Notes under the pieces: generated by a model | Database searches by the model: none | The model's input: only the letters and a program-made list of their open reading frames with translations | Told to the model about the DNA's origin: nothing | Made by a program: the position numbers and the translations under genes | Assembly: GCA_900550065.1 (NCBI GenBank) | Contig: URQR01000001.1 | Location: 1-44,380 of the forward strand | Direction: 5' to 3' | Source of the DNA: an uncultured Eubacteriales bacterium | GTDB taxonomy: Bacteria; Bacillota; Clostridia; UBA1381; UMGS1253 | Length of the DNA stretch: 44,380 nucleotides | Shown: positions 1 to 44,380 of the stretch, in pieces | Layout: the number at the start of each line of letters is the position of its first letter | How positions within the stretch are numbered: position 1 is the first letter of the stretch

Positions 1-146
1 GTTTTCCTGCATTGTATGGACCAGTCCCTTCACCATTCTATCATTATTCAGCGTACAAACCCAAAGAAGGTACGGCGCGCCTTTACCGCAGGAGGGACAG
101 TGTTTCGACACCGGCTTCTTCTAACGTCACGCCTGCGTAACGTTGT

Positions 147-2450
147 TTAGTCTCTGTCAAACCAAGCCCAAAACCGCGCCCAGAGACCCGGTTTCCCGTT
201 TTTGGACACGCTTCCTGTACGCGGTACAGTGAGGATGCCCTCCTCCTTCATTTCGCGCAGGCGCTGTGCATCCTGCCGCCTTTGCTCGGGGGAGGGCGGT
301 GCCTTTCTCGCAGTGCGTGACACAGGTATCCGCGCCGGTTCTTCCTGTGGAGGCGCTTTACGCGCCGCGGCATGTATATTTGCCGGAACGGGGGTCTCTT
401 TTTCAAACATTTCGAAAAAGTATCGCTGTGAGTCGAGTGTTACGCCCTCTTCGCCACGGAAACGCACATAATTCCCATTTGGCTGCATGACACGCGCCTT
501 GACATTGTCTTTGTCTATAATAGAAAGCATCCGAATCAGCGTCTTTTTGTTTTTTTCGCTTTGAATCGGTGCGGCGACTTCGACGCGGCGATGTGTATTG
601 CGCGTCATAAAGTCGGCGGAGGAGATATAAATTTCACAGTCATCGTCCGGCCCAAACATATAAATCCGCGAGTGCTCTAAATAGCGGCCGACAATACTTT
701 TTACCGTAATGTTTTCGCTCTTGCCTTTTACGCCCGCCTTAAAGCAGCAGATACCGCGTACAAACAGCTTGATTCGTACGCCTGCTTGTGAGGCCTCTAA
801 AAGCTTGTCTATAATTTCTTTATCTGTAACAGAGTTGCACTTTATTTTAATCTGCGCCTCTTGACCGTCCTTTGCGCGCCTTATTTGCCCGTCAATCAAA
901 TCCATAATCTTTGGGCTAAGGCAGTTTGGAGCAACAAGCAGTTTATTTGACTGCTCCACCGTTTGGGCCAGCATCAGACTGTTAAAGACGGAGAATGCCT
1001 CTGCACCGATCTGCTGGTCGGCAGTAATAACACATAGGTCCGTGTACTGCTCCGCGGTTTTTTCGTTATAGTTGCCCGTGCCAATCTGCGTGATAAATGC
1101 TGGTCGGCCGCCTTCTCTGCGCGTTATCAGCAGAAGTTTGGAGTGTACTTTGTAGTCGTCCAGCCCATACAGGATGTTACAGCCCGCGCTCTCTAATTGC
1201 TTCGACCAGTCGATGTTATTCTGCTCGTCAAAGCGCGCGCGCAGTTCCAATACGGCGGTTACGTCCTTACCGTTTTCGACCGCAGTTAAAAGTGCGGAGA
1301 GAATCTGTGAGTTTTTTGCGACGCGATAGAGCGTAATCTTGATTGACGTTACGTTCGGGTCGTTTGCCGCCTCCTCAAGCAGTCGGATAAAGGGCTTGAT
1401 ACTGTGATAAGGGTAAGCCAAAAGGATATCGCCGCGCTTTGCCTGCGCCATGATTGACTCGCTTTTATCCAGCGTTTTGGGATAAACGGGTGTAAGCGCG
1501 TCGTACAAGAGCGCCGGCTTCGTGCGCGCAAACTTCTGCGCGAGCGTAAACGCAAACGATACGTCAAACGGCGAACGCTCCGTAAAAATCTGCTGTTTGT
1601 CCAGCTTTAAGTTCTGGCAAAAGTATTTTACCACCCGGTCGGAAAGCGGCTTATTGACTTGCAGGCGCACAGCCGCAAGGCGGCGGCGCTTCTTAATCAG
1701 CTCCTGCATCACATCGCGCCAGTCCATATCCTGATCGTAGAGCGCCTCGTTTGCGTCGATGTCGGCGTTGCGCGTGACACGGAACAGCCACTTATCAATA
1801 AAGGTATACTTTGTAAAAATATCGCTCGCAAAGTGGTAAATTAATTCCTCAATCAGTACAAAATACGTCCCCTTATTTGTATTGATAAAATAAACTCGTT
1901 CAAACTGTGAATCAATTGGCACAATACCGAGTTTGAGCGCCTCGGATTTCGACTCCATATGCACCGCTACATAGAGCTCCTTATTTTTCAAAAAGGGGAA
2001 CGGGTGGTGGTTATCGATGAGCTGCGGCGATAAAAACGGCAGGATTTCACTGACAAAATACTTTCGCAGCATCGCTTCGTTTGCATCCGAGATTTTTGAA
2101 AAGTTGATTTTTTTTACGCCCGCCGCGCCGAGCGACGCAATAATCGCGTCATAGGACGCATCCTTACGCGCCAGCAGCGGAGGAAGCGTCTTGCATACGG
2201 CGCTGATTTGTTCGCTTGCCGTCATATCGCACTTGTTTTCCGTTTCCTCCGGGCGGAACACCGACTGGTCGTACAGGCTCCCGATTCGCACCATAAAAAA
2301 TTCGTCTAAGTTACTGCCAAAAATAGAGACAAATTTTAACCGTTCCAGCAGGGGGACGAGCGCATCCTCTGCCTCCTCTAAGACGCGCTCGTTAAAGCCG
2401 AGCCAGCTTATTTCCCGATTTATGTAGATGCTGTCGTCCTTTTTGCTCAT
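147..2450 (-). CDS. ppk: polyphosphate kinase 1 (PPK1) with an unusual ~80-aa low-complexity C-terminal tail
   Basis: N-terminus MSKKDDSIYINREISWLGFNERVLEEA and overall length are typical of PPK1. The ATG at 2450 follows a GGGGTGAG RBS. The 18 codons upstream in the ORF track are probably not translated. Confidence 0.9.
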   Translation of the reverse strand: MSKKDDSIYINREISWLGFNERVLEEAEDALVPLLERLKFVSIFGSNLDEFFMVRIGSLYDQSVFRPEETENKCDMTASEQISAVCKTLPPLLARKDASYDAIIASLGAAGVKKINFSKISDANEAMLRKYFVSEILPFLSPQLIDNHHPFPFLKNKELYVAVHMESKSEALKLGIVPIDSQFERVYFINTNKGTYFVLIEELIYHFASDIFTKYTFIDKWLFRVTRNADIDANEALYDQDMDWRDVMQELIKKRRRLAAVRLQVNKPLSDRVVKYFCQNLKLDKQQIFTERSPFDVSFAFTLAQKFARTKPALLYDALTPVYPKTLDKSESIMAQAKRGDILLAYPYHSIKPFIRLLEEAANDPNVTSIKITLYRVAKNSQILSALLTAVENGKDVTAVLELRARFDEQNNIDWSKQLESAGCNILYGLDDYKVHSKLLLITRREGGRPAFITQIGTGNYNEKTAEQYTDLCVITADQQIGAEAFSVFNSLMLAQTVEQSNKLLVAPNCLSPKIMDLIDGQIRRAKDGQEAQIKIKCNSVTDKEIIDKLLEASQAGVRIKLFVRGICCFKAGVKGKSENITVKSIVGRYLEHSRIYMFGPDDDCEIYISSADFMTRNTHRRVEVAAPIQSEKNKKTLIRMLSIIDKDNVKARVMQPNGNYVRFRGEEGVTLDSQRYFFEMFEKETPVPANIHAAARKAPPQEEPARIPVSRTARKAPPSPEQRRQDAQRLREMKEEGILTVPRTGSVSKNGKPGLWARFWAWFDRD

Positions 2451-2680
2451 ACTCTCACCCCGTTTTATAATTATACTATAAATTAGCGTATAAACCAACG
2501 GCACGCTCGCGTGACGTTGCGCGAGCCGTCGGCTTGCGTATTGAAATTATTTGCTTTACTTATATACTAATATAATATACAATAATAGTATAAAATACAA
2601 TAGAAAATGCATAAAGTAAAAGAAATTTTACACAAAAGCGGGCCGGATACAGAAAACGGCAGGGGAAGGAGCACATACGG

Positions 2681-3760
2681 ATGAAAAAACGGATTGGAAT
2701 TTTGACCAGCGGCGGGGATTGCCCGGGCTTAAACGCCACGATTCGCGGCGTTGCAAAGGCAGTATATGAAAAAATGGGAAAAGATGTGGAAATTATTGGG
2801 ATAGAGGACGGGTACCACGGACTGATTTTCGGCGAATATCACGAGATGAAGCCGTCGGACTTTTCCGGTATATTGACGGTAGGCGGAACGATCTTAGGCA
2901 CGTCGCGCACACCATACAGCAAGATGCAGGTGGTCGGGGAGGACAACGTCGACAAGGTGAAAAACATGAAGCAGAATTATAAGAAAATGGGGCTGGACTG
3001 TCTTTTGACGCTCGGCGGCAACGGTACGCATAAGACGGCGAACCTGCTTGCAAACGAGGGGCTAAACGTCATTGGCCTGCCAAAGACGATTGACAACGAC
3101 ATTTTCGGAACCGACGTGACGTTTGGCTTCCATACGGCGGTCGATACGGCGACGGACGTGATTGATAAAATCCACACCACCGCGTCGAGCCACAAGCGTG
3201 TTATGCTGATCGAAATTATGGGCAACAAGGCCGGCTGGCTGACGCTGTACTCTGGGCTCGCGGGCGGCGCGGACATTATTTTAATTCCGGAAATCCCCTA
3301 CGATATTGACTCGGTGATGCACGCGATTGAAAAGCGCGCCCGCAAAGGCAGGCCGTTTTCCATTATTGCGGTTGCGGAGGGCGCGATGTCGGTCGCGGAG
3401 TCGAAGCTGAAGAAAAAGGAACGCCAACAGCAGCGCGCGAAGCAGGGGCAGACAACGGCGACTCAGCTCATTGCAAACGAGATTAAAGAGCGGTCAAGCT
3501 ATGAAACGCGCGTCGTAATCTCGGGCCACATTGTACGCGGCGGCAGCCCATCGGCCTATGACCGCGTACTGGCAACACAGTTCGGCGCGTATGCGGCGGA
3601 ATTAATCAGCAAGGAGATTTTTGGCGTAACGGTTGCCATGCGCAACAATGTGGTGACGCACAATCAGCTCAGTGACATTGCCGGAATTACGAAATTCGTG
3701 CCGCAGGACAACCAGATGCTGTCCGTTGCGCGCAGCATGGGTATTAGTTTAGGAGACTGA
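2681..3760 (+). CDS. pfkA: 6-phosphofructokinase (PKTIDND lineage; phosphoryl donor not assignable from sequence)
   Basis: Carries the PFK motifs GILTSGGDCPGLNA, PKTIDNDI and GHIVRGGSP. An AGGGGAAGGAG RBS lies upstream of the ATG. Confidence 0.9.
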   Translation: MKKRIGILTSGGDCPGLNATIRGVAKAVYEKMGKDVEIIGIEDGYHGLIFGEYHEMKPSDFSGILTVGGTILGTSRTPYSKMQVVGEDNVDKVKNMKQNYKKMGLDCLLTLGGNGTHKTANLLANEGLNVIGLPKTIDNDIFGTDVTFGFHTAVDTATDVIDKIHTTASSHKRVMLIEIMGNKAGWLTLYSGLAGGADIILIPEIPYDIDSVMHAIEKRARKGRPFSIIAVAEGAMSVAESKLKKKERQQQRAKQGQTTATQLIANEIKERSSYETRVVISGHIVRGGSPSAYDRVLATQFGAYAAELISKEIFGVTVAMRNNVVTHNQLSDIAGITKFVPQDNQMLSVARSMGISLGD

Positions 3761-3784
3761 AGCAGCCGAAAGGAGGCGGATGAT

Positions 3785-4543
3785 ATGCATGCAAACAATG
3801 CGGACTGGTATAAGTACGGATGGGACCTGAGTATCAAGAATCAATCGTGGGTAGAGGACACGGAGAATCAGGTGGCGTTCCTCATCAAAACGCTTGCCCT
3901 GACAGGTGGGGAGCGTATTTTAGACTTAGCCTGCGGCTATGGCCGCCATGCGCTCTCCTTTGCGGAAAAAGGGTTTCGTGTCGTTGGGGTTGACCTTACT
4001 AAAGTGTATATTGAGGACGCAAAATGTACGGCGGCGAAGGAGAATCTGCCGGCGGAGTTTATCTGTGCGGACATCCGCGAGGTTACGTTTGAAAATGAGT
4101 TCGATGTTGTGCTGAATTTAGCGGACGGGGCGATTGGCTACTTGGAGTCAGAAGAAGAAAACCTCAAAATATTTGATGTGATTTCCCGCGCGCTGAAGCG
4201 CGGCGGAAAGCACTTTATGGATGTGTGCAGTGCCGCACATGCCGAAAAATATTTTCCGAAAACAAATTGGGAAATCGGCGAAAAGGCGTTGGCGCTGGCG
4301 CAATTTGACTGGGACGCGGCTTCGCGCAGGATGCTTTACGGCGGCGCGGATATACCATACGGGCTTGTGGCCCATAAACCAGAGGTTGTGTTGGGGAATC
4401 CTACGCGCCTATATACCATGGATGAGCTAAAAGAAATTCTAAGACAACGGGGCATGGAAATTGTAAAAACATTTTCGGATTATTATGGGGCAGAGGAGTC
4501 GGATAAAAAGCTTCAGCTCCTTGTCTATGCAAGAAAGCAGTAA
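3785..4543 (+). CDS. class I SAM-dependent methyltransferase
   Basis: Motif I-like ILDLACGYGRHAL and post-I VVGVDLT. AAAGGAGG RBS. Starts 24 nt after the pfkA stop, so it is probably co-transcribed. Confidence 0.8.
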   Translation: MHANNADWYKYGWDLSIKNQSWVEDTENQVAFLIKTLALTGGERILDLACGYGRHALSFAEKGFRVVGVDLTKVYIEDAKCTAAKENLPAEFICADIREVTFENEFDVVLNLADGAIGYLESEEENLKIFDVISRALKRGGKHFMDVCSAAHAEKYFPKTNWEIGEKALALAQFDWDAASRRMLYGGADIPYGLVAHKPEVVLGNPTRLYTMDELKEILRQRGMEIVKTFSDYYGAEESDKKLQLLVYARKQ

Positions 4544-4564
4544 AAAATGTGCAAAACCACATAG

Positions 4565-4600
4565 TTATGCACATTTTCACGTGGATAACTATGTGGATAA
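4565..4600. promoter_or_regulatory. cluster of three DnaA-box-like 9-mers in a convergent intergenic region
   Basis: TTATGCACA (4565-4573, fits TTATNCACA), CGTGGATAA (4580-4588, 1 mismatch) and TGTGGATAA (4592-4600, perfect), all within 36 nt. A 9-bp hairpin (aaatgtgca/tgcacattt, 4546-4577) overlaps the first box. Confidence 0.5.
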
Positions 4601-4633
4601 TTTAAATATACACAAACTTATTTCACTTTTCAA

Positions 4634-5209
4634 CTATAATATAACATCCGCAAGCCGCCGTTTCGGGACATAGTGTACATCGTTTTTATCGCGGTAATAC
4701 GCTACGTTGCCGTCCGGCCGTGCCTCAGTCAGTATAATTGTTTCGTCCGGCGCGCCAATCGCAATTACGAGCATAGGCCTGATATGCTGCGCCAGACCCA
4801 GCGTTTCCGACAGCTTACCGGTATGAAAGTTACCAATCATACACCCGCCGAGTCCCTGTTCCGTTGCGGCGAGCAGAATCGTCTGCGCCGCGATGCCCAC
4901 GTCACGCAGGTATTTTGTCTGTGCGCTGTCAACTTGTTCGTCCTGGCAAATCACAATAAAAGCGGGCGGGCATTTATCCGGATGCGGAAGCGTCATATCC
5001 GGCAGGGCGGCGGCCCATTTTGTAAGCGGCTGGATACGCGCGGCCTCCTCTTTCGTAGAGACGAGGTAATACTTGAGTGGCTGGACATTGCCGCTCGACG
5101 CTGCGAGCCGCGCGCAGTCGGCAAGATACAAAAGCTCCTCGCGCGTGACCGCGCGGCCCGCATCAAAGCCGCGGCAGCTTCTGTTCTTTAAAACTAAATC
5201 CTTGAACAT
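4634..5209 (-). CDS. nitroreductase family protein
   Basis: 191 aa. N-terminal RSCRGFD motif and overall pattern fit FMN-dependent nitroreductases. AGGAGG RBS. Confidence 0.8.
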   Translation of the reverse strand: MFKDLVLKNRSCRGFDAGRAVTREELLYLADCARLAASSGNVQPLKYYLVSTKEEAARIQPLTKWAAALPDMTLPHPDKCPPAFIVICQDEQVDSAQTKYLRDVGIAAQTILLAATEQGLGGCMIGNFHTGKLSETLGLAQHIRPMLVIAIGAPDETIILTEARPDGNVAYYRDKNDVHYVPKRRLADVIL

Positions 5210-5236
5210 ATTGTCCTGCCTCCTATATGAAATCAG

Positions 5237-5434
5237 TTAATCGGCCCATAGTTCATCCATCAGGCCTTTTATTTTTTTCTTTCTTTTTTCTGTTTCTTCT
5301 TTGTCTATGGATATTGTTACCACATCGCCCTCTGCCGCCCCGGGCACAAGTGTACGCGGCAAGTCCGTAAAGCGCCCGTCCGGCAGCTCTACCACCGCAA
5401 AGTCGTTTTCAAACCGGTCTATTATCACTGTCAT
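5237..5434 (-). CDS. small DUF3006-like protein
   Basis: MTVIIDRFENDFAVVELPDGRFTDLPRTLVP..GDVV pattern with a Lys-rich tail. ATG at 5434 follows GAGGGAA, 16 nt after the mnmE stop. The longer ORF-track version overlaps mnmE and is rejected. Confidence 0.6.
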   Translation of the reverse strand: MTVIIDRFENDFAVVELPDGRFTDLPRTLVPGAAEGDVVTISIDKEETEKRKKKIKGLMDELWAD

Positions 5435-5450
5435 ATCGTTCCCTCGCTTT

Positions 5451-6839
5451 CTATTTTCCGACGCAAAACTGCGCAAAAATTTCATCCACGATATCCGCGC
5501 TGACGCTTGCGCCTGTAATTTGGCCCAAGCTTTCGAGTGCGGCGGATATATCGATGATGCACATATCCATTGGCATACCCGAATCAAGCGTTTCAAGCGC
5601 GCCCGCAAGCGCCGTTTTCGCCGTCGTCAGTGCCTCGATATGGCGTAGGTTAGAGATAAGTGTGCTCGATGCACTGACCGCACCGAGCCTACATATAGAG
5701 GCGATTGTCCGCCGCAGCGTTTCGACCCCGTCGCTTGTCTTTGCGCTGATTGTTACAATCGGGTCGCCGCCGGCCTGCTCTTGCAGGGAAGACAGGTCGT
5801 ACGCCGCCGCTAAGTCGGATTTGTTGACGACAATAATCCGCTTCTTCTGCGCGGTCAGCGCAAGAATCTCTACGTCTTCTTCCGTGATAGGAACGGCATT
5901 GTCAAAGAGCGCTAAGACGAGGTCCGCACTTTCAATATATTGCCGGGTACGGTCTACGCCGATTTTTTCCACCGCATCGCCTGTTTCGCGCAGGCCCGCC
6001 GTATCAAACAAACGCAGTGCAACGCCGTCAATACTGATACTTTCTTCTATTACGTCGCGCGTCGTACCGGCAACCTCCGTCACGATTGCACGCTGTGACT
6101 GTGTGAGAGCATTGAGCAGCGACGATTTTCCGACGTTTGGCTTGCCGGCAAGAATGCACCACAGCCCTTCCTTCGCAATGCGCCCGCTGTCCGCACCTGC
6201 AAGCAGCGTATCGCACGCGGAAACCGCCGCCGTCAGCGTATCGCGCAGCCCCGCTTCCGACAAATCGGCGATTTCGTCGTCCGGGTAGTCGACTGCCGCC
6301 GCAAACTGCGCCGCCGTATATAAAAGCGGCGCGCGGATTTGCTCAATCTGCCGGGATAAGCCGCCCTCAAGCTGGCTGACAGCGTTTTTGATTGAGGCGT
6401 CGCTGTCCGCATGAATCACGTCGAGCACAGCCTCGGCCCGCGCAAGGTCGACCCGCCCGTTTAAAAACGCACGTTTTGTAAATTCCCCCGGCTGCGCCAT
6501 GCGAGCCCCGGCTTGTAACAACAGCCCGAGCGTCTTTTGCAGGATGGCGGGCGAGCCGTGCGTGGAAAGCTCCACAACATCCTCTGCCGTAAAGGTACGC
6601 GGCGCGCGCATTACGGCCGCCATCGCTTCGTCCACCACATTGCCGGTCGCTTGCTCGACAATGTGGCCATAGTGTACGGTGTGGCTCGGCGCGTCGTACA
6701 GGCGCTTTCCGGAGGGCGTCCGAAACACTTTGCCGGCAAGCGCGAGTGCGCGCGGCCCGCTGACGCGGATGACCCCGATTCCGCCTATGCCGGGCGGCGT
6801 CGCAATTGCCGCGATTGTATCTGTTTGGTTAGAGGGCAT
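5451..6839 (-). CDS. mnmE: tRNA modification GTPase MnmE
   Basis: DTIAAIATPPGIGGIGVIRVSG N-terminus, G-domain GKPNVGKSSLLN and DTAG, and C-terminal FCVGK. ATG at 6839 follows AAAGGGGAA. An in-frame GTG at 6857 is an alternative start. Confidence 0.92.
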   Translation of the reverse strand: MPSNQTDTIAAIATPPGIGGIGVIRVSGPRALALAGKVFRTPSGKRLYDAPSHTVHYGHIVEQATGNVVDEAMAAVMRAPRTFTAEDVVELSTHGSPAILQKTLGLLLQAGARMAQPGEFTKRAFLNGRVDLARAEAVLDVIHADSDASIKNAVSQLEGGLSRQIEQIRAPLLYTAAQFAAAVDYPDDEIADLSEAGLRDTLTAAVSACDTLLAGADSGRIAKEGLWCILAGKPNVGKSSLLNALTQSQRAIVTEVAGTTRDVIEESISIDGVALRLFDTAGLRETGDAVEKIGVDRTRQYIESADLVLALFDNAVPITEEDVEILALTAQKKRIIVVNKSDLAAAYDLSSLQEQAGGDPIVTISAKTSDGVETLRRTIASICRLGAVSASSTLISNLRHIEALTTAKTALAGALETLDSGMPMDMCIIDISAALESLGQITGASVSADIVDEIFAQFCVGK

Positions 6840-6908
6840 ACCCAATTCCCCTTTCACAAGTCGAATGAAAAATCCGCACCGGCAAGGTGCGGATATCGAT
6901 TATACAGT

Positions 6909-7562
6909 TTATCGTCTTCCTCTGGAGTCGTTTTTCAGCGCAACGACCACCTTGCGGTTCGGCTCCTCGCCAATGGAGTATGTATGCACAGCCGCATGGC
7001 TTTGCAGCGTTGCATGGATGACACGCCGCTCATACGGATTCATTGGCTCAAAGATGTGCCGTCTGCCGGTCTTTACGACCTTGTCCGCAATCCGATTGGA
7101 AAGCGCTGTAAGCGCCTCCTTGCGTTTTGCACGGTAGTTTTCCGTGTCAATCGACACCTTTGTATACGGGCCGTCCAAACGGTTCACAACAAGGCTGGTC
7201 AGGTATTGCACCGCGTCTAACGTATCGCCGCGTTTTCCGATAATAATTCCCATATCGTCGCCCGAAAGATTAATGTTTAGCGCATCCGCCCCCTCATCAA
7301 TCGCAACGTCAACTTTCATACCCATGCTGAAAAACAACTCGTCTAAAAACGCCCTTGCGACGGAGGCCGGGGTCGGCTTGAGCGTAACGGCAACCTTCGC
7401 GTCCTTGCCGCCCAAAATCCCGAACAGGCCCTTTGCCCCCTCTTCAAGAATTTCAATTTCTACCATATCTCTTGTCGCGCCAAGCTCAGACAGCGCAAGG
7501 TTAATCGCTTCATCTGTGCTTTTTGCGGTCTTTTCGATTCTTTTTGACTGTATCGATAACAA
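6909..7562 (-). CDS. jag: RNA-binding protein Jag/KhpB (Jag_N, KH, R3H)
   Basis: IEKTAKSTDEAINLALSELG (Jag_N) and the R3H region RRVIHATLQ..VHTYSIGEEPNRKVVV. The only credible start is TTG at 7562, 9 nt after AGAAGGAGG. It overlaps the yidC 3' end by 53 nt. Confidence 0.85.
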   Translation of the reverse strand: MLSIQSKRIEKTAKSTDEAINLALSELGATRDMVEIEILEEGAKGLFGILGGKDAKVAVTLKPTPASVARAFLDELFFSMGMKVDVAIDEGADALNINLSGDDMGIIIGKRGDTLDAVQYLTSLVVNRLDGPYTKVSIDTENYRAKRKEALTALSNRIADKVVKTGRRHIFEPMNPYERRVIHATLQSHAAVHTYSIGEEPNRKVVVALKNDSRGRR

Positions 7563-8520
7563 CTGTGTTTTCCTCCTTCTTCTTGAAATACGCCACGGTA
7601 AAGTACTGCTGCACCATCTGTGCAAGATTGGACACAATCCAGTACAGGCCGACGCCTGCCGGCAGAGTAAACGTAAACAAAATCGACATAATCGGCATCA
7701 TCAGCATCATCGACTTACTCATCGAAGCCGCCGGATTTGCCTCTGCTGCCGCACCTGATGTGGGCGATGGCTGCGGTGTGTTCTGCGGCGTCATTTTACT
7801 GAGCATCCATGAGGTTAGACCCGATAGCGCGGGAATCAGCAAAAGCGGCAGCGTCGCCCACAACTGCGGGCTGACCTGTCCGACCAAAAGCGCATTGAGC
7901 GGCCCCCATACCTCGCTCGGGTACCGCGAAAGGTCGAGTCCAAGAAAGTTAAAGTTGATGACCCAGTCGGAAAAGCCCTGTACCGCCGGATTCGCGGCAA
8001 AATTACTCAGTGCAATCTGAAAGTTGTTTGCGAGCCCCTCCATTGTCGAGGTCAAAAACCCGGCCGGCGCAACCGCCGAAAGGTCGGGATTATTCGCAAC
8101 CACTTGCTGCAAATTAATTACGGCATTAATATTCTCCGGTGCGTTAAAGTTGATCCGCAGCATGTACGACAGCGGTTTTTGAATCACCTGAAACAGACCA
8201 ATGATAATTGGAAACTGCAACAGCATCGGCAGACATCCGCTCGCGGGGTTTGCCCCGTTTGCTTGATACAGCTCCATCATTTCCTTGTTGAGCTTTTCTT
8301 TGTCGTTGGCATACTTTTTCTGAAGCTCCTGCAATTGCGGCATCAATTTCTGCTGCTTGACCATCGACTTTTGCGACTTTAGGTTGAGCGGCAAAATAAG
8401 AAGCTTGATAATAATCGTAAATATAATCAGCGCAACGCCGTAATTTGGGATAAAATTATAAATCAACTCTATAATAAATCCCATTGGCTGAACAATCAGC
8501 CACGTAAAAATATTACCCAT
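7510..8520 (-). CDS. yidC: membrane protein insertase YidC
   Basis: YidC/Oxa1 core motifs (NYGVALIIFTIIIKLLILPL, GANPASGCLPMLLQFPI, PAGVGLYWIVSNL) and a basic C-terminal tail. Confidence 0.9.
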   Translation of the reverse strand: MGNIFTWLIVQPMGFIIELIYNFIPNYGVALIIFTIIIKLLILPLNLKSQKSMVKQQKLMPQLQELQKKYANDKEKLNKEMMELYQANGANPASGCLPMLLQFPIIIGLFQVIQKPLSYMLRINFNAPENINAVINLQQVVANNPDLSAVAPAGFLTSTMEGLANNFQIALSNFAANPAVQGFSDWVINFNFLGLDLSRYPSEVWGPLNALLVGQVSPQLWATLPLLLIPALSGLTSWMLSKMTPQNTPQPSPTSGAAAEANPAASMSKSMMLMMPIMSILFTFTLPAGVGLYWIVSNLAQMVQQYFTVAYFKKKEENTVVIDTVKKNRKDRKKHR

Positions 8521-8577
8521 ATTTGTGTATTCTCCTCGGTTAAAATAGAAAACGCTTTACAGCAAAAGAAGTATGCC

Positions 8578-8790
8578 CTACTTAAGTGGGTCATAACCGC
8601 CCTTGCACAGCGGATTGCACCGCAGAATCCGCCACAACGCCAGAAGCGCGCCCTTAAACGCGCCGTACTTGCTGACTGCTTCGTAGGCATATTGGGAACA
8701 CGTCGGGTAAAACCGGCAGCATTTCCTGCCCTTATAGGGAGAGATATGACTCTGATAAAACCGAATGATATGAAGTAAAAGCGTTTTCAT
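8578..8790 (-). CDS. yidD: membrane protein insertion efficiency factor YidD
   Basis: 70 aa. YQ..ISP....[12 protein letters not shown]....G signature. Confidence 0.9.
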
Positions 8791-8796
8791 CCTATC

Positions 8797-9150
8797 TCAC
8801 TTGCTCTCTTTGCCCTGTGCGTTTGTTTCCTGCTGCGGCAGGATACCGCTTTTTTTCAGCAAGTATCCTATGTCGCCCCGGATATTGTAAAAATCGGCCT
8901 GTGCCGCACGGTTCCTTGCGACAATAACCATTTTGTAGCCGACGGCAAGCTCGTGTTCGCGCAGGCGGTAACATTCTTTAATCAGCCGCCGCACACGGTT
9001 GCGTACAACCGCGCACCCTAACTTTTTTGTTACGGTGATGCCCAATGTGTTTTCCGTGTCCCGGGTCTTCTTATAATAAAGAACCAAATACCCGGCCGCG
9101 ACCGACTTGCCCCGTCTATAGAGGTACTTAAAGTCGCGGTTATACTTCAT
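8797..9150 (-). CDS. rnpA: ribonuclease P protein component
   Basis: MKYNRDFKYLYRRGKS and GCAVVRNRVRRLIKE (RNR motif). Located downstream of rpmH. An in-frame TTG at 9168 is an alternative start. Confidence 0.9.
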   Translation of the reverse strand: MKYNRDFKYLYRRGKSVAAGYLVLYYKKTRDTENTLGITVTKKLGCAVVRNRVRRLIKECYRLREHELAVGYKMVIVARNRAAQADFYNIRGDIGYLLKKSGILPQQETNAQGKESK

Positions 9151-9231
9151 AGATGAAGTTTTCTCCAATTCCGATCACCGTCCGCACCCTTTGGCTGGTG
9201 ACGACCCACAAGGCTTTAGAAAAAAGGTGTC

Positions 9232-9258
9232 TAAAATAAAAGGCCACAAAGTGGCCCT
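9232..9258 (-). terminator. hairpin plus T-tract directly after the rpmH stop (attenuator or partial terminator before rnpA)
   Basis: Minus strand reads GGGCCAC-TTT-GTGGCC followed by TTTTATTTT. Confidence 0.5.
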
Positions 9259-9393
9259 TTACGCTGACAATTTTTTTCTACCCTTAAGTCTTCTTCTAGC
9301 CAGAACTTTTCTGCCGTTGGCAGTGCTCATTCTTTTTCTGAAACCGTGAACCTTACTTCTCTGTCTCTTCTTAGGCTGGTATGTTCTAAGCAT
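9259..9393 (-). CDS. rpmH: 50S ribosomal protein L34
   Basis: [44 protein letters not shown], 44 aa. CAGGAGGTG RBS. The longer ORF-track version is an upstream read-through. Confidence 0.95.
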
Positions 9394-9487
9394 TCTTTTA
9401 CACCTCCTGCAAGCTATTTGAAAGCAGACGAAAAACCATCTGCAAATACGCATGATAATCCGACCCGATTTTACGGATACGGTAAAT

Positions 9488-9516
9488 ATTATACATAGTT
9501 TGCCCCGTAATGTCAA
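9488..9516 (-). promoter_or_regulatory. consensus sigma-A promoter for rpmH-rnpA
   Basis: Minus strand reads TTGACA, a 17-nt spacer, then TATAAT. It sits about 95 nt upstream of the rpmH ATG. Confidence 0.6.
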
Positions 9517-9607
9517 GCTTTTTTTGATTTGTTCCGGTAAATGTTGTACATGTACCAATATGTGGGGAAAACAATAGAAGACATACAAGATACAGAACGG
9601 TCTAAGC

Positions 9608-9637
9608 AAAAAAGGAGCCGACAGCCCGGCCCCTTTT
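9608..9637 (-). terminator. rho-independent terminator after ORF 9648..9983
   Basis: Minus strand: GGGGCCG-GGCTGT-CGGCTCC (one G-U pair) followed by TTTTTT. Confidence 0.5.
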
Positions 9638-9647
9638 GAATATTAGA

Positions 9648-9983
9648 TTATCCAATTATAAACTCGTTGCCCAGCTCATATACTTCCTCTTCCCATTCAT
9701 ACATCCTGTCGCTGACAATGTCGAGGAGCGTCGTTGGCGTAACAACATTTTTGAAAAGCGCGTCAATCAATTCTAACACGAGCACTTTTTCACAGCTGAG
9801 CATTGGCGCCGCTTTGCGCTCAATGACTTCGCCCGACCTTAAGACGACTTCAACGCCGTAACTGCATATGCCGATCCCGTTTTCTGAGACAATTTCCTCT
9901 TCTGTCAGGAAATAATCGAGAAAGAAGGACTCGTCGGATAGCATGTTCATTTGTTTCGTTGTTGTTACAAGGACCTTGTTCAT
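9648..9983 (-). CDS. hypothetical small acidic protein (resembles the clostridial DUF6514-type family)
   Basis: 111-aa ORF with a GGGGGAG RBS and its own terminator. No catalytic motif recognised; the family assignment is from memory only. Confidence 0.55.
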   Translation of the reverse strand: MNKVLVTTTKQMNMLSDESFFLDYFLTEEEIVSENGIGICSYGVEVVLRSGEVIERKAAPMLSCEKVLVLELIDALFKNVVTPTTLLDIVSDRMYEWEEEVYELGNEFIIG

Positions 9984-10448
9984 TTGATTGACTCCCCCAC
10001 ATGAGATTTTACTAAAATTTTTTCAAATTTGTTATTTATAATAAAACAAGTCGCACAATTTGTGGAAAATGATTACAGGTTGAATGCTTTTGTTTTATTA
10101 TTATATTACAGTCCTGTTGCATATGCATTACAGAACTATTATAGCAATTATATGTAAGGTTGAAAAGTGGATTTGGTTGCTAAAATTCGACATAAATAGA
10201 CACAATATAGATAAAAACAGTACCCAAAGTATGATTATGAGAATACATGCATGAATATAATTGGAATTGCTCAAGAAAAATGTCGAAAAATGGCGATCAA
10301 ATTATAGCTATTTTTAATAAGAAGCAACACAAAGACGAAAAAATCAAACGAGATAGGGGATTATAGCAGATTTTAAATAAAAAATATGTGTCTCTATGGC
10401 TTATAACGCAAGCTGGATAGGTGTGCGGAAGTTTTTTACTGATAAGGC

Positions 10449-10477
10449 TTGAAAATGGTGCCTGAAAGGTGTATATT
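10449..10477 (+). promoter_or_regulatory. putative sigma-A promoter for the ACT/UPF0210 pair
   Basis: TTGAAA, a 17-nt spacer, then TATATT, about 50 nt upstream of the ACT gene start. Confidence 0.45.
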
Positions 10478-10528
10478 AAGGAGTATAAATAAGGGAAGCA
10501 GACGCTTTTAATAATGAGGAGAGATGAA

Positions 10529-10798
10529 ATGAAGGCAGTTATCACAGTAATTGGGCACGATAGGGTAGGGATTATAGCCACGGTATCGAATATTTTGGCT
10601 GCGGCAAAAATCAATATACTTGATATTTCCCAGACGATTATGCAGAATATGTTTACTATGATCATGCTTGTCAATATCGAGCAATGTACGGAAAGCTTCG
10701 ACGCAATTGCAAAAAAGCTGGAGGCCGCGGGTGAGGATATGGGTTTATCTATCCGGATTCAGCATGAAGATATTTTTAATTCTATGCACAGAATTTAA
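10529..10798 (+). CDS. ACT domain-containing protein (UPF0237 family)
   Basis: MKAVITVIGHDRVGIIATVSNILA..NILDISQT..FTMIMLV is the typical UPF0237 ACT pattern. GAGGAG RBS 7 nt upstream. Confidence 0.85.
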   Translation: MKAVITVIGHDRVGIIATVSNILAAAKINILDISQTIMQNMFTMIMLVNIEQCTESFDAIAKKLEAAGEDMGLSIRIQHEDIFNSMHRI

Positions 10799-10907
10799 CG
10801 GCAGGCGCTAAAAATTGTACGGCCCGCCGAAAGGACTGCGCGGGGCGCCGGTAGGCGTCCTTTGCTGCATATGGCGATTAATTTATAGAAAGGCTGATAG
10901 GACGGTT

Positions 10908-12272
10908 ATGCTCAATAAGTTTGAAATTATAGAAACAATTAAAATGTTTGACGAGGAGCACCTCGATGTACGGACAATTACGATGGGGATATCGTTAAAA
11001 GACTGCGCGGACCCAGACATAGACAAGATGTGTGAAAAGGTATACACGAAAATTACGACGCTCGCAAAAGACCTCGTGAAAACGGGCGAGGATATCGAGC
11101 GCGAGTATGGTATACCGATTATTAACAAGCGGATTTCCGTTACGCCTGCGTCGAATTTGTGCGAGCACGCGGCTTCTATAGACGACTGTGTCAAAATTGC
11201 AAAAACGCTTGACCGTGCGGCAAAGGAAACGGGCGTTAATTTTATCGGCGGATATTCGGCGCTGGTTCATAAGCATTATACAAAGGGCGACCGGATGCTG
11301 ATTGCGTCGATTCCGGAGGCGCTCGCCGTAACGGAGCGCGTCTGCTCGAGCGTCAATGTTGCGACGACGCGTGCGGGTATCAATATGGATGCGGTAAAAC
11401 AAATGGGGCAGATTATTAAGGATGCGGCGCAGCGTACGGAAGAGTCGGGAGGCTTTGCGTGTGCAAAGCTCGTTGTATTTGCCAATGCGGTGGAGGATAA
11501 CCCGTTTATGGCCGGCGCGTTCCACGGCAGCGGCGAGGGCGAGTGCGTTATCAACGTGGGTGTCAGCGGGCCGGGCGTAGTAAAGTGTGCGCTTGAAAAG
11601 ATTGGGCCGGAGGCCGACTTTGAGCTGGTCGCTGAAACGGTGAAAAAGACGGCGTTTAAAATTACGCGCATGGGCCAGCTCGTGGCAAAGGAAGCGTCGC
11701 GCCGGCTCGGCGTACCGTATGGCATTGTGGACTTGTCGCTCGCGCCGACACCGGCGGTCGGCGACAGTGTGGCATATATATTAGAAGAGATGGGCTTGGA
11801 AAAGTGCGGTGCGCACGGCACAACGGCTGCGCTTGCGCTTTTAAACGATGCGGTAAAAAAGGGCGGCGTTATGGCGTCGAGCTATGTCGGCGGCCTGTCG
11901 GGCGCGTTTATTCCGGTCAGCGAGGACGCAGGCATGATTGCAGCGGCACAATGCGGCGCGCTTTCGCTTGAAAAGTTGGAGGCAATGACGTGCGTGTGCT
12001 CGGTTGGGCTCGATATGATTGTTGTTCCCGGCGACACGAGCGCGGCGACCCTGTCGGCGATTATTGCAGACGAGGCCGCAATCGGTGTGGTCAATAACAA
12101 GACGACTGCGGTGCGTATTATCCCCGCGCCGGGCAAGACGATTGGAGACATGGTGGAGTTTGGCGGCCTTTTGGGGAGCGGACCGGTAATGCGCGTAAGC
12201 GAGTACGGCTCGGAGACGTTTATTGGCCGCGGCGGGCGGATTCCCGCGCCGCTACACAGCCTAAAAAACTAA
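10908..12272 (+). CDS. UPF0210 / DUF711 family protein
   Basis: [28 protein letters not shown] and [12 protein letters not shown] closely match the conserved UPF0210 N-terminus. Start is the ATG at 10908. Confidence 0.9.
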
Positions 12273-12304
12273 ATAAATGAAGTAAGAGGAAAGGGGCGTT
12301 TGGC

Positions 12305-12571
12305 ATGATTACGGTTTTTAACAGGAGTTGTTGCTTTACAGGAGTTGACCTTGCACAATTTTCAGAGGCGCGCGGGGTGTTGGACGAAAACAAGATTCCG
12401 TATAAGTGTAAAATGCGGAGTCAGTCGGGCCCCTTTACACCACAGGCGGCTAACAGAGCGACGACGGAGTTCGGCGGTTCGGCGGGTGTGTTTGTGCAGT
12501 ATGAGATTTTTGTTCATAGACAGGATGAGGCCAAAGCACGCCATTTGATTAAAACGGGTCATACTTCTTAG
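12305..12571 (+). CDS. small hypothetical protein, paralog A (possibly DUF2007-like)
   Basis: Starts MITVFNRSCCFTGVDL...NKIPYKCK and ends YEIFVHRQDEAKARHLI. GAGGAAAGGGG RBS. Same start and layout as the next ORF. Confidence 0.55.
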   Translation: MITVFNRSCCFTGVDLAQFSEARGVLDENKIPYKCKMRSQSGPFTPQAANRATTEFGGSAGVFVQYEIFVHRQDEAKARHLIKTGHTS

Positions 12572-12599
12572 TTTTTTGGGTATAAATACGCGAGCGTGG

Positions 12600-12627
12600 A
12601 CGCTTTGCACGACGGTGTGCAAAGCGT
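12600..12627 (+). other. 11-bp perfect hairpin between the two paralogs
   Basis: acgctttgcac-gacggt-gtgcaaagcgt. There is no following T-tract. Confidence 0.4.
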
Positions 12628-12649
12628 GCCCTTGCATGGGGGTAGAAAA

Positions 12650-12922
12650 ATGATTACAGTATTTAATAGGGCGTGCGTCTATACCGGCTTTGATATGAAA
12701 GCTTTTGCGGATATTCGCGCCGTTTTGGAGCAAAATAACATTCCATACCGGTATAAGCTGCGCACACGGACGGGGCAGTGGACGCCGGACGGGACGATTC
12801 GCGCTCATGCGGGCAGCTATGGAGAAAATGCATCCTCTTCAACGGAGTATGCGGTCTATGTCCAAAAAAGTCAGGCGGAGCAGGCACAGGTATTAATTGG
12901 CGCCCCGCGGGAAATTATATAA
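12650..12922 (+). CDS. small hypothetical protein, paralog B
   Basis: Starts MITVFNRACVYTGFDM...NNIPYRYK and ends YAVYVQKSQAEQAQVLI. ATG at 12650 follows GGGGGTAG. Confidence 0.55.
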   Translation: MITVFNRACVYTGFDMKAFADIRAVLEQNNIPYRYKLRTRTGQWTPDGTIRAHAGSYGENASSSTEYAVYVQKSQAEQAQVLIGAPREII

Positions 12923-12955
12923 TTGATAGCACGATAGCAAAGGCAGGTGGCGGCA

Positions 12956-13270
12956 ATGGATACGCTGATTAAAAGCATATTGCAGATTGAGTCCGACGCG
13001 CAAAAGCTCGTCGCGGAAGAGAAGGCGCGGCAGGCGCATTTTGAGCAGGACTGCGCGGACAAGCGCGCCCAAATGGAGCAGGAAATCGGCGGCCGCTGTG
13101 AGCGCCGCATGGCGCAGATGCGCGAGGCGGAGGAGGCGTACCGCGCCAGCGAAATCAGTAAAATCCGGTCAGAGGCGGAGGGGCGTCTGCGCGTACTTGA
13201 GGCGCATTATGAAGAAAGCAAGGGCGAATGGGTGCGCCGGCTCGTCGGCAATATAGTAGGCGGTGAGTGA
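12956..13270 (+). CDS. V-type ATPase peripheral-stalk coiled-coil subunit (G/H-like)
   Basis: 104-aa charged coiled-coil protein. It is the first gene of the V-ATPase cluster. Confidence 0.6.
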   Translation: MDTLIKSILQIESDAQKLVAEEKARQAHFEQDCADKRAQMEQEIGGRCERRMAQMREAEEAYRASEISKIRSEAEGRLRVLEAHYEESKGEWVRRLVGNIVGGE

Positions 13271-13272
13271 CG

Positions 13273-14274
13273 ATGGGTGTGACGGCTTATTCCGCGCTGC
13301 AGGCAAAGACAGCCGCAATGCGCGCCAAGCACCTGAGTGCGGCGCAGTATGACGAATTGAAGGGTAAGACAAGCGTAAGCGAGGCGGTTGCCTATTTAAA
13401 GTATAACACGGTCTATGCACCGCTTTTAGAGCATGTGAGCGAGCGGACACTGCACCGCGGCGATTTAGAGCGGCTGTTAGACAGTTATTTGCAGTCAGAG
13501 GTGCAAAAGCTTTACAGTTTTTGCAGCGACAGCCAAAAACAGATTTTATCCTATACGTATGTCCGGTATGAAATCGGGATTTTAAAGCGTATTTTGCGCG
13601 CGCTTTATGCGGGCAAAACGATTGAGATTACGTTTGACACAGACGGTTTTTTCGCGGGGAAGCTGTCGTTTGACCCGGCCGCCGCGGCGCAGGCGGGCTC
13701 TGAGCGGGAGCTGTTGGCTGCCCTAAAAAACACGCCGTACTACGAGGTGCTCGCGCCGCCGCTTAGCTCCGGTGCGGATTTGTTTGTGGCGGAGTCGGCG
13801 CTTGACGTATATTATTTTAAATATGCGTGGCGCATGAAGGGCAAGGCGCTGAAGGGCAAAGACAAGAAGATGATTGAGGAGTCGTTCGGCAGCGAAATCG
13901 ACATGAAAAATCTGTGCTGGATATACCGCCAAAAACGGTATTACAATATGCCGGGCGAGCTGATTTTTGCAACAATTATTCCAATTCATTATAAAATCCC
14001 GCGCGAGGCGCTGATTGAGATGATTCGTACGCCGGATGCGGACAGCTTTGTCGCGCTGGCGCGGCAAACGCGCTATGCACGCCTGTTCGACGGCCTTGAC
14101 AGCCGGTTTATTGAGCAAAACTACGACGAGATGGTGATGGCGCGGATGCGTAAGCTGATGCAGGCCGACCCGTTTTCGATTGCGTGTCTGATTGGATATA
14201 CACATTTTTTGGAAAGTGAAATTGCAAGGATTGTAACCGCGGTGGAATGTATCCGCTACGGGACGCACATATAA
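13273..14274 (+). CDS. ntpC: V-type ATP synthase subunit C (V0 d-subunit homolog)
   Basis: About 333 aa and helical. The position in the operon and the N-terminus YSALQAKTAAMRAKHLS...L fit subunit C. An in-frame GTG at 13267 is an alternative start. Confidence 0.8.
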   Translation: MGVTAYSALQAKTAAMRAKHLSAAQYDELKGKTSVSEAVAYLKYNTVYAPLLEHVSERTLHRGDLERLLDSYLQSEVQKLYSFCSDSQKQILSYTYVRYEIGILKRILRALYAGKTIEITFDTDGFFAGKLSFDPAAAAQAGSERELLAALKNTPYYEVLAPPLSSGADLFVAESALDVYYFKYAWRMKGKALKGKDKKMIEESFGSEIDMKNLCWIYRQKRYYNMPGELIFATIIPIHYKIPREALIEMIRTPDADSFVALARQTRYARLFDGLDSRFIEQNYDEMVMARMRKLMQADPFSIACLIGYTHFLESEIARIVTAVECIRYGTHI

Positions 14275-14307
14275 ATTCAGTTTCGCTGTGTGAAAGGAGG
14301 CTTTCGG

Positions 14308-16203
14308 ATGGCAATTGCGAAAATGAATCTGGTCAATATCATCGGCAGGGCGGACGACTTTGACCGGGTTTGCGCAAAATATTTGCTGGACTGCGATATG
14401 CATATTGAAAATGCAGTTGGCGCGCTTGACAATATTGCCGGGCTTACGCCGTACAGCGACGAGGATTCGTATTCTGACCTGATTGCGCGCGTAGAGGCCG
14501 TCTACAACCGCGCTGGGTTTTGCCCTACCGTGCTGCCGGATGCGGACGCACTGCCGTGCGGCGGAGCGGACTACGAACAAACGCTGGCGCAAATCAATGA
14601 CAAAATGCTTGCGCTGGAGGAAGAACGCGAGTCGCTTGAGCGGCAGATACACGAAAACGAACGTGTTATTTCACAGCTTAAACCGCTTTTGTCAATTGAC
14701 AATGTAGACGTGGACAGCTTTTTTCACTTCGACTTTGTGAAGTTCCGGTTTGGGCGTATGCCGAAAAAGAGTATGCAGACGCTTAGCGGCTACCTCTACG
14801 ATATCGACGCGTTTTTTATCCAGACGAGCGAAGATAGCGACTACATTTGGGGAATGTACTTTATGCCCGCGCTGCTGGAGGAAAAGATTGACGGCGTGTT
14901 TGCGTCGCTCTATTTTGAGCGGACGCGTATCTCGGACAAGGCGCATGGCACAGCGAAGGAAGCGACCGTGACGTTGGAGCTGGAAAATGAGCGGCTGGGC
15001 AAACGACGGGAAAAGATTGACAACGAGGTGAAGTCGATTCTTGACCAAGACCTTCGTGAGCTCAATGTAATCTATTCAGCCCTGCTGCTCGGGCGGCGGG
15101 TTGGCGAGATCAAACGCTACGCAGCGCACACGAAGGATTCGTTTTATGTGGTGGCGTGGATGGACAATGCACAGGCAGATCGGCTGATGCGCGCGGTGAA
15201 AAGCGAGGACAGTGTCGTCATCGTGACGGAAAAGCCGGAAACGGTCGACAAGGTTAAGCCGCCGACGCGGCTGAAAAACAGTGTGCTTGTCCGCCCGTTC
15301 GAGCTGTTTGTACGTATGTACGGCACGCCGGGCTACAACGAGATTGACCCGACAGGGATTGTCGCGCTCACGTACTTTCTGATGTTCGGAATTATGTTCG
15401 GCGATGTGGGGCAAGGGCTTCTTATTATGATTGTTGGGTTTTTGTTTGGCAGGCTCAAAAAATCGAGCCTCGGCAACATTATCGGCATTGTCGGAATTTC
15501 GTCGACGATTTTTGGCTTCGTTTACGGCTCGGTTTTCGGATACGAGGACATATTGCCCGCGCTGATTCACCCGATGGAGAAGATGAATTTTATGCTGATT
15601 GCCGCAGTCGCGCTCGGCGCGGTGATTATTGCGTTTGCAATGGTTTTAAATATTATTAATGCGGTGAAGTCAAAGGACGCCGGACGGGCGATTTTCTCGC
15701 AGAACGGGCTCGCCGGTCTGATATTTTACTTTGCGGCGATTGTAGCGGGGCTTAGCATGTTCCTAAACTTTGGGATCCAGATTGCACCGTGGCTGATTGG
15801 GATATCAATCGGCGTGCCGCTTCTGATGATTTTTGTGCAGGAACCGCTCTCTATGCTGATAGAGAAGAAAAAGGACTGGATGCCGGAAAAGAAGGGCATG
15901 TTCATAGTCGAAAAGTTTTTTGAGCTGTTTGAAATATTACTCAGCTTTATCACCAACACGATGTCGTTTATCCGTGTCGGCGCGTTTGCACTAAACCATG
16001 TCGGGATGATGAGCGTTGTGTTCCTGTTGTCGGATATGGCGCAGGGGGGCAGTATTGTGGTGCAGGTGCTCGGCAACCTGTTGGTTATTGGGCTTGAAGG
16101 CCTGATTGTCGGGATTCAGGTGCTGCGCCTTGAGTATTATGAAATGTTTTCACGGTTTTTCGTTGGGGATGGGAAAGAGTTCCAAAATATTAATCAAAAG
16201 TAA
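14308..16203 (+). CDS. ntpI: V-type ATP synthase subunit I (stator a-subunit)
   Basis: MAIAKMNLVNIIG N-terminus, a soluble coiled-coil half plus a multi-TM half, and the conserved FIRVGAFALNH and LRLEYYE motifs. AAAGGAGG RBS 7 nt upstream of the ATG. Confidence 0.9.
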   Translation: MAIAKMNLVNIIGRADDFDRVCAKYLLDCDMHIENAVGALDNIAGLTPYSDEDSYSDLIARVEAVYNRAGFCPTVLPDADALPCGGADYEQTLAQINDKMLALEEERESLERQIHENERVISQLKPLLSIDNVDVDSFFHFDFVKFRFGRMPKKSMQTLSGYLYDIDAFFIQTSEDSDYIWGMYFMPALLEEKIDGVFASLYFERTRISDKAHGTAKEATVTLELENERLGKRREKIDNEVKSILDQDLRELNVIYSALLLGRRVGEIKRYAAHTKDSFYVVAWMDNAQADRLMRAVKSEDSVVIVTEKPETVDKVKPPTRLKNSVLVRPFELFVRMYGTPGYNEIDPTGIVALTYFLMFGIMFGDVGQGLLIMIVGFLFGRLKKSSLGNIIGIVGISSTIFGFVYGSVFGYEDILPALIHPMEKMNFMLIAAVALGAVIIAFAMVLNIINAVKSKDAGRAIFSQNGLAGLIFYFAAIVAGLSMFLNFGIQIAPWLIGISIGVPLLMIFVQEPLSMLIEKKKDWMPEKKGMFIVEKFFELFEILLSFITNTMSFIRVGAFALNHVGMMSVVFLLSDMAQGGSIVVQVLGNLLVIGLEGLIVGIQVLRLEYYEMFSRFFVGDGKEFQNINQK

Positions 16204-16217
16204 ACGGAGGGCTTGCA

Positions 16218-16637
16218 ATGTTAGTTACGATTACTTCCATCGCATTGATTTTAAGTGTGGCGGTGCCGCTTGCCGCGTATTTAAAAATGGGAAAAAAGCA
16301 CGGGAAGGGGCTGCTTGCCGCAAACGTGATTTCCTTTTTCTCAGTCGTGCTTGTAGCAACGGTGTGTGCGTTTAGCCCGTCGCCCGTTTTGGCGGACGCT
16401 GCGCCCGCGGCGGCAGCTGCGGCCGATAATGGAATGGCGTATCTTGCGGCGGCTTTGGTTACGGGGCTGGCCTGCATCGGCGCGGGTATCGCTGTTGCGG
16501 CGGCGGCAAGCGCCGCGCTCGGCGCAATCAGCGAAAACGACAAAATTATGGGTAAGGCGCTTATCTTCGTTGCGCTTGCGGAAGGTATCGCGCTCTATGG
16601 TCTGCTCGTTACATTCATGATTCTCGGCCGGATTTAG
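16218..16637 (+). CDS. ntpK: V-type ATP synthase subunit K (proteolipid) with an atypical N-terminal half
   Basis: The C-terminal hairpin GLACIGAGIAV...ALAEGIALYGLL carries the carboxylate Glu. The N-terminal two TM segments and Ala-rich linker are not c-subunit-like. GGAGGG RBS. Confidence 0.8.
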   Translation: MLVTITSIALILSVAVPLAAYLKMGKKHGKGLLAANVISFFSVVLVATVCAFSPSPVLADAAPAAAAAADNGMAYLAAALVTGLACIGAGIAVAAAASAALGAISENDKIMGKALIFVALAEGIALYGLLVTFMILGRI

Positions 16638-16649
16638 GAGGGCGCGCCT

Positions 16650-16958
16650 ATGAAGATGTATGTCATCAGCGACAATGTCGATACGCGCACAGGGATGCGC
16701 CTTGCCGGAATTGAGGGCTGTGTCGCGCACGGCGAGGCAGAGGTACGTGCCGCGCTCGACCGCGCGCTGGCGGACGAGCAGATTGCTGTTTTACTCATGA
16801 CGCAGAAGGCACAGCGCGACGCGGCGGCGTATGTGTCCGAGGTAAAGTTAACACATACGCGCCCGCTGATTGTGAGTATTCCGGACCGGCACGGGCTAGA
16901 CAAAAACCAGAACGCAATCACGGACTATATTAAAGACGCGATTGGATTAAAGCTATAG
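16650..16958 (+). CDS. ntpF: V-type ATP synthase subunit F
   Basis: 102 aa. MKMYVISD..TRTGMRLAGIEG pattern. Confidence 0.85.
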   Translation: MKMYVISDNVDTRTGMRLAGIEGCVAHGEAEVRAALDRALADEQIAVLLMTQKAQRDAAAYVSEVKLTHTRPLIVSIPDRHGLDKNQNAITDYIKDAIGLKL

Positions 16959-17015
16959 CCGGCGGGAAGCCAGAGGAACGGATAAAATTAACTATGCCGG
17001 AGCGGGGTGAAGCAT

Positions 17016-17621
17016 ATGGCGGCAAATAAAATCAACGATACTGCAAAGCTGCAAAGCTTTGCGCGCTACGTCACGAGCGACGCGGCGAAACAGCGCGCGG
17101 CGCTGGCGCGCGAACTGGACGAGCGCTGGGCGCGTATGGTGGACGAAACGGAGCTTGCGCTCTACGGGCAGGCGTACGAGAAGATTCAGCGCTGCCGGAC
17201 AGAACTGACACATGCGACGAACGAAGCGCTGAGCCGCGAAAAGCTATCGTGCAAACGGCGGCTGTCGGCACGGCGCAGCGAGATGATGGGAACCGTGCTG
17301 GAGACGGTGCGTACGGAGCTAACTACCTTTACTAAAAGCGCGGATTATTACCCGTGGCTGCTGCGCGCATCACGCGGCGCGGTTCGTGTGCTCGGAGAAG
17401 GAAATATTATTTTGTACCTGAACGGCACGGATGCGGCACATGTACAAAGGCTTGCCTCGGACACGGGGTGCCGGGTAGAGCTGCTCGCGCCTGCGCACGA
17501 CGTGCTCGGCGGCGTAAAGGCGGTCAACAGCGATACACATACGGCAGTGAACCGGACACTTGCCTCCATGCTGGAGGAGCAGCGGGAGGAGTTTTTAAGG
17601 TTTTGCAATCTTGGCATGTAA
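17016..17621 (+). CDS. ntpE: V-type ATP synthase subunit E
   Basis: About 200 aa with an N-terminal long helix and a C-terminal globular domain. Operon position fits. An in-frame GTG at 17007 is an alternative start. Confidence 0.75.
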   Translation: MAANKINDTAKLQSFARYVTSDAAKQRAALARELDERWARMVDETELALYGQAYEKIQRCRTELTHATNEALSREKLSCKRRLSARRSEMMGTVLETVRTELTTFTKSADYYPWLLRASRGAVRVLGEGNIILYLNGTDAAHVQRLASDTGCRVELLAPAHDVLGGVKAVNSDTHTAVNRTLASMLEEQREEFLRFCNLGM

Positions 17622-17636
17622 GGCGAGGTGGTAGCA

Positions 17637-19406
17637 GTGGGAGCAAAAGGTGAAATATATGGCATCAACGGGCCGGTTATCGAGGTTGTCGGAGACAGTA
17701 ATTTTACGATGCTGGAAATGGTCAGCATCGGCGAGATGGGACTGATTGGCGAGGTAATCGGGATTCGGGCCGATAAAACGATTGTACAGGCGTACGAGTC
17801 GACGACGGGCGTAAAGCCGGGCGAGACGGTTACGGGGAGCGGAAGCCCTATGCTGGCGACGCTTGGACCGGGGATTATCGGCAACATTTTTGACGGAATC
17901 CAGCGCCCTCTGCGCAGTCTCGCGCAGCAGGCCGGCGCATACATTGACCGCGGCGTGGACGCGCCGCCGCTTGATGAAACGAGAAACTATGAAGTAGAAG
18001 TATTTGTAAAAGAGGGCGATATGGCCGAGGGCGGTAAAATCGTCGCGCAGACGCCGGAAACGCCCCTGATTATGCATAAAATTATGATACCGCCCGGCGT
18101 GAGCGGCACAGTGACGTTTGCCGCGCCGAGCGGGGCGTATACAGTCGACGACGTGATTGCACGCGTAACGGATGGCAAAGGGCAGGAGCACGAAATCAAG
18201 CTGTTTCAAAAATGGCCGATTCGCCGCCCGCGCCCGCACAAGGAGCGCAAGCCGACGACGATACCGCTTATCACGGGCCAGCGTATTATTGATTCGCTGC
18301 TGCCAATCGCAAAGGGCGGTACGGCGGCAGTGCCGGGCGGCTTCGGCACGGGTAAGACGATGACCCAGCACCAGCTCGCGAAGTGGGCCGATGCGGACAT
18401 TATCGTCTATATCGGCTGCGGCGAGCGCGGAAACGAGATGACACAGGTATTAGAGGATTTTTCAAAGCTGATTGACCCGAAGTCGAACCGCCCGCTTTTG
18501 GACCGTACGGTACTGATTGCGAACACGTCGAACATGCCGGTCGCGGCGCGTGAGGCGAGCATCTATACAGGCGTGACACTGGCGGAGTACTACCGCGACA
18601 TGGGCTACCATGTGGCTATCATGGCGGATTCGACGTCGCGCTGGGCCGAGGCGCTGCGCGAGATTTCGGGCCGGCTTGAGGAGATGCCGGCGGAGGAGGG
18701 CTTTCCGGCGTATTTGTCGAGCAGGCTGTCGGAGTTTTACGAGCGTGCAGGGCTTTGTGTAAATTTGAACGGCACAGAGGGCTCGGTAACGATTATTGGC
18801 GCGGTTTCGCCGCAGGGCGGCGACTTTTCCGAGCCGGTGACGCAGAATACGAAGCGGTTTGTCCGCTCGTTTTGGGCGCTGGACCGTTCGCTCGCGTATG
18901 CAAGGCACTATCCGGCGATTAACTGGATTAATTCCTACAGCGAGTACATTGACGACCTGACGCCGTGGTATGACACGAATTTGTCGCCCGCGTTTTTGCG
19001 CCGGCGCAATGAAATCATGGCGATTTTGCAGGAGGAGTCGAATCTAAACGAAATTGTGAAGCTGATCGGCGCGGACGTGCTGCCCGACGGGCAGAAGCTC
19101 ACGCTTGAGATTGCACGTGTGATTCGGCTGGGATTTTTGCAGCAAAACGCCTTTCACGCCGACGACACATATGTGCCGCTTGCCAAGCAGGCAAAAATGA
19201 TGGATACAATTCTGTACTTGTACGAGCAGGCAAAAATAGTGGTTGCAAAGGGGATTCCGGTCTCGCAGGCGGTTGCGACAGGGTTGTTCGAGGACGTGAT
19301 TAAAATGAAATACACGATTGGCAACGACGATCTTGCGCCGTTTGACGCTTTGCAGAAGGAAATCAAAGAAAAAATCAGCACGGTATTAAAAGAAAACGGT
19401 TTTTAA
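17637..19406 (+). CDS. ntpA: V-type ATP synthase catalytic subunit A
   Basis: Walker A GGFGTGKT, plus [25 protein letters not shown] at 17637 lies 6 nt after GAGGTGG. An in-frame GTG at 17628 is an alternative start. Confidence 0.95.
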
Positions 19407-19431
19407 TTGGACGTTTGGGGAGCTGGTGGAT

Positions 19432-20811
19432 ATGGCACTCGAATATATTGGATTAAAGCAAATAAACGGCCCGCTTGTGGTGCTTGACGGCGTGCATGGT
19501 GCGTCGTACGAGGAAATGGTCAAGATAAAGGCGGCGGACGGGAGCGAACGGCAGGGCCGCATTATTGAAATTCACGGCGATTTGGCGGTTGTGCAGGTGT
19601 TTGAGGGAACGGACGGGCTTTCACTCACAAACACGACGACGCAGATGACGGGCAAGCCCATGACAATGCCGCTTACAAAGGAGCTTTTAGGGCGCGTCCT
19701 GTCCGGGAGCGGCCGCCCGATTGACGGGCTGGGAGAAATTTACCCCGACGAGATGGGCGACGTGAACGGTATGGCGATGAACCCCGTGCTGCGCGAATAT
19801 CCGGAGAATTTTATTCAGACGGGTATCAGTGCAATCGACGGGCTGTCGACGCTGATTCGCGGGCAGAAGCTGCCGATTTTTTCGGGCAACGGGCTGCCGC
19901 ACGATAAGTTAGCCGTACAAATTGTGCGCCAGGCAAAGGCTGGCGGCGCGGACGAATTCGCGGTTGTGTTTGCGGCAATGGGCGTAAAAAACGACGTTGC
20001 GGCGTACTTTAAACGCGCGTTTGAGGAGAGCGGCGTACTCGACAAGGTTGTGATGTTTTTGAACCTGTCGGGCGACCCGGTGGTGGAGCGTATTATTACG
20101 CCGCGCGCCGCGCTGACAGTGGCGGAATATCTGGCGTTTACGCACAGGATGCACATTTTGGTTATTCTAACCGATATGACCTCATACGCCGAGGCGCTGC
20201 GCGAGATTTCCTCGTCGAAGGGCGAAATCCCGAGCCGGAAGGGCTTCCCTGGGTATTTGTACAGCGACTTGGCGTCGATGTTTGAGCGTGCGGGCATTCT
20301 TAAGGGTAAGGGTGGGTCCGTGACGCAGATTCCAATTTTGACAATGCCGAACGACGATATTACGCACCCGATTCCCGACCTGACGGGCTATATTACAGAG
20401 GGGCAGATTGTGCTTGACCGCGGCCTGTCTCAGCGCGGGGTGTACCCGCCCGTGGCAGTGCTGCCGAGCTTGTCGCGGCTGATGAAGGACGGCATTGGCG
20501 AGGGCTTTACGCGCGCCGACCACGCTGATTTGTCGAGCCAGCTCTTTGCAAGCTACGCTAAGGTCGCCGACGCGCGCGCGCTTGCGTCTGTTATTGGTGA
20601 GGAGGAGCTAAGCGACACGGATAAACAGTATATGGCGTTTGGGCGGGCGTTTGAGGACCAATTTATCAGTCAAGCGGAAACAGAAAACCGCAGCGTGGAG
20701 CAGACGCTTGACATCGGCTGGTCGCTTTTGCGGCTGCTGCCGGAGAGCGAGCTTGACCGTCTGCCGCCGGAGCTGATTGCGCAGTATTATAGAAAGCCGG
20801 AAGAGACGTAA
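19432..20811 (+). CDS. ntpB: V-type ATP synthase subunit B
   Basis: [31 protein letters not shown] and [10 protein letters not shown] motifs. Confidence 0.95.
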
Positions 20812-20846
20812 ACCGCGGCAAATAAGAAAAAGGAGGCGGCGCGGCT

Positions 20847-21491
20847 ATGGATGTAAATTTATTTCCGACAAAGGGAAACCTGATTCTTGCGAAAAATACA
20901 CTCGCGCTGTCGAGCCAAGGCTATGAGCTGCTTGATAAAAAGCGCAATATTCTCATTCGGGAAATGATGGGGCTTATTGATGCGGCAAAGGAACTACAGG
21001 CCAACATTGAGACGACGTTTGCGGCGGCGTACGACGCGCTTCAGCGTGCAAACATTACGTCCGGAATTGAGCGTGTGATGGAGATTGGGACAACAATTCC
21101 TTTAGAGGACAGCGTTCGGGTTCTGTCGCGCTCCGTTATGGGAACGGAAATCCCAATGGTGCGCTATGAAAAAAAGCAGGAGCCGCCGCACTATGGTTTT
21201 TACGCTACGACGAGTGCGCTCGATGAGGCGCGGGCACGGTTTGTGGAGGTAAAAGAGCTTTCCCTCCAGTTGGCCGAAGTAGAGAACTCCGTTTACCGTC
21301 TTGCGGTTAATATTAAAAAGACACAAAAGCGCGCCAACGCGCTTAAAAATGTGACGATTCCGAAATATACGGGTATTTGTAAGATGATTGAGGGCGTTTT
21401 AGAAGAAAAGGAGCGCGAGGAATTTACGCGCTTAAAGGTGATCAAGGGACAAAAGGAAAACAGTCAAAACCAAGGGGGCATGTCCATATGA
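20847..21491 (+). CDS. ntpD: V-type ATP synthase subunit D
   Basis: PTKGNLILAKNTLALSSQGYELLDKKRNILI N-terminus. AAAGGAGG RBS. Confidence 0.9.
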   Translation: MDVNLFPTKGNLILAKNTLALSSQGYELLDKKRNILIREMMGLIDAAKELQANIETTFAAAYDALQRANITSGIERVMEIGTTIPLEDSVRVLSRSVMGTEIPMVRYEKKQEPPHYGFYATTSALDEARARFVEVKELSLQLAEVENSVYRLAVNIKKTQKRANALKNVTIPKYTGICKMIEGVLEEKEREEFTRLKVIKGQKENSQNQGGMSI

Positions 21492-22120
21492 GTGAGAAAA
21501 AAGATTTGTTTGTATATACCTACAGTGCGGAGCCGGATCATGAAAAATCGCTGTATGTCAACCTCACGAACCGGTGTACAAACCGTTGTACGTTCTGTAT
21601 CCGCAACAATAAAGAGGGCGTTGGCGGCGGGACGCAACTATGGCTCTCACACGAGCCGAGTGTGGAAGAAATTATTGCCGCGCTGAAGGAATACGACGTT
21701 GACAGCTTTGCAGAGCTGGTGTTTTGCGGCTATGGCGAGCCGACGATACGGATTGACGAGCTGATTACTGTTGCAAAGTGGGTCAAGGAAAATTATAAGG
21801 TTAAGACGCGTATTAACACGAACGGGCACGGGAGCGAGTTTCACGGGCGCGACATTACGCCGCTTTTTGACGGCGTGATTGACACTGTATCGGTCAGCCT
21901 GAACGCTGCAAGCGCAGAGGAATACGATAAGACGTGCAAGTCCATCTATGGCATACGCGCATACGAGATTATGCTTGACTTTGCCAAAAAGGCAAAGGCG
22001 CATACGGATGTTGTGCTCAGTATTGTTGATGTGCTACCGCCGGAGGAAATTGAAGCGTGCAGAAAAATTGCCGCCGAGGCGGGTGTTCGGCTTAAAGTAC
22101 GCGAATATGTAGAGGAATAA
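21488..22120 (+). CDS. small radical SAM protein (resembles the TatD-associated radical SAM family)
   Basis: CTNRCTFC (CxxxCxxC) within YVNLTNRCTNRCTFCIR, and the GYGEP glycine motif. Its ATG overlaps the ntpD stop (ATGA). Confidence 0.7.
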   Translation: MSEKKDLFVYTYSAEPDHEKSLYVNLTNRCTNRCTFCIRNNKEGVGGGTQLWLSHEPSVEEIIAALKEYDVDSFAELVFCGYGEPTIRIDELITVAKWVKENYKVKTRINTNGHGSEFHGRDITPLFDGVIDTVSVSLNAASAEEYDKTCKSIYGIRAYEIMLDFAKKAKAHTDVVLSIVDVLPPEEIEACRKIAAEAGVRLKVREYVEE

Positions 22121-22141
22121 TAAATAGACGAAAAAAGAAAA

Positions 22142-22161
22142 CCGCTTGCATGTGCAAGCGG
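22142..22161. terminator. bidirectional terminator between convergent genes
   Basis: ccgcttgca-tg-tgcaagcgg, flanked by an A-run upstream and TTTTATT downstream. Confidence 0.6.
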
Positions 22162-22168
22162 CCTTTTA

Positions 22169-22864
22169 TTATCCGATTTTTTCGTACCCTTCCGGTATGG
22201 TAAACAGGCTGTCCGGCACGCCGCTTGTAATTGAAATTACCTCAAGCTGCGTTTCCTGCCCGTCCTTGCTCGACAACATATATTTCAACTCGCCGTTTTC
22301 AAAGCAATAGCGGATGTCCGTGCCCTCTACTGTAAAATGTTCATAGTCGTAGGATTTTCCGCCGATCTCGACGCTGCCCTCTTCCATCGCGCTGCCGCTT
22401 AAGCTGCCCGCGTAAAACGCGCCGTTATCGACCGTTTGTGCGCTGTCAGAGGATACGTCGGATATGTCTGTGACCATATAGGTTTTTGTAGTGTGCATGA
22501 CCGTGTAATTTTTCCCGTTCTTTTCAAAGTTTGTAAAGCGTCCGGTTTCGGTTTCAATGTCGCTGTATACGCTTCTGCCGCTCACGACCGCAGTCGTCAT
22601 CAATAGCGTACCTGTATCAGAATGTGTGCGGAGCTGTACCACATAATCGCCGTTTGTCCGCGCAGAAAAGTACTGATAGGTCTTAGAAGAAGCGAGTCTG
22701 CTGTCCGGCGTAGCGGCTGCCTCTACGCCCGGCGCGGCGGAAACTGTCGGCGAACCGGACGGTGAGGAGGAAGGGCTGGGAACGGGATTCTGCCTCGGCG
22801 TAGTGCAGGCACATAAAACTACCATTAATATAAGCGGCAGCGCCGCTAAAATTCTTTTTTTCAT
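22169..22864 (-). CDS. putative lipoprotein
   Basis: Signal peptide MKKRILAALPLILMVVLCAC has a lipobox-like LCAC, followed by a Ser/Pro-rich linker. The C-terminus FTIPEGYEKIG is reminiscent of LolA-like folds. Confidence 0.65.
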   Translation of the reverse strand: MKKRILAALPLILMVVLCACTTPRQNPVPSPSSSPSGSPTVSAAPGVEAAATPDSRLASSKTYQYFSARTNGDYVVQLRTHSDTGTLLMTTAVVSGRSVYSDIETETGRFTNFEKNGKNYTVMHTTKTYMVTDISDVSSDSAQTVDNGAFYAGSLSGSAMEEGSVEIGGKSYDYEHFTVEGTDIRYCFENGELKYMLSSKDGQETQLEVISITSGVPDSLFTIPEGYEKIG

Positions 22865-22880
22865 TAAAAAAAATCACCCC

Positions 22881-23408
22881 TTATAAAAAGTGAATCACGC
22901 CGCCGATGTCTTGGTCCGATTCCGGCAAGGCGTCTGCCTTCTCGCGTGTTAAAACGGCAATTCGACCGCCCGTCTCACACAGGGCAAACGGTGTGCTTCT
23001 ATCGCCGCGGCGTGCGATAACAGTAAATGAAACGCCGTCTTCTTCGAGCGTAACTGCAAACAAATCGTCGCCTTCTTCCTCAACAGGCGCGTCTATATAG
23101 TCATAGGCCGCTGTTACGATATATTGCGGCAGCGCGCGCACGTCCTCGGGCCGGAGAAGCGGAAACTTTCTGCGTATCATATAGGGGCTGCCGCTCTCGT
23201 GCATACGGTCGGAATTCCCGATTAGATAGTCGATATCAACTTTAAGGTGCTCCGCAAGCTCGACAATCTTTTGCGTGCTCGGATATGTGCGGCCCGTCTC
23301 ATAATTATGGATTGCTGTTTTGCTTGTACCAATTAAATTTCCGAGTTCTTCTTGCGTTTTGCCGTGTAATTTTCTAAGAAACTTTAATCTTTCACTAAAT
23401 GTAGACAT
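22881..23408 (-). CDS. XRE-family helix-turn-helix transcriptional regulator
   Basis: FSERLKFLRKLHGKTQEELGNLIGTSKTAIHNYETGRTYPS is an HTH_3 motif. ATG at 23408 lies 6 nt after AAAGGGGTG. Confidence 0.8.
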   Translation of the reverse strand: MSTFSERLKFLRKLHGKTQEELGNLIGTSKTAIHNYETGRTYPSTQKIVELAEHLKVDIDYLIGNSDRMHESGSPYMIRRKFPLLRPEDVRALPQYIVTAAYDYIDAPVEEEGDDLFAVTLEEDGVSFTVIARRGDRSTPFALCETGGRIAVLTREKADALPESDQDIGGVIHFL

Positions 23409-23497
23409 GGCATGCACCCCTTTATTATGCAGATAGCTTTATATGAGCAATTGTAGCATTTCTGCGCCATATTGTCAAATTGGTAGGCAAAAAAACC

Positions 23498-23526
23498 TTG
23501 CATCATGCTGTACAAACCCGTATAAT
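23498..23526 (+). promoter_or_regulatory. sigma-A promoter for the WG-repeat gene
   Basis: TTGCAT, a 17-nt spacer, then TATAAT. Confidence 0.55.
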
Positions 23527-23567
23527 AGAAGTTAGAAAAGTATCCTTTAGCTTGGGGAGGGAAAGAC

Positions 23568-24578
23568 ATGATACACAAATTGATATCGGTCATCGTCGCT
23601 GTTGTACTCTGCTGCACAGCCGGCGCGGCTGCGCAAGAGACAGGGAGCGGCTTAGTTCGGGATTTTGTCCGCAGAGAGGACTCCATGTTTTACAAGTTTG
23701 GGTTCACCGATGGGCAGGGCAACGTTAAAATTCCGTACATGTACGATTATGCCGAGCCGTTTTCGTGCGGGTATGCACTCGTGCGGCAAGGGGAGAAACT
23801 GTTTTTTATTGATGCGCATAACCGCCCCGCTTTTGGGTCGGATAAAAGCGGATACAAGTTTTTTTACAGCTTTAAAGAGGACTTGTGCGTCGTAGAAAAG
23901 GACGGAAAATCTGGCTATATTGACACGGCGGGCAATGTCGTGATTGATTTAATGTTTGACGAGGCGTATAGCTTTTCTGAGGGCCTTGCGGCTGTTGGAA
24001 AGGACGGGAAAATCGGCTATATTGACACGGCGGGCAATGTCGTGATTGATTTTCAGTTTACGGAGGGCGACGCGTTTCAAAACGGCTATGCACGGGTGGA
24101 AAAGGACGGGCGCTGCGGCTTTATTAATGCGTCAGGCGGGCTCGGCACACCGCTTATATACGAAGCTGCCTCGCAATTTTCGGAGGGACTTGCGCGCGTC
24201 AAGCTCAATGGGCGGTATACATATGTTGATGAAAATGGGTTTTTATACTTTCCCCCTGTTTTTGAGGAGGCCTCCGATTTTGAAGGCGGCGCCGCGCTTG
24301 TGAAAATAGATGACAAGTACGGCTATATTAGACGCGACGGAACTTATATGATTGCGCCGCGCTTCGATTATCTGTCTGAATTTCACGGGGATTACGCGAT
24401 TGCGGGGCGATTTGTCGCCGACGGCGTTTTATGGTATGGGCTGGTCGACCGGCAAGGAAACCGGGTATACCCCTTTAGCTATGACAAGATTTCGTACTTA
24501 GACGGACAGTATATTGTGACAAAAAACGGCCGGACGATTTTTTTAGACGAAACGCTTCAGCAGGTGATAGAGCAATAG
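23568..24578 (+). CDS. secreted WG/KWG-repeat protein
   Basis: N-terminal signal-like helix. Repeated units of about 34 aa such as KDGK.GYID..GNVVI...F..A..FSEGLA. Confidence 0.8.
   Translation: MIHKLISVIVAVVLCCTAGAAAQETGSGLVRDFVRREDSMFYKFGFTDGQGNVKIPYMYDYAEPFSCGYALVRQGEKLFFIDAHNRPAFGSDKSGYKFFYSFKEDLCVVEKDGKSGYIDTAGNVVIDLMFDEAYSFSEGLAAVGKDGKIGYIDTAGNVVIDFQFTEGDAFQNGYARVEKDGRCGFINASGGLGTPLIYEAASQFSEGLARVKLNGRYTYVDENGFLYFPPVFEEASDFEGGAALVKIDDKYGYIRRDGTYMIAPRFDYLSEFHGDYAIAGRFVADGVLWYGLVDRQGNRVYPFSYDKISYLDGQYIVTKNGRTIFLDETLQQVIEQ
23913..24052 (+). repeat. 38-nt exact direct repeat, two copies 102 nt apart, inside the WG-repeat gene
   Basis: ggctatattgacacggcgggcaatgtcgtgattgattt occurs at 23913-23950 and again at 24015-24052. 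Confidence 0.9.
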
Positions 24579-24603
24579 ACAAGAAATTGGAGGAATTTTT
24601 TTT

Positions 24604-25479
24604 ATGACGCATAAAGAACGAGCAGTAACCGCACTGACGCTTGGGCAGCCGGACTATGTGCCGACGTTTGAGCTGGAGTATCAGTTAGCCGATTTAAAAT
24701 TCGGGAAGGATTTTTTGATGCGCGAGGCGCTTGCAAAGCTGTCCGGCGCGGAGCGCGAGCGCGCTGTTTTGGAAAACGCCGAGTATATGGTTGAGGTTTA
24801 TGGACAGCTCGGGTATTCGATTATTCCGGTCCATTACTTAGAGCCGGACGACCTAATTACAACGGCGCGGCACATCAATAAAATTACAAATGGAGCGTAT
24901 CTGCTCGCTGCGCATGGCGACGGAACCTATGCGATTCCGGACGGCGCGGGGATGCTCGAGTTTGTATACGGTCTCTACGACTACCCCGAAGAGGGAAAGG
25001 CGAAGGCGCGCGCGATGGCGGATGCGGCGATAGAGCAAAACAAACGTTATATCGACGCGGGGATCGAGTGCCTGCTGCTTTGCTCGGACTACTGCTTCAA
25101 TGACGGGCCGTTTATTTCCCCGGCAATGTTTGAAGAATTTGTGCAGCCGTATTTGGCGGACATTATTGACCACATTCGCCGCGACGGCGGCTATGCAGTC
25201 AAGCACACGGACGGCAATATCATGCCGCTTTTGGATATGCTTGTCGACTGTAAGCCGCACGCCCTCCACTCGCTCGACCCGATGGCGGGTGTCGATATTA
25301 AGGTATTGAAGCAGCGGATTGGAAAGCAGGTCGCGCTGTGCGGCAACGTCCACTGTGCGCATTTGCAGACCGGGACGGACGAACAGGTGCTCGAAAGCTG
25401 CCGCTATGCGATGGAAAATGGAAAACCGGGCGACGGCTATATATTCTGTACGAGCAACGTTCCGTTTAAGGGGTATTGA
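24604..25479 (+). CDS. uroporphyrinogen decarboxylase (URO-D) family protein (MtaA/CmuA-like)
   Basis: 291 aa. Overall pattern (PDYVPTFELEY..., HTDGNI.PLLD.L, HSLDP) fits the URO-D superfamily. It is somewhat shorter at the C-terminus than I would expect. Confidence 0.65.
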   Translation: MTHKERAVTALTLGQPDYVPTFELEYQLADLKFGKDFLMREALAKLSGAERERAVLENAEYMVEVYGQLGYSIIPVHYLEPDDLITTARHINKITNGAYLLAAHGDGTYAIPDGAGMLEFVYGLYDYPEEGKAKARAMADAAIEQNKRYIDAGIECLLLCSDYCFNDGPFISPAMFEEFVQPYLADIIDHIRRDGGYAVKHTDGNIMPLLDMLVDCKPHALHSLDPMAGVDIKVLKQRIGKQVALCGNVHCAHLQTGTDEQVLESCRYAMENGKPGDGYIFCTSNVPFKGY

Positions 25480-25530
25480 CGCGGCGGCGCAGAAAGCAGA
25501 ACGGAAATTTTTAGATATAAGGAAGAAACG

Positions 25531-25561
25531 AATCGCCGTCCGGCACGTACGGACGGCGATT
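25531..25561. terminator. 12-bp perfect hairpin between convergent genes
   Basis: aatcgccgtccg-gcacgta-cggacggcgatt. The flanks are A/T-rich on both sides. Confidence 0.55.
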
Positions 25562-25574
25562 AACATTATTATAT

Positions 25575-26111
25575 TTAATCATCATTCCGTATTGCTATAG
25601 AAATTTTACTGTAGTCGTAATCTACGGGGTTTAAAATTCGTGTTGTTAAGATTCGCAGCAGCGTTTCCGTATCATAATGCGTTTCTACGTATAGGTTTTC
25701 GTCTATCTGCAATGGGCTGCGCATTGTGCCGGGCTTCGGTTTATTTGACAAAAGTACGCGCTCTCGTCCGGAAATTTTTCCGCGCAGGTTCATCAATGCC
25801 ACGTGTTTTTCCGGATCGGCATTACAGCGCTGCAGTATCTCTTTAAAAACCATTTTCCATGTACCGACATTCACCCGGTCGTTTTCTTCAAATAATACGC
25901 CTGTCGGTTTTTTTCCTTTAAAAATTGCTGGTTCTGTGGATAACGGATAGACACGCTCATAGCTTTTTGCACGTTTTTCTGTTTCACATGCCTCGTCGAT
26001 ACAATTGAAATTTTCGCCCTCTGTTAATTTGCAAATCAATTGTTCAAACGTGGCTTCGACCTCGCGCAGAAGCTGCGTACGTGCAAGTTGAATTTCATAA
26101 AGTACATTCAT
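25575..26111 (-). CDS. hypothetical protein (orphan, no recognisable motif)
   Basis: 178-aa ORF with a GCAGGAGGTACCC RBS. It is bounded by a strong hairpin on one side and the rnpB promoter region on the other. Confidence 0.6.
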   Translation of the reverse strand: MNVLYEIQLARTQLLREVEATFEQLICKLTEGENFNCIDEACETEKRAKSYERVYPLSTEPAIFKGKKPTGVLFEENDRVNVGTWKMVFKEILQRCNADPEKHVALMNLRGKISGRERVLLSNKPKPGTMRSPLQIDENLYVETHYDTETLLRILTTRILNPVDYDYSKISIAIRNDD

Positions 26112-26246
26112 AGTAAGGGTACCTCCTGCAAAATATATTTAGCACGTGCTACAATGGTAGTGTAGCAGATATCTACTTATTTGTCAATTATTTTTTCTAA
26201 GTGACAAAGTAATTTTCAAGGCACATGTAAATAGCGGCTATGTTAC

Positions 26247-26275
26247 TTGACGCAGGGAGCGTTTTATGATACGAT
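26247..26275 (+). promoter_or_regulatory. promoter of rnpB
   Basis: TTGACG, a 17-nt spacer, then TACGAT, ending 7 nt before the predicted RNA 5' end. Confidence 0.55.
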
Positions 26276-26281
26276 AAACTA

Positions 26282-26640
26282 TGAGTAAACTGGACGGTTG
26301 CAGGCAGAGTGCCGTGAGGCCCTGTCTGAGGAAAGTCCGGGCTTCATAGGGCAAGGGTGCCGGATAACGTCCGGCGGAGGCGACTCCAGGGATAGTGCAA
26401 CAGAAAGAAACCGCCTGAATCGCGTGTTTTTGCGAGCAGGTAAGGATGGAAAGGCGAGGTAAGAGCTCACCGGCGGCCTGGCGACTGGCCGGCCATGTAA
26501 ACCCCACTCGAAGCAACACCACAAAGGAAGGAATTAAGCCGGCCCGGCGCTCCTTCGGGTAGGTGGCTAAAGGCGTGTGGCAACATACGGCATAGATAGA
26601 TAACCGTTCACGACAGAACCCGGCTTACAGGTTTACTCAC
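26282..26640 (+). ncRNA. rnpB: RNase P RNA (bacterial, apparently type A)
   Basis: Universal GAGGAAAGTCCGGGC and ACAGAACCCGGCTTA motifs. The P1 stem pairs tgagtaaac (26282-26290) with gtttactca (26631-26639). Confidence 0.9.
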
Positions 26641-26652
26641 AATAAAAACAAA

Positions 26653-26688
26653 AATCCCTGCAGACATGTCTGCGGGGATTTTATTTTT
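26653..26688 (+). terminator. rho-independent terminator after rnpB (also serves the convergent GNAT gene)
   Basis: atccctgcagaca/tgtctgcggggat stem followed by TTTTATTTTT. An A-run lies upstream. Confidence 0.7.
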
Positions 26689-26692
26689 AATA

Positions 26693-27217
26693 TCATTGCT
26701 GCGCATGTGGGTTTTTTACACAAAAGATTAGGTGCGGCATGTCTATGCCGTAGTAATGTTTCGTAAACTGTCCGCATACCTCCATGCCGTTTCGCCGCGC
26801 GACGCTTTGCGACGCTATGTTGTTGTCGCGTATAATGGAGTATACCTCGCTCACGCCGAGTGTATCAAACGCATATTCTTTGCAGCCGATGGCCGCTTCC
26901 GTGGCGTATCCCTTATGCCAGCAATCCTTACGAAACAGATAACCGATTTCGACGACGCGGCCTTCCGGTATGTCCTGCATAGTGAGGCCGCACTGTCCGA
27001 TTAATTCGCCGCTTTCTTTTAAAATCACAGCCCAAAGCCCGAACCCGTCGTCTTTGTAGCGCTGTAGCTGACGGTTTAGCCAATCTGCCGCTTCCGCGTC
27101 GGAGAAAGCGTGTTCGTACGCATACATGACCTCTTCGTCCTGTAAAATCCGGCACAATGCCGGAAGATCGTCTTGTATCATTTGGCGCAGCAAGAGCCGC
27201 TTTGTTTCCAAAACCAT
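26693..27217 (-). CDS. GNAT family N-acetyltransferase (RimJ/RimL-like)
   Basis: 174 aa. TKRLLLRQM N-terminus and an acetyl-CoA binding-like WHKGYATEA. Confidence 0.8.
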   Translation of the reverse strand: MVLETKRLLLRQMIQDDLPALCRILQDEEVMYAYEHAFSDAEAADWLNRQLQRYKDDGFGLWAVILKESGELIGQCGLTMQDIPEGRVVEIGYLFRKDCWHKGYATEAAIGCKEYAFDTLGVSEVYSIIRDNNIASQSVARRNGMEVCGQFTKHYYGIDMPHLIFCVKNPHAQQ

Positions 27218-27231
27218 AGCTTACTTCTCCC

Positions 27232-27588
27232 TTATTTACGTTCCTTTTCTGCTACACGGCTTTCGTGTTTTTCATAATATCCAATCAATCTTCCCGCGCC
27301 GTCGCGGAGTGCGACGATGTACACGTCACAGTTATGGCGCCGATGTGTATATTTTTTATTGTTATTCACATCTTCCGCAAACCAGCTTAGCGTATCTTTT
27401 ATAATTTGGACGGAGTGCACATTGTGACAGTCGAGCAGAGACTGCCCGATTAAGGACGCACCGCCGTACTTTTTGTACCGTTTTTGCGCCGTCGGATTTA
27501 AATAGACGATTTTATGGTCCATATCTGTAATAACAATTGGTTCGTCGTCAAGGTCGACAATACTTTTAAAAGCCTCCGATAGATTCAT
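27232..27588 (-). CDS. stand-alone PAS domain protein
   Basis: PIVITDMDHKIVYLNPTAQKRY...GQSLLDCH pattern. ATG at 27588 follows GGAGGGA. Ends 14 nt upstream of the GNAT gene. Confidence 0.7.
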   Translation of the reverse strand: MNLSEAFKSIVDLDDEPIVITDMDHKIVYLNPTAQKRYKKYGGASLIGQSLLDCHNVHSVQIIKDTLSWFAEDVNNNKKYTHRRHNCDVYIVALRDGAGRLIGYYEKHESRVAEKERK

Positions 27589-27739
27589 TTTTATCCCTCC
27601 TATCAAATAATAGCAAATATACCCGAAAAAGCACAAGTTTATTTAAGGACAGTAAGCGTTAGGCTTTTTCTAAAGGTATGGCGGATGTGTTGTTAGTATA
27701 ACACAATGGCACAAGGACTGCAAACCCAACTAATGCCAA

Positions 27740-27769
27740 AAGCCGGGCATACATTTGTATGTCCGGCTT
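27740..27769 (-). terminator. 14-bp hairpin with a short U-tract on the minus strand, inside a doubtful ORF
   Basis: aagccgggcataca-tt-tgtatgtccggctt. The minus-strand version is followed by TTTTGG. Confidence 0.35.
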
Positions 27770-28479
27770 CTGTTTGAAAATCGTAAAATGAAACTGACGA
27801 TGGACACCACGGCCGAAAATAACTTCTGTTGTGGATACTGAGTATTTGCTGCACGCCACCGGCGGCACAGTCCCATCCTGTACCAGACCCGAAGAAATCA
27901 TCATTTTCTTGCTGTCCATGCCGCTCTCTTGTTTGAGAAAAGGGCAGCCGTCATATGGCATAAATTGAAAGAACTGTAAATAATAGAAAGTGCCCCCATA
28001 CATCCCATAAGGAATATGAAAGCACAAATAATGTAACTGGCAATCATATCCGAAATGGATTTAGACCCTATAGTTTTGCGTCACTATTTTTCAATAGTTT
28101 TGCCATATTCAATTTAGCCAAATTTATCGTAGCACACATCCGTACATAAGTCAATATTTATTTTGAAAAACTTGATTAATACGCAAATTGTTTTGATGGT
28201 CGGCACATAAGAAAAATCGTGGGTATCATAAAAGCGCTTTTCATCTTTTCTGTCGCTGCGTTCTACCTCGCAGTTATGGCGAAGGGGACGAGAACGAATG
28301 AAATAATATATGCAAAAACTTATCAATTGTAAAAACTACTCTACACGTATATACATTTTAAACGTTTCATTTCAACAATAAAAAATACAAAATATTTTTC
28401 GCCTACCTGATAGAAGTACAAAAAAACTTGTAAAATATGAAGGTAATACGCCTAACCTAAGGACTTTGTTTTGGATATG

Positions 28480-28510
28480 AAAAAACCGCAATCCCAGTAG
28501 GGACGCGGTT
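28480..28510 (-). terminator. terminator downstream of tRNA(CAU)
   Basis: Minus strand: AACCGCGTCCC-TACT-GGGATTGCGGTT followed by TTTTTT. Confidence 0.6.
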
Positions 28511-28514
28511 TCGA

Positions 28515-28591
28515 TGGTGGGCCCTCAGGGACTCGAACCCGGGACCGTTCGGTTATGAGCCGAATGCTCTAACCAACTGAGCTAAGGGCCC
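28515..28591 (-). tRNA. tRNA with CAU anticodon, probably tRNA-Ile2 (lysidine type) rather than elongator Met
   Basis: Minus strand reads GGGCCCTTAGCTCAGTTGGTTAGAGCATTCGGCTCATAACCGAACGGTCCCGGGTTCGAGTCCCTGAGGGCCCACCA. It has a 7-bp acceptor stem, anticodon loop CTCATAA and an encoded CCA. The D and anticodon arms resemble recalled Bacillus and E. coli tRNA-Ile(CAU). Confidence 0.9.
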
Positions 28592-28624
28592 GTATAAATA
28601 TTGACTGATTTTTCAATCTTTCAT

Positions 28625-28653
28625 ATTATATCATTATTTCAACCTTGTGTCAA
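28625..28653 (-). promoter_or_regulatory. consensus sigma-A promoter for tRNA(CAU)
   Basis: Minus strand reads TTGACA, a 17-nt spacer, then TATAAT, ending about 33 nt upstream of the tRNA 5' end. Confidence 0.6.
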
Positions 28654-28715
28654 CGGCTTTCAAACACATTTTATATGGAAATTGCGGGAGTATACTATAT
28701 ACTGGAAGGCAGAGG

Positions 28716-28734
28716 AAAAGGCCGCGGGCTTTTT
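28716..28734. terminator. short GC hairpin flanked by A-run and T-run, downstream of the MerR gene
   Basis: aaaaggcc-gcg-ggcttttt. Confidence 0.4.
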
Positions 28735-28786
28735 GGGGAATTAGTCGTATAGTCGCTTAGGAATAAAGTGCTGTGGACGAGAAGAC

Positions 28787-29632
28787 TTAGTCCGCCTCTG
28801 CGCCGTAATACAGGCGGATTGCCCTTGCGGTGAATGCAGCGCTGCCGTCGCCGTAGGCAGCATCATGGGCCTTACGCACATTTGAATTTTGCATATATTG
28901 CGAAGCCATATCGAGCAAGGCCGTTCGGGCGTTGTCCAAGCCAAACATCTTTTTGTAACATTGCGCTAAAACTGCAATTTGCGCGCTTGCTTCTGCTGTA
29001 TCATCCGTTTTCGCCAGTGCTGCAAGTTGTTTGCAAACTGCATCAATCTTTTTCTGATAGCGGCTCATATCCTGACGTGGGCCGCAAGCTGCACGCATGG
29101 CTTGTTCTTTGCCGCCGTACCACTGTAAAAGTTTTGCACCGGTTCTATCTACTTCTAAACTATTGGAAAAATAGGCGTGTAGGCCTTCATAGCTGCCGTC
29201 GCCACAAGCCTTTTTTAGCTCGTCAAACTCCTCCGGCGAAAGGTTTTGGCGTAGATTTTCTAAAATTTTTGTTACGTCGTCTGCGTTAAATGCTTCAAAA
29301 CTCATGGTATCGACTCCCTTCATAACATCTGAAATTAATTCGATCAACCCGCTTAAACGGTTGCGCTTCTGCTCAAGCAGCGTTTTTTGCATTTGCAGTA
29401 CTTGCGCCCTATCACTGTTTGGGTCATCTAATATTCTGCGTATTTCGGGCAGGGGCGTTTCCACCTCCCGGAAAAACAAAATCAGCTGCAAACGCTCTAA
29501 CGCTTTCTTGTCGTATAAACGATAACCGGCGTCAGAATACTTTGTGGGTTTTAATAGACCAATCTCATCATAATAGCGTAACGTCCGAATGCTGACGCCC
29601 GCAATTTCGGACACTTCTTTTACCGTTTTCAT
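28787..29632 (-). CDS. MerR family transcriptional regulator with a long C-terminal effector domain
   Basis: MKTVKEVSEIAGVSIRTLRYYDEIGLLKP..S.AGYRLY is the canonical MerR HTH. Confidence 0.85.
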   Translation of the reverse strand: MKTVKEVSEIAGVSIRTLRYYDEIGLLKPTKYSDAGYRLYDKKALERLQLILFFREVETPLPEIRRILDDPNSDRAQVLQMQKTLLEQKRNRLSGLIELISDVMKGVDTMSFEAFNADDVTKILENLRQNLSPEEFDELKKACGDGSYEGLHAYFSNSLEVDRTGAKLLQWYGGKEQAMRAACGPRQDMSRYQKKIDAVCKQLAALAKTDDTAEASAQIAVLAQCYKKMFGLDNARTALLDMASQYMQNSNVRKAHDAAYGDGSAAFTARAIRLYYGAEAD

Positions 29633-29969
29633 GTCATCGCCTCCTTTCCGCTTCTTATGCTAAACCATGCCGTTACGGGAGAGTCAATACCTTTTTCATA
29701 AATATTTATGTTAATTCTTTTAAAAAATATTATACCAAGCTATTTTAACACAAAAATGGTTATGTAGGTAAGAAATACGGTATGTATCTGGTATAGGAAT
29801 AATTTTAAAAAACACAAAAATTGGGTATAGTAATACGGAACATGGAATTTGTTTACACATATTGCTTATTTTTTCCCGAATGTGTCAAAAATTTAAAATA
29901 AGTCGCTCCGATAAGCCGATATAATGGAATCAGAAAGAGAGGGGGAGCGCTTGAAGGGGGTCAACCAAA

Positions 29970-31550
29970 ATGACGAAACGACAGATTCAACTGCTAAAAA
30001 CGCTGTACAGCGCACAGGGTTATCTCACATTTCAGGAGCTTGCTGCCCCGCTCGGCGTTTCCGTTAAGACGGTCCGCAACGATATTTATGCAATTCGGGA
30101 GTTTTTATCCCGTGAAAATTTGGGCGCCATTGAATCAAAGCCGCATCTCGGTGTGCGGGCCTGTATAAATGAAAAAGAATGGGAAATGCTTCTTAATAGC
30201 GGCAGGGCCGCTCTGGAGGAGGCCGAAGAAGATAAAAAGATTTTATTTTTCATTATCCGTCATCTGCTCAAACATGCGAGCCTGACGGCGCAAAGGCTGG
30301 CAGAACAGTATTACATCAGCCGGACGCAGCTCGAAAAGATTTTAGAAGCCGCCGGCGAATGGTTCGCAAAAAACCACATCGTATTTGAGCGACGAAGAGG
30401 CAAAGGCATTTCCATCCTGTACAGCGAGTTTAACTATCGACTCGCTCTGCTTAACTTTTATTTAGAATATAAGGCGGAGTTTTACCGTCCGGAGGCGGTG
30501 CGCAGCTCACGTATGGCAGCAGTGGACGACTTTGAATACACGGCGCTGTGTAATGCATTAGACGGGTTTGATGTCGACAGCGTCGCGGAGGCGGTTGCCG
30601 GCTTGGAAACGCGGTTTGGCTTCCGATTGAGTTATACGTCGAATGTGACCTTGCTGTTATTGGTTTCTTTATGTATCATTCGCCAAAGAAAGGGTAAAAT
30701 AGCACAAGTGCCACAGCCGCCGGCCTGCAAAACCGACGGGCTGTCGGACGAAATGGTGACGAATGTGCTCATAGAAGACCTACAAGCGCGATTTTCGCTA
30801 CAAATTCCGCGCCAAGAGTGCGAGTTTCTCTTGTTCGTCATTGCGGTCAGTGAGATACAGGGCTATGAAATCGACCGGTTTCGGCGCACCTATGAAGCGG
30901 CAAATATTGAACTGTGCCAGCTTACGGTAAAATTTGTGAATTTGGTCAGCGAAATTACGAATGTGGATTTGCGCGACGATAAGTTTTTTGTCACACAAAT
31001 GTTTTTACAGCTCAAGGCTATGATTGCCCGCTTAAAATACCAGACGGGGTTTAAAAACCCGCTATTGCGGCAGATTAAGGCAAAATACCCGAACCTGATG
31101 GCAATGGCGTGGTCGGCGGGCAACATCTTTGAAAAGGAATTGCAATTAGACATCAATGAGCACGAGGTCGCATATTTGGCGCTTCATATCGGCGGTGCGA
31201 TTGAGCGAAGCAGTGCGAACCTGCGGGTGTGCATCGTCTGCGACTATGGAATCGGTATTTCACAGATTCTGCGTGAAAAGATACAGCGCGCGCTGCCGGA
31301 GCTGAAAATTACCTCGGTTTTTTCCAACCGGGAGCTGCGCAGCATACGCGGTGAGGCGTGTGACTTTATTATTTCGACTGTCCCGATGGAAGGGATGACG
31401 CTTGGCAAGCCAGTTGTCACTGTGGGGCATCTGCTCGACGGCGGCGATGTTGAAAAAATAGAAGAACAGATGAAACACCTGCGCGCCGAGGGCGAGGACG
31501 AACAGGAGGCAATCGACACACTGGTAAAAACGTTGGATATGGCAGAGTGA
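29970..31550 (+). CDS. PRD-domain transcriptional regulator (MtlR/LicR/BglG-type; HTH + Mga-like + PRDs + EIIB-like, no C-terminal EIIA domain)
   Basis: N-terminal HTH (RQIQLLKTLYSAQGYLTFQELAAPLGVSVKTVRNDI), PRD-like segments (HEVAYLALHIG) and a C-terminal RVCIVCDYGIGISQ (EIIB-like Cys). At 526 aa it is shorter than full MtlR-type regulators. Confidence 0.8.
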   Translation: MTKRQIQLLKTLYSAQGYLTFQELAAPLGVSVKTVRNDIYAIREFLSRENLGAIESKPHLGVRACINEKEWEMLLNSGRAALEEAEEDKKILFFIIRHLLKHASLTAQRLAEQYYISRTQLEKILEAAGEWFAKNHIVFERRRGKGISILYSEFNYRLALLNFYLEYKAEFYRPEAVRSSRMAAVDDFEYTALCNALDGFDVDSVAEAVAGLETRFGFRLSYTSNVTLLLLVSLCIIRQRKGKIAQVPQPPACKTDGLSDEMVTNVLIEDLQARFSLQIPRQECEFLLFVIAVSEIQGYEIDRFRRTYEAANIELCQLTVKFVNLVSEITNVDLRDDKFFVTQMFLQLKAMIARLKYQTGFKNPLLRQIKAKYPNLMAMAWSAGNIFEKELQLDINEHEVAYLALHIGGAIERSSANLRVCIVCDYGIGISQILREKIQRALPELKITSVFSNRELRSIRGEACDFIISTVPMEGMTLGKPVVTVGHLLDGGDVEKIEEQMKHLRAEGEDEQEAIDTLVKTLDMAE

Positions 31551-31580
31551 TACCGTGAAAATAGTTTCACGTCAGAAAGT

Positions 31581-33269
31581 ATGGTGATTATAGTGAAGGA
31601 ATTGAAGGGCATTCCGGGCGCACCCGGAATCGCGCAGGGGCCTGTGGTTCTCTATAAAAAGAATAAGGGCGGCGGCGCGGCGATTGACCTCGACACGGCA
31701 GCGAAGGCGTGCCTTGACAATGTGCGCAGGCTCTACGAAAAGACGCTGCGTGAATTAGGCGAGGAGCAGGCAAAAATCTTTTCCGCTTATGAGATGCTGC
31801 TCGAAGACCCGATGCTGCTTATGCCAATACAGGCGGCGATTGACGCCGGAACCCCGGGCGTGACGGCGGCGGTAGAGGAAACAAAAAAGCTCAGCGAAAT
31901 ACTGGCGAGCAAAGGCGGCGAGTACATGCGCCAGCGTGCGGACGACATCCGCTATATTGGCGAGATGCTCGCAGACGCAATTTCCGGTGAAACGAGCAGC
32001 TATGTGCTGCCGCAGGGAGATGTCCCCTTTCTGCTTGCTGCGCACGAGCTGACGCCGGTCGATACGATGCAGTTCGACGCGTCGCGCCTTGCAGGGCTTG
32101 TGACAGAGCTCGGCGGTGCAACGTCGCATACGGTTATTTTGGCAAAGTCGCTCGGGATACCGGCTGTTGTCGGTGTAAAAGGTCTTGCAGAGCAGGTGCA
32201 GGGCGGCGAGACGGGCTTTTTGGACGGATATACGGGCGAATTTGTGACCGAGCCGGACGAAAAGGTGCGCGCCGGCTTTGCAAAAAAGATAGAGGAAGAT
32301 CGGCAGCTGCAGGCGCAGATTGGCACGATTAAGGATGAGATTACGCACACGCTCGACGGGCAGCGCATCGCGGTTTGTATCAATATTGGAAAGCCACAGG
32401 ACCTAAAGGGCGCGGACGAGATGCAATACGACGGCGTAGGGCTGTTCCGTTCGGAGTTTTTGTACTCCTCGTCGGATAAAAAGCCCACACCGGAGCAGCA
32501 GCGGGAGGCGTATCAAAAGGTGATAGACACGGTTGCGCCTAATCCGGTGATTATCCGGACGCTCGACGTCGGCGGCGACAAGCAAATTGCTTATTTACAC
32601 ATGCCGCAGGAGGAAAACCCGTTTTTGGGCAACCGCGGTATCCGGCTTTGCCTGCAAAACCGCGCTGTTTTTGAGGAGCAGCTCGAGGCAATTTTGACAG
32701 CGACGGCAGGAAAAAACGTCAAAATTATGCTTCCGATGGTGACGAGCGTCCATGAGATAGAAGATACAAGGCACATGATAGACGAAATCAAGCAAAAGCT
32801 TGACGCTGCGGGCATAGCGTACTGCCGTGAGGCACAGCTCGGCATCATGATTGAAACACCGGCAAGCGCAATCATGGCCCATCAGTTTGCAAAGCACTGT
32901 GACTTTTTCAGCATCGGCACGAACGATTTGGTGCAATACATTATGTCGGCAGACCGCGGCAACGCACACGTTCAGCATATCTATAACCCGTGCCATCCGG
33001 CTGTCGTACACATGCTCGCACAGGTGATAGATGCGGGCGCTAAGGCCGGTATTGAGGTCAGCGTCTGCGGCGATTTAGCGGCGGATTTACGCTTTACGAA
33101 GCTGCTGTTAGGCTTTGGACTCAAAAAATTCAGCGTACCGCTCCCGATGGTGGGCAGAATCAAGTATAAAATCCGCAATACGGATTTAAAGGACGCGCGC
33201 GCACTCGCAAAACGGGCGCTGGACGCAGAGGATGAAGCAATGATTTCACAACTGTTGGAGGAGGAATGA
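31581..33269 (+). CDS. ptsI: phosphoenolpyruvate-protein phosphotransferase (PTS Enzyme I paralog)
   Basis: LKGIPGAPGIAQG, phospho-His motif GGATSHTVILAKSLGIPAVVG, IRTLDVGGDK, GTNDLVQY and VCGDLA. An in-frame GTG at 31593 is an alternative start. Confidence 0.9.
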   Translation: MVIIVKELKGIPGAPGIAQGPVVLYKKNKGGGAAIDLDTAAKACLDNVRRLYEKTLRELGEEQAKIFSAYEMLLEDPMLLMPIQAAIDAGTPGVTAAVEETKKLSEILASKGGEYMRQRADDIRYIGEMLADAISGETSSYVLPQGDVPFLLAAHELTPVDTMQFDASRLAGLVTELGGATSHTVILAKSLGIPAVVGVKGLAEQVQGGETGFLDGYTGEFVTEPDEKVRAGFAKKIEEDRQLQAQIGTIKDEITHTLDGQRIAVCINIGKPQDLKGADEMQYDGVGLFRSEFLYSSSDKKPTPEQQREAYQKVIDTVAPNPVIIRTLDVGGDKQIAYLHMPQEENPFLGNRGIRLCLQNRAVFEEQLEAILTATAGKNVKIMLPMVTSVHEIEDTRHMIDEIKQKLDAAGIAYCREAQLGIMIETPASAIMAHQFAKHCDFFSIGTNDLVQYIMSADRGNAHVQHIYNPCHPAVVHMLAQVIDAGAKAGIEVSVCGDLAADLRFTKLLLGFGLKKFSVPLPMVGRIKYKIRNTDLKDARALAKRALDAEDEAMISQLLEEE

Positions 33270-33727
33270 CGATGGCAATTGCAGACGTATTAAAGAAGGA
33301 ACAAATCAAGCTGGACATACAGGACGGCACAAAGCAGCAGGTGCTCGACGCGCTTGCAGACGTGCTCATGCAGAGCGGCGCGCTGACGGATAAGAAGGCG
33401 TTTTTAGATGATGTGTACGAACGCGAGGCGGTTTCCTCGACCGGCATCGGTAACGGAATCGCTATCCCGCACGGCAAGTCGAAGTTTGTGAAGGAAACAA
33501 CAGTAGCAATCGGGCGCGTCAGCGGCGGCGTGACGGATTGGGAAACGTTTGACGACGCGCCGGTTACGCTCGTCGTCCTGCTTGCGGTCGACGAAGCAGA
33601 TAAAACCGGCGGTCATGTCCGGCTGCTGTCCTCTATGGCACGCAAGCTCGCAAACGCGCAGACGTGCGAGCGTCTGACAAAGGCGGCGACGCCGGAGGAA
33701 ATTATCGCAATTTTTTCGGAGGAATAA
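33266..33727 (+). CDS. PTS EIIA component (fructose/mannitol family, PTS_EIIA_2)
   Basis: REAVSSTGIGNGIAIPHGK contains the active-site His. Its ATG overlaps the EI stop (ATGA). Confidence 0.85.
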   Translation: MTMAIADVLKKEQIKLDIQDGTKQQVLDALADVLMQSGALTDKKAFLDDVYEREAVSSTGIGNGIAIPHGKSKFVKETTVAIGRVSGGVTDWETFDDAPVTLVVLLAVDEADKTGGHVRLLSSMARKLANAQTCERLTKAATPEEIIAIFSEE

Positions 33728-33728
33728 A

Positions 33729-33753
33729 ATCTGAAAAACTACGTTTTTCAGAT
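33729..33753 (+). other. 11-bp perfect hairpin immediately after the EIIA stop
   Basis: atctgaaaaac-tac-gtttttcagat. There is no T-tract after it. Confidence 0.5.
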
Positions 33754-33756
33754 CAC

Positions 33757-33786
33757 AAATATTGTACCGTACACGGTCCAATATTT
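33757..33786. promoter_or_regulatory. 30-bp near-perfect palindrome (candidate operator)
   Basis: aaatattgtaccgt-ac-acggtccaatattt. The arms are 8 + 5 bp with a single mismatch. Confidence 0.4.
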
Positions 33787-33875
33787 GAAACTTAAGCTAT
33801 AAAACGGAAATCTTAGGCTGAAGAGGCGTACAATGTACCCTTTAGGTCGTATAAAAATAGAAAGGAGCGGTAACA

Positions 33876-34187
33876 ATGAAAATCGTAGGGATTGCAGCAT
33901 GTACATCCGGTATCGCGCACACGTATATCGCAAAGGAAAAGATTGTGAACGCGGCGACGGAACTGGGGCATGAGGTACACATTGAAACACAGGGAACGAT
34001 CGGCACGGAGGATGAACTCACGGCAAAAGACATTGCAGCGGCGGACGTAGTTATCATCGCGGCAGACATCAAGGTAGGCGGCAGGGAACGGTTCAAGGGC
34101 AAGCACATCGTCGAGGTACCGACTCATATTGCCATTAAATCGCCGAAGGCGCTGATTAATAAAATTCAAACGGATTTAGGACTGTAA
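33876..34187 (+). CDS. PTS EIIB component (fructose type)
   Basis: MKIVGIAACTSGIAHTYIA contains the active-site Cys. AAAGGAG RBS. Confidence 0.85.
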   Translation: MKIVGIAACTSGIAHTYIAKEKIVNAATELGHEVHIETQGTIGTEDELTAKDIAAADVVIIAADIKVGGRERFKGKHIVEVPTHIAIKSPKALINKIQTDLGL

Positions 34188-34215
34188 AATTTAAAAGAAA
34201 GGTTAGGTTGAAGTT

Positions 34216-35295
34216 ATGTGGAAGAAGTTACAAATTAAGAAACATGCGTTAACTGGTATTTCATTTATGCTTCCGCTGGTTGTTGCATCCGGCCTTTTAA
34301 TCGCAATCGGCAATATTTTCGGCGGAAACCCGGCTGTGATTTCAGATTATAAGGCAGGCTATAACATTTGGCAGGCGGCGGTCACGCTCGGCGTTTACGG
34401 TATGCAGCTTTTGCCGGGCGTAATGGGCGCGGCGATTGCGTACTCGATTGCGGACCGGCCCGGTATTGCCCCCGGTTTATTAATGGGTATGATTGCGCAG
34501 AACATGGGCGCCGGCTTCTTAGGCGGTATGCTCGGCGGCTATTTGGCAGGTTATTTTGTAGAGATACTGAAGAAGTATTTACGGGTTCCGAAGTGGGCGC
34601 AGGGGCTTATGCCAATGATGATTCTTCCGCTCCTTGCGTCGGTGGTAATCGGCCTGATTATGTTCTTCGTTGTCGGCGGCCCGATTGCGTGGGCGTCGGA
34701 AATGCTGACAAACTTCCTTATCAACATGCAGAGCGGCTCAAAGGCAGTCTTTGGCGCGATTATGGGCGCGATGGCGGCGTTTGACTTCGGCGGCCCCGTC
34801 AACAAGGTTGCGTCCCTGTTTGCAGACGGCCTTTTGATGGACGGCGTATACGGCCCGGAAGCGGTCAAAATTTGCGCCTCCATGATACCGCCGTTTGGTG
34901 TAGCGCTTTCGTGGCTGATTAAGCGGTCGCGTTACTCAAAGCGTGAGACGGACAACATCAAAGTCGCATTCCCGATGGGTATTTGTATGATTACAGAGGG
35001 CGTTATCCCGATTGCGGCGGTTGACCCCATCCGCGTTATCGCTTCGTGCTCCATTGGTGCGGCAGTTGGCGGCGCAATCTGCATGGCGCTGGATGTTGGC
35101 TCGATGGTTCCGTCCGGTGGTATGTTTATCGTACCGGCCATGATTAATCCGTGGGGCTTTATGCTCGCTCTTGCGGCGGGTACGGTTGTGACGGCTGTTT
35201 TGCTTGTCCTGCTCAAAAAAGACGCAAAGGACGACCCAATCAAGGTCGAAGAGGAAGAAGAGGACGCAGATCTGTCCGGCATCAAAATCAGCTAA
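34216..35295 (+). CDS. PTS EIIC component (fructose-like permease)
   Basis: 359-aa polytopic protein. FMLPLVVASGLLIA, GGPVNK and ITEGVIP motifs fit fructose-family IIC. Confidence 0.85.
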   Translation: MWKKLQIKKHALTGISFMLPLVVASGLLIAIGNIFGGNPAVISDYKAGYNIWQAAVTLGVYGMQLLPGVMGAAIAYSIADRPGIAPGLLMGMIAQNMGAGFLGGMLGGYLAGYFVEILKKYLRVPKWAQGLMPMMILPLLASVVIGLIMFFVVGGPIAWASEMLTNFLINMQSGSKAVFGAIMGAMAAFDFGGPVNKVASLFADGLLMDGVYGPEAVKICASMIPPFGVALSWLIKRSRYSKRETDNIKVAFPMGICMITEGVIPIAAVDPIRVIASCSIGAAVGGAICMALDVGSMVPSGGMFIVPAMINPWGFMLALAAGTVVTAVLLVLLKKDAKDDPIKVEEEEEDADLSGIKIS

Positions 35296-35321
35296 GAATT
35301 TAAACAGAAGGGCTTGGTCAT

Positions 35322-36182
35322 ATGTATGTTTCTATGAAAGAGATGCTTGACGCGGCAAATCGCGGTGGCTACGCTGTTATGGCGATAAATTGTTTCAATC
35401 TTGAAACGGCGCGCAGCGTCATTCGTGCGGCGGAAGCGGAAAACGCCCCGATTATTGTCAACATCTTTGCCGACCACTTGCTGACGCACAGCGACAGCGA
35501 GCTGATCACCCCCATCGTAAAAACGCTGGCGGCGCGCGCAAGCGTGGACGTGGCGTTAAACCTCGACCACGGTCAAGAGGCAGACTATATTAAAAAGGCG
35601 GTCGACGACGGGTTCTCGTCAGTCATGGTGGACGCGTCCCGCTTCGATTTAGAGGGCAATATCAAAATGACGAAGGAGCTTGCTGACTATGCCCACGCAA
35701 AGGGCGTGAGTGTAGAAGGCGAGATTGGCTGTCTCGGCGCAAGCGAGGACGGAAAATTCACGCAGGACGCAATGTACACCGACCCGGAACAGGCGAAGGA
35801 GTTCGTGGAGCGGACGGGGATTGACGCGCTGGCGGTTTCGATTGGTACGTCGCACGGCAACTACCCGGACGGGATGGTCCCGAAATTCGACATTGAGCGG
35901 CTGAAAAAAATTAAAGAGCTGACGGGCGCACCGCTCGTGCTGCACGGCGGCTCCGGCTCCGGCGAGGAAAACATCCGCGCCTCGGTTGCAAACGGCATCA
36001 ACAAGATAAATGTCGGCTGCGACTTTATGAACGCCAACCGCGACGCGACGGCAAGGATTTTAAAAGACAATCCGCAAATCAACTACTTTGATTTAATTCA
36101 CCAAGTGGAGACGGACAGTGTAGAGTTGGTGCGGTACTATATAAGGCTTGCGGGCTCTAACGGAAAAGCCCGCAGAAAATAG
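35322..36182 (+). CDS. class II ketose-bisphosphate aldolase (FBA/tagatose-bisphosphate aldolase family), copy 1
   Basis: YAVMAINCFNLE, LNLDHG, EGEIG, IGTSHGNY and LVLHGGSG. Confidence 0.85.
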   Translation: MYVSMKEMLDAANRGGYAVMAINCFNLETARSVIRAAEAENAPIIVNIFADHLLTHSDSELITPIVKTLAARASVDVALNLDHGQEADYIKKAVDDGFSSVMVDASRFDLEGNIKMTKELADYAHAKGVSVEGEIGCLGASEDGKFTQDAMYTDPEQAKEFVERTGIDALAVSIGTSHGNYPDGMVPKFDIERLKKIKELTGAPLVLHGGSGSGEENIRASVANGINKINVGCDFMNANRDATARILKDNPQINYFDLIHQVETDSVELVRYYIRLAGSNGKARRK

Positions 36183-36214
36183 CAGTTTTAAAAGTATGAT
36201 TAGGAGGAAAAAAT

Positions 36215-37081
36215 ATGCTGATTAACATGAAAGAGCTGCTCACTGTAGCAGACAAAAACGAATTCGCTGTGCCGGCGTTTAACATCGGCAGCGGGTCAAT
36301 CCTGCGCGGCGTAGTGGAGAGCGCGAATGAAAAGAAAGCGCCGGTCATTTTGGCGATTCACCCCACGGAGTTAGAGTTTTTAGGCGACAGCTTTATCAAA
36401 ACCTGTATCGACGAGGCGCACAAGTCGTGCGTGCCAATGGTGATCCATCTTGATCACGGCGGCAAGTTTGAAGAGGTACTGCGCGCGATTCGCTGCGGCT
36501 TTACATCGGTTATGATTGATGCGTCGCACATGTCGTACGAGGACAACGTTGCCATCACGAAAAAGGTGGTTGAGGTTGCGCACCCACTCGGCGTTTCTGT
36601 CGAGGCGGAGCTCGGCACAATTGGTAACGTGGGCAATTCCTATGAGGGCGGCGCGGACGAGATTATCTACACCGACCCGGCACAGGCAAAGGACTTTGTG
36701 GAAAAGACGGGCATTGACACGCTTGCGGTTGCAATCGGTACGGCGCACGGCATTTATCCGAAGGACAAAAAACCGGAATTGAAGCTTGACCTTTTAAAGA
36801 CCATCCGCGACACGGTTCACATTCCGCTTGTCCTGCACGGCGGCTCCAGCAACCCGGACAATGAAATTGCCGAGTCTGTACGGATTGGTATTTCCAAAAT
36901 CAATATATCCAGCGACATCAAGGAGGCGTTCTACCAGAAGTGCCGCGAGGTACTCGACCAGAACCCCGACTGGCGCGAGCCGAACGCGATTGACCCGCCG
37001 TGCATCGAGGCGATGAAGAAGGTCATCGAATTCAAGATGGAGCTGTTTAATGACATTGGTAAGGCAGAGCTTTACAAATAA
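36215..37081 (+). CDS. class II ketose-bisphosphate aldolase, copy 2
   Basis: FAVPAFNIGS, IHLDHG, EAELG, IGTAHGIY and LVLHGGSS. AGGAGG RBS. Confidence 0.85.
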   Translation: MLINMKELLTVADKNEFAVPAFNIGSGSILRGVVESANEKKAPVILAIHPTELEFLGDSFIKTCIDEAHKSCVPMVIHLDHGGKFEEVLRAIRCGFTSVMIDASHMSYEDNVAITKKVVEVAHPLGVSVEAELGTIGNVGNSYEGGADEIIYTDPAQAKDFVEKTGIDTLAVAIGTAHGIYPKDKKPELKLDLLKTIRDTVHIPLVLHGGSSNPDNEIAESVRIGISKINISSDIKEAFYQKCREVLDQNPDWREPNAIDPPCIEAMKKVIEFKMELFNDIGKAELYK

Positions 37082-37128
37082 ACCGCGCTTTTCAGCCATC
37101 CCCTCACAGTTGGCTGTGGCGATAACGG

Positions 37129-37159
37129 CGCCCGCAGGGTTTTCTGCGGGCGTTTTTTT
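37129..37159 (+). terminator. rho-independent terminator of the PTS/aldolase operon
   Basis: cgcccgcag-ggtttt-ctgcgggcg followed by TTTTTTT. Confidence 0.75.
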
Positions 37160-37361
37160 ATGTACGCGCCTCCTCCGGCTCCTCGCGCGCCGTCCAGTGC
37201 GGACACGTCTGGCCCGGGTCGCGCTGCTTAATGCGCGGGTACACGCAGTGGCCGTAGTGCAGAGATGTGAAGCGTCCGGCTTCGTAGCGCACATAGTGCC
37301 GGCGATAGTGCTTGCATGTGCCGCAGACGGTTTGTTCGACGATTTTGTATTTCTTTTTCAT
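37158..37361 (-). CDS. small Cys/His-rich hypothetical protein (zinc-ribbon-like)
   Basis: MKKKYKIVEQTVCGTCKHY...HYGHCVY...CPHW. ATG at 37361 follows GAGGTG. Confidence 0.5.
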   Translation of the reverse strand: MKKKYKIVEQTVCGTCKHYRRHYVRYEAGRFTSLHYGHCVYPRIKQRDPGQTCPHWTAREEPEEART

Positions 37362-37469
37362 AAAAATCACCTCTGCCAACAGTCTATCATAAATATTTAG
37401 CAAATTTGTTCGGAATGCCGAACAACTGCGGTTTTTCGTTAAAATATTTTTGATTTTTTTGTAGTATCC

Positions 37470-37498
37470 TTTACTTTACCGTTTAAACCTGCTACAAT
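37470..37498 (+). promoter_or_regulatory. putative promoter of the riboswitch leader
   Basis: TTTACT, a 17-nt spacer, then TACAAT, about 25 nt upstream of the aptamer P1 stem. Confidence 0.4.
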
Positions 37499-37520
37499 AA
37501 AGCTGTAAAACCAAATATAA

Positions 37521-37695
37521 ATACGGCGGGGCATATTTTTTTTGGAAGTCCGGTGCAAGTCCGGCGCTGTGTCTCGGCAACCGTGAAGCCAACGAACGGG
37601 CCACGTACAATATGTACAGTCACTGGGGGACAACCCTCGGGAAGGCGGCCCAAGTAGGTTAGAAAGGCAAAGCCGGTAGACGACCTTAGCCGTAT
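37521..37695 (+). promoter_or_regulatory. cobalamin (B12) riboswitch aptamer
   Basis: GGAAGTCCGGTGCAAGTCCGGCGCTG core, CACTGGGGGACAACCCTCGGGAAGGCGG, and the B12-box-like AGCCGGTAGACGACCTTAGCC. P1 pairs atacggc (37521-37527) with gccgtat (37689-37695). Confidence 0.8.
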
Positions 37696-37770
37696 GCAGC
37701 TGTTCTCTGGGGCGGAGCAATGCAAAACAAGGCGGAACTGTACGGACAGTACGGGGCCGGTCTTTGTTTG

Positions 37771-37795
37771 CGCGCGCCGTGGGCGCGTTTTTTTG
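37771..37795 (+). terminator. expression-platform terminator of the riboswitch
   Basis: gcgcgcc-gtg-ggcgcg followed by TTTTTTT, about 45 nt upstream of the ATG at 37839. Confidence 0.7.
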
Positions 37796-37838
37796 TTGCC
37801 TTTTGGAAACGGCAAAAAAGAAAAGGGGGCAACCACAA

Positions 37839-40800
37839 ATGAAACGAAACCATATGCGGCTGATGAGCCTGTTGCTTGCGCTGATGGTGCTGTGTTCCGC
37901 TGTGCCGGCGGCTTCGGCGGCGGACAGTGCACAGGCCGGCGCAATAACGGTCAGCGTCAGCTTTTACGACGGCGCGAACACGCAGTTTTTGTCCGGGCGC
38001 GAACAGGAAACGCTGGCGCCGGGCCTTGCGGCAAGCTACGGCTATACGTCAGCGGCGCTGACGAAGCACGCGGGCGAGGTAACGGTGTTCGACGCGCTGG
38101 TACAGGCGCATGTGCGTCTGCTGGGCGAGGCGTTCACACCGGAAATGAAGGACGACTTCCTGTCGCTGAGCAGCAGCGGTATGCTGACAAAAGTGATGGG
38201 CGAGGGCGGGGCGTACGGCCCGCCGTTTGGCTTTATGGTAAACGGGCGCACACCGAATGACGGCGTATATAACGAAGTGTTCGGCTCATATACCGGCTAC
38301 ACAGCGGATGATGCAGTCCTGCGCGACGGCGATGTTGTCGAACTCTTCTTTTATCAGGACCAGTCGTTCTGGGGCGATACATACACATGGTTTGACAAAA
38401 CGGAGGCCACGGTGCAGGCGGGTGCGCCGCTTGAGCTGACGCTGTCCGGATATATGGCGATGTTTGGGGTATATACGGAGCAGGTCATCGCGGGCCGCAC
38501 AGAGCCTGTAGCAGAAGTGGAAATTGTGCGCGGTACGTCGGCGGAGACGCTGTCGAGCACGGGACTTACGACGGATGAAAACGGAAAAGTGACGCTGACG
38601 TTTGATACGCCGGGAACATATATCGTGTCGGCAATCGGCGAAGAATACGCCGAGCTCGTTGCGCCGTGGTGCGTTGTAACGGTGAAAGCGCCGTGCGTGC
38701 GTGCGTCGCTGCGGGCACAGGCGGCGGGGGCGTTTTTGCTGCCGGAGCAAACGGGAGAAATTCCGGCCGGTCTTGCGGCAAAGTATGGTTATCAGAACGC
38801 CGCCTCAGTCACGGGCGTCAGTGCGCTCGACGCACTGGTACGTGCGCATGAGCTGCTGTTTGGTGAGATGTTTACACCGGAAACCGCGGGCGAGCTTTTG
38901 GCGGTGAACAATGGCTCGATAAGCCGTGTGTTCGGTGAGGACACTACAAACTTTGGCTTCACGGTCAACGGTGTGCAGCCGCACGGTGACACGTGGACAG
39001 AAGGGGGCGGCGGCTACCCGGGCTACTACAACGCGTATGCGGTGCATGAGGCGGCGCTCTCGGACGGCGATGCGGTTGAGTTTTTCCTGTATCAGGATTC
39101 GTACGGGCTTGACTTGTATTCTTGGTTTGAGCAGGAGGGGAAAAAAGTAAACGCGCTCACGGTAAAAGAGGGTGCGCAGGCTACACTCAAACTTTCAGGC
39201 TACAGCATTGGCTGGTACGGCGCGAGCGATGCCGTGATGATTGAGAGTATGACAGAGGCGGTCGCGGACGCGCAGCTCGCGTTCGTGGACGAATATGGCA
39301 ATATTACGGATATTACAGGAAAATTCACAGATGAAAACGGCGAAGCAACGCTCACGTTCGACACGCCGGGCAATTATGTCCTTACGGCTTATATTACGGA
39401 GGAGGACATCGCGGAGTATTACGCAACGCCGATTCTGATGCCGTGGCTGACGGTGGAAGTGCAGGAGCAGACCGAGGCGGAAAAGGCAGCGGCCGACCTT
39501 GCGCTGCTGTATGAGGCGTTTCATGGAACATACACTGCGTCTAAGCCGCTCGAATTTCCTTATGGGACGGACGAGGGGCAGTTTACAAACGCGCTAGCGT
39601 TTATAAAGAGTAAGGCGGCGGAACTTTTGCCGCACCGCACGGCGGACGAGATAACGATTGAGGCGAATATGACGACGCTGCCCGGCACAGTCGGCGCAGG
39701 CACGGCGATTGAGGCTAAGACGATGGACGCAATGGGCAACATTACGCCCGTGTACAGCGAAGCGGCAACAAAACCCGCTCTGATGAGCGTATATTTTGGA
39801 ATCGGCGCGCAGAAGTCGGGCAAAATCAATACGATTTATTTGTCTGTAGCACCGCTCACGGCGGACGCGCAGAAGAGGACGGAACTTGAGGCAAGTGCGA
39901 TTACATGGGATTCCATCCGCGGGAAAAACACGTCGCCGGATTCTGTGACGCAAAGTGTTGGCAAGCTGTCCGGCTCTACGGTCGGCGCGCTGTCGAATAC
40001 GCCGGCGATCTTTAAAAACGGTGTGAGTATTACGTGGAGTTTGACGCATACGGCTGGGACTGCGGGTGCGCTTACGCTCGACAGTAGCAGGAAAACGGCT
40101 GTTCTGCGCCCGAACGTGGGCGAGGCAGACGGCAAATACCGCCTGACTGCCACGGTGGCGAGCAAGGCCGAGCCGGAGGTTATAACAACGGCAGACTTTG
40201 ACCTTACTGTGCCGGCGTTTGCGCCTGCTGCGGCGGAATTTGCTGTATCGCCGGCTGATTTGACGCTTGCGGTAACAGACAACTATTATAAAAAAGCAGT
40301 CGATGAAAAATATATCACAATAGAGGAAGATGGCGCACGCCGGCATTATACGCTGCACGCAGGTGCGACGGGAGCGGCGCAGTCCTATGCATATACGGCT
40401 TCAAGAGAGGGCTATATTACAAAATCGGGGAGTGTTTCTGTGTCCGGCGACAGGACGGAGCCGGTGGAAATTGCGCTGACGGCCTCGTCGGAGCAGGACA
40501 CGAAGCTGAAATCGCTCGATGTGACAAGCCCGGCTCCTGAGGCGGCGAGCATTAAGGCGCCGATGGAGGCGTTTAACCCTGATACAGCGGCATATACGAT
40601 GACGGTGGGCGCGCTCGATTCTATCACGCTTGCGCCGTCGGCGTTTGTCGGAGAGGCGAAGGTAACTGTAACGCGCCATAGCTCCACCGCAAACGCCAAT
40701 AAGGGCACGACGACAGATACTACAGTTGCAGCTGGTAAGACGGCGGCCTGCTACTTAAAGACGGACGGGACGCCGACGGTTATCACGGTCACTGTGACCG

Positions 40801-43800
40801 CGCCGGAGGGCAGTACCCAAGAGATAACAACGCGCCAGTATACGCTGACCGTAACGCGCACAAATGAGGAGCATACGCTTAAAGCGATTGCGGTTTCGAC
40901 GAAGAGCACGGACGAGGGCGGCAAGAATGGGCGCGCCGTACCGCCGGAAGAGATATTGACGCCCACGCTCGACAAGGGCGGTCTTGCGGATAGGTACACC
41001 TGCTATGTCAACCACTACTGCGAGTCAGTACAAATTAAGCCCACGGCGGTGAAGGCGTCCGATATTAAAGAAATCAAAGTAAACGGCGAGGCGGTTGCCT
41101 CGGGCAAAAACTCGGACGATATTGCGCTTGCATATGGCAACAACCAAATTGAAATAGAAGTAACGAAAAACGACGGCATACAGGAAACGTATCACTTGAT
41201 TGTGCGGCGTAAGCAGGACGCGATACTGAGCGGCTTTGCCGTTACGGGCGGCATCGTGACCGCACCGGTTTCTAAGTGGACGGCGAGCGCCAACTTTGCG
41301 TACAGCGCGCAGACAGTTACGCTGGCGTTTGACGCGCCGGAGTGCAGCACAATCACGGTAGAAGGCGTAGAGGGAACCTATGCGCCGGGCGAGCCGGTTC
41401 TGATTCCGGTTGGGGACGAAAAAACGCGGATGATTACGGTATCTGTGCGCAAGGAATTTGAAGAAGACGGACAGACTTATACCGATCATCACGCCTATGT
41501 CATTGGTCTGTACCGGATGGCGGCGGCCGCGCCGTCGGCGGTGGAGGCGTATTTGCCCGCGCCGGGCCAGTTTGTAAACCAGGACGCGTATCAAAACCCG
41601 GAAAAGACACTTGCCGGAGCGAGCGGCGGCGCGGTGACGCTCGGGTCGTTCGGCGGCAGCATTGTATACCGCTTTGATGAGCCGATTAAAAACGACGAAA
41701 AAAACCCATACGGCGTAGACTTCATTGTCTTTGGCAATGCATTTGCCAATGCGGACGGCACAAGCAGCGCAAGCGCGGCGGAACCGGGCGCGGTCATGGT
41801 GTCGAAGGACGGGCAGACATGGTACGAGCTGGCGGGCAGTATGTACTATGATGCGAACACGCGCCATAATATCAGCGTGACCTATGAAAACCCCGACCCT
41901 GCGTTTTCCGGCGCAGCAGATATTTCGTGGACGGACAGCGAAGGCAATACGGGCGTGCTCGCGAAAAATGCATTTCATACCCAGCCGTACTATCCCAACC
42001 CGGCATACTTTGGAAGCTATAACACGCGCCTAGGAAAAAATGACACCTATACGGCACAGACAATGACGGTAGCGGGCGGCACGGTGTTCGGCAGCGCACA
42101 TTCGCCGGCGTATGGCTACGCCGATACACATGCGGCGGCCAGCACGGTAAGCAACCTTGCCGTAAATCCCTACCGTGAAAACCACTATAAGGCCGCAAAC
42201 GGCGACGGCATGGACCTGTCTTGGGCGGTCGATGAAAACGGGAACCCGGTTGCGCTTGATGAGATAAGCTATGTTAAGATCTATAACCCGACCCTATATG
42301 TGGGTGGGACAGGCGAGCTTTCGCCGGAAATTACGGGCGTCTTGCGCGCGCAGGCGAGCGATACGGCGGTCGGCAAAACGCAGGATTTGACCGCGCTGTC
42401 GATGAACGGAAAGGAAATCGCGCTGAAGCCGGGCGTATATACCTACAGCTTTGACAGCGAAGGCGCTGCGGCGCTCACGGTGGGAGCAGACTGCGGCGAA
42501 GCGGCGAATATCTATGTGGGCGACACGTATATCCCGTCGGGGTCTGTGACGCCGGCGTTCCTTGCGGGCGATAAGGTACGCGTCGTTGCACAGGCGGGCG
42601 AAAAGGAGCCGGTTATTTACACCATCACAATCGAAGGCGCGGGCGCATCCGCCGCAAACGCGGACCTGTCCTCTGTGACAGTGATTCCGGGCGACATTGC
42701 GGCGCGCTCTGACGGCGACGCGGGCTTTAGAGCGACTGTGCCGTATGAGACCAGCAGTATCCGCATTTGCGCCGTGCCGCTCAATGCAAAAGCGTCAGTA
42801 CAGGTGCAGGAGGAACCGCTTAGCGCAGACAGCGGATGGGTTGGTACACAGTCTATCTCGCTTACGGCGGGAAAGACGCTCGACATTCCCGTTACTGTCA
42901 TTTCACAGGATAAAACGATAGTCGAGCAATATACCGTAAGCGTAACGCGTAAAGCGTCGGGCGGCGGTTCCGGCGGGACGGAAACGGATACAATCAGCGT
43001 ACGGTTCTCGTTAATTGGCGATAGTAAGCACGCTGCGGCGGCACATACGAAGTTTGAGACGTGGCTTGCGCCGAAAACGTATCAGATTCCGAAGGGATCA
43101 AAGGTAAAATACTTAACGGATAAAGTCTTGATTGAAGCAGGGATTCCGTTTAAGACCGACGCAAAGGGAACGTATATCACAGAGATTAACGGCCTCGGCG
43201 AGTTGGACAATGGGCCGCTGTCCGGCTGGATGTATACCATCAACGGTACGCACAAAGATATCAATGGCTATGCATCGCAAACGCTGTTCGACAATGATGT
43301 GGTCGTATGGCACTATTCGGACGACTATACGAAAGAGGACGGCAGTATTGACGACGACGGCGGCAAAGGTAACGGTGGCTCCGGTACGGCCCAGACGGAC
43401 GATACGGCGTCGGTCGTGTCCGGCTCGACAGTTTCGCCAAAGGTGACGGCAAAAAATAACGCCGCTTCGGTCACAGTTGCGTCCAAGTATATTACGGCGG
43501 CGCTGAAAAATACCGCTTCGGACGGACAGCTCACAATCGCGCCGAAAATTACCGGCGCGGCGGACAGCGTATCAGTGACACTTACGGCGAAGGATGCAGC
43601 GAGCGTTGCGGCGAAAGCGGGCAGTTTAGCGGTAAAGACGGAATTTGCCGTGGCTGTTCTGCCGAAGCAGTCGCTTGCGGCAATAAATTCAGGCGATGTG
43701 ACCGTAATACTCAGCAAAAACACAGACGGCACAGTTACAGCGTCGCTCACCTGTGGCGGCAAAGCGGTAGAACGCTTATCCGGCGGTATGCGCATTGCGC

Positions 43801-44366
43801 TGTCTGCGCCGCAGGAGGCGGTGCCGGTGGCTGTGCTTGCCGGCGGCGATAAAATACTTACTAAGTCCGCATTGATAGACGGAATGCTGTGGATACTGGC
43901 GGACGGCCCTGTAACAATTAAGCTGACAGAGAATGAAAAGCTGTATACCGACGTGAGCGGACATTGGGGCGCGGCGGACGTCGCGTTTGTATCGGAGCGC
44001 GGCCTATTTTTGGGCGTGGACGATACGCGTTTTGACCCGGACGGGGCTATGACGCGTGCAATGCTTACCACGGTGCTATACCGTCTGGAGGGCGAGCCGG
44101 ACGGCGCGGCAGGGAAACGCTTTGACGACGTTGCGGCGGACGCGTGGTACGCGCGTGCGGTGGCATGGGCGGCGGAAGAGCAAATCGTACTGGGGACGGA
44201 CAACGGCTTTGACCCGGAGGGCACGATTACCCGCGAACAGCTCGCGGCGATGCTGTGCCGCTATGCGGCGTATCTCGGACTGGACACGTCCGCGCGGGGC
44301 GGCCTTTGCGCGCGAGCAGCGCATATCCTTTCATATGCCCGTACACGGCGGGGGCATGCTATTTGA
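37839..44366 (+). CDS. giant secreted SLH-anchored surface protein with three transcobalamin-like (DUF4430-type) modules, cadherin-like beta-sandwich repeats and an unassigned central domain
   Basis: Start is the ATG at 37839 after AAAAGGGGG. Signal peptide MKRNHMRLMSLLLALMVLCSAVPAASA|AD. DUF4430-like signatures: FGFMVNG..RDGDVVELFFYQD, FGFTVNG..SDGDAVEFFLYQD and GWMYTINGT....FDNDVVVWHYSDDY. SLH domains: YTDVSGHWGAADVAFVSERGLF and FDDVAADAWYARAVAWAAEEQIV. The ORF-track N-terminal 25 codons run through the terminator and are rejected. Confidence 0.85.
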   Translation: MKRNHMRLMSLLLALMVLCSAVPAASAADSAQAGAITVSVSFYDGANTQFLSGREQETLAPGLAASYGYTSAALTKHAGEVTVFDALVQAHVRLLGEAFTPEMKDDFLSLSSSGMLTKVMGEGGAYGPPFGFMVNGRTPNDGVYNEVFGSYTGYTADDAVLRDGDVVELFFYQDQSFWGDTYTWFDKTEATVQAGAPLELTLSGYMAMFGVYTEQVIAGRTEPVAEVEIVRGTSAETLSSTGLTTDENGKVTLTFDTPGTYIVSAIGEEYAELVAPWCVVTVKAPCVRASLRAQAAGAFLLPEQTGEIPAGLAAKYGYQNAASVTGVSALDALVRAHELLFGEMFTPETAGELLAVNNGSISRVFGEDTTNFGFTVNGVQPHGDTWTEGGGGYPGYYNAYAVHEAALSDGDAVEFFLYQDSYGLDLYSWFEQEGKKVNALTVKEGAQATLKLSGYSIGWYGASDAVMIESMTEAVADAQLAFVDEYGNITDITGKFTDENGEATLTFDTPGNYVLTAYITEEDIAEYYATPILMPWLTVEVQEQTEAEKAAADLALLYEAFHGTYTASKPLEFPYGTDEGQFTNALAFIKSKAAELLPHRTADEITIEANMTTLPGTVGAGTAIEAKTMDAMGNITPVYSEAATKPALMSVYFGIGAQKSGKINTIYLSVAPLTADAQKRTELEASAITWDSIRGKNTSPDSVTQSVGKLSGSTVGALSNTPAIFKNGVSITWSLTHTAGTAGALTLDSSRKTAVLRPNVGEADGKYRLTATVASKAEPEVITTADFDLTVPAFAPAAAEFAVSPADLTLAVTDNYYKKAVDEKYITIEEDGARRHYTLHAGATGAAQSYAYTASREGYITKSGSVSVSGDRTEPVEIALTASSEQDTKLKSLDVTSPAPEAASIKAPMEAFNPDTAAYTMTVGALDSITLAPSAFVGEAKVTVTRHSSTANANKGTTTDTTVAAGKTAACYLKTDGTPTVITVTVTAPEGSTQEITTRQYTLTVTRTNEEHTLKAIAVSTKSTDEGGKNGRAVPPEEILTPTLDKGGLADRYTCYVNHYCESVQIKPTAVKASDIKEIKVNGEAVASGKNSDDIALAYGNNQIEIEVTKNDGIQETYHLIVRRKQDAILSGFAVTGGIVTAPVSKWTASANFAYSAQTVTLAFDAPECSTITVEGVEGTYAPGEPVLIPVGDEKTRMITVSVRKEFEEDGQTYTDHHAYVIGLYRMAAAAPSAVEAYLPAPGQFVNQDAYQNPEKTLAGASGGAVTLGSFGGSIVYRFDEPIKNDEKNPYGVDFIVFGNAFANADGTSSASAAEPGAVMVSKDGQTWYELAGSMYYDANTRHNISVTYENPDPAFSGAADISWTDSEGNTGVLAKNAFHTQPYYPNPAYFGSYNTRLGKNDTYTAQTMTVAGGTVFGSAHSPAYGYADTHAAASTVSNLAVNPYRENHYKAANGDGMDLSWAVDENGNPVALDEISYVKIYNPTLYVGGTGELSPEITGVLRAQASDTAVGKTQDLTALSMNGKEIALKPGVYTYSFDSEGAAALTVGADCGEAANIYVGDTYIPSGSVTPAFLAGDKVRVVAQAGEKEPVIYTITIEGAGASAANADLSSVTVIPGDIAARSDGDAGFRATVPYETSSIRICAVPLNAKASVQVQEEPLSADSGWVGTQSISLTAGKTLDIPVTVISQDKTIVEQYTVSVTRKASGGGSGGTETDTISVRFSLIGDSKHAAAAHTKFETWLAPKTYQIPKGSKVKYLTDKVLIEAGIPFKTDAKGTYITEINGLGELDNGPLSGWMYTINGTHKDINGYASQTLFDNDVVVWHYSDDYTKEDGSIDDDGGKGNGGSGTAQTDDTASVVSGSTVSPKVTAKNNAASVTVASKYITAALKNTASDGQLTIAPKITGAADSVSVTLTAKDAASVAAKAGSLAVKTEFAVAVLPKQSLAAINSGDVTVILSKNTDGTVTASLTCGGKAVERLSGGMRIALSAPQEAVPVAVLAGGDKILTKSALIDGMLWILADGPVTIKLTENEKLYTDVSGHWGAADVAFVSERGLFLGVDDTRFDPDGAMTRAMLTTVLYRLEGEPDGAAGKRFDDVAADAWYARAVAWAAEEQIVLGTDNGFDPEGTITREQLAAMLCRYAAYLGLDTSARGGLCARAAHILSYARTRRGHAI

Positions 44367-44380
44367 TCCGCAAGTCAGGG
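44263..44380 (+). CDS. possible 5' end of a PLP-dependent Orn/Lys/Arg decarboxylase family gene (partial, runs off the window)
   Basis: An alternative frame reads ..GAAFAREQRISFHMPVHGGGMLFDPQVR. This resembles the conserved N-terminal FH(M/V/I)PGHK(G)G..(M)DP motif of this family. The only in-frame ATG (44263) lies inside the SLH-coding DNA. Confidence 0.35.
   Translation, partial: MRRISDWTRPRGAAFAREQRISFHMPVHGGGMLFDPQVR

Follow-up and report, generated by a model that had tools for sequence, protein, structure and literature searches.

What does a bacterium do with a 2,175-residue surface protein whose gene lies behind a cobalamin riboswitch? The gene stands at the end of the window analysed here, which is the whole of the 44,380-nt MAG contig URQR01000001.1 (assembly GCA_900550065.1) from an uncultured Eubacteriales bacterium. 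It occupies positions 37839-44366 as a 6.5-kb open reading frame that contains no internal stops; all features described below lie on the forward strand. The host is a gut Clostridia bacterium. The gene product is probably a multivalent corrinoid-capture protein, anchored to the cell wall and repressed by corrinoid, and its sequence predicts four modules that belong to two known types of B12-binding domain.

The leader opens with a sigma-70-type promoter (TTTACT-17-TACAAT with an extended -10 TG; 37470-37498), and an equivalent promoter precedes the riboswitch in the homologous loci L003 and L005. The cobalamin riboswitch that an earlier note had read from sequence motifs and a closing P1 stem is borne out by the RF00174 model, which matches 37544-37681 and, at 43.7 bits, clears the gathering score of 31.5 (E = 7.8e-10 when the leader is searched by itself, 7.5e-8 when the entire window is). 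The match is local and covers model positions 47-167 of 189. The quoted motifs are all present: GGAAGTCCGGTGCAAGTCCGG starts at 37544, CACTGG...GGGAAGGC starts at 37621, and the B12 box, AGCCGGTAGAC, occupies 37671-37681. Pairing of TACGGC (37522-37527) with GCCGTA (37689-37694) closes P1, extends the aptamer to 37522-37694 and is also seen in the minimum-free-energy fold. Taken in full, the leader has a predicted fold no more stable than that of shuffled sequences (z -0.8).

The expression platform follows the aptamer. An intrinsic terminator (GCGCGCC-GTG-GGCGCGT plus T7; 37772-37795, stem 37772-37788) is succeeded by a ribosome-binding site, AAGGGGG, at 37823-37829, 9 nt 5' of the ATG at 37839, as had been described previously. 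Terminators occupy the equivalent place in L003, L004 and L005; their sequences differ, and the order of promoter, aptamer, terminator and start codon recurs in all three loci. In a computed alternative pairing, the terminator 5' arm and the P1 5' strand together form a candidate antiterminator. At high intracellular corrinoid the aptamer would close P1, the terminator would form and transcription would stop; at low corrinoid the P1 5' strand would pair with the terminator 5' arm and the gene would be read through.

The product appears equipped for export and wall attachment. Inspection of the translation by eye reveals a Sec signal peptide (residues 1-27, cleavage motif ASA|AD; 37839-37919), and at the opposite end two SLH domains (residues ~2031-2140; 43929-44258) are matched by PF00395 with E = 1.8e-22 and resemble the SLH structures of B. 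anthracis Sap (9G93, 3PYW, 6BT4). The exported protein would thus be held on the secondary cell-wall polymer, in keeping with the secreted, SLH-anchored product proposed earlier. The count of two SLH domains holds for this sequence but is set by the end of the contig, since orthologues possess a third. Alignment with L001 and L002 shows that the final ~74 nt (44307-44380) diverge completely from orthologues that are otherwise 95% identical; this contig-terminal sequence stands in place of the third SLH domain and contains the stop codon. The ORF ends in a truncated or altered C-terminus, 39 residues short of its orthologues. A damaged or mis-assembled gene copy, yielding a poorly anchored protein or a pseudogene, could leave such a trace where a 44,380-bp MAG contig ends. 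That reading is highly improbable: the rest of the 6.5-kb ORF is intact, a 2,214-residue metagenomic protein is 95% identical to its product over the full length, two SLH domains are still present, and an assembly artefact is the simplest explanation for a divergence that coincides exactly with the contig end.

Between signal peptide and anchor, the Pfam search returned four cadherin-like repeats, two SLH domains and one DUF4430 domain. From the N-terminus, the putative ligand-binding modules are arranged as two divergent β-grasp modules, a BtuH-type domain and a DUF4430 module nearest the wall anchor. The intervening segments are largely β-sandwich. An Ig-like domain follows each of the first two modules: that after module 1 (residues 186-290; 38394-38708) gives weak DUF4198 and CarboxypepD_reg matches, and the profile of its family matches the Ig-like repeats of NOMO; that after module 2 (residues 436-547; 39144-39479) is recognised by a phmmer self-match to the first (E = 6e-15). 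Residues 548-890 (39480-40508) form a spacer of no assigned family that returned no PDB or NCBIfam match, with one stretch, residues ~725-793, that weakly resembles an aBig_2 Ig domain. The several cadherin-like repeats anticipated by the earlier note correspond to four PF12733 matches, three of them consecutive (residues 891-988, 1053-1125 and 1148-1215; 40509-41483) and the fourth (residues 1630-1705) within a β-sandwich spacer at 42369-42953. The region preceding the SLH domains (residues 1836-2030; 43344-43928) matched no family in the domain searches.

A link to B12 lies in what had been called a large unassigned domain. Residues 1226-1510 (41514-42368) belong to the BtuH type of vitamin B12-binding domain: phmmer gives E = 2.3e-29 to the BtuG1 H-domain of B. 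thetaiotaomicron (BT_1490, 8BLW_B) and 1.2e-13 to BtuH2 with CNCbl (BT_1956, 7BIZ_A), and Foldseek gives 4e-21 and 3e-18, respectively (TMq 0.67-0.68), the next match having E = 0.025. One of the two solved structures of this domain type was crystallised with cyanocobalamin (PMC8941943). This homology ties the giant protein to the Bacteroides binders; the earlier description of it as architecturally unrelated is wrong as regards BtuH and BtuG1, the latter of which also contains a BtuH-type domain. As in BtuH2 and BtuG1, the domain ends a chain of Ig-like domains, is extracellular and is encoded by a gene under a B12 riboswitch. Residues that contact phosphate, ribose and the lower ligand (Q333, N399 and F401) are kept, together with H476, whereas W511, W577 and L578, which contact the corrin amides and make up half of the BtuH2 ligand residues, are replaced. 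The Bacteroides proteins are outer-membrane lipoproteins, while the present one is Gram-positive and pairs a Sec signal peptide with SLH-type wall anchoring; its BtuH-type domain is internal to a 2,175-residue chain with three transcobalamin-like modules, and its host genome lacks a BtuB/BtuG partner and an adjoining transporter.

The three transcobalamin-like modules differ in how closely they approach DUF4430, to which all had been assigned. Module 3 (residues 1712-1835; 42972-43343) is a bona fide member, a canonical transcobalamin-like C-terminal SLBB domain that passes PF14478 at residues 1773-1827 (E = 1.8e-10; 41.6 bits, cut-off 23.8). Module 1 (residues 33-185; 37935-38393) and module 2 (residues ~291-430; 38709-39128) fall below the PF14478 threshold and have no Pfam or NCBIfam model. 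They are nevertheless genuine domains and paralogues: they are 43% identical to each other, the HMM of the module-1 family finds module 2 with E = 1.5e-47, and the family comprises 453 representative clusters. A search of the PDB with the family profile found no transcobalamin sequence. Alignment of the module-1 family with the DUF4430 family by hhalign gave 93.1% probability (E = 3.2e-7), and the AlphaFold2 model of module 1 (pLDDT 90.4) had haptocorrin, transcobalamin, intrinsic factor or DUF4430 as its best 12 Foldseek matches, at weak E values of 3e-3 to 2e-2 (at the top 4KKI, 7QBE, 8IXU, 5NO0, 5NP4, 3KQ4 and 3U7Z). Modules 1 and 2 thus appear to share the SLBB-type β-grasp fold as a divergent sister family of DUF4430, best matched in structure by the β domains of transcobalamin, haptocorrin and intrinsic factor; judged from profiles and models, this link is remote but consistent. 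At about 150 residues they are longer than the known domain (about 100). In transcobalamin an α/α-toroid domain contributes half of the B12 pocket; such a domain is absent from the 2,175-residue protein. The isolated transcobalamin β domain binds CNCbl (5NP4).

Could the ligand be something other than a complete cobamide? The modules might bind a glycan of the cell surface or another tetrapyrrole, either heme or a precursor such as cobinamide or cobyric acid, in which case the riboswitch would link B12 status, for some other reason, to an adhesin or a protein of the S-layer type. SLBB ligands are diverse and soluble, with polysaccharide for some clades (PMC1796856); heme binding has been proposed for the transcobalamin-like proteins of L. 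sakei (bioRxiv 864751); the residues with which BtuH2 contacts the corrin amides are not kept; and genes for heparinase-like and Cu_amine_oxidN1 surface proteins adjoin the orthologues. Such a ligand is nevertheless very unlikely. Two unrelated types of B12-binding domain occur in the one protein, and cobalamin-clan riboswitches precede 17-20 of 33 independent module-1 genes. Moreover, Q333 and N399, the phosphate and ribose contacts to the nucleotide loop, are invariant among 175 BtuH family members, which favours a nucleotide-loop-bearing corrinoid and disfavours loop-less precursors of the cobinamide type.

The riboswitch association recurs in relatives. Of seven loci with homologues, 95% down to ~30% identical, six (L001-L006, among them the orthologue loci L001-L004, but not L007) have a riboswitch 5' of the gene. 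The domain order of module 1, BtuH, DUF4430 and SLH is conserved across homologues. Protein patterns, with no other criterion, picked out 33 module-1 loci in named genomes; a cobalamin-clan riboswitch lies directly upstream in 17 of them, always on the same strand and, where the start could be placed, ending no more than about 290 nt before the module-1 ORF. Three further loci have sub-threshold matches at the equivalent spot, about a third have no detectable riboswitch, and no cobalamin-clan matches were listed elsewhere in the scanned loci.

The neighbourhoods bear on where captured corrinoid would go. As stated earlier, the window contains no transporter genes, and none lie downstream in the closest orthologues. 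This, together with four binding modules per wall-anchored chain, which suggest capacity over throughput, would suit a surface reservoir or sink lacking dedicated hand-off to a transporter, either sequestering cobamides from competitors or storing them in the reservoir role proposed for Bacteroides BtuJ1 (bioRxiv 2025.07.01.662609); B12 release by BtuH2 is extremely slow (PMC10404256). Hoarding in place of uptake seems unlikely, in that repression by B12 inside the cell is the control that suits a gene for acquisition and many relatives point to delivery, although the two roles are not mutually exclusive. In L005, L007, L014 and others, homologues share operons with genes for CbiQ, a fused EcfA-A'-S protein, small DUF4430 proteins and α-toroid-SLH proteins, and an ECF transporter often adjoins the giant-protein gene. 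The favoured reading is one of capture for uptake: outside the cell the protein would bind cobamides or cobamide precursors, which it would hand to a membrane transporter, encoded elsewhere in the host species and, in many relatives, presumably the ECF module immediately downstream.

This neighbourhood logic is that of ECF-CbrT, through which Lactobacillus delbrueckii imports vitamin B12 (Santos et al. 2018, PMC5997447), and of L. sakei lsa1836-1840, an operon with transcobalamin α-like and β-like proteins; the present locus differs in lacking ECF genes and in encoding an SLH-anchored multidomain chain rather than a small secreted binder. The general idea was predicted in 2007, when secreted or cell-surface bacterial transcobalamin-like SLBB proteins beside CbiO/CbiQ genes were proposed as B12 scavengers (Burroughs, Balaji, Iyer and Aravind; PMC1796856). 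Those proteins are likewise fused to Ig-like domains, and the CbiQ/CbiO-type ECF genes beside relatives of the giant protein match that description. SLH instead of LPXTG anchoring and the want of an α/α-toroid partner in the polypeptide set the giant protein apart; the riboswitch link and the BtuH fusion lie outside the 2007 account. Three Firmicutes btuH homologues were noted by Putnam et al. 2022 (PMC8941943), and homologues of BtuH and BtuJ in Gram-positive bacteria are described as 'entirely uncharacterized' in a 2026 review. The earlier claim that no Gram-positive example has been characterised thus stands, but the idea is not wholly new, and the protein is built of known components.

A functional likeness is the Bacteroides relay of BtuG, BtuH and BtuJ to BtuB, in which several differently folded B12-binding surface modules are likewise placed under B12 riboswitches, and scarce cobamide is presumably captured and passed inward in both. 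In the giant protein the modules would share a single chain attached to a Gram-positive wall, and an ECF-type or BtuFCD importer, rather than a TonB-dependent transporter, would probably receive the ligand. The giant protein may represent a one-polypeptide Gram-positive counterpart of that surface relay, and it offers a concrete candidate for B12 capture at the Gram-positive cell surface.

The 2,175-aa product of the ORF at 37839-44366 (+) is probably a corrinoid binder of the cell surface whose expression is repressed through a riboswitch. Four modules of two B12-binding domain lineages, the regulatory anatomy, and the secretion and anchoring signals are found together in this one locus. An Rfam scan of the whole window matched the cobalamin riboswitch model RF00174 at 37544-37681 (+) at 43.7 bits, the gathering score being 31.5 (E = 7.5e-8; 7.8e-10 when the leader was rescanned alone), which bears out the cobalamin riboswitch proposed in an earlier note. 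The match is a local one and spans model positions 47-167 of 189. The alignment contains the conserved core GGAAGUCCGGUGCAAGUCCGG, then GUCACUGG...CGGGAAGGCGG, and the B12 box AGCCGGUAGAC; the arrangement GCCACUG ... AGCCxGxAGAC, by which core and B12 box are recognized, is present inside a P1 helix. The P1 helix pairs TACGGC (37522-37527) with GCCGTA (37689-37694), as read from the sequence. It falls beyond the covariance-model alignment and is also present in the minimum-free-energy fold of the leader. The fold energy of the whole leader is not better than that of shuffled sequence (z -0.8), and was therefore not counted as riboswitch evidence.

The aptamer is embedded in an expression platform. 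It is preceded by an extended -10 promoter, TTTACT-17-TACAAT, at 37470-37498 (+), and followed by an intrinsic terminator (stem 37772-37788 (+), with a T7 run after the stem), the ribosome-binding site AAGGGGG and the ATG at 37839 (+). The earlier reading of the leader was thus correct in coordinates and motifs, by both the Rfam scan and the sequence, and in the order of terminator, ribosome-binding site and start codon behind the aptamer. The 5' strand of P1 (ACGGCG, 37523-37528) can pair with the 5' arm of the terminator (CGCCGU, 37775-37780) as a candidate antiterminator, and a constrained fold of the leader yields exactly this pairing. High corrinoid inside the cell would close P1 and leave the terminator able to form; at low corrinoid the P1 5' strand would instead pair with the terminator 5' arm. 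Divergent from the riboswitch promoter lies a 67-aa Cys/His-rich ORF (37158-37361 (-); C13, C16, H18 ... H35, H38, C39 ... C53, H55) without a family match. The homologue loci L001 and L002 carry this 67-aa gene at the matching position and orientation.

The aptamer is kept in orthologues. A riboswitch lies upstream of the giant-protein homologues in L001-L004 (identity 95% down to 43%) and also in the more distant homologue loci L005, where it scores 104 bits, and L006, where three aptamers stand ahead of two adjacent giant paralogues. None was detected in L007, relaxed threshold included. The co-occurrence of cobalamin riboswitches with this architecture, raised in the earlier note, is therefore seen in L001-L006 and absent from L007. 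The order promoter-aptamer-terminator-start codon is common to L003, L004 and L005 with unrelated terminator sequences, which supports transcription-termination control. An independent test started from module 1, the N-terminal transcobalamin-like repeat: GTDB species genomes scanned with two module-1 peptide patterns gave 33 loci, and a riboswitch of the cobalamin clan (RF00174 or RF01689) was found in 17 of them, on the same strand and ending at most ~290 nt upstream of the module-1 ORF start where that start could be placed. Sub-threshold cobalamin hits occupy the same spot in three further module-1 loci, one of them cut by a contig end, and no cobalamin-clan hit away from module-1 genes was listed in the loci scanned. 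The L006 locus belongs to the uncultured Eubacteriales genome LT599017, and its two giant paralogues are DUF4430/SLH proteins. One of its aptamers (32-180) precedes the first paralogue and a tandem pair (6295-6439 and 6612-6851) the second; the paralogues are followed by a small DUF4430 gene and by an SLH protein akin to the alpha-toroid protein of L005.

The giant protein starts with a Sec signal peptide, read by eye from the translation, that ends in ...AVPAASA ahead of AD and has no lipobox cysteine. Pfam places four cadherin-like β-sandwiches at residues 891-988, 1053-1125, 1148-1215 and 1630-1705; signal peptide and cadherin-like repeats are thus present as first described. Two SLH domains occupy residues ~2033-2136 (PF00395, E 1.8e-22), a region that also matches Sap SLH structures, and the combination of SLH domains with an N-terminal signal peptide is that of a Gram-positive surface protein. 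Two SLH domains had been counted before, and both are there. The canonical number is three, and the third is found in the 95% orthologue. From ~44307 to the end of the window, which is an entire contig of 44,380 bp, no similarity to the 95%-identical orthologue loci was seen; with these last ~74 nt (44307-44380) unrelated, the ORF is 39 aa shorter than the 2,214-aa orthologues, whose loci run on into the third SLH domain lost here. The last 50 nt of the contig match no fetched locus. An assembly-end artefact, a mobile-element junction or a real disruption might each account for this divergence; the first is the most likely source of the stop codon and of the count of two SLH domains. An exact look-up of the 2,175-aa product found no record, probably owing to a C-terminus that exists only in this assembly. 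That the copy in this genome is damaged, as the lost third SLH domain might indicate, is less likely; the ORF is open over 2,175 codons.

Residues 1226-1510, previously set aside as a large unassigned domain, can be assigned. A phmmer search against the PDB matched 8BLW chain B residues 396-655 (E 2.3e-29) and 7BIZ chain A residues 224-485 (E 1.2e-13). The structure 8BLW is that of BtuB1-BtuG1 from B. thetaiotaomicron, and the C-terminal ~250-residue extension of BtuG1 is homologous to BtuH2 (PMC10404256). The PDB describes 7BIZ as a B12-binding lipoprotein of the same species; the BtuH2 paper (PMC8941943) cites this entry once. With an AlphaFold2 model of the region (pLDDT 77, pTM 0.85), Foldseek returned 8BLW_B (E 4e-21, TMq 0.68) and 7BIZ (E 3e-18), at TMq 0.67-0.68 overall; the next match had an E of only 0.025. 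Because phmmer matches these PDB entries and Foldseek finds only the same two, residues 1226-1510 are assigned as a BtuH-type B12-binding domain, homologous to the ~270-aa C-terminal domain of BtuH2/BtuG1 and with its unique globular fold. This homology contradicts the earlier view that the protein is architecturally unrelated to the Bacteroides binders. BtuH is a surface-exposed outer-membrane lipoprotein encoded in a btuB locus; the window protein has an SLH anchor and no lipobox cysteine, and the window holds no btuB or btuG. It is therefore a holder of a BtuH-type domain, not a BtuH lipoprotein.

The published ligand contacts of BtuH2 were mapped onto a 177-sequence alignment, in which the chain index equals the residue number minus 100; a check of all eight residue identities bore out this offset. 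Q333 and N399, which contact ribose and phosphate, are invariant in 175 family members, the window included, and F401 and H476 are kept in the window domain. Y510 is a gap, while W511 and W577 are replaced by G and L578 by T. The alignment thus points to a BtuH-like pocket that is conserved on its nucleotide-loop side and remodelled on its corrin-amide side, and makes B12 binding by this domain plausible but not guaranteed. A ligand that is not a complete cobamide might suit the remodelled corrin-amide side; with the ribose and phosphate contacts invariant, we consider it the less likely reading.

The earlier note had counted three DUF4430 modules. This holds for module 3, near the SLH anchor, where DUF4430 is recognized at residues 1773-1827 (PF14478, 41.6 bits against 23.8, E 1.8e-10). 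Module 3 alone finds nothing significant among PDB sequences. Modules 1 (33-185) and 2 (~291-430) are 43% identical to each other, and each is followed by an Ig-like sandwich. Neither matches PF14478 at E <= 1, in the whole protein or as an isolated module; the isolated modules have only weak Ig-like Pfam matches, in their C-terminal half. In a PF14478 scan of 33 sequences (window modules 1 and 2 and 31 family members), only 2 of the 33 reached E 0.0035. An exhaustive HMMER search delineates a distinct module-1 family of 453 representative clusters at E <= 1e-3, often N-terminal in large secreted proteins or making up ~300-aa proteins. None of the three binding-module types is modelled in NCBIfam. 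The module-1 family profile finds only NOMO and macroglobulin Ig-like repeats among PDB sequences, no transcobalamin, so its link to transcobalamin is carried by hhalign and the fold. An hhalign comparison of the module-1 family with the module-3 DUF4430 family gave 93.1% probability (E 3.2e-7, 68 columns), in an alignment spanning the helix, the VNG strand and the GD-V-F-Y strand.

The AlphaFold2 model of module 1 has a pLDDT of 90.4. The structural comparison suggested earlier placed transcobalamin-type β domains first, but with E values of only 3e-3 to 2e-2 (probability 0.77-1.0; TMt 0.47-0.60, normalised to isolated β domains and 3U7Z). Each of the top 12 PDB matches found by Foldseek is a haptocorrin, transcobalamin, intrinsic factor or DUF4430 structure; they include haptocorrin 4KKI, transcobalamin 7QBE, 7QBG, 8IXU and 8IXT, the isolated transcobalamin β domain 5NO0 and 5NP4, intrinsic factor 3KQ4 and the DUF4430 protein 3U7Z; generic β-grasp proteins rank below these twelve. 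Taken together, profile and model give moderate, not strong, grounds for a remote homology or shared β-grasp fold of modules 1 and 2 with the transcobalamin β domain. Since they lack a PF14478 match and are linked by hhalign and Foldseek, these modules are best described as a putative divergent, enlarged sister family of transcobalamin-like SLBB (β-grasp) domains and not as DUF4430 proper. Among characterized proteins, the nearest relatives are BtuH2 and BtuG1 of B. thetaiotaomicron for residues 1226-1510 and the β domain of the transcobalamin family for the three SLBB modules. Lacking an alpha-toroid domain (no Prenyltrans or SQHop_cyclase match in Pfam), the window protein is not a complete transcobalamin. 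An alpha/alpha-toroid partner, separate or fused, does occur in L005, L006 and L009-L011. The L009-L011 loci join a module-1 domain to an alpha/alpha-toroid (Prenyltrans-like) region, with DUF4430 also in L009 and L010, behind cobalamin riboswitches of 86-96 bits; in L009 module 1, alpha/alpha-toroid and DUF4430 all lie inside one ~990-aa ORF. This amounts to a full-length transcobalamin-like protein in bacteria, extended by one more module at the N-terminus.

Upstream of the giant gene lies a PTS operon (PRD regulator, EI, EIIA, EIIB, EIIC and two class-II aldolases). Its PRD/Mga-type regulator (region 29970-33269) has 526 aa, compared with 668 aa in the 95% orthologue L001, where the regulator (L001 1435-5431) carries a C-terminal EIIA domain. 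The window also lacks the 85-aa HPr gene that L001 has between regulator and ptsI, and the difference looks like a deletion in the PTS operon. The statement that neither BtuFCD nor ECF-CbrT is visible withstood a scan of the window ORFs; no B12 transporter is encoded in the whole window. The ORFs scanned at 147-25479 are of housekeeping type (polyphosphate kinase, PFK, mnmE, yidC, a DUF711 protein, a V-type ATPase operon and a WG-repeat protein), with no B12-dependent enzyme, cob/cbi gene or transporter among them. The PFK protein belongs to a 90%-identity cluster that also contains Candidatus Aphodoplasma excrementigallinarum, of the Clostridia.

Elsewhere on the contig, a 122-aa ORF (27659-28027 (-)) without a Pfam match stands immediately behind a c-di-GMP-I riboswitch (28029-28114 (-), 73.3 bits) and is followed on the same strand by two further small ORFs (27232-27636 and 26693-27217 (-)); together they make up a predicted c-di-GMP-controlled unit. 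The same region contains the bacterial RNase P class A RNA (26282-26643 (+), 297.6 bits) and a tRNA gene (28518-28591 (-)) with the anticodon loop CUCAUAA and anticodon CAU in the Rfam alignment.

In orthologue loci the giant gene is followed by a gene for an 894-aa Cu_amine_oxidN1 protein and then by heparinase-like proteins. The 894-895-aa gene is directly downstream (L002 8839-11523, L003 16001-18688), no terminator was detected between the two in L002, and it may be co-transcribed under the riboswitch. Only the C-terminal Cu_amine_oxidN1 domain of its product is recognizable; for the first ~750 aa neither Pfam nor the PDB gave a match. Across all loci, tblastn revealed a recurrent toolkit of module 1, BtuH domain, DUF4430, a BamB-like β-propeller, an alpha/alpha-toroid (Prenyltrans) protein with SLH, and an ECF module of CbiQ and fused EcfA-A'-S. 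Among the best 120 whole-protein matches plus the window protein, module 1 is present in 121/121 and the BtuH domain in 40/121; most also have DUF4430 and SLH, and the N-to-C order module 1, BtuH, DUF4430, SLH is conserved. In Acutalibacteraceae and other Clostridia a recurrent operon (L014-L017, L019, L020, L022, L023, L026 and L027) encodes a ~330-aa module-1 and Ig protein, a BamB/PQQ-like β-propeller, CbiQ and a fused EcfA-A'-S; a riboswitch is not detectable in most copies. The propeller is reminiscent of BtuG, but its sequence, checked in L014, does not support a BtuG homologue, with a weak BamB match only and no sequence similarity to BtuG.

The exported protein would be held on the wall by its SLH domains, with corrinoid-binding sites at several heights above it. 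Captured ligand would pass to an importer, an operon-encoded ECF system in many relatives and one presumably encoded elsewhere in this species. The corrinoid-scavenger reading of the earlier note was broadly right, and erred in its domain assignments and in denying a relation to the Bacteroides system. A reservoir or a competition sink, in which the protein would bind corrinoid without serving uptake, would be compatible with a window free of B12 transporters; given the frequent linkage of module-1-type genes to ECF importers, it is less likely than a role in capture. As a form of such capture one may tentatively envisage, with rather less than even odds, a corrinoid relay within a single polypeptide, in which four sites along a wall-anchored stalk would pass ligand from the tip towards an ECF importer in the membrane. 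The sites would be of three kinds, a division we advance equally cautiously: a transcobalamin-like subfamily of ~150 aa that had not been modelled before, a BtuH domain whose corrin pocket is remodelled, and canonical DUF4430. They may differ in cobamide or precursor specificity. Such detail deserves much less confidence than the surface corrinoid binder itself. If the relay does operate, the module-1 family would be a widespread new B12-binding domain of gut Clostridia.

Competition for B12 and other cobamides shapes gut communities. To our knowledge, machinery for cobamide capture at the surface is known only for Bacteroidota (BtuG, BtuH, BtuJ). Burroughs et al. 2007 (PMC1796856) predicted B12 scavenging by bacterial transcobalamin-like SLBB proteins that are secreted or lie on the cell surface; they described these as frequently carrying fused Ig-like domains and having CbiO/CbiQ genes as neighbours. 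Putnam et al. 2022 (PMC8941943) listed three Firmicutes btuH homologues, one near an ECF transporter. The impression that no Gram-positive case has been characterized agrees with a 2026 review, according to which the role of BtuH/BtuJ homologues in Gram-positive Firmicutes "remains entirely uncharacterized". Literature searches for SLH or S-layer with cobalamin riboswitch found nothing, and likewise those for transcobalamin with riboswitch and Gram-positive. That the window protein works like BtuH or transcobalamin can only be inferred. Three aspects appear to be new: the fusion of BtuH and transcobalamin-like domain types in one SLH-anchored giant protein, the direct riboswitch control of its gene, and the recognition of module 1 as a family of its own, unmodelled and with a strong link to riboswitches.

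The module-1 sister family stands behind cobalamin riboswitches in many Clostridia (Oscillospiraceae, Acutalibacteraceae and Anaerovoracaceae). This locus and its relatives make cobamide capture at the Gram-positive surface directly testable. Confirmed binding would define the cobamide capture route of abundant gut Clostridia, add a new B12-binding domain family, and be relevant to the bacterial origin proposed for animal transcobalamin.
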